NCBI RefSeq assembly: GCF_009914755.1
Contig: NC_060936.1
Origin: the human T2T-CHM13v2.0 reference genome, Homo sapiens
Strand: one strand, 5' to 3'
DNA length: 64,000 nt
Each line of letters starts with the position of its first letter. Position 1 is the stretch's first letter. The notes beneath the pieces are model-generated. The model was given only the letters and a program-made list of their open reading frames with translations, did no database searches and had not been told where the DNA came from. The translations under genes and the position numbers were made by a program. This document shows positions 1-64,000 of the stretch, piece after piece.

Positions 1-1029
1 TTCTCTTCTAGTTTTCTCAATATGTGGTGTGGGCTGGAAGAGAAAATAAACAATGAGCTATCTTATGTACTATAAAGTTATATCTTTGTCTTCCTCCTGA
101 CTCAAGAATTACCCACAAACACATGTTCCCACAAAGCTGTAGACTAGATTGAATCAATCCCTTCTGTAAATTATACTGTTCTGTTGTTACTCCCTCTTTG
201 TTGCCTTTTCTCTAAACTCTTATTGTCCTGGTGTATATGTTATTGCTCTCCAGTAATTTCTCAGGACCATGTTTCTCTTTCCTAAAGAAATCTGTATGCT
301 ATAATTCTCTATCACATTGGCTGCTCAAAAATCCATACTTGGCACACTCATCTATTAAGACTCTCTGTCTAAAGCCAAACTGTGATCGGAGGAGAGAGAT
401 TGTTCACAAGTTAATCACAGACATCATCTAGGATCAACCTCAAATACAAACATTCCTCTCACCAAACATAGCTGAGAATTAATCCTGTGTATAGGACTCT
501 AGGTCAAAGCCAAACACTGATCCTTCCAAGACCATGTCCCTCTACTCCTTCCAATCTGAAATTCCTTTTGTCAGGGAGAGTCATATTTAGCAGCTATTAG
601 GAGTCACATGACACTTATCATTTCCATGTAAACATTTAGAGATCGCAAGTGGGTAAACTTGGAGAAGTTTGAGCCAGAGTGCCAGGAACAAGTGGAAGAG
701 CAGTTCCCAAGCCTTAGAAGAAATAGAGGAAGAACAAGACCTCCTACCTCTCATCAGAGGACAGTTATCAGGGTACAAAAGACTGAAAGAGAAAAGGAGT
801 TTCTGGGAGGAAATACTAAACCACACTCCATCTCTCACATTTCTTGACCAATGTGTGAGACCATCACAGCAACAGAAGGTAAATGCCCTAACTATCTCCC
901 TCTTTAGGAGTCATATGGTGTAATGAACATTAAGAAAACAAGTTATATTGTCTAGCTTTATACATAAATATAATAAAGGTATTTTATTTAACATTATGCC
1001 CAGGACACACTAGACTTCTCAAAAAAACA

Positions 1030-1360
1030 TATCATTGCAAAATGACAGTGCCAAGTCCTTACCTAACAATAATAACTTTGAATGTAATGAACTAATGTCT
1101 CCAGTTAAAAGACATAGAGGTCTGAATGAAATAAGAAAAACAGCATCCAACTGTATGCTGCCTACAACAAACTCAATTCATCCTTAAGGACACTACAGAC
1201 TGAAAGTGAAGAGATGGAAAAAGATATTCCATTCAAATGGAAACCAGAGCAGCAGCTATACTTACATCAGATAAAATATACTCTAAGCCAACAACTGTAA
1301 AAAGAGACAAAGGAGGTCATTATACAATAATAAAGGGATCAATTCAGCAAAAGAATATAA
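1030..1360 (+). mobile_element. Old L1 (L1MA/L1PB-like) fragment: start of ORF2 endonuclease domain; likely host segment 1
   Basis: Degenerate match to ORF2 N-terminus: ataactttgaatgtaatg (ITLNVN), aaagggatcaattcagc (KGSIQ). Confidence 0.75.
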
Positions 1361-3849
1361 CACAGATGCAGCAATCTTTAACAAAATACTAGCTAACTGA
1401 ATCCAACAGCATATCAAAAAGATAATCCACCGTGATCAAGTGGATTTCATACCAGGGATGCAGGGATGGCTTAACATACACAAGTCAATAAGTGTGACAT
1501 ACCACATAAACAGAATTAAAAACAAAAATCACATGATCATTTCAATAGATGCAGGAAAAACATTCAACAAAATCCTGCATCGCTTTATGATTAAAACTCT
1601 CAGCAAAATTGGCATACAAGGAAGATACCTCAATGTAATAAAAGCCATCTATGACAAACCCACAGCCAACATAATAGTGAATGGGAAAAGTTGAAAGCAT
1701 TCCCTCTGAGAATGGGAACAAGACAAGGATGCCTAGTCTCACCATTCCTCTTCACCATAGTACTATAAGTCCTAGCCAGAGCAATCAGACAAGAGAAAGA
1801 AATAAAGGGCATCCAAATTGGTCAAGAGGAAGTCAAATTGTCACTGTTTGCTGACGATATAATTGTTTACCTCAAAATCCCTAAAGACTCCTCCAGAAAG
1901 CTCCTAGGACTAATAAAAGAATTCAGCAAAGTTTCTAGATACAAGATTAATGTATGCAAATCAGTAGCTTTTCTATACACCACAGGGACCAAGCAGAGAA
2001 ACGAATCAAGAACTCAACCCCTTTTACAATAGCTGCAAAAAATATAAAATACTTAGGAATATACCTAACCTAGGAGGCAAAAGACCTCTACAAGGAAAAC
2101 TACAAAACACTGCTGAAAGAAATCATAGATGACACAAATAGAAACACATCCCATGCTCATGGATGGGTAGAATCAATATTGTGAAAATGACCATAATGCC
2201 AAAAGCAATCTACAAATTCAATGCAATCCCCATCAAAATACCACCATCATTCTTCACAGAATTAGAAAAAAAAAACAATTATAAAATGCATATGGAACCA
2301 AAAAGAGCTCATGTAGCCAAATCAAGATTAAGCAAAAAGAACAAATCTGGAGGCATCACACTATCTGATTTCAAACTATACAATAGGGCCACAGTCAACA
2401 AAACAGTGTGGTACTGGTTTAAAAAAAAAAAAAAAAATAGGGACATAGACCAGTGGAACAGCATAGAGAATCCAGAAATAAGCCCAAATACTTAAAGCCA
2501 ACTGATCTTCAACAAAGTAAACAAAAACATATAAAGTGGGGAAAGGACATCATTTTCAAAAAATGGTGCTGGGATATATGGCTAGCCACATGTAGGAGAA
2601 TGAAACTGGATCCTCATCTCTCACCTTATACAAAAATCAACCAAGATGGATTAAGGACTTAAACCTAAGACCTGAAACTATAAAAATTCCAGAATATAAC
2701 ATTGGAGAAACCGTTCTAGACTTTGGCTTAGGCAAGGATTTCCTGACCAAGAACCCCAAAAAAATGCAATAAAAACAAAGATAAATAGTTGGGGTCTAAT
2801 TAAACTAAAGAGCTTTTGCATGGCAAAAAGAACAGTCAGCAGAGTAAGCAGACAATCCACAGAGTGGGAGAAAATCTTCACAATCTATATATCTGACAAG
2901 GACTAATATCCAGAATCTACAACAAACTCAAACAAATCAGTAAGAAAAAAAAGCAAACAATCCCATCAAAAAGTAAGTTAAGGATGTGAATAGACAATTC
3001 TCAAAAGAAGATATACAAATGGCCAACAAACGTATGAAAAAATGCTCAACATCACTAATGATCAGCGAAATGTGAATCAAAACCACAATGTGATTCCACC
3101 TTACTCCTGCAAGCATGGCCATAATCAAAAAATCAAAAAACAGTAGATTTTGGCATAGATGTGGTAATCAGGGAACACTTCTACACTGCTAGTGGGAATA
3201 TAAACTAGTACAGCCACTATGGAAAACAGTGTGGAGACTACCTAAAGAACTAAAAGTAGAACTACCATTTGATTCTGTAATCCCACTACTGGTTATCTAC
3301 CCAGAGGAAAGGAAGCCATTATATGAAAAGATACTTTCACATGCATGTTTATAGCAGCACAATTCACAATTGCAAAATTGTGGAACCAACCGAAATGCCC
3401 ATCAGTCAACAAGTGGATAAAGAAACTGTTGTGTATATATATATATACATATATATATGATGAAATATATGATGAAATACCACTCAGCCATAAAAAGGAA
3501 TGAATTAATGGCATTTGCAGCGACCTGGATGAGACTGGAGACTATTATTCTAAGTGAAGTAACTCAGGAATGGAAAACCAAACATCTTATGTTCTCACTG
3601 ATATGTGGGAGCTAAGCTATGAAGATACAAAGGCATAAGAATGATACAGTGGACTTTGGGGACTTGGGGAGGAGGTTGGGAAGGGGGCAAGGGTTGAAGA
3701 TTACAAAAAGGGTCTCGTGTTATCGCCCAGGTGATAGGTGCACCAAAATCTCACACATCACCACTAAAGAACTTACTCATGTAACCAAATACCTCTTGTA
3801 CCACCAATAACCCATTGAGTGGAAAATAAATAAATAAATAAAAATAAAA
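1361..3849 (+). mobile_element. 5'-truncated L1PB (L1PB1-like): RT to 3' UTR with A-rich tail
   Basis: ORF fragments [21 protein letters not shown]; L1PB-type 3' end (caccactaaagaacttactcatgtaacc); internal (TA)n at about 3433-3458; (AAAT)n tail. Confidence 0.9.
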
Positions 3850-3857
3850 CGTGTTCT

Positions 3858-4501
3858 AAAAAAAGAATTAATAAAGATCAAAGCAGAAATAAATAAAATT
3901 GAGACTAAAAAAATACAGAAGATCAACAAAACAAAAAGTTGGTTTTTTGAAAAGATAAAATTCACAAACCTTTAGCTGGACAGAAAAATTAAGAGAAAAC
4001 ACAAATAAGTAAAATCAGAAATGAAAAAGGAGCCCTCACAAGAGATACACAGTAATATAAAGGGTCATTAGAGACTGCAATGAACAACTATATGCTAATG
4101 AATTCAAAAATCAAAAGTAAATGGATAAATCCCTCAACACATACAACCTACTGAGATGGAGCCTAGAGGAAACCGAAAACCTGAACAGACATGAACAAGT
4201 AACAAGATTGAATCAGTAATAATAAAAAGTCTCCCAACAAAGAAAAGTCCAGAACTAGATGCCTTCAAAACTGAATTCTACCAAACATTTAAAGAAAAAT
4301 TAATATCAGCTATTCTCAAACTATTCCAAAATGTTGATGCAGAGAGAACTTTTCCCAACTTATTCCCTGAGGCCCTGATTCCAAAACCAGAAAAGAACAC
4401 AGAAAAAAAAAAAACATGGGCCAATATTCCTGATGAACATACACACAAAAATCCTCAACAAAATACTAGCAAACAAAATCAAACAATATATCAAAAACAT
4501 A
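3858..4501 (+). mobile_element. Old L1 host segment 2 (ORF2 linker to start of RT)
   Basis: Degenerate ...KSWFFEKI... to [21 protein letters not shown]; interrupted at 4502 and resumes in register at 10653. Confidence 0.85.
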
Positions 4502-10580
<6,079 letters not shown>

Positions 10581-10652
10581 TTATCAAGTAGTTTACTCTT
10601 AAAAACATTTAAAAAATTAAAAATTTCATAACATTCTAAAAAAAAAACCATA

Positions 10653-12320
10653 ATACACCATGACTAAGTGGGATGTATCCCAGGAATGCAATGATGTTCC
10701 AACATAGGCAAATCAATAAATGTGATTCATCATATAAAACAGAATGGAGGACAAAAACCATATGATCATCTCAATAGATGAAGAAAAGATACCTGATAAA
10801 ATTCAATATCCCTTCATGATAAAAACTCTCAAAAAATTAAGTATGGAAAGAAAGTACCTCAACAGAATAAAGGCCTTATATGACTAAACCCATTATACTG
10901 AATCTAATGTCTAACATACTGAAGCTAACATTATACTGAAAGCTTTTCTTCTAAGAACTGAAACCAGACAAGGGAGTACACACTCACCACTCATTCCACA
11001 TAATTGAAGTCCTAGTCAAAGTAATTAGGCAGGAGAAAGAAATGAAAGGCATTCAAATTGGAAAGGAGGAAATCAAGTTGTCTCTGTTTATATATAGAAA
11101 ATCCTAAAGACTCAACCTAAAAACTCTTAGAACTGAAAAGTAAAGTCGTAGGATACAAAATCAGCATGCAAAAATCAGTAGCATTTCTATACATGAACAA
11201 CTAACTAGCTGAAAAAATAAATAAGGCAATCCCATTTACAATAGCTATTAAAAATAAAATAGCAAGGAATAAATTTAATGAAGGAAGTGAAAGACGTCTG
11301 CAAGGAAAACTACAAAACACTGATGAAAGAAACTAAAGAGGATACAAACAAATGGAAAGATATCACATGCTTGTAGGTCAGAAGAATTAATATTGTTAAA
11401 ATGACCATAATCCTAAAGCAATCTACAGATTCAATGCAACCATATCAAAACACCAATGACATTCTTCACAGAAATAGAAAAAAAAATCTTGAAATGTGTA
11501 TAGAACCTCAAAAGACTTCCAATAGGCAAAGCAATCCTGGACAAAAAGAACAAAGCTAAAGGCATCACATTACCAGGCTTCAAAATATACTACAAAGCTG
11601 TAGTAACAAAAACAGCATGGTACCGGCATGAAAACAGACACATAGACCAATTGAATAGAATAGATAACACAGATATTAATACACATATCTATAGCCAACT
11701 GATTTTGACAAAGGCACCAAGACAGTCTTGGGGAAAGGACAGTCTCTTCAAGAAATGGTGCTGGGGAAACTGGATGTCCATATATAGAAGAATGAAACTA
11801 GACTCCCACCTCTCTCCCTACAAAAATCAACTCAAAATGGATGGAAGACCTAAATGTAAGACCCAAAACTATAAAACTTCTAGAAGAAAACGAAGGGGGG
11901 AATCTTCATAACATTGGTCTGGGTAATGACTTATTGGATATAACAACAAAAGAATAAGCAACAAATATAAAAATATAGACAAATTAATTACATCGAATTT
12001 AAAACCTTCTACACAGTGAAGGAAACAATCAACAGAGTGAGGAGGCAATCTATAGAATGGGAGAAAATATTTGCAAACTATTTATCTCACAGGAGATTAA
12101 TATCCAAAATACATAAGGAACTCAAACAACTCAGTAGCAAGAAAACAAATAACCTAATTTAAAAACAGGCAAAGGACCTAAACAGAAACTTCTCAAAGGA
12201 AGACATACAAATGACAACAGGTATATGAAAAAAAAATGTTCAACATCACTAATCATCAGAAAAATGCAAATCAAAACCACATGAGCTATCACCTCACTCC
12301 TGTTGAAATGGTTATTACCA
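10653..12320 (+). mobile_element. Old L1 host segment 3 (RT to C-terminal ORF2; L1MA-like)
   Basis: Resumes ...IHHD.VG.IPGMQ; contains [15 protein letters not shown]; ends at ctcactcctgttgaaatggttattacc. Confidence 0.85.
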
Positions 12321-12651
12321 TCTGGGTGTGTGGCTTATGCCTGAATCCCAGCACTATGGGAGGCCAAGGCAGGAGGATTACTTGAGCCCAGGAGTTTGAG
12401 AATAGCCTGGGGAATATAGTGGGACCTCATCTCTACAAAAAATAAAAATAAAAAATAAATACTGGGGGCACTGTGGCATCTCTACAAAAAAAAAATAGTG
12501 GGGTCACTGGGACCTATAGTCCTAGCTACTCTGGAAGGTGAAGTGGAGAGTTCATTTGAGCCCAGAAGATGGAGGTTACAGTGAGCTGAGATTGTGCCAC
12601 TGCACTCTATGCTGGAAAACAGAGAGAGACTCTGTCAAAAAAAAAAAAAAA
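12321..12651 (+). mobile_element. AluJ with partly duplicated middle linker
   Basis: Dimeric Alu with J diagnostic ggaggattacttgagcccagg; catctctacaaaaa occurs twice (about 12428 and 12477); A15 tail. Confidence 0.9.
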
Positions 12652-18779
<6,128 letters not shown>

Positions 18780-20445
18780 TCAGAAATGACACAAATAAAT
18801 GGAAAAACATTCCACCCTCACAGACAGGAAGAATCAATATCATTAAAATGGCCATGCTGCCCAAAGCAATTTATAAATTCAATGCTATTCTTATTAAACT
18901 ATCATTGGCTTCCTTCACAGAACCAGAAAAAACTATTTTAAAATGCATATGGAACCAAAAAAGACCTCGAATAGCCAAGGCAATCCTAAGCATAAAGAAC
19001 AAAGCTGGAGGCATCACGCCACCTGACTTCAAACTATACTATAGGGCTACAGTAACCAAAACAGCATGATACTGGTACAAAAACAGACACATAGACCAGT
19101 GGAACAGAATAGAGAGCCTAGAAATAAGGCCACACACCTACAACCATCTAATCTTCGACAAAGCTGACAAAAACAAGCAATGGGAAAATGACTCCCTATT
19201 CAATAAATGGTACTGGGGGAACTGGCTAGCCATATGCAGAAGATTGAAACTAGACCCTTTCCTTACACCATATACAAAAATAAACTCAAGATTGATTAAA
19301 GACTTAAATGTAAAACCCAAAACTATAAAAACCCTGGAAGACAACCTAGGCAATACCATTCTGGACATAGGAACAAGCAAAGATTTCATGACAAAGACAC
19401 CAAAAGTAATTGCAACAAAAGCAAAAATTGGCAAAGGGGATCTATTTAAACTAAAGAACAGCAAAGGAAACTGCCAACAGAGTGAACAGACAACCTACAG
19501 AATGGGAGAAAATTTTTGCAAACTATGCATCTGACAAAGGTCTAATATATATCTATAAGGAACTTAAATTTACAAGAATAAAAACAAACAACCTCAAGTG
19601 GGCAAAGGACATGAATAGACACATTTCAAAAGAAGGCATGGCATACATGCGGCCGACAATCATATGAAAAAAGCTCAACATCACTGATCATTAGAGAAAT
19701 GCAAATCAAAGCCACAATGAGATATCATCTTACACCAGTCAGAATGGCTATGATCATTAAGTCAAAAAATAATGTTTGCTGGCAAGGTTGCAGAGAAAAA
19801 GAAACACTTATACACTGTTGGTGGGAGTGTAAATTAGTCCATCCATTGTGGAAGACAGTGTGGCAATTCCTCAGAGATCTAAAAGCAGAAGTACCATTTG
19901 ACCCTGTAATCCCATTTCTGGGTATATACCCAAAGGATTATAAATCATTCTATTATAAAGACACGTGCATATGAATGTTCACTGCAGCACTGTTCACAAT
20001 AACAAAGACATGGAATCAACCTAAATGCCCATCAATGGGAGACTAGATAAAGGAAACGTGGTACACATACAACATGAGATACTATGCAGCCATAAAAAAA
20101 GAACAAGATCATGTCTTTTGTGGGAACATGATTGGCACTGAAGGCTATCATCCTTAACAAGCTAATTCAGAAACAGAAAATCAAATACTAAATGTTCTTA
20201 CTTATAAGTGGAAGCCTAATGATGAGAACACATGGACACATTGAGGGGAATGACACACACTAGGGGCTGTCAGAGGATGGAGGGTGGGAGGAGGAAGAGG
20301 ATCAGGAAAAATAACTAATGGGTACTAGACTTAATACCTGGGTGACAAAATAATCTGTACAACAAAACCTCATGACACAAAGTTTACCCGTACAACAGAC
20401 CTGCACATGTACCCCTGAACTTAAAATAAAAGTTAAATTTAAAAA
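18780..20445 (+). mobile_element. 5'-truncated L1PA11-13-like element
   Basis: ORF2 C-terminal fragments ([26 protein letters not shown]); 3' end aggatcaggaaaaataactaatgggtacta...cccctgaacttaaaataaaagtt. Confidence 0.85.
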
Positions 20446-20564
20446 GAGAAACTGAAACTATGACATGAACATACATAATCCTTACTCTATTGCTATGTAC
20501 CTAAGTAGAATTCATTACATTAAATTGATATAGTGATGGTAATTATAATAAATATTTTCCAAGT

Positions 20565-21250
20565 AAAAAAATAACAAATGTTGGCAAGGCTGTGGAAAAA
20601 AGGGACTGCTTATACTCTGTTGGCGGGAATGTAAATCAGTTCAGCCACTGTGGACAGCAGTTTGGAGATTTCTCAAAGAACTAAAAATAGAACTACCATT
20701 TGACCCAATACCCATTACTGAGTATATATATCCAAAGGAAAATAAATTGTTCTACCAAGAAGACATGCACTCATATGTTCATCACAGCACCATTCACAAC
20801 AGCAAAGATATGGAATCAACCTAGGTGCCCATCAATGGTGGAGTGGATAAGGAAAACATGGTACATATATAACATGAAATATTATACAGCCATAGAAAAG
20901 AACAACATCATGTCCTTTGCAGCAACATAACTGCAGCAGGAGGATATTATCCTAAGCGAATTAATGCAGAAACAGAAAATCAGATACCACATGTTCTCAC
21001 ATATAAGTTAAACATCAGGTATACATGGACATAAAGATGGGAACAATAAACACAGGACTACACAAGGATAGAGGAATCGAGAGAGGCAAGGATTGAAAAA
21101 CTACCTATCAGGTACTATACTCACTACCTGGGTGATGGGTTCAATCATACCCTAAACCTCAGCATCATGCAACATACCCATGTAACAAACCTGTACATGT
21201 ACCCTCTGAATCTAAAATAAAAGTTGAATTTTTTTAATTAATTAAAAACA
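20565..21250 (+). mobile_element. L1PA15-17-like 3' end
   Basis: ttgaaaaactacctatcaggtactat...ctgaatctaaaataaaagttg 3' UTR signature. Confidence 0.8.
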
Positions 21251-22364
21251 AAAGATGAAAAAAGACTTTCATTCTGTCTTCCCCATAATCATATCTCAGC
21301 ATCTTCAACATTGCCATGCCTAGCGTATAGCAGAAACTCCACAAATATTTGCTAAATGAATTGCTGAATATATGAATGGTTCAGTATTTCACATCCACCA
21401 GTTTTCTTTCTCTTTTGTTATGAAATCTGTATGCACTTTATCAGTAATTCTTAAATAGTTCGGCTTTGGTATTCTTTGGGTTGCACTGAGTTTGTTCATT
21501 TTTAAATACTTTTCATGAGTGTTTTATAACACTATATATTATCTGTATACATCTGCAATAGTAATATTGCTACACCATCTCCTCTTCTAGTTGTTTTATC
21601 TCAAGAAAAACACATCAGAAAAAATTCAGAGAAAGACATTGTAGGATGGTTTCTTTTTGTTTGTTTGTTTGTTTTTGTTTGGATGGTTTCTATCATGGCC
21701 ATAGAAATGATTAAGAGTCTTCAGGGAAAGCAGGCAAAAAGGGAGAATGGATTTCAGGTGAGATCAGGAAGGGCATAGGAAAAGTAAGCAGAAACCTCTT
21801 CACTCCAGAATACAAGAAGTGTAAGGAAAGGCTCTTGAAGCTTGAAAACATTGAAATTAAGACAAACAAAAAGACATCCTAGTTCACACCATGCCATTAT
21901 TAGCTATAAGGTGCTATTAGAAGCTGAAAAATTAAGACTAAGGAAAGGAAAAAGAATTGTGCAAGATCCCCATGTTAGCAGCAGAACTGCGACTAAAATT
22001 TAAGTTGTCTGACTTCTGATGTAGCATAGTACATTCGCACCATGCAGAGCTACCCATGTGCAGTGCAAAACCCGAGCATGTTTTAGCAATAAAATTTTAA
22101 TGCAAATTAAAATTGCTGAACAGGCTGGACATTCATAGATGACTGTGGCTGGACTTACCAAAATTGTGACAAAGTTGTCTTTGATGCCTTCCCCTCCACT
22201 TATCAGTTCTCAAAAATATTTACCCAATTGATGTTGCCAACTACATTATTAACAACTGACAGTAATACAAATATTTATTTAGGGGTAAGTTCTTAGGTAA
22301 ATATTTTGTCATCTTCTCTGAAGATTTTTTGCAAATTGTTTTGCTTACGAGGCCAGAGCAGCCA

Positions 22365-22711
22365 TATTCTAAGTTCATTAGTGAATTCTGAGAGCAGATT
22401 TCCCTGAGCACCGTTTGTTTTTGTTCCCCCGCCTCTGAATTGATCCCCTGGGTCTGTAGTAAAAGAGTCTATAAAGCAAATGTCCCTTTCCTTTGGATGG
22501 AACCTGTGCAGAAGCCTCTTACATGACCGGAAACTTCAGAACCTTAGATTCCCAGCGGAAATCATGCGCCATGATAAAAAGGGGAAGAGGTTTCCAGCTT
22601 CAATTCAGATTCTAACCCTCTGCTATGTGGTTTGGATGCTGACTGAGCAACAGAATTGTCTCTGTAGATAGCTATGTTTTTGGATTGTTGCTGCTGAAGG
22701 GACAGGTAGGT
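22365..22711 (+). promoter_or_regulatory. Candidate promoter and non-coding exon 1 of the OR6-family pseudogene
   Basis: Non-repeat stretch with homeodomain site (ttcattag), O/E-like site (aattgatcccctgggt, about 22438-22453), TATA-like ctataaag (about 22470) and donor cag|gtaggt at 22706. Confidence 0.4.
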
Positions 22712-23380
22712 TGGAGAAGGCCAGAGAGAAATGAAGGCAGTCAAAAACAAATTTCTATGGAAACTTAATCCTGAAATTATTTCTACAGAGTTGCCTCCAC
22801 ATTTTTCTGCAAGGCTGAGCTCTTTTCATGAAACCACGTAGGCCATTTGGGCCTTTAAACTCTCTGCTCCCTCTTTAGGGAATCGTTAGAGATCTGAGGA
22901 GCTTGTGTTCTCCCTGGGCTGGTGAATCTCTGAGGCTGCTTCCCAGGTAACCAGTCGCTGTACAGAAAGGAAGGGAGCTGCATGTCACAGCTTGCCTTGC
23001 CAGACCACAGAAGTCACCCAAGACCAAGGTTTCTAAATCATTCAGCAAATTCCCTATGGCCTGGTGGGAGCTCTCTCTTTTTAAGCTGAAAAAAACTGAA
23101 GCTGAAGAACTGCTTCTCCTCCCCAGAAATGGGCCTTTTTGCAAACACTGGCTGGTTGTAGGTGGGAAGACCGATAGCAAATCCCTAGGCAAGAATTCTC
23201 TCCAAACTTTATAAATTCATATATCCCATCAGTAAAAATAAAATTGGGAAAATATCCCCAATATATGGGTATGTTTATCAATGTTTAAGTTATTTGCACT
23301 ACTACTATATATATAGTTTGTGTTTTAAAATATACACAAAAACAGACTTTTTTAAGCTACAGAGCTTTGGAGGCTGGTTG

Positions 23381-23751
23381 TTTTTTATTATTATTATTTT
23401 TTATTTCCAAATGTTATTGGGGAACAGGTGGTGTTTGGTTACATGAATAAGTTCTTTAGTGATGATTTGTGAGATGTTGGTGCACCCATCACCCAAACAG
23501 TATACACTGAATCCAATTTGTAGTCTTTTATCCCTCACCCTCCCAACTCTTTCCCCATGAGCCCTAAAGTTCACTGTGTCATTCTTATGCCTTTGCATCC
23601 TCATAGCTTAGTTACCACTTATTAGTGAGAATATGTGATATTTGGTTTTCCATTCCTGAGATACTTCACTTAGAATAATAGTCTCCAATCTCATCCAGGT
23701 TGCTGCAAATGCCTTTAATTCATTCCTTTTTATGGCTCAGTAGTAGTCCAT

Positions 23752-23795
<44 letters not shown>

Positions 23796-24758
23796 ACAAC
23801 TTTGCAATTGCAAATTGTGCTGCTATAAACATGCATGTGCAAGTATCTTTTTCGAATAATGACTTATTTTCCTCTGGGGAGACACCCAGTAGTGGGATTG
23901 CTAGATCAAATGATAGTTCTACTTTTAGCTCTTTAAGGAATCTCCACACTGTTTACCACAGTGGCTGTACTAGTTTACATTCCCACCAGCAGTGTAGAAG
24001 TGTTCCCTGTTCACCACAGCCATGCCAACATCTACTGTTTTTTTATTTTTTTATTATGGCCATTCTTGCAGGAGTAAGGTGGTATTGCATTGTGGTTTTG
24101 ATTTGCATTTCCTTGATCATTAGTGATGTTGAGCATTTTTTTATATGTTTGTTGACCATTTGTAGATATTCTTTTGAGAATTGTCTATTTGTGTCCTTAG
24201 CTCACTTTTTGATGGGATTGTTTGTTTTTTCTTACTGATTTGTTTGAGTTTCTTGTAGATTCTGGATATTAGTCCTTTGTCAGATGTATAGATTGTGAAG
24301 GTTTTCTCCCACTCTGTGGGTTGTCTGTTTACTCTGCTGACTGTTCCTTTTGCTGTGCAAAAGCTCTTTAGTTTAATTAGGTCCCAACTATTTATCTTTG
24401 CTTTTATTGCATTTGCTTTTGGGTTCTTGGTCAGGAAATCCTTGCCTAAGCCAAAGTCTAAAGGGCTTTTCCAATGTTATCTTCTAGAATCTTTATAGTT
24501 TCAGGTCTTAGATTTAAGTCCTTAATCCATCTTGAGTTGATTTCTGTGTAAGGTGAGAGATGAGGATCCAGTTTCGTTCTCCTACATGTGGTTTGTAAAT
24601 TATCACAGCACCATGTGTTGAATAGGATGTCCTTTCCTCACTTTATGTTTTTGTTTGCTTTGTTGAAGATCAGTTGGATGTAAGTATCTGGGCTTATTTC
24701 TGGGTTCTCTATTCTCTTCCATTGGCCTATGTGCCTATTTTTATACCAGTATCATGCT
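23381..24758 (-). mobile_element. 5'-truncated L1PB (L1PB1-like)
   Basis: Reverse complement of the same 3' end as 1361-3849; T-rich tail at 23381; near-TSD 23338-23353 / 24759-24774. Confidence 0.9.
23758..23793. repeat. (TA)n microsatellite inside L1PB
   Basis: About 18 perfect TA units. Confidence 0.95.
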
Positions 24759-24794
24759 AAAAACAGATGTTTTTAATGAGCTAAAGATAAATGC

Positions 24795-24973
24795 CATAGT
24801 TCATTAACTTCAAGACACCCATTTTAACATCTTTGAGATTGAGATTATATTATAATCAATGGTATCTTAGCATAATGCCATAGTCTTCTTGGCAGTCTTT
24901 TTTCTTTCTTAATGGCACATAAAATAATAGTGTATTTCATATTAGATTGTATCCTAGATTTTATGAAATATCA
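24795..24973. mobile_element. MER104-like non-autonomous TcMar DNA transposon
   Basis: cattttaacatctttgagatt...cttaatggcacataaaataatagtg...atgaaata; degenerate inverted ends. Confidence 0.6.
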
Positions 24974-25229
24974 TATAACTTGAAGGATCTCATATCTCCT
25001 TCTCATATCCCAGTGGATCACGTGGCATATCCCATGATGTGAGCAGCCTCCCCATTTAAAGACCAGTGACATAGGCCATGGAGTTTCTGGGCCATCAGTC
25101 TCAAATAAAAAAAAGAGAGAGTGAATCACTCTTAAGATTTTTACAGATTTCTCCAGGGGGAAAAAATCCCTTTTCTACTCAATAAAATAACAAGCCTGAG
25201 AGCCTTAGTGAATCTGATCATGGCAAGAA

Positions 25230-25900
25230 AATACTCAAGTGGCTCCCAGTTATGTTTTAGAATCTCACTGTACCTTAGACCAATAGTTAATTTCTCTGGA
25301 TTTTCCCTTCCTTATCAGAAGATGAGTGTGATAAGCCTCACTGGGTTTCATTTCTATAGATGACTATCAAATGCCAGGCCCCAGGAATGAATATGAGAGA
25401 GGGGAGTGAACAAGGATGAGTAAGATATTCGCTATCTTCAAATCTCTTACAGTTCAGATGCAAATGTCAGGCAGTTTTTAATGATGATCTAGTGTAAGAA
25501 AATGGCAGGGTAAGTGAAAATGGCTTCTTCTTCCAAAACTACATGCTACATATGCAAGCAATACTTTACAAACTAGGAGGCTTTGTTGTGAATGCAGATC
25601 TGAGAAGGCCAGTGCCTCTACTGGAAAGGGGGAGGTAAGTGCTAAGATACCCAGATGAACAAAAAGTCTGTGAGCTCAATGTGTTGGTGGTTTAGCACAG
25701 AAGACAGGCTCTAGCCTATACAGCTGACTATGGAATATAGCAGAGGCAAAAACTATGTTATGGGAGCCATGAGGAAGCAGCTAATTCAGCCTAGGACTTC
25801 AGAAAAGTCTTCATAGAAGAGGTCACACTTGAGCTGGATTTTGAAAGATGAGTGAGTGACAGTTCTAAAGAGGACTGAGAAGAGCAGCAGAAAATTCTTT
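25230..25900. mobile_element. MIR and L2 fragments
   Basis: MIR-core-like at 25260-25330; L2-like gaagaggtcacacttgagctggattttgaaagatgagt at about 25815. Confidence 0.5.
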
Positions 25901-26202
25901 GTAGGCTTTCTCAGAGGGAAAAAAACGGAAGGAATAAAAGAAAAAAACAGGGAGGAATAAAGGGAGGGAGACAGGAAAGTCATTGTCATTCAATAGTTCC
26001 TCAGATTCTGAAAGAGGCAACTTTTCTTGCTAGGGAAGAACCTCCAGAAGCTTCTGCTCTGCTTTCCTGAATCCATGGGGAAGCAGCAGGGAGGGGGAAA
26101 GAAATGATGCATTTCAGGAGAAATTTTTCCCTTTTCATCCTAATTTCTGATGGTCCTATTTGCCCAGAATTGCACATTTCTGGAAAGGGCTTGAGGTCCA
26201 CA

Positions 26203-27137
26203 ATGGCCAATCAGACTGTGGTGACTGAGTTCTTCCTCCAAGGCCTGACGGATACCAAAGAGCTTCAGGTGGCTGTTTTTCTGCTCCTGCTGCTTGCCTA
26301 CCTTGTGACTGTCTCTGGGAACCTGATCATCATCAGCCTGACCTTGCTGGACACCCGCCTGCAGACATCTATGTACTTATTTCTCCAGAATCTGTCCTGC
26401 TTAGAAATTTGGTTCCAGACAGTCATCGTGCCCAAGATGCTGCTCAACATTGCCATGGGGACCAAGACCGTTAGCTTTGCTGGGTGCATTACCCAGGACT
26501 TTTTCCACATCTTCTGGGGGCCACAGAGTTCTTCCTCCTCACAGCCATGGCCTATGACCAGTATATTGCCATCTGCAAGCCCCTCCACTACCCCATGCTC
26601 ATAAGTAGTAGAGTCTGCACACAGCTCATCCTCACCTGCTGGCTACTAGGTTTCTCCTTCATCATCATGCCTGTCATCCTGACCAGTCAGCTTCCATTCT
26701 GTGATACCCACATCAAGCATTTCTTCTGTGACTACACGCCTCTAATGGAGGTGGTCTGCAGTGGGCCAAAGGTGCTGGAGATGGTGGATTTTACCCTGGC
26801 CTTAGTAGCACTGTTTGGCACCTTGGTACTCATCACCCTGTCCTATGTCCAGATCATCCAGACAATTGTCAGAATCCCCGCTGTCCAGGAGAGGAAGAAG
26901 GCTTTCTCTACCTGTTCCTCTCATGTCATTATGGTTACCATGTGTTATGACAGCTGCTTCTTTATGTATGTCAAGCCCTCTCCAGGAAAGTGGGTTGATG
27001 TCAACAAGGGAGTGTCTCTAATCAATACAATTATTGCCCCACTGTTAAATCCCTTCATCTGTACTCTGAGGAACCAACAAGTTAAGCAGGTAATGAAAGA
27101 CCTAGTCAGAAAAATGACTTTGTTCCAAAATAAATAA
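26203..27137 (+). pseudogene. OR6U2P: Olfactory receptor family 6 pseudogene, full length with one 1-bp frameshift
   Basis: Two overlapping ORFs give [62 protein letters not shown]. 935 bp equals 936-1; shift at about 26513. Acceptor ttgcccag ends 26167. Symbol from recalled position next to OR10P1. Confidence 0.85.
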
Positions 27138-27469
27138 GGGCCCTAAAAGTCATCTTCTGGGGAAAAAATGGGTGCCTTCTCCAGAGTAAGTCCACATGAC
27201 ATCAGGCCAAGAGGCAGGAGTCAGGGGCTTAGGCCCCCATTGCACCCCCAGCAAGGTGCAGGTTTCCCCACAGGCCATAAGGAAAATGTCCTGATATCAT
27301 ATGAAGAGTCTTATTACCTAGCCTCAGTCTTAGGTTTGCACCTTCTTTTATCACTCTGTCAGCCAAAGAAATGAGAAATAGCTAGCCTATGTCCCCAGGT
27401 GCCCTCAACTAGACTCCAGTAACAGCTGACATTCGTCAGCATGCCAGTTTCATTTTTAACACCTATAAT

Positions 27470-27690
27470 GTTTGTAGAACACTTCATAGTTTCAAAAGCA
27501 TTTTCTCAACACTAACCTCACTCAATCTTCACAATAACCCTGCGAAACAGATGGAAAAATTATTATTTACATTTTACATAAGATGTTGATATACTCAAAC
27601 AGTTTAAGTGTATTGCCAAAGATCACACAGGAGACCAGGGTTCAAACCCACAACTTCTGGATCTAAACGCAATACCACATTTCCTACAGA
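27470..27690 (-). mobile_element. MIR
   Basis: aatcttcacaataaccctgcga...cattttaca...gccaaagatcacacag...ttcaaaccc. Confidence 0.7.
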
Positions 27691-27704
27691 TGTGAGACAT
27701 CTGG

Positions 27705-30408
<2,704 letters not shown>

Positions 30409-31176
30409 TGGGCTTAGCCTCTTTATTTTACAAATGAGGAAACTGAGGCCAAGAGCTCATGGCCCTCCACTAGGGAGTTGTTCAATGTAAACACTCATTA
30501 TACCCATTTCAATTAACAGTATAAAAAATTGTGTTCAATTTTTAGAAAACAAAAATGAGTGACTCTACATATAATTAATACTCAAAGTTGATTTCTCAAG
30601 AGAGATTACTTTCAAGAATAACAAGAGATGGAAGTTTACCAAGAGTTTCTTCTCTCTACTGTTGCCAATAAACCAGGTAAAGTCAATGGATGACAAGAAT
30701 TCCAAATCCGGGACAAATTCATTAACAGAGAAATGAATGAGATGTTTGGAAAGATAGAAAAACGTGTTCCATGTGGTGAGAGATGACTTCTCACTTTTCT
30801 GCCTGATGCTAACATCTCCTCTAGCTCCCCCACCAAGTTTATATCTACATCTAGCCCCAGAAGAATGAGGGGCTTCCAGACTCCAACTCAGTAAGGAGAA
30901 GTTCCAAGTTTATTTGCCAGCAGGTCAGCAGGACCTCTCTTCCTACTACCTATCCCACTAATAACCAAGTCCTTACCACTCCTCAGCTCCCAGGGCCCTG
31001 TGGGTTTTCTGTAGGAAAATAAACCTAAGAGACAGTGTTGTCTTCAAACTTTCTCTTGCCTCATCCCCATTTTTTCCTCCAAATCTTGTATCTCATTTCA
31101 GTGTTCTACTTCTCTGCAAACCACATCCAATGTTCCTTCTATACTTCACCTTTATTTGAAATAGAATTGCCCCTAT

Positions 31177-31892
31177 TAATAGAGGCATGAGGCAGACAAA
31201 TGCCAAGGTAGATAGGGGCGGATCCCCAATGAAACCCCACCTTCAAGCCAAAGACAGTTTAAAGCCCAAAATCCAAGCTACAAGTGAAATCCACAGACCA
31301 GATTGAGAACCTGCCTTCCTGTTTGGTGCACTTTCCTCTGATTGATCTCCACCATTCACCTATTTTATATATGCCTACCCTTCCCTAATTGGTTTTTATA
31401 ACACTATCGTGCCCACCTTTGAGTGATGCCTCTTTTTTTTTACTTTTTTTCGTACTCACAAACCAATCAGCATGCACTCCCCTATTCTGAGCCCATAAAA
31501 GCCCCGGACTTAGGCACATGGGGAGAGAGACAACCCAACTTCAGATGAGAGACCATCTTCCCATAGCATCTCCACCAAGAGCTGTTTTGTTGCTCAATAA
31601 AATTCTCCACCGTCATCACCTTCAATGGTGGGCATATCCTCATTCTTCTTGGGCATGGGACAAGAATTTAGGAACTGCTAAACAAGGGTATGAGTTATAA
31701 CACAGGCGGGCAGGGGCACACCTGGCCCAGCCACAGGCTGAGCCGGTGCACAAGCCAAGCATGGCCCTGGCGGGTTGAGTGGGCGGGCTCTCTTCTGCGG
31801 CAGGTAGTGTGGCCAAGGAAGGCCCAGGCAGGGGTATCACCAGCTGGAGGTCCCCAGCTTGTTGCAAAGTGACCAAGAAAAATCCTGTGTCA
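31177..31892 (+). mobile_element. Solo ERV1 LTR (MER50-like)
   Basis: gaggcagacaaatgcc...aaaccccaccttcaagccaaagacagtttaaagcc; CCAAT box, cataaaa, aataaa; ends tgtgtca; 4-bp TSD ctat 31173-31176 / 31893-31896. Confidence 0.85.
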
Positions 31893-32202
31893 CTATTGCC
31901 CCATTACCTTTCATCCCTAGCCCCTCACCATGTTGCCTCTTTTGAGGTAACAGAGATGCAGAGATATCACCTTCTCTGAGAGGAGTTTATTCCCAACACT
32001 CACTCCAAATCATCCCCATTGACATCCATGGCACCATTAACCTTTCACTCTTTGAGACTAAACACTTTGAAGTCATCCCTGACTCTTCCCTACTATCTGT
32101 CACCCACTCCTGTTGTCTCTTCCCTTAGAATCCCTCTTGGATTCACTCTACTCCTGTATTTCAACAGCCCTCACATAGTCCACATGTCAAATGTGACCAA
32201 CT

Positions 32203-32658
32203 GTCAGAGACTGCAGGAAATGGTCACACATTCTTTGCCTCCCTACAGCCACCCTCTTTGGTAGTGACCTTCTACACTGACTCTGGAATTGGCCATGTGG
32301 CTTGCTTTGGGCAATGTGACACCAGCAAACATAATGCGAGCAGAAACTCAAAAAACGTATCCTCTGACCACCATGTGAACAAGCCTGGGCTAGCTTACTA
32401 GATGACAAAAGACACGTAATCCACTTGCCCCCATCATCCCACCTGACAATAGTCTCACATACACACAAACCCCATGGCAGAACTCCCCAGCTGGCCACTG
32501 AGGAGGCATGGGTGAGCCTATCAAAGACCAACAGAAGAACTACCCAAACAAGCCTATGCTAAATTGCCAACCCACAAAATCATAAACTAAATAAATGATG
32601 TTGTATAAGCCATTAAGTATTAGGGTGATTTATGAATCAATGAAAATTAGCCAATACA
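32203..32658 (+). mobile_element. Solo MLT1F/G-like LTR
   Basis: ggccatgtggcttgctttgggcaatg, ccatgtgaacaagcctgggctagc, ends aataca. Confidence 0.7.
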
Positions 32659-33218
32659 CTAACAAAAAGTAAATATATGTGGCAAACACATGGTGACCCT
32701 TGATTAAGGATCTAGGATTAAGAAGTTGAGATAAGAGAGTGTTTTCCCATGTAAGTTGAAATTGATTTGATAAAATCAGGAAGTTGAACCTGGTTTCTTC
32801 TCATGTATGGTCACAGACTACAGGAAGTTATCAAGGAAATAAGCTCTAAACAGGAGGCCAACTGAGGCAGAACTATTTCTTTTTCTTCTGGAGCATTCAA
32901 TGCTCTCCCCACTGGGCAACTGGCTTCCAAGGTGAGACTCAGATGGGGATACTGACCTGGTGGATTTTGAAATTCTAGTCCCAAGGACCCTGACTTGAAT
33001 GCATATTCTATGTGAAATAAGATTGTAAAGTCTCCAGAAAAGCTCAAAAGTCACTTGTGGCCTGAAGTCCCACACTCTCGTCGGGAGCATTTCTGGGCCA
33101 CCCTTCTCCAAGGACTCTGTCCCCTGATAATAAAATTATCAGATGGTATATAAGAGAGGTGCCTAGAGCTGCCCACTCTGAATATGTATTTCTCAAAAAG
33201 TTCAGAAAATGGGCAGGA

Positions 33219-34143
<925 letters not shown>

Positions 34144-34366
34144 TTAAGCACTAGCACACTGCATTAGTAGCTTGCAAATTTATCCCATCTTCCATTTCAA
34201 AGTTATTATGATGTGAAAATAATTCCTGTATAAGGCATCCATGGGAACTGTGGAATGGGAGGTGGGGGCTGAGGACCTAGGACATTGCTTTTAGCATGTC
34301 TACGTGTAGACGGGACCAAATTCTCAGGTCATAGACTCAATATTCCAGAGATAATCTGGGTAAATG

Positions 34367-34503
34367 GCTCCCTCTAGTGGGACATATTATTTTTGCAACG
34401 TCTCACACACACCACGTGTTAAGAAATTCTTGAAAGGACTTAAATTCTCACGCAGTGGAATCACTGTCCAGGAATGATCTAAACAAACACTTCCCTCTAG
34501 TGG
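34367..34503 (-). promoter_or_regulatory. Two co-oriented candidate CTCF sites
   Basis: Minus strand CCACTAGAGGGAGC (34367-34380) with TGCAA 12 nt upstream, and CCACTAGAGGGAAG (34490-34503). Confidence 0.6.
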
Positions 34504-34624
34504 AGACTTTTTTCTTTAGAAAATGTCAAACACTGAAGGGGAGTACTCACAGATTAATAAACTCTGCCTAAATACAATTGCCAAGGAGGAGCCTTAAGGG
34601 CACTCAATAAAAATTAAAATATCA

Positions 34625-34740
34625 CCAGGCATGGTGGCTCACACCTGTAATCTCAGCACTTTAAGACACAGAGGCCGGCAGCTCAGTCAAGATCAGGAGT
34701 TTGAGACCAGCCTGACCAACATGGTGAAAACTTGTCTTTA
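34625..34740 (+). mobile_element. Alu left monomer
   Basis: ccaggcatggtggctcacacctgtaat...gaccagcctgaccaacatggtgaaa. Confidence 0.8.
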
Positions 34741-35169
34741 TTTTTTTTAATTTTAAGGAAAAATAAAGAAAAATTTAAAATATAAAAATAAAATTATTAA
34801 AGAAAATTGTTATAATTGACCATACATCTGCTCTTTCCACATCACACCTCAAGTAGGAAGGACAATAACTTGGAATTTTCTTTTCCTCCCTTTGTAATAA
34901 TGTGTGCCAAGGTCTTCTATGAGGAGGAGGAGGACAATGGAGCTCAGAACTGCTGTAATTTGCAATGCTGTTTTAACATGTGTAAAGTAATTTTTGTTTT
35001 TATCCTCAAAAGGCAGCACCTTCTGGGTGGTGGGGATATGGATGAAGGAAGAAGAAAGGGGGGAAATAAAGGCTAAAGAAGAACTGAAGAGGGAAAGAAA
35101 GGAAAGGAACAAAAAAAATGGGAAGGCGAGAAGGAAGAAGGTGGGAGGGAGAGGAAATTAGGAACCCCG

Positions 35170-36430
<1,261 letters not shown>

Positions 36431-37029
36431 GAGTCTCTCTCTCTCTCAATCTCTCTCTACCCCACCCCCCAAAAGAACTTTTCAACATCTTTCTAAGCTG
36501 AAAAGAGACAAGAAACTCCTTTTTGTTTCTGACAAAAGCAATTTTAAGGTGATTAAAGTAGCATGTTCCCAATATTTTTAAATGTGCATCATTCTCAGCT
36601 GGTGTTTATGTGAGAAAACTTCATATTTCATTCCAAAAACTCCAGACATTTCAACAAAAGCATTGTATAGTCTTGGGTTACATTCTAAATACACAGAGAG
36701 ATAATTTGAAATAGGCGTCCTGAGAAAGAATGTGCGTATTGAATGTTGCTGGCTAGAAGACAGGCTATGTTGTTACATACAACGCAACTGTTTGTTAACA
36801 ACCATGTTAATTGATGATCAGGTGTGATGTTTTAAGCATTTTCTATCCAAACATAATAGCTTGTTATTTATGATAACATGTTACTTTATTATGTTTTAGG
36901 CAATTGGTTGAAGGTTTAGGGTAGACATGTATCACATAATATTTTTTACCACTCAAAGTGATGAGAAATAGGTTCCCAGGTAGCATATTCACACAGAACA
37001 TCTGATTTTCATGAACAGATTATTGATAT

Positions 37030-37400
37030 TAAACAGGAGATGGCTATGTAAGGATTCAGATATCTCAACACAGCATTGGAAGCCTGAAGACAACAAAACA
37101 ATACCTTAGAAATTCTAAAGAAACATTAATTCCATCTAGACTACTATACCCAGCCAACTCTCAATCAAGTACAAAAATAGAATACTTTTTTCAGATGTGC
37201 AAAGTACCAAAAATTGTATTCCACCATCCAATAGCACATGGAGCTACTGAAGTGTATACCCTCCCAAAACAAAAGTAAGCTAAGAAAGAGAAAGACATTG
37301 GGTCCAAGAAACAGGAGCTCTGATTAAAAGAGAGATGAAAGACATCTCCAGACACCCCAGATAGAAGCTATGCTGAAGGCTGGAGAAAAATCAGTCCAGA
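37030..37400 (+). mobile_element. HAL1/L1ME ORF1-like fragment
   Basis: gaaattctaaag...ctagactactatacccagccaactctcaatcaagt resembles ORF1 C-terminal (PRILYPAKLS) sequence. Confidence 0.5.
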
Positions 37401-38046
37401 GGGCAGCCTATAGACACCCACCTTCCACATACTACCCTCCACCAAATACACCACAAACACCCATAGGCCCATCACACTTAAACTACACACAATTCACACC
37501 TCACTCATGGCAATACACACTACACACAGGCTACAGGCTTGGTCCCCAGAGTCTGTGACTAATAGAAATATTGGACATTCTTTGTCAGGTCTCAAGTTTA
37601 AGAAAAAGACTGTCTTTCTCGATTCCAAAATCAAAACAGACCTCTGATGACCTTCCAAGCCAGAGGTCCCCTCCTTCAGTGGGGCAATTCCTCAAGAGCC
37701 TCTTTCTACTTCACACACACTCTGAGAGCATCACCCCCACTTTCAGGGGTCACCTAGCCCTTCAGTCATTCAGCCAACCATCCACATCTCCACCTATCCA
37801 TCTTCTGTTCATCTGGCCAATTGCCCATCCATTTATGTGCCTATATGTCCACCAATCAATCAAGTTGACCACCTATCCTGGACTTGTCAGGGTAGTTTTC
37901 AGACCCACAAAGAGCCTTAACACAAACTCCTTTCTAGGGAGCTGATGTTCCACCTTCATTTCACATCCCTGTGAATGAAGCAGGAGAGCTACCCCTGGAG
38001 GAGAAAGCCTGGCTCAGTTTCTCTGTCCTTAGGCCCAGAGGCCTGA

Positions 38047-38463
38047 ATTTTTTCCCAGAATGTTTTTGATCCAAGGTTGGATGAATCCACAGATATGGAA
38101 CCCATGGATGTGGAGGTTGACTATATATATATGCACACAGTCATCCCTCGGTATCCATGGGGGAATGAGTCCAGGACTCCCTACAAATACCAAAATCCAA
38201 GGATGCTCAAGTCCCTACATAAAATGGTGTAGGATTTCCAGATAACCTATGCACATCCCCCATATGCTTTAAATCATCTCTAGATTACTTATAATACCTA
38301 ATACAATGTAAATGCTATGTAAACAGTTGTTATACTCTACTGGTTTTTCCATTTGTATTATTTTTTACTGTTGTCTTGCTATTTTTCTTTTTTTTCCAAA
38401 TATTTCTAATCTGCTGCTGGTTGAATCTACAGTTGCAGAGCCCGTGGATCCTGAGGGCTGAAT
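38047..38463 (+). mobile_element. MER2 (Tigger2 MITE) 38138-38463 preceded by a MER2 3' fragment 38047-38122
   Basis: cagtcatccctcggtatccatggggga...gatgctcaagtccct; terminal ggttgaatc...gaggg motif occurs twice. Confidence 0.8.
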
Positions 38464-38474
38464 ACATCTATATA

Positions 38475-38810
38475 CAGTCATGTACTGCATAAGGACATTT
38501 TGGCTAATGATGGTCCACATATACAGTGGTGGTCCCATAAGATTATAATACCACATTTTTACTGTACTTTTTCTCTATATAGATACACAAATACTTACAT
38601 TGTATTACAATTGCCTACAGTAATCAGTACAGTGACGTGCTGTACAGGTTTGTATCCTGGGAGCAATAGGCTGTACCATATAGCCTAGGTGTGTAGTATG
38701 TTATACCATCTAGGTTTGTGGAATTACACTCTATGATGTTCACACAATGATGAAACCACCTAATGAGTCATTCTCAGAATGTACTCCATCATTAAGTGAT
38801 GTATAATGGT
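38475..38810 (+). mobile_element. Tigger3a/MER7-like MITE
   Basis: TA|cagtcatgt...ggtggtcccataagattataatacc. Confidence 0.8.
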
Positions 38811-39203
38811 ATTATTCATGACAGGATTATCTTACCTGATGGGGAAAACCCAATTATTCATTCCTAAAGAATAGAGTCTTTGGTGGTCTTACTCTACTGG
38901 TTTTCCCCTGCAACCAGCACACCAGACAATCCCTTGGGGGTTGGTTTGGCTTGGTTGGTTTGGGGTTTGGTTAGGATCACTATGTTTTCCCTCTTGGGTT
39001 TTAAAGTGAGCACCTTCCTGCTCCCATTGTATGACAACCCTATATCAATAATATAATCACCATCAATCATCCCACCTAACATGAGATTATCCTCTGTTTT
39101 GCTTATGTGTACAGTGTCCTGAGAAGCCTTAAATGGACAGAAATAAGTCTGAACTTCTAATTCTATGAAATCATTATTTTGTCCCTGGTAGTAGCATTCT
39201 TGC

Positions 39204-40085
39204 TATGTTAGTTAAGGTACAGGTTAATTGCTATACCAAAGAAACTCAATAGTACAGTGGATTAAATAAGATTAAAATTTCTTTTTCTGTAATGAAACAG
39301 AGATATGCTCTCCAAAGGTGAGAGGTCCAGACCTGCCAGTGTGGATCTGCTATACGAAGTGATGCCAAGATCCAGCTCCCTCCAATATCCTTGCTCCTGC
39401 CACCTCCTCAACTCCTCATACACAGGAGTATGAAGGTATGTGTTACCTCCATACCCTCATACTAACCCAAGGGAAGGGACAGAGAAATTCTGTGTAGGCA
39501 GCTTGAACATTAAGGAGATCACTGTCTTAGTATATTTTCTGCTGCTGTAAGAGAATATCACAGACTGGGTAATTTATAAACAATAGGCATTTACTTGGGT
39601 CATGGTTCTGGAGGCTGCTGGGAAGTCCAGAGCATGGTGCTGGCATCTAGTGAGGGCCTCTGTGCTGCAGGAGGTGGCAGCCAGAATAGCAAAAGGGTAT
39701 GCACAGGAGAGAGAGCCCATATAACAAAGCCGCCCCCACAATAACCCACTCTCGAGAAAACGGCATTCATTAATCCACTCATGAAGGTGGAGCCCCCATG
39801 ACCTAATCACTCCTTTAAAACCCCACCTCCCAACATTGTTGCATTGGGGATTAAGTCTCTGACACATAAATTTTGGAAGATGCATTCAAACCATAGCCGT
39901 AACCCAGAAGTTTCCCACATGAATTCTGCTCACATCATTGACCCAAATTTAGTGATTTGATCACATTTTAAAACAAGAAAGCTTAATAACAGTGGGTTCT
40001 TGCTTGACAACCAAGTGCCCAGCTAAAAATAGGGGAGTTTTATTGCTAAAAAGTTGAGAGTGAAATGGATAATGAAAGGCCATTT
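39204..40085 (-). mobile_element. Old MLT1 (J/L-like) LTR interrupted by MST-like LTR at 39523-39898
   Basis: tatgttagttaagg...agtggattaaataagat; inner LTR tgtcttagt...agactgggtaatttataaa...cattcaaaccatagc. Confidence 0.65.
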
Positions 40086-40692
40086 ATACCTCCTTAATGT
40101 ACTAATATATCTAAATCAACAAAGCCCAGAGTCACAAGGACAGGAAGCAAATATTTTGCAAGTCGTTAGGTTTAGTGGCAAGGGGTGCCACTCCTACTTC
40201 AACCCCTTGGTAACCAATGTATTTTGTATTTGTATTTTGGCTATTTGGCTATTGTATTTCGGTTATAGGAGAATACCACATATTGGTCTGGGGTTCAGAG
40301 CCTATGTCTCACCTATAAGAGATCACTCAAACTTTTCAAGGTTTTTTCTCCCAACTGGTGCTGTATTTGAGTTTTTAATTGGCCATTCTATTGTTCAAAA
40401 AAGGCCAGGTGGTTCTGGGGAATGAAGTTACAGGGTAATCCCAATGAGTCCTGTGAGCATTGGCACATTGTCTCACTTGTTTTGCTATATATTTTTTCCT
40501 TGATTAGATGCAATATTATGTGAAATATCATGACAACAAATGCAGCATTCAGTAAGTCCGTGGATGGTGACACTTGCAGATGCAGGCAGACAGGAAAGAT
40601 AAATCCATGCCCAGAGTAAGTGATTATCCCAGTGAGTGCAGAGCATTGCCTCCTTCAGGCAAGGGGTACAATGTAATCAAACTATCCCCAGG

Positions 40693-41277
40693 CATATTAG
40701 TTACCCATTGCTATGTAACAAATTACTACAAAACTTCCCTGCCTAAAACCACAGACAATTATCATCTCACAGTTTGAGTTGGTCAAGAATCCAGGAGAGA
40801 GCAATGAGCTGGGTGCCTCTCACTCAGGGTCTCTCACGAGGATGGAGTCAAGCTGTCACCGAGGGTGCAGTCACTTAAGGGACAACTGAGGTTGGAAAAT
40901 CCACTTCTAAACTCATTCATGTGCCTGTTGGCAGGCCTCAGATCTATTTCCAGGTTCACTCACATGGTTGCTGGCAGGCTTTGGCTCTTCCTCATGTGAG
41001 TCTCTCCACAGGCTGCCGAGTGTCCTCAATATGGCAACTTGTGAGAAGGGGGAAGAGAAAGACAGAGACAGAGGCAGAGGAGAACCAGACAGGACCCAAG
41101 ATGAAAGCCAAGTCTTTTTGCAACATAATGTCAGATATCCCATCACTTTTGCCATGTTCCCTTCATTAAAAGCAGGTCACTGGTTCCAACCTACACTAAA
41201 AGGGAGAGAATTACACAAATGCATGAGTATCAGAAGATGAGTTTCATGGAGAACTATCTTAGAGGCTGCCTACTACA
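40693..41277 (-). mobile_element. Solo MLT1G/H-like LTR
   Basis: tattagttacccattgctatgtaacaaattac...ggctgcctactaca; 5-bp near-TSD ccagg/ccaag. Confidence 0.75.
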
Positions 41278-41599
41278 CCAAGCTATTGTTACTGGCAAGT
41301 TACACACTCAGCCATGGCATAGCCAGACCAGCCTTGGTGAGGGGAACCATTGTCGGTAAGCCTGTGCCTAACCTTCATCCCTTCCGCCATGGACATTTTG
41401 ATTGTGATCCCTTGAATAAGCACTGGAGATGCTGGAGAAGGCTGACTGACATCTACCAGCTGGGTCATCTTGATCCCTAAGTATTAACAGTATCTTCTGT
41501 AGTGAGAGACCTTTCGTGAGCATCCACATTGTCTCACCATTGTCCCACATATTCACAAATAGTCTCGCAGTCTGGACCCATTTTCAAAAGCTCATTCAT

Positions 41600-41878
41600 A
41601 GAATAGTAAGATGGTTGAGAGCATGAACTCTGCAGCCAGATCACCTGGATTCAAATGCCAGCTCAGCCATTTACTAGCTGTATGGTCTTGTTCAAGTGCC
41701 TAACCACGCTATGCCTCAGATTCCTCTTCAGTAAAGTCAGCATAATAGTTGAAACTACCCCACAGTGTTTTGGGAGGATTCAGTAAGTTAATATATAAAA
41801 AGTGCTTAGAACAATATCTGACACAGAGTGAGCATTACAGAAGTGTTAGTGATGATGATGATGGTGATGATGATGATC
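41600..41878 (+). mobile_element. Near full-length MIR with (GAT)n tail
   Basis: ggttgagagcatgaactctg...ggattcaaatgccagctc...aagtgcttagaaca; (GAT)n at about 41851-41877. Confidence 0.85.
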
Positions 41879-42498
41879 CCCAGAATGCCTTGTCACTCAT
41901 TCTCCTGTATTGTTCCTTCTACTTCCTAAACCTCCTGCCAAACAAACCATTAGCTGCTGCTCATGGATCAATGTAAATCCATATCTCAGGCCATCCTTCT
42001 TCCAGGAAAAGCAGACTCTTTAAGTTGTACTATCAAAATTCTGCTCAGCAGGCATTTTTCTTCTCCACTCTTCCTCAGGTCACCCCTTTTTTCCTCAGGG
42101 TCAACCCCCATTACTGGGGCTATAATGCCATAGATGTCCATATCTAGTTAGTCCCAGCAGAGTTGTGCAAAGTTCTCTGTAAAGCTGGGCCCAAATATTT
42201 TTCCTCCTCCATCAACCAGTCATGAGGAACACTACATGAGGCCATAGGAAGAAAGGACATTAGTGTGTCAAGAATAGACATGACGGGAGTGTGGACCATG
42301 AACTGGTGGAATGTCCTTGTGACTTCAGGACTTCTTCAAGTCTGATCTCATGTATGCCCCTTCACTTGAAGATGGGGTGCTTCTGGGCCTGACCATGCAG
42401 CTTTATCAATTGGGAAACACCCAGGTCATAAAGGGCAGCTCAGGTTGCAGAGTCACCTGGTATCCCAGGGTCAGGTGTTTATCCTCTGCCAGAGATCA

Positions 42499-42820
<322 letters not shown>

Positions 42821-43397
42821 GGAGATATTTCTCAAAAGTATAATAGTTACTTGGTGAAGAGGGCGTGGACTTTCTCTGAATCCTTGGGGCCTCCACTACA
42901 ACTCTTCTGTGAATGGGGCTTTTCACAGGCTCCAAACAGCACCAATTCAGCCATGGCACTTCTCACACCTTCAGATTCCCTTAGTCATAAAAGCCAGCAA
43001 CAGAATTAGCTGTATTGCAGCCTGGACCAGCCAATATCCTTCTCTTACTCTGGGCCCCTGGCAAAGCTACAAGTTTTATGTGTTTAGCTGAAAATATAAA
43101 AGACCTAAGCCTGACAGTTTCTTTCTTTAAGCTGCCAGAGCAGTTATGAACAGCAACCAAACTCACTGTCATTTAACTCCTTGTACCCATACCATGCTCA
43201 GGAATCACCATTCAGCGGCACTTCAGATGATGATAGGTAGTTATTTCTGTAACTGTTTCACATCGGAAGGCTGAAAACCAAAGATTACCAGTCTTCCATC
43301 CTCCAATAGTACTGAATCCTCATTGTCTTTAAACCCAATGAGATCAAATGATCATTCCCAGATTCCCACCCTTGCAACAATTTCTGGTACTAAACTC

Positions 43398-43850
43398 TGT
43401 GTCAGTATATGTCAGAGTTCAATTGCAAATAATGGATACCATCCTAGCTAGTTTAAGCAAAAATATGTTTAATTCAGATAATTAGGTGCTTACAACACAA
43501 AATCAATGAAGGGACTAGAAGAGCATATTCTCATCTAAGCTTCTAGAAATGAGTTTTAGAATAACACTGTAGATCAGACCTGCCAAGAAATTTGCTACCA
43601 CTGCCAAGGTCAAGAAAGTGGGGCACTAGGAAGACATTGCCCCAACTGCCTGGCTCCAAAATCACATCACCTCCAGCTCCATCCATGCCAGGCGAAATGG
43701 ATACTCCAGACCTTGTCTTTGGACACCCACAGCACTGAGACCTCTGCTACAACTGCCACAGGAAACCATGACTAACCTTTTCAGGAGAAACAACAGAAGC
43801 AAGAGAAGCACAGCCTCTGCCTCACTTCTTCTGCCTTGACTTGAATAAGA
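43398..43850 (-). mobile_element. Old LTR (MLT1N2/O-like), likely 5' LTR of the adjacent internal region
   Basis: tgtgtcag...gagttcaattgca...ctagctagtttaagca directly abuts the internal start. Confidence 0.55.
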
Positions 43851-44004
43851 AGAACTCACTTGTGGGAAGATCAGAGCAAGAGCCTCTGGACAGACGGAAT
43901 AGAAAGTGCAAAGAACCTGAAGTGTATAAGAGAAAGAGAAAGCAGGCTAGCATGCCTGGAGCATAATGAACAAGGAAGACAGAGCAAGGTGTTTTTAAAC
44001 ATAG

Positions 44005-44520
44005 GCTGTATTATTATTATTCAGATACAGTACAACCAACAGATCAGGAGACAAGCCATTGAAAAGACAGTCTATTACAATTCCTGAGAAGGGGGTCACA
44101 CCACACCATACAGGGCCACATGAGAAAACACCAGGTCAATCGGGAGACAGAGGGAGCAAGGGGTAAATGTGGGCAGAAGCCTTTCTTGTGGTTTTCATGG
44201 AAGAAATGTGCAATACAGGGGAAGCAGGCTAAACAGGCTGAGAATTGACTGGTTTGAGTAATTTCAGTGAGCTCTGGGGTATAGGGCTGTCTCTAGGTGT
44301 CTACCTGACCCTGGGTGATTAGGACTGAGGAATATTGCCCCAAAGTGTTAAAGCCCAATAAAGGAGGCAGTTGAGGGTATGGACCCTTGATTGGTTGGTT
44401 TGCACACAAAAGGCACTCTTGGCGGGATTTTATCTAGGAATTAGCTGACCCTGGGAGGGGCAGTCTCTCCAAGGTCAGTAAGGCCCCAGATGTCAAAACA
44501 TCAGAATAAAAAGACAGGCT
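44005..44520 (-). mobile_element. ERVL LTR (MER54/MER74/MER76 group) within L2 remnants
   Basis: tctaggaattagctgaccctgggaggggcagtctctccaaggtcagtaaggccccagatgtcaaa. Confidence 0.65.
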
Positions 44521-44524
44521 AAAG

Positions 44525-44661
44525 TGGGGTGTGGTGGTGCGCACCTGTAGTCCCAGCTACTTGGAAGGCTGAAGTGGGAGAATTGCTTGAGCCCAAGAGT
44601 TGGAGTCCTGCCTGAGCAACATAGTAAGACCCCATCTCTAAAGAAAAAACACAAAGAAAGG
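44525..44661 (+). mobile_element. Free Alu monomer (FLAM/FAM)
   Basis: Single monomer; TSD aaaagacaggctaaag / aaaggacaggcttaag. Confidence 0.85.
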
Positions 44662-44776
44662 AAAGGACAGGCTTAAGACAAGGGATCAATTCAGTAGGGT
44701 CTCGTAAATCAGTGAAAGGAGTTTGTATTTTATGCCCTCTATAATGAAAAGCTATGAGCTGTTCAAGGAAGGCAAT

Positions 44777-45083
44777 GGGCAGGTGTGGTGGCTCATGCCT
44801 GTAATCCCAGCATTTTGGGAGGCCGAGGCAGGAGGATCACTTGAGGTCAGGAGTTCGAGACCAGTCTAGCCAACATGGTGAAACCACATCGCTACTAAAA
44901 ATACAAAACTTAGCCTGACGTGGTGGTTCATGCCTGTCATCTCAGCTACTGGAGAGGCTGAGGCAGAAGAATTGCTTGAACCCGGGAGGCAGAGGTTGCA
45001 GTGAGCCAGGATTGCACCACTGCACTCTAGCCTGAGCAACAGAGTGAGACTCTGACTCAAAAATAAAAATAAACATAAAAAAT
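44777..45083 (+). mobile_element. AluS
   Basis: Full dimer; near-TSD aaggaaggcaat / aaggaaaggaat. Confidence 0.95.
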
Positions 45084-45089
45084 AAAGGA

Positions 45090-45705
45090 AAGGAATGACA
45101 TTGTCTGATCTACACTTGGAGAAAATCTCACCAGCTGAGTGAGATGCAGAGGGCAGCAAAGGCCCAGTGAAAAACAATTTGCTGTGCCCAGGTTTTAGCG
45201 GCAAACATGGTAAGAGAGGGTGGCTTGGGATTAACTTTTTGAGGTAGAACTGTGACAGGACTTGCTGAGAAAAATTAAGTGTGGGATGTTAAAAAAGAAA
45301 TATTAATAAAATGGACAGCTGGATTTTTGGCCTGAGCAACTGGGTGGCAACAGGTCTCTTACTGCACTGGGGAAGCTCAGGAGAGGAACAAGAGCTCTAT
45401 TTGGGACACGGTAAGTTTGGGGCGACTCTAAAACACCTAAGGGGAGATATTCAGTTGTGTTGATAAGGAAAGGCTAGGGACAAAGAAATATGTTTGAAAG
45501 TCACAAAAGTTAAATGAAGTGTTTCAGGAAGAGGAGGGGACCAAATGTGTTAAAGACTGCTAAGAGATTAAGATGAGGACTGAAAATTAACCATTGTATT
45601 TGGCAACATGGAAGTTGTTGGTTATCTCGATAAGAGAAAATTCTGGAGTGGTAGGGACAATTGGAGAAAATGAGAGATAAAAAGTGGAGACAGCAAGTGT
45701 CAACT
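45090..45705 (-). mobile_element. L2 fragment
   Basis: ttttggcctgagcaactgggtgg; agatgaggactgaaaattaaccattg...tggcaacatggaag. Confidence 0.7.
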
Positions 45706-45899
45706 AGAGGACATCAGGGATTTAGGCAAAGGCCCAGGTTATCTCAGATAACACCTCTGTTCTATCCCCAAATGTCACCACCTTCCATCATCCACCACAC
45801 CGTTTCTATGCTGAAAATATTCAGAAGGCTGAACTCTCTGTGTAAGTTCCCCACTCAGCACATCTGCAATGACATAGGAGATTGGGGATTGATGGAAAC

Positions 45900-46495
45900 C
45901 CAGCTCTCCCTCCTGTGAGCCCCTGGATAAGCAGACAGGCAGTCTCCTCACTGGAACACTTTCTTCCAAAAAAGCAAACCAAGCGTGGAGATCAATGACA
46001 TCACTGGCATAGCCTCTAGAATTCTCCAGGAGCATCTACATTTAACAGGAAGCTGAGATTTCACTCACGGGAGTTAATTCCCAGGATGAGACTCTAGACA
46101 TGAGGGACAGAGACCCTCAAACCTCATGCCGTCTGTAACCAAAGAGACCCTTCATGAGTGGGGAGGCAATAGTTATCCCAGAGAAAAACGGTGTCAGGAA
46201 GTTGACCAAGGGCAATGAGCCTAAGGACAGGAGGAGAACACAGCAGGCACTGGGGATCCAGACAGAATTATCTGGCCCATGACACTGTCTCAGCTCAGGG
46301 TTACCCAGGGAAACCCCAAGAGTCAGGGGTTCCCAAATCTCCAGCAGGGTGGAGGCACAACGCCAGCTGGAGAATGACTATGGGCGCCACAGAGGCTGAG
46401 GCTTCCTGGGAGGAGAGAGGGCAACAGCAGAGCCTCCCCTGTGCCCAACAGCCCGCCTCCCTGGCAGGATGACAATTTCACCTCCTTGGGTAAGT
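45900..46495 (+). promoter_or_regulatory. Candidate OR10P1 promoter and non-coding exon 1
   Basis: Unique stretch dense in O/E (EBF)-like motifs (ttaattcccagga, ttatcccagaga, acccagggaa, ccccaagagt), ending in consensus donor tgg|gtaagt at 46490. Confidence 0.45.
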
Positions 46496-47609
46496 GCTCC
46501 ACACAGTGCCAAGCAGCCTTGGGCCTTTCTCTGATGCATCTAGACCCTGCCAAAAACAGGAAGAGAAGAGGAACAGTGGGCAGATCAGGGCCCATTCAGG
46601 GCCTTAGGACCTCTTGCTGTGTGTTGGGAGTCAGTATCTGTCCCTGGGCGTGGGAGAAAAAAGTCCAGAGACGGTTCCCAAATCTCTACTATTGCATTTG
46701 CAGAGGTGTGATTCAGATATCATTAAGCTGGCTGGACAGGGAGAAGGGCTGGGAAGGAGACAGAGAATGTTGGACAATTTCTGCCAGATAAAACTGCACA
46801 TAACAGAACAAGGCAAGTGTGTATATACGCAGACTGTGCAAACCTTTTATGTATGGTGTGAGTAGGTATGCTGTGGGGTATGTGTAGCATGTTATAAGTG
46901 TGGTGATCGTGTCATAGGCATGTCTGTGGTATGTCTAATAGGATGGGGTGTGTGGGGTGAAGTGATGGAGTGAGGCAGTGGATAGTGTGTACAGGCTTGT
47001 GGGTTTGCGTGCAGTGTGTAAGTCAGCTGGGCATCACAGCCTCAGTACTGTCTATGGTCAGCATCTCTCAGGCTCCTGTTAATGGGTCCCATCCCAGATC
47101 CCACAGACAGCTGCCTGCATCCTCCTTTGCTGCCCCACACCCTCTCCAACACACACACATATACACCATGTGCAGCTCCCATTAATACTTTAGACAAAAC
47201 AAAAAATCTGAAAGAACAAAAGCTAGTTTATTGCCTGGCTGTGCTCCCCCAGACCTCTCTGACCCAATAAATGTTGTCCTTCCCTCATTTCCCCCATTTC
47301 CCGCAACCCCATTAGGCTCCAGAATCCCAACTCCCTTGCCCCCAAGATGTCAAAGCTACCCCTCAAGATCTGCTTTCTGTTCCATTCAGCCTTTAACAGC
47401 CTCATCTCCTGCATCCAGGGGTCACGGGTAACCAGTCCTGTAGCCAGCCAGCCACACCCTGCTGGTCATCCTCTGTCCATCTAGCTGGTTAACCACAGGT
47501 TAGCTCTTCCCCAAGCCACATGCCCATTCACTGATCAATTTGCCATCTGCCTGTCTCTCTAAGGCTTATTGGAGGTATACGGATGGTTTTATGGTTTTAA
47601 AAAGAGCCA

Positions 47610-47785
47610 CGGAAGGGGGAAATGGAGAATTGCTTAATGGGTATAGAGTTTTCATTTTGCAAAATGAAAAAGTTCTAGAGCTCTGTTGAATATACTTAAC
47701 AATACTGAGACATACACTTAAAATGGTTAAGATAGTAAATTTTATGTTATATGTTTTCACCACAATAAAAAATAGTGTTTTTTAA
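47610..47785 (+). mobile_element. L1MB-like 3' end
   Basis: ttaatgggtatagagtttt...acacttaaaatggttaagatagtaaattttatgttat. Confidence 0.75.
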
Positions 47786-48149
47786 AAAGAACTTCATCCC
47801 CTCTCTGTGACCCTGCGGGCAGTTACTCTGTCTTTCTCAGCGATCCTCTGTGGGAGGCTTTGAAAAGTTTAGTGGTGACTTCAGGGCCAATGTCTCTCTG
47901 AAGATTGTCCCAACTGTGTCAGGATGTGTGGGAAGAGGAAAAGGGAAATTATCAGAGTCAGAGTGGAAATAGGGAAGGAAGAACAGACAATCTGGGGGAA
48001 ACTTGCCTCTCCACCCTCACGGACGACATCTTAAGGCAAAATCTAATTAGAGGTCTGAGAGTGAAGAAATGCTCACAGTGTGGAAAAGGTGAGGTGAGTA
48101 TGGAGGGAGGGACAGGCCTGGATGAGGACAGGGAGGGTCAAGGAGTCCA

Positions 48150-48320
48150 GAAGAGGACAGGGTGAGAGAGGGCTGAGGGGAAAAAAAAAAAAAAATCCTA
48201 TTGGCACAATGTACACTATTTGGATGACGGGTGCACTAAAATGCCAGACTTCATCACTATACAATTCATCCATGTAACCAAAAACCACTAGTACCCCTAA
48301 AGCTATTGAATTTTTTTTAA
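48150..48320 (+). mobile_element. L1PB4-like 3' end
   Basis: ccagacttcatcactatacaattcatccatgtaaccaaaaaccac. Confidence 0.8.
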
Positions 48321-49049
48321 GGGACCTGTTTTACTAAGAGATGAAAGGTTGGTATTGCCACTCATGTGTCCAGCTACAGGAATCCAAAACAATTATAACA
48401 CAGCGAGACCCATAAAAATGTCCACATGCTTAGCCAATAATATTACTCTTAATTTACCCTAACGGAATAAGCTAACAGAGCAAACTGAGACACACATGAA
48501 AATATTGTTTTCATCATTGTCTACCATAGCAAAAAAAAGATGGGACAGCGTAAAGTGCACAAGGATGAGAAGCGTTTGTTAAATGTTAGTGGAGAAATTC
48601 AATGGACTACTACAAGAATTTTTTTTGAAAGATTGTTCAGAATACCATGCGGTCTCATGGCAAAATGCTTACAGCAAACATTAAAAAAGGAAAAGAAGAC
48701 ATAAGGTATATACACTATGACTACAAGCATAGAATATGGGTTTGCAGTGGGACAAAGACTTGAGAGTGATATATGAGAAAAAAAGAATTTAAGGTGATGG
48801 AATAATGGTGGATTTATTCCAAATGTTTCCTAAATATTTTTAATTGAAAAAAACAACATTTTAAAAATTTGAAAACATCAGGATCTATTTCGTGTTTTCT
48901 TGGTGGTGTGGACATCTGAAAAGTTTTTTTTTCCTTTTTAATCAGCCAGCCCAAAATGTCATGAAGATTTATGGACGAAAGTAGAGAGGACTAATGAACT
49001 CAGATACTCCTTCTGTCCAAACTGACTACATGCAAGTTCATCTCCCAAA

Positions 49050-49660
49050 AGTGTAGAGTGAGGCTATTGGCCTCACAAGACATATAGTAAGTATGTGGTT
49101 GATACCTCAGGCTCAAAATTACAATTCTGGTTCTGCTGTTCACTGACTTTGTGATCTTGCGTAGGTCGTTTAAACCCTCAGAGCTCTGGTTCTTTATCTG
49201 CAATGACAAAATAACAATTGTCACTAATGTTGTTATAAAGGTCAACTGATATACTGTATAATCCCCAGCACACAGCACTCTCCAAACATAAGCTAGAATA
49301 AATGGTTTAAGGCCACAAAAAAAAAAATATGTTGAGAGAGCAGAGTGAGGGTGGGATGAAAGTTAAGTGCAATGGATAGAACTTTGAGGCTCTGTTTCCT
49401 AAATATGAAGATGGCCAGACTAACCTCATGGCGTGGGTCAATATGGGTGATCAAAGCTCCGTGAATCTTGGGACCAGGACTTCTGAAAGTCCAGTCCAGT
49501 TTCCTGTCTTTGTCAAACTAGCTGCCTAAATTTAGGCAAATCACTTAATTGTTCTATTTATCAGTTCCTCTGTCTTTATAACTGAGATTCGTTCACTCAT
49601 CTAATAAATGTTTAGCGAACACTCGACATGGTCCAAGTACTGAGCTTGTTTTTCTGGTGA
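49050..49660. mobile_element. MIR and L2-end fragments
   Basis: MIR cores at about 49125-49270 and 49490-49585; ttcactcatctaataaatgtttagcga L2 tail. Confidence 0.55.
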
Positions 49661-49974
<314 letters not shown>

Positions 49975-49979
49975 TTGGT

Positions 49980-50011
<32 letters not shown>

Positions 50012-50049
50012 TTTTTTTGACTGGTGATTAACCTCCAAGGCAGTTGATA

Positions 50050-50305
50050 ACTTGGTGGTTAAGATCACAGGCTCTGGGGTTAGGCAGACCTGGATTTGAA
50101 CCCAAACTCTGTCACTTACAAAATGTGTGACATTGAGAAAGTTACTTAACACTGTCTGGGCTTCCCTCTCCTTATCTGTAAAATGGAGAAAATGAAGGTT
50201 TCTATGTCGTAGTGTAATTAGGAAGATCCAATGATTTAATGAATGTTTAGCCCTTAGCATGGTGCCTGGCAGGAACCAAGCACTTGGGAAACATTAGCAG
50301 CTGCT
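50050..50305 (+). mobile_element. MIR
   Basis: gtggttaagatcacaggctctgggg...aagttacttaac...atctgtaaaatggag. Confidence 0.85.
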
Positions 50306-50539
50306 AAAATAGGTAACTGCCTCCCCACCTCCCCACCACGTCCTGCAGGATCTCACAGTGGAGTAATAAGTGCTAGGACCAAAGGACAAGCAACATCTCA
50401 TGAAAGCAGAGATAAAAGTGCCTTCCTCAAATACTCAAGGGCTCTCTGGTGCAAGAGGAGTTAAATATTGTATGAAATACTAAGCATTTAGCCAAGACCA
50501 ATACAGTAAAGTCTTTTCCTACAGGCAGAAGAGGCCATA

Positions 50540-50700
50540 GCTAGAAAGGGCTACCTCAATAGGTGGTGAGTTCCCCATCACTGCAGATGTTCAAACAGAC
50601 TCTGCACAGCACCCTTCTAAAATGTTGAAGATAAGATCCAAGTACTGTCATATGGAAATATATGTTCCTAAATGTCACTTTTAATCTTGAAATGCCATGG
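50540..50700 (+). mobile_element. L3/CR1 3' fragment
   Basis: aggtggtgagttccccatcactgcagatgttcaaacaga. Confidence 0.55.
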
Positions 50701-51209
50701 ATAATTATTTCTGAGCCTGAGGATCACAGAAAGCTGCCACCGAGATAGCGAAACTTGAGTGAAGGCTTGAAGTGTGATGGGATTTTAATATGAAGAATAG
50801 AAATATCCTCTGAAAGGAGACACTATGGCAATGCATGGAGGCCTGACAGAACAGGGTGTGCTGGGACAGAACAGCTAGTGTAGCTGATCACAGGGCCCCA
50901 GATAAGAGGAGAACAGAGAAATCAGGGAAGGTGTCAGAATCCCAATGATACCATTGGGCAGTATTATCACAAATAGTCATATCACTGTGTGACACTCTTA
51001 ACCCACAGCTCACTATGGTGAACATTAGACACCAGTTCGGGACAGTCCCTGGTGCTACCCAGTTTCTTTTGTGCCTCAGCATCCATCTAGAGAGTACAAA
51101 GGGGCCTAGGTCATAGCAGCTGCTTCACCCCTCACTCTGGAGAGAGATCCAAAGATCAGAGCTAGAGTCTTTACATATGAGAGTCAGGCCCCAGACACAG
51201 GACGAGAGC

Positions 51210-51420
51210 CCAGGAAACAGTGAGAAAGGCGTCGAATTTGGAGTCAAGAGACCTGGATTCAAGTTCCAGGCCTGCCACTTTCTAGATATTACCTCAGACA
51301 CATTATTTAATCTCTCTGAGACCCATGGCTCATTCAGAGAAAGGTATTAATTCTCTCACTTGATTTTGAGAGGAACTGTGTGGCAAGTGCTTTACCAAAT
51401 TACAGAAATGTTGCTTGTTA
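51210..51420 (+). mobile_element. MIR immediately upstream of the OR10P1 acceptor
   Basis: ttggagtcaagagacctggattcaagttccagg...ttatttaatctctctgag. Confidence 0.7.
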
Positions 51421-51471
51421 TTTCTAAATAACTTCTCTTCTTGGCTGTGCCTCAGCTTCTGGCCTGGAGTG

Positions 51472-52413
51472 ATGGCTGGGGAAAACCATACTACACTGCC
51501 TGAATTCCTCCTTCTGGGATTCTCTGACCTCAAGGCCCTGCAGGGCCCCCTGTTCTGGGTGGTGCTTCTGGTCTACCTGGTCACCTTGCTGGGTAACTCC
51601 CTGATCATCCTCCTCACACAGGTCAGCCCTGCCCTGCACTCCCCCATGTACTTCTTCCTGCGCCAACTCTCAGTGGTGGAGCTCTTCTACACCACTGACA
51701 TCGTGCCCAGGACCCTGGCCAATCTGGGCTCCCCGCATCCCCAGGCCATCTCTTTCCAGGGCTGTGCAGCCCAGATGTACGTCTTCATTGTCCTGGGCAT
51801 CTCGGAGTGCTGCCTGCTCACGGCCATGGCCTATGACCGATATGTTGCCATCTGCCAGCCCCTACGCTATTCCACCCTCTTGAGCCCACGGGCCTGCATG
51901 GCCATGGTGGGTACCTCCTGGCTCACAGGCATCATCACGGCCACCACCCATGCCTCCCTCATCTTCTCTCTACCTTTTCGCAGCCACCCGATCATCCCGC
52001 ACTTTCTCTGTGACATCCTGCCAGTACTGAGGCTGGCAAGTGCTGGGAAGCACAGGAGCGAGATCTCCGTGATGACAGCCACCATAGTCTTCATTATGAT
52101 CCCCTTCTCTCTGATTGTCACCTCTTACATCCGCATCCTGGGTGCCATCCTAGCAATGGCCTCCACCCAGAGCCGCCGCAAGGTCTTCTCCACCTGCTCC
52201 TCCCATCTGCTCGTGGTCTCTCTCTTCTTTGGAACAGCCAGCATCACCTACATCCGGCCGCAGGCAGGCTCCTCTGTTACCACAGACCGCGTCCTCAGTC
52301 TCTTCTACACAGTCATCACACCCATGCTCAACCCCATCATCTACACCCTTCGGAACAAGGACGTGAGGAGGGCCCTGCGACACTTGGTGAAGAGGCAGCG
52401 CCCCTCACCCTGA
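51472..52413 (+). CDS. OR10P1: Olfactory receptor 10P1, intact 313-aa 7TM receptor
   Basis: MAGENHTTLPEFLLLGFS; LHSPMYFFL, MAYDRYVAICQPLRY, HFLCD, KVFSTCSSH, PMLNPIIYTLRN; acceptor cctcag ends 51455; protein recognised. Confidence 0.95.
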   Translation: MAGENHTTLPEFLLLGFSDLKALQGPLFWVVLLVYLVTLLGNSLIILLTQVSPALHSPMYFFLRQLSVVELFYTTDIVPRTLANLGSPHPQAISFQGCAAQMYVFIVLGISECCLLTAMAYDRYVAICQPLRYSTLLSPRACMAMVGTSWLTGIITATTHASLIFSLPFRSHPIIPHFLCDILPVLRLASAGKHRSEISVMTATIVFIMIPFSLIVTSYIRILGAILAMASTQSRRKVFSTCSSHLLVVSLFFGTASITYIRPQAGSSVTTDRVLSLFYTVITPMLNPIIYTLRNKDVRRALRHLVKRQRPSP

Positions 52414-52670
52414 AGGGACTCGGATGTCTGCTCACTCACTCAGTGCTCATCCTCCCACTCTTCAGGGACTGGATTTAAACCCCACTCTCACAGAAATCAC
52501 GCAGCACCTCAAAGGAAAAGGCTTCCTGGAAGAAAGTGCTGAAATTAAAACAGAGATAAATCTACATATTGCCTCTTATCCCAGAGTCCACACTCACTAT
52601 CAGAGCATGGGTTATTAGGTCAAGGTAGAATGAAAGTGATTGCTGCCCTAGGGAAAGGGCATTTATTTAG

Positions 52671-52757
52671 CATCTTCTAGATTGTTCTGGATCCCTGAGC
52701 ACAGTGATTGCCATGGCTGCACCGGTAGCCAGAGGTCCATGTCAGTCATGAAAGCAG
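52671..52757 (+). repeat. Source copy of exact 87-bp direct repeat (second copy 55264-55350)
   Basis: Base-by-base identical to 55264-55350. Confidence 0.97.
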
Positions 52758-53590
52758 GTGTCTGTGAACTTGACATCCAACTAAGTGACCCACCCAAAGC
52801 CTGTGGAGGAGTTTACCTAGCCCCTCTGTTACATTTTCTTCCACCACCTGTGTCTGAGCTTTCCTCTACTCAGTGGAACATCTGTTCTCCCCTTGGCCTT
52901 CAGGAAGAGGGGCATCTGAGGGTTCCAGTCATAAGGCTCTCTCCTTCCCAAGATACCAGCACAAAAGGGAAGATGGTCAGATGGTATCAAAAAGGACCAA
53001 GTTAAACATCAGGAAAAGTTATCTCCCAGGACAGCCTATACATGTCTCCCAGAAACACACTGGGGTGTCCTACTGTGGGTGCTTTTGGGAAAGAGCTGGT
53101 CAGGGATTCCAGAAGACCCACCAGCTTGAGAGGCAGGATCCAGAGCTGGAGCTAACCAGAGAGCCAGAAGCAAGACAAGGTGGAAGGAAAACACTCCCAT
53201 CCCTCTGTGCTGAGGTGCCACCGGCTGCCCACTTCCCTCAGGCCAGGGACAGATGTTTCTCCTGCTTTATTCCCTGGAGCCCCCCATAGCTAAAGGGCAG
53301 CAGAAGGCCGAGGCAAAAAGACAGGCTGTTCCACGTCCCCTCTATTCCCTCACCTCTCACACATCATTACCACCTTTGTGTCCTCTAGCCAAGAAATGCC
53401 AGAAACTCTGGCTTTCAGTGAGGAGAGACCTCAACATTTCATCAATAACATGAGCTGTTCAGGAAATGATGGGAACCCAGTCTTCCCTCTTACCACCCCT
53501 GTGATCTTCAAGGAGTCCTTATCCCTCACAGAGGCTCTGCTCTTGTGCGAAGGAGTATTCAGCCATGGGAATCAGTGTGTTCTTCTGTAG

Positions 53591-53862
<272 letters not shown>

Positions 53863-54117
53863 TCAAAATAAGTCTCATGAAGTTGTTCTCATTCCTAGAA
53901 ATAGAGAGTAGAATGGTGGTTACCAGAGCCTGGAGAAGGAAGTGGGGAAGGGGACATAGGGAGGGATTGGTCAGTGGATACAAAGGTACGTTTAGAAGGA
54001 ATAAGTTCTAGTGTTCTATGGCACCATAGGGTGACCTCAGGTAACAATATTGTATTGTAGATTTCAAAATAGCTAGAATAGAGAATTTTGAATGTTTTCA
54101 CCACAAAGAAATGATAA

Positions 54118-55424
<1,307 letters not shown>

Positions 55425-55531
55425 ATATGCTAAATATCTTGATTTACTTATTACACAAGTGTATACATGTATTAAAACATCACACTGTACCCCACAAATA
55501 TGTACAATTATTATGTATCAATTAAAATAAT

Positions 55532-55690
55532 AGGCCAGGTGCAGTGGCTCATGCCTGTAATCCCAGCACTTTGGAAGGCCAAGGCAGGAGGATTGCTTAA
55601 GACTAAGAGTTTGAAATCAGCCTGGCCAACATAGCGAGACCCTGCCTCTATTTAGGTTTTTTTAATTAAAATAATAAAACAAAATAAATG
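55532..55690 (+). mobile_element. Alu left monomer (FLAM_C/AluJ)
   Basis: ggccaggtgcagtggctcatg...aacatagcgagaccc. Confidence 0.85.
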
Positions 55691-56184
55691 TCATACTCCC
55701 TGCATTCACCACTATCACCCAGTTACAGACAGAGGATCCATACAAATTACAGGTCACTCCAAGCAGGGGCTCACCATTTGAAGGGAAAAGAGTACATGTG
55801 GCCAAAGGCAAGACAGCCTGAAAGAAAAACCAAAGAAGGCAAAAATGCTCTCTACAGTACCATGAGTAACTAAGGTCACTCCTCCACCTATGAAGAAGCA
55901 AGTCAGGGGCCAGAGAGGACGGCAGGAAGTGTTTCTACACTTGTTTCTCTCTGGGAGTGGAATAAAAAATCCCTTCACCTTGTGGAAAGCCTAAGGATCA
56001 GGGTAATTACTAGTGCTCCCACCTCCACTGGGTACAGACCATAAGGATGTTGTGGGCCACTTGAGAACTTGGGGGCTCATCCTCAGTGACAAGACCAGGT
56101 TTGAGTTTTTAAAAGATCACTCTAGCTGTGGTATGGAAAATAGGTAATAGAGGCACCAAAAAGAGACACAGAGACCACAAACCA

Positions 56185-56680
56185 GTCCATCAGTCAGGGC
56201 ACTTAGTTGCAAACGACAGATTCCACTCTGATCATCTTAAGCAGAGACTAATTATTCAAAGAAGATTTCACAGTGCACAGCGTCTCCAAGGGGAACAGGT
56301 TTACCAGCCGTGTGGCCAGGGTGACACTCAGCACCCGCAAGGGCAGCTCCAGTGTCAACTCCACGGCACTGGCAGCACAGTTCACACAGCACTGCCCAGT
56401 GCCTACAGCTGGCTCTCGGGACGACAGGCCTGGGCTCTGCCAGATGCCTTCCCTACAAGCTCATTAGATGGTGAATTCTGCATCCTCCTCTGTAGAATCT
56501 GGAAAAGCAATTTACCTTGGGGAATGAAGACCAGTGAGGCATAAAACTTCCCAAACATTGAAAGGGTGTTCCAAAGGCACTGGACAGACAGAAAAAAAGA
56601 CAAATGTCCCCCAGAGATGCCACTGCTGCAACCAGGATCCAGGTGGCCAAGACACTCTCTACTGAAAAGATAGAGAGATA
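56185..56680 (-). mobile_element. Old MLT1N/O-like LTR
   Basis: cagtcagggcacttagttgcaaacgacagattccactct...ttaagcaga. Confidence 0.5.
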
Positions 56681-56769
56681 CGGTGCAGTGATCTGGAGCA
56701 GGCAGAACTTGGAGATGATTAGAATCTGAACAGGAAGCATGGAAAGACAGTCAAACCAGAATGAATAGT

Positions 56770-57310
56770 AATAAGAATAGGTAACATCACATACATGCTA
56801 GGTACCAAAGACTATACTAACCTCTTAACCTGTAACTGTCTTATTTAATCCCCATAAAAACTCTACGAGGTACAGATCTCAATTTTTTGGGACCTAAAGC
56901 TCATACAATTTAAGACAGCTCTATTTAATAAAAAATATCCATGGCTACTTCAACACCCCCCAGAAGAAGAGGAAATGTGACAGAGAGGAAGCAAGAGTGA
57001 AAAAGACAGACATTACAACAGCCTGCAGTTAACACATCACTTCTGCAATTTATATAAGGACATTTGACCACAGGAACACAATTGCTAAGGCTCTTTCCAC
57101 ACCTTTATGAGGAACCCATACAAATGAAGAGCCCCAAAAGCTTAAGCTTGACAGTAGGTCCACCTGTAGGTCAACTCTATTGTTATGCCAATTTCAACCA
57201 GTTGAGGAAACCGAGGCACAGAGACATTAAACAACTTTCCCTAGGTAACACAGCTAGGAAATAACAGACTTGAGTTTCCAGCTCTAGAGCCCATGCTTTC
57301 AATTCTCCCT
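56770..57310. mobile_element. MIR (-) interrupted by hAT-Tip100 Arthur1-like element (about 56870-57168)
   Basis: MIR halves atttaatccccata / tgaggaaaccgaggcacagag; inner gggacctaaagctcatacaattt...aagcttaagctt. Confidence 0.55.
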
Positions 57311-57689
57311 CCAAAAACGTGAGTTTAGAGAAAGTAGAAAGATGAGGGCAGCCAAGGAGCTAAGGAGCATAAACAGAGGCAAGAAAATGAGATCAGTGAC
57401 ACACGGTGTGGGGGGCGGGGACAGGAGAGCCTCCTCTGCTGGAAGCCACTTCCTCTCATCTGGACTGGGTATGCAAATCTTGAGAAAGAAAATGCAATTT
57501 TTCCCGTCTCATAAGCAGAGAAGATTCCAGAAGCCACTTGCTGTTGCCTGGCAGGGCACAAGGTCACCCTTCTTATCCTGCCTCAGGGTTACATCGGCTT
57601 TCTCGCTCTGCGCCACCAAATCCACAGGCACCTTCATCAGGTCACCACCCCGTAGAGCACCACACTGGTCCATTCTATTGATGAAACTA

Positions 57690-58690
<1,001 letters not shown>

Positions 58691-58879
58691 GTTCATTCTT
58701 AATAGGCCTACAAATAGAAGGGTCATAATGGCAGGAAAGGAGGCCATCCATGAACTTAACAGGGTCTTCCCCCCAAGCTCTAAGTGGATAGAGCTTGTGG
58801 GGGACAAAGCTCTATCCACTTCTACAGAAGCCATTAGGCCCAAATTTGTGGATTCTCTAAACTCTGACAGCCGAGACAC

Positions 58880-59225
58880 AGCCCTGTGATCTTAGCTAGT
58901 CCTAGCAGATGCAACTGCCTAAGACTTTGAATCAGGTGCAAGTGATTCAAAGAAGTAAAGTTTACAATTCATTTTGGTGATGACCACAGTGGCATCCAGG
59001 CCCACCAGCAGCAGCCTCAGCACCTGCACGGTGCCAGAGGAGTCACGGGCAACAGTGCCAGCAGTGCCTGCAGCATCCTAGTCAACCACCCCTGTGCTAT
59101 GACCTGGCCTGTGGTTCTGGCCTCTCAGCTTCTTTTGGTACCTGATCATTGCCTAAGCCTGGTTTTCCAAGATTCCTCTCAACTCCTTGAGCTACCAGAG
59201 TCAGGTTTTCTCTAACCCAGAATTG
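58880..59225 (+). mobile_element. LTR33-like ERVL LTR
   Basis: gcctaagactttgaatc...tgtggttctggcct...ctcaactccttgagctacc. Confidence 0.45.
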
Positions 59226-59519
59226 TTCACCTGCTTCTTTCCTCCTCTTTCATGGCCCCTATGGCCCATCTGATCCTTTCTGAGTTATCCCCCTCATAGC
59301 TCACACCAGGATTTCCTCTTTTCCAAAAACTCTCTTCCCCAAATCCCACACACACTTCTCCCCTTCCTCTCTTCAGCATTAACACATTTTAGACTTTCCA
59401 GCAACTTTAGGGGGATTTTTTTAACAAAGTCTCAAACTTTTAAGACATCTAAAAACTGCTCTGAAAGTCATCATCAAAGTTCATAAGAAGGCAAATGATA
59501 GTAGTAGCAATTATAGTAT

Positions 59520-59975
59520 AATCGAAATAGATTAGTGAACACTATTACCTACATGCACGGTGCTAAGCAGCTTTCATATATTCATTTACTTATCGATTCA
59601 GCAAATATTTCCTGAATACCTACTATGTGCCAGGCACTAGGGATACACTGGTAAACAAGACAGGCAGTTTCTTCCCTTCCCCCTTTATGGTACATCTCAT
59701 TTTAATGAAAGGAGAGAAGCCACAAACAAACAAGTTAATTTATATGTCAAGTGATGATGTGGTATAGAATGGCTGAGGAAGGCTGTGTTTAATCCTCACA
59801 GCAACCCTGTGATACATAGAAACTATTATTGTCATGACTTTACAGATGCAGAATTTAAGGCACAAAGATGTAAACAAAACTCCCACTATTTCAGATGGTA
59901 AGTGATGATCAGGATTTGATCTTGGACTTGCCAACCACCAGAGGCAAGCTCCAAACCACCCTGTCATAGTGCTAT
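59520..59975 (-). mobile_element. MIR and L2 fragments
   Basis: cagcaaatatttcctgaatacctactatgtgccaggcac (L2 end); ttaatcctcacagcaaccctgtga (MIR). Confidence 0.7.
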
Positions 59976-60262
59976 CTACAACCCAGCCTTCTGGTCAGCC
60001 TTCCTTAGCCAGCTCCTTATCCTCTACTCCTAGACTTTCCACTAAAAGAAAGAAATCTATTCTCTTCTTTGATGTCCCCTACTCCCAAGGACAGACATGG
60101 GCTTTTTGCTCCCTGGTATTCATAGTGTACTTCCAGTCCAAATATGTCCCACCCAGTCCTTGGTAAACTGAGGAAAAGTAAGTTTGTGTCTTCATTGGAT
60201 CCTTTCTGCATCATAAGAATATTAAGTATCTATACCTTCCCCATTCTTCTCTTCCTTGCCAC

Positions 60263-60755
<493 letters not shown>

Positions 60756-60774
60756 AAATCAGTGTTATTTTAAA

Positions 60775-61270
60775 GGTCTCAGCACAGGCCGAGAATCCAG
60801 CCGGAAGTAGCGGGTGGTGCTGCGCCGCAGAAGGGCAAGGTGAAGGCGAAGCGGGCTCGGAAGACTAGGGCTCCTCAGGTAGTAGAATGCAGCGGCCGGC
60901 AGATGGCGTCACAGCGGCGGAGGCCATGGCCCTGCGCAAGCGCATTCGGCGATGCCAGGGAGGGCGAAGAAACCCAGCAGCGGGAAGCCGCCTACCGGTG
61001 GGCTAGTGCGGCGGGGGAAGGGAATCGGCCTGCATCCGAGACTCCGCCGCTGTGGCGTGGGACCTCCCCTAAGGAGAAGTGGTGCAGGAGGAAGTGCGTG
61101 GGCCAGCGCAGGCAGAGGCTGCCAGGGCGAGGACGACGATCAGGGAGTTGTCCAGCAGGGTCACCAGATGTTTGCAGAGCACTGCCCAAAACAGAAGGCC
61201 CCGGACGGAACCAAAACCTGAGAGCACCAACAAAACAAGCTCAGTCATGCTGTGCCATTGCCACCGCCAT
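60775..61270 (-). pseudogene. OR10AE3P: OR10-family pseudogene, 5' half only (N-terminus to ECL2), multiple frameshifts
   Basis: Minus-strand pieces TELVLL.LSGF...LVTLLDNSLI, PTHFLLHHFSLGEV (PMYFFL-like), RCDAICRPLH, FTLPFCG, PVLR; acceptor ctccag ends 61286; symbol from recalled synteny. Confidence 0.75.
60781..61210. promoter_or_regulatory. CpG-island-like segment with ETS, YY1-like and NRF1 motifs
   Basis: 33 CpG in 60781-61140 (hand count); CCGGAAGT 60801-60808, AGATGGCG 60901-60908, TGCGCAAGCGCA 60933-60944. Confidence 0.6.
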
Positions 61271-62154
61271 GTCCCCAAGGCCAGACTGGAGGACGGGGCC
61301 AGAGGAGGGCTCGTGCTGCCCCAGGAAGCATCCAGGCAAAGACAAAGGCCGCAGCAGGAAAGCTGTGGGAGAGGCCACAGGAACAGCCCAGCTCTCCTTC
61401 CCGCCCAGAAAACTCCTCTGAACAGGAAGATTAGCCAGGGGAGTTGAGGGAAAATGGCAGGACCTTCCTCAAGGCTGGGGACCTAACGGACACCAGGGTG
61501 GTTCCACTCACCCGAGTTCTGGGCTCTAGGAGCAAAGAGCTGGGACCAGCGGGACAGCTGCCTTTGAGAAAGTGGTTGAGAATATGGGCAGAAAAGTGGG
61601 TGAGCAGACAGAATAAAGCTGACAGGAGATCAGAAGAAAAATGGATCCACCATGAGGTGGAGAGTGAGTGGGAGTGAGAGCAAGAGTGAGAGAGAAGACA
61701 GGATCAAAGACCACGGATAAAGGCCTGGTGGGGCTTCACCTTCAGATGGGGCCCCTCCTGGGCAGCCCTCGCAGCACCTCAATCTCCCCAAGAGCCTAGT
61801 TCGCAGAGCAGAGAGTGGGGAGGGAAAGTAGGCAAGGCAAGATGAAGAAGGGGGAATAAAGTTTTGCCCAGGGACCAGGGAAAAGGAAGTGACTTTCTCC
61901 TGCCTCATCACTGTGCCTAAGCTCCTAGGTCTAGAGTCTCCATCCCAAACAGTGGAGAGACTACATGAGGAGGGGGCTGGGATTTATTTGCGGTCCGTCA
62001 GCAAGGCCTGAATGAAGCTGGGCTCAGAAACCAAGTGTTTCAATGCCTTGGCCGATTTCTATCTGCTAAACTGCCCAGTCCATTGCCCAAAGGGCTGCCT
62101 TCTGCCTTTGTGGCCCATGCGTAGAATTATTCCCTAGCTTAGCTGCCTTCTTCT

Positions 62155-62321
62155 TTTATATATATATAATTTTTTTTATGAGACTCTCTGACACCCAGGT
62201 TGGAGTGCAGTAACACAAACACAGCTCACTGCAACCTGAAACTCCTGGGCTTAAGCGATCCTCCCACTTCAGCCTCCCAAGTAGCTGACACTACAGCACA
62301 CACAACCACATCTGGCTAATT
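62155..62321 (-). mobile_element. Alu right monomer (FRAM/AluJ)
   Basis: ggagtgcagt...ctcctgggcttaagcgatcctccc...tggctaatt. Confidence 0.85.
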
Positions 62322-62337
62322 CTGGAAAGCACTTTTT

Positions 62338-63809
62338 TTTTTAATTTTTTTAGTATTTATTGATCATTCTTGGGTGTTTCTCGGAGAGGGGGATTTGGCA
62401 GGGTCATAGGACAATAGTGGAGGGAAGGTCAGCAGATAAACATGTGAATAAACGTCTCTGGTTTTCCTAGGCAGAGGGCCCTGCGGCCTTCTGCAGTGCT
62501 TGTGTCCCTGGGTACTTGAGATTAGGGAGTGGTGATGACTCTTAACGAGTATGCTGCCTTCAAGCATCTGTTTAGCAAAGCACATCTTGCACCGCCCTTA
62601 ATCCATTTAACCCTTAGTGGACACAGCACATGTTTCAGAGAGCACGGGGTTGGGGGTAAGGTTATAGATTAACAGCATCCCAAGGCAGAAGAATTTTTCT
62701 TAGTACAGAACAAAATGGAGTCTCCTATGTCTACTTCTTTCTACACAGACACAGTAACAATCTGATCTCTCTTTCTTTTCCCCACATTTCCCCCTTTTCT
62801 ATTCGACAAAACCGCCATCGTCATCATGGCCCATTCTCAATGAGCTGTTGGGTACACCTCCCAGACGGGGTGGCGGCAGGGCAGAGGCACACCCCACCTC
62901 CCAGACGGGGCGGCGGCTGGGCGGGGGCTGCCCCCCACCTCCCCGACGGGGCGGCTGGCTGGGTGCCCCCCACCTCCCGGACGGGGCGGCTGCTGGGCGG
63001 AGACGCTCCTCACTTCCCAGACTGGGCGGCTGCCGGGCGGAGGGGCTCCTCACTTCTCAGAGGGGGTGGCCGGTCAGAGACGCTCCTCACCTCCCAGACG
63101 GGGTGGCGGTGGGGCAGAGACACTCCTCAGTTCCCAGACGGGGTCGAGGCCTGGCAGAGGTGCTCTTCACATCTCAGATGGGGTGGCGGGGCAGAGGCGC
63201 TGCCCACATCCCAGACGATGGGCGGCCGGGCAGAGACGCTCCTCACTTCCTAGACGGGATGACGGCCGGGAAGAGGCGCTCCTCACTTCCCAGACTGGGT
63301 GGCCCGGCAGAGGGGCTCCTCACATCCCAGACGATGGGCGGCCAGGCAGAGACGCTCCTCACTTCCTAGATGGGGTGGCGGCCGGGCAGAGGCTGCAATC
63401 TCGGCACTTTGGGAGGCCAAGGCAGGCAGCTGGGAGGTGGAGGTTGTAGCGAGCCGAGATCACGCCACTGCACTCCAGCCTGGGCAACATTGAGCACTGA
63501 GTGAGCGAGACTCTGTCTGCAATCCCGGCTCCTCGGGAGGCCGAGGCTGGCAGATCATTCGCGGTCAGGAGCTGGAGACCAGCCCGGCCAACACGGTGAA
63601 ATCCCGTCTCCACCAAAAAATACGAAAACCAGTCAGGCGTGGCGGCGCGCGCCTGCAATCCCAGGCACTCAGCAGGCTGAGGCAGGAGAATCAGGCAGGG
63701 AGGTTGCAGTGAGTCGAGATGGCGGCAGTACAGTCCAGCCTCGGCTCGGCATCAGAGAGAGACCGTGCAGAGAGGGAGAGGGGTGAGGGGACAGGGGAGA
63801 GGGGAGAGG
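62338..63809 (-). mobile_element. Full-length SVA (older subfamily, SVA_A/B-like)
   Basis: T-tail plus tttatt, SINE-R (62355-62850), GC-rich VNTR (62850-63390), antisense Alu-like (63390-63755), degenerate hexamer repeat; TSD acttttt 62331-62337 / 63810-63816 followed by AA. Confidence 0.95.
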
Positions 63810-64000
63810 ACTTTTTAAAAATCCTTTTGTAAAACAGTGCTAATCTTCAAAGAAAACCACTGAATGAGAAACAGGCCTGACTTGTGGGAGAACTTCGCAA
63901 CCCAGCTGAGGGGTTCAGCCCACTCCCTAGCTGCTGCAAAAGATTTCAATATTGTCTGTCCTTTAGAAATAGGAAACATTTTCTTAGATCTGAGTTGGGG

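What the first reader, a model, noticed from the sequence alone, without database searches (positions are those of the whole stretch)
60781..61210. Dead OR pseudogene that looks like a housekeeping-type CpG-island promoter
Seen: the coding frame is badly broken, yet 33 CpGs remain in 360 bp, far more than in the intact OR10P1 or the OR6 pseudogene. Within 145 bp lie CCGGAAGT (ETS/GABPA), cAGATGGCG (YY1-like) and TGCGCAAGCGCA (NRF1). The ETS site falls where the OR HFFCD motif would be, so it may have arisen by mutation. Established: methylated neutral DNA loses CpG, and these three factors typify unmethylated, often bidirectional promoters. Inference: the pseudogene is germline-unmethylated and may have been exapted as a promoter or enhancer.
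Basis: partly seen in the sequence, partly recalled or inferred. Interest (0 to 1): 0.7.

Follow-up and report, generated by a model that had tools for sequence, protein, structure and literature searches.

The report
Dead smell gene became CpG island
The broken front half of a smell-receptor gene that is still intact in many non-primate mammals is now an unmethylated CpG island in humans, and it gained many of its CpGs and two promoter-type motifs after the gene died, likely through GC-biased gene conversion; whether it controls any gene is untested.

Summary
In detail: 33 CpGs in 360 bp and all three motifs are present. The segment is OR10AE3P, the human remnant of the Olfr9/Or10p22 receptor, intact in marsupials and many placentals; no primate is named among 120 listed relatives. 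It is a catalogued CpG island: a published table row matches its composition to six digits and gives 3% methylation in sperm and 7-21% in four other methylomes, class 'BGC'. It is also a RefSeq enhancer. Against the ancestral protein the core shows 27/90 A,T-to-G,C versus 6/61 reverse changes, and 14 of 36 CpGs cannot be ancestral. Three other receptor pseudogenes and the adjacent L1 decay towards AT. Retention-only simulations never reach these counts. The NRF1 site needed a frameshift plus an amino-acid change, and the ETS site one amino-acid change; the YY1-like site is ancestral codons. Most likely this is an orphan island built by GC-biased conversion and then kept unmethylated. Promoter activity, factor binding and a target gene are not shown.

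The parts
60776..61270 (-). OR10AE3P: remnant of the Olfr9/Or10p22 receptor coding sequence, codons 1 to about 187; ATG at 61270; 8 small frameshifting deletions, about 53 nt lost in TM4 near 60850-60865, 3' half absent
   Evidence: tblastn, frameshift-aware alignment, tree; C-terminal half not found in the window
60790..61138 (.). CpG island, 349 bp, 33 CpG, GC 67.9%; hypomethylated in five human methylomes; accelerated, GC-biased core
   Evidence: supplement row id 5393 of PMC4121359; substitution spectrum
60933..60944 (+). NRF1-type site TGCGCAAGCGCA, made from codons C112-C113-L114-L115 by a 1-nt deletion and a T>G change (Leu115 to Arg)
   Evidence: 0 of 75 clade members have Arg at 115; motif consensus recalled; binding untested
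60801..60808 (+). ETS/GABPA-type site CCGGAAGT over codons H176-F177-L178; needs Leu178 to Arg (T>G); a weaker CAGGAAGT form may have pre-existed
   Evidence: 0 of 75 clade members have Arg at 178; weak form in 19% of simulated ancestors; binding untested
61090..61095 (+). second ETS core GGAAGT (GGAGGAAGTG, PU.1-like by recall), made by Phe62 to Leu
   Evidence: 3 of 75 clade members, tree shrew among them, also have Leu62, so it may predate gene death
60900..60908 (+). YY1-like cAGATGGCG; compatible with ancestral A125-I126-C127 codons, not a derived feature
60762..61221 (.). RefSeq functional element 'enhancer' (460 bp); source assay not given
   Evidence: hub annotation; length fits 50-bp bins at 10-bp steps used in ATAC-STARR-seq, an inference with a 1 in 10 chance match
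61271..61370 (-). upstream flank orthologous to the flank of intact Or10p22 genes; GC-rich, CpG-poor
   Evidence: translates like the N-terminal extensions of hyena P0091, jerboa P0082 and P0137; composition
60254..60751 (-). L1 fragment that abuts the truncated OR, with a partial Alu at about 60578-60695; 6% diverged from related copies, AT-biased decay
   Evidence: family names L1 and Alu recalled from sequence features

Best explanation
This is an orphan CpG island, unmethylated in sperm and soma, that lies in the remnant of the Olfr9/Or10p22 receptor gene and gained G+C, CpGs and its NRF1 and CCGGAAGT motifs after the gene died, likely in early primates and likely through GC-biased gene conversion. 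Steps: (1) shown: the gene is intact in marsupials and many placentals and broken in human; inferred: loss in the primate or primate-colugo stem. (2) Shown: a ~370-bp core took up A,T-to-G,C changes about three times as often per site as the reverse; inferred: a local recombination hotspot fixed them once purifying selection was gone. (3) Shown: a frameshift and two amino-acid-changing transversions created the NRF1 and ETS motifs. (4) Shown by published methylomes: the island is now hypomethylated; inferred: CpG density (CxxC proteins) plus NRF1/GABPA binding keep it open, which stops CpG decay and may itself attract PRDM9-independent recombination. (5) Inferred: it behaves as a biochemically active proto-enhancer or weak non-coding promoter with no demonstrated target.
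For: Orthology: best tblastn matches are Or10p22-clade proteins, 56-63% in the first frame against 39-49% for OR10P1 proteins; tree places it inside placental Or10p22, 98/94; flank matches. Spectrum: core W>S 27/90, S>W 6/61, Fisher p 0.004; whole 30/117 vs 8/76. Controls: three other OR pseudogenes pooled W>S 19/249, S>W 34/158; on the same kind of site OR10AE3P has 15/52 and 5/33, p 0.004; adjacent L1 7/227 and 14/124; human OR10P1 4/248 and 9/198. Core is 51% identical to the ancestral protein (58/113) against 79% (33/42) for the N-terminal part, p 0.003, while orthologues are about equally conserved in both. Simulations: methylated neutral decay gives 3-5 CpG, unmethylated neutral 13-17, neither reaches 33 CpG or 27 W>S in any of 150 runs per setting; a GC fixation bias of B about 2-3 does; a burst followed by methylated decay gives 11-12 CpG. 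Independent label: 'BGC' class and cluster I (stably hypomethylated), intergenic, in PMC4121359 supplement. No CAP-seq island in mouse between mm9 chr10:128.37 and 129.88 Mb (that Olfr9 lies there is recalled). gBGC at hypomethylated sites in many mammals including ring-tailed lemur: PMC11161765 passages.
Against: The bias is narrow: no W>S excess in the L1 that begins 40 bp from the last CpG (1/38 in the nearest 57 sites, 6/189 beyond) or in the N-terminal 130 bp (3/27 vs 2/15; core vs N-terminal W>S only p 0.08). Either the episode predates the L1 or it is very focal, and the 'BGC' label rests on simian genomes of the last ~35 My, which fits 'predates the L1' poorly. With the strict filter the internal contrast is weaker (22/88 vs 6/52, p 0.08). 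PMC11161765 warns that GC* needs many substitutions and is unsuited to single loci. No PRDM9 13-mer inside the island (one degenerate match at 61264). Both motifs arising under neutral GC bias is rare in simulation (1% each, 0 of 600 together), which leaves room for selection, though the test is post hoc and has no indels. Ancestral bases are inferred from proteins only; simulation rates are my assumed values; about 4 of the 14 'gained' CpGs lie next to inferred gaps. Primate orthologues could hide inside 90% clusters.
Confidence: 0.62

Rival explanations
1. True exaptation: once the motifs arose, selection built and now keeps the island as a primate promoter or enhancer for a neighbour (OR10P1 8.4 kb away, TMT1B/METTL7B 35 kb away) or for an unannotated RNA.
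For: RefSeq enhancer coincides with the island (hub annotation); hypomethylated in five methylomes; NRF1 plus strict ETS together in 0 of 600 neutral GC-biased simulations; bias confined to the island; only island between hg18 chr12:53.27 and 54.39 Mb; OR10P1 is listed as atrial-appendage enhanced in GTEx (PMC7438927 passage), unusual for an OR.
Against: No RefSeq transcript starts here; no paper names OR10AE3P; W>S changes are spread over the whole core, not only the motifs, as expected from conversion; survivorship explains motif richness in islands that stay open; a second RefSeq enhancer (51309-51810) sits on OR10P1 itself.
Confidence: 0.2
2. Simple retention: a CpG-rich OR exon became unmethylated and kept its CpGs while the frame decayed.
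For: Hypomethylation is real; 21 of 36 CpGs are compatible with the ancestral protein; 12 intact against 1 decayed CpG at determinable sites.
Against: 14 of 36 CpGs are incompatible with the ancestral protein; W>S exceeds S>W threefold per site; unmethylated neutral runs give 13-17 CpG and 8-14 W>S, never 33 and 27; intact human ORs hold at most 16 per 360 bp.
Confidence: 0.06
3. The GC gain happened under a still-living but decaying gene, or is partly an alignment artefact: a GC-rich primate allele plus misplacement of gaps inflates W>S and 'gained' counts.
For: Only protein outgroups; the profile that guided the alignment came from the same clade; the branch is long, 1.26; strict filter p 0.08; intact OR10P1 shows 7/106 W>S against a generic OR profile.
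Against: The same pipeline gives AT-biased spectra for three other pseudogenes, one equally diverged (27 of 94 sites); an independent generic profile reproduces the bias (15/52 vs 5/33); changes hit near-invariant residues (M59, Y60, C179); an independent primate-genome method labels it BGC.
Confidence: 0.12

Closest known systems
'BGC' CpG islands of Cohen, Kenigsberg and Tanay 2011, as tabulated by Zeng et al. 2014 (PMC4121359; section 8, passages and supplement rows seen; the 2011 paper itself was not held)
   Same: This island is in the table, labelled BGC, cluster I, intergenic.
   Different: BGC islands are enriched in the methylated or variable clusters II and III; this one is stably hypomethylated, and nobody there notes that it is a dead receptor exon.
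Lineage-specific orphan CpG islands and proto-enhancers (Kocher et al. 2024, PMC11170920, passages seen; Illingworth et al. 2010, PMC2944787, mouse supplement seen)
   Same: Intergenic island absent in mouse, enhancer-annotated, gBGC proposed as one route of gain.
   Different: Substrate is a former protein-coding exon, so each new CpG and motif can be traced to a codon; that study lists pseudogenes among features filtered out in parts of its analysis.
Promoters made from coding sequence of retrocopies (Okamura and Nakai 2008, PMC2386082, passages seen; category II, WDR21B/C)
   Same: Degenerate coding sequence turned into promoter-like DNA.
   Different: Those are retrocopies with mapped start sites and a gene to drive; ORs were excluded; here the gene died in place and no start site is known.
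Housekeeping CpG-island promoters with NRF1, GABPA and YY1 sites (established knowledge)
   Same: CpG-rich, unmethylated, TATA-less look, NRF1 and ETS consensus matches.
   Different: Short (349 bp), 3-21% methylated against about 1% in neighbouring promoter islands, no GC or CCAAT box, no annotated transcript, YY1 match is incidental.
Olfr9/Or10p22 receptor clade
   Same: Sequence, flank, tree position and neighbourhood to OR10P1.
   Different: Frameshifted, truncated at codon ~187; the human name OR10AE3P hides this orthology.

Membership tests
CpG island (Gardiner-Garden and Frommer) | at least 200 bp, GC at least 50%, O/E at least 0.6 | tested here: met
   349 bp, 67.9%, 0.84-0.87
CpG island (Takai-Jones, recalled thresholds) | at least 500 bp at GC 55% and O/E 0.65 | tested here: inconclusive
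   core is 349 bp; an 820-bp interval passes only by taking in the neighbouring Alu and L1
Orphan CpG island | unmethylated in germline and soma | tested here: met
   published values sperm 0.034, ESC 0.068, PBMC 0.071, fibroblast 0.117, cortex 0.215; row identified by exact GC and O/E match
Orphan CpG island | no annotated transcription start nearby | tested here: met
   'Intergenic'; no transcript in the hub's RefSeq table; GENCODE and FANTOM not seen
BGC-type island | excess of weak-to-strong substitutions | tested here: met
   27/90 vs 6/61, controls, published label
BGC-type island | present or past recombination hotspot | not testable with these tools
   no maps available; no PRDM9 13-mer inside the island
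Housekeeping CpG-island promoter | mapped transcription start and stable transcript | tested here: not met
Housekeeping CpG-island promoter | bound by NRF1, GABPA or YY1; H3K4me3 | not testable with these tools
   motifs only; human CAP-seq/H3K4me3 table of PMC2944787 too large to read
Enhancer | reporter activity or target-gene effect | tested here: inconclusive
   RefSeq 'enhancer' 60762-61221 (hub); assay not named; region lists of ATAC-STARR papers not among readable supplements
Exapted element | purifying selection on the new function | not testable with these tools
   no non-human primate DNA available
Olfr9/Or10p22 orthologue group | closest to that clade by sequence, tree and flank | tested here: met
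   long branch, alignment guided by that clade
Olfr9/Or10p22 orthologue group | intact seven-helix frame | tested here: not met
   frameshifts, TM4 deletion, truncation; pieces give no Pfam hit

The most novel reading that the evidence does not exclude
A primate-wide regulatory element was born in place from a receptor's coding exon: gene death released the sequence, GC-biased conversion built a CpG island, a frameshift and two missense changes wrote NRF1 and GABPA sites, and selection now keeps it as a promoter or enhancer for OR10P1 (atrial expression) or TMT1B/METTL7B.
Probability: 0.15. Interest if true: 0.75.

Novelty: new member of a known kind. Interest (0 to 1): 0.5.

Why it matters
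How CpG islands are born is still argued: conversion first, or transcription-factor binding and hypomethylation first. Here the starting sequence is pinned by a conserved protein, so each new CpG and each motif-making change can be placed on the primate tree and ordered. It is also the only island in about 1.1 Mb of this receptor cluster and could open chromatin beside OR10P1. The element itself is already catalogued as an island and an enhancer; the origin story is what I did not find in print.

Tried and rejected
Close paralogue or segmental duplication: DNA search of the own genome returns only the locus itself; the OR remnant at C1:158.72 Mb, taken by recalled position to be OR10AE1P, does not align with it. 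Rest of the gene beyond the L1: not found in the window. First protein search with the 51-aa frame found nothing; orthologues came through OR10P1 and tree-shrew queries. Repeat origin of the CpGs: no tandem repeat in the island; other CpG-rich spots nearby are Alu or SVA-like. Methylated neutral decay, unmethylated neutral retention, and burst-then-methylated models rejected in simulation. Literature: 0 papers for OR10AE3P; 32 for OR10P1, four read in passages with nothing on this island; searches on METTL7B enhancers, OR pseudogene islands, clone name, pseudogene exaptation, orphan islands with NRF1/GABPA and pseudogene-gBGC promoters listed no paper on this locus (listings only). Coordinate searches in supplements of PMC5630026 (4 of 15 files not searched) and PMC5793779 (1 file not searched) found nothing. 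Not held: Cohen 2011, Bell and Vertino 2017, Franjic 2022. Bacterial promoter scan is irrelevant. A wider set of control pseudogenes from this cluster was not obtained, so the control rests on three.

Full report
Observation. The counts hold: 33 CpG in 360 bp from 60781-60790 onward; O/E 0.78 and GC 0.66 over the finding, against O/E 0.36 for OR10P1, 0.11 for OR6U2P and 0.18 for the window. Thirty intact human OR coding sequences, the best matches to OR10P1, hold at most 16 CpG in any 360 bp. The segment is single-copy in the genome by DNA search.

What the gene was. OR10P1 is the nearest human relative (63% DNA over 331 bp). A protein search with OR10P1 brought in a sister clade, Olfr9/Or10p22, which matches the pseudogene better, down to the GGGNGTA start and the upstream flank. 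A tree of 33 rows places the X-read-through inside placental Or10p22 (98/94), on a long branch. With the tree-shrew protein as query, the 120 listed rows (of 180) cover marsupials, afrotherians, rodents, lagomorphs, carnivores, ungulates, bats and insectivores, but name no primate or colugo in this clade, whereas the OR10P1 clade includes colugo, galago, loris, tarsier and monkeys. No unnamed row stands closer to the pseudogene than the tree-shrew protein. Clusters at 90% identity could hide a lemur copy. The N-terminal part has diverged 0.16 per conserved non-degenerate site, about the recalled neutral length of the primate lineage. Loss in the primate or primate-colugo stem is therefore inferred, not shown. 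The remnant has 8 deletions of 1-2 nt, about 53 nt missing in TM4, and ends near codon 187 at an L1 fragment.

What is already on record. The supplement of Zeng et al. 2014 (PMC4121359; I saw section 8, passages, and parts 1 and 164 of the table) has row 5393, hg18 chr12:54326255-54326604, 33 CpG, GC 67.90831, O/E 0.837181; window 60789-61137 gives exactly these two values. Methylation: ESC 0.068, fibroblast 0.117, PBMC 0.071, cortex 0.215, sperm 0.034; cluster I; intergenic; evolutionary class BGC. It is the only row between 53.27 and 54.39 Mb. The hub annotation puts a RefSeq enhancer on 60762-61221. Its 460-bp length fits the 50-bp, 10-bp-step bins of ATAC-STARR-seq in GM12878 (PMC9435738, PMC11019363 passages), but that is a guess and I could not see the region lists. 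The mouse CAP-seq table has no island from mm9 chr10:128.37 to 129.88 Mb; that this interval holds Olfr9 is recalled.

The CpGs were built, not kept. At codon positions fixed by residues conserved in at least 80% of 16 placental orthologues, and more than 3 nt from a gap, the core (up to 61140) has 27 W>S changes in 90 A/T sites and 6 S>W in 61 G/C sites (GC* 0.75, p 0.004); the whole remnant 30/117 and 8/76; a stricter filter 22/88 and 6/52 (p 0.08); the N-terminal part 3/27 and 2/15. Of 36 CpGs in the alignment, 14 cannot be read from any residue seen in two or more orthologues, 21 can, and 1 spans a gap; about 4 of the 14 lie beside inferred gaps. The core is 51% identical to the ancestral protein and the N-terminal part 79% (p 0.003), while orthologues are similarly conserved in both. 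Controls point the other way: OR6U2P, OR6C64P and the chr1 remnant pooled give 19/249 and 34/158, while OR10AE3P on the same generic profile gives 15/52 and 5/33 (p 0.004); the adjacent L1 gives 7/227 and 14/124; human OR10P1 4/248 and 9/198. In simulations with my assumed rates (150 runs per setting, no indels), methylated neutral decay leaves 3-5 CpG, unmethylated neutral drift 13-17, and no run reaches 33 CpG or 27 W>S. A GC fixation bias of B about 2-3 reproduces both, with or without methylation if it is continuous; a burst followed by methylated decay leaves 11-12 CpG, a burst followed by an unmethylated state 25-30. This agrees with the published BGC label, which came from primate genomes by another method.

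Where the motifs came from. NRF1: codons C112-C113-L114-L115 became TGC-GC-TTG-CGC-A through a 1-nt deletion and T>G; 0 of 75 clade members have Arg115. ETS: H176-F177-L178 became TAC-TTC-CGG through T>G; 0 of 75 have Arg178. Neither motif occurs in 600 simulated ancestors; a weaker CAGGAAGT form occurs in 19%. The YY1-like word occurs in 26% of them and lacks the strict core, so it carries no weight. After simulated GC-biased evolution each of the two motifs appears in 1% of runs and both in 0 of 600. This may mean selection, or only that islands which stay open are the ones that happened to gain such sites.

Mechanism. Most likely: gene death removed purifying selection; a local hotspot fixed G and C by biased conversion; CpG density and new NRF1 and ETS sites made the DNA resistant to methylation (established properties of CxxC proteins and these factors; binding here untested); hypomethylation then preserved the CpGs and could have drawn PRDM9-independent recombination, which PMC11161765 reports at hypomethylated sites in many mammals including ring-tailed lemur, though weakly in humans (passages). 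Unexplained: the bias stops at the island's edges, with none in the L1 (6% diverged) or the N-terminal 130 bp, while the BGC label reflects the last ~35 My. The same paper warns against single-locus estimates.

Function. Nothing seen shows a transcript, factor binding, constraint or a target. No GC box or CCAAT box is present. OR10P1, 8.4 kb away, is listed as atrial-appendage enhanced (PMC7438927 passage), a lead only; primate-specific brain expression of METTL7B is recalled and could not be checked. Supplements that I could not read (human table of PMC2944787, ATAC-STARR region lists, parts of PMC5630026 and PMC5793779) may hold chromatin data on this island.

Novelty. The island, its methylation, its BGC class and an enhancer annotation are on record; orphan-island gain by conversion (PMC11170920) and promoters from coding sequence (PMC2386082) are known ideas. 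That this island is the primate remnant of Or10p22, with CpGs and motifs traceable to codon-breaking changes, was not found in my searches. Verdict: a new, unusually readable member of a known kind; interest 0.5; 0.15 probability of a selected regulatory role, which would merit 0.75.

Noticed in passing
window 62302-63810: Masked, CpG-rich insertion with a 40-bp tandem array (62855-63396) and an AGAGGGG repeat (63769-63809); SVA-like by recall, 1.1 kb from the island.
   Followed up: partly
window 60578-60695: Partial, young-looking Alu inside the L1, flanked by AAGTTC on both sides; 1 private change in 77 sites.
   Followed up: partly
window 51472-52413: OR10P1 is GC-rich for an OR (GC3 0.78, 27 CpG), carries a RefSeq enhancer at 51309-51810, and is reported as atrial-appendage enhanced and near a heart-rate pharmacogenomic signal 7 kb upstream.
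   Followed up: partly
L034:6693-7246 (G000:C1:158.72 Mb): Old OR remnant, 3' two thirds only, taken by recalled position to be OR10AE1P; it does not align with OR10AE3P, so the shared subfamily name looks unsupported.
   Followed up: partly
window 60776-61270: All 10 inferred indels in the remnant are deletions, none an insertion.
   Followed up: no
L036:5600-6800 (about 6 kb past the window end): CpG-rich stretch beside PSMB3P1 is a nest of Alu copies, not an island.
   Followed up: yes
P0123, P0153, P0156, P0165, P0155, P0189: Several relatives in otter, walrus, sea lion and bats are labelled low-quality proteins and a fin-whale one is partial, hinting at independent losses of Or10p22.
   Followed up: no
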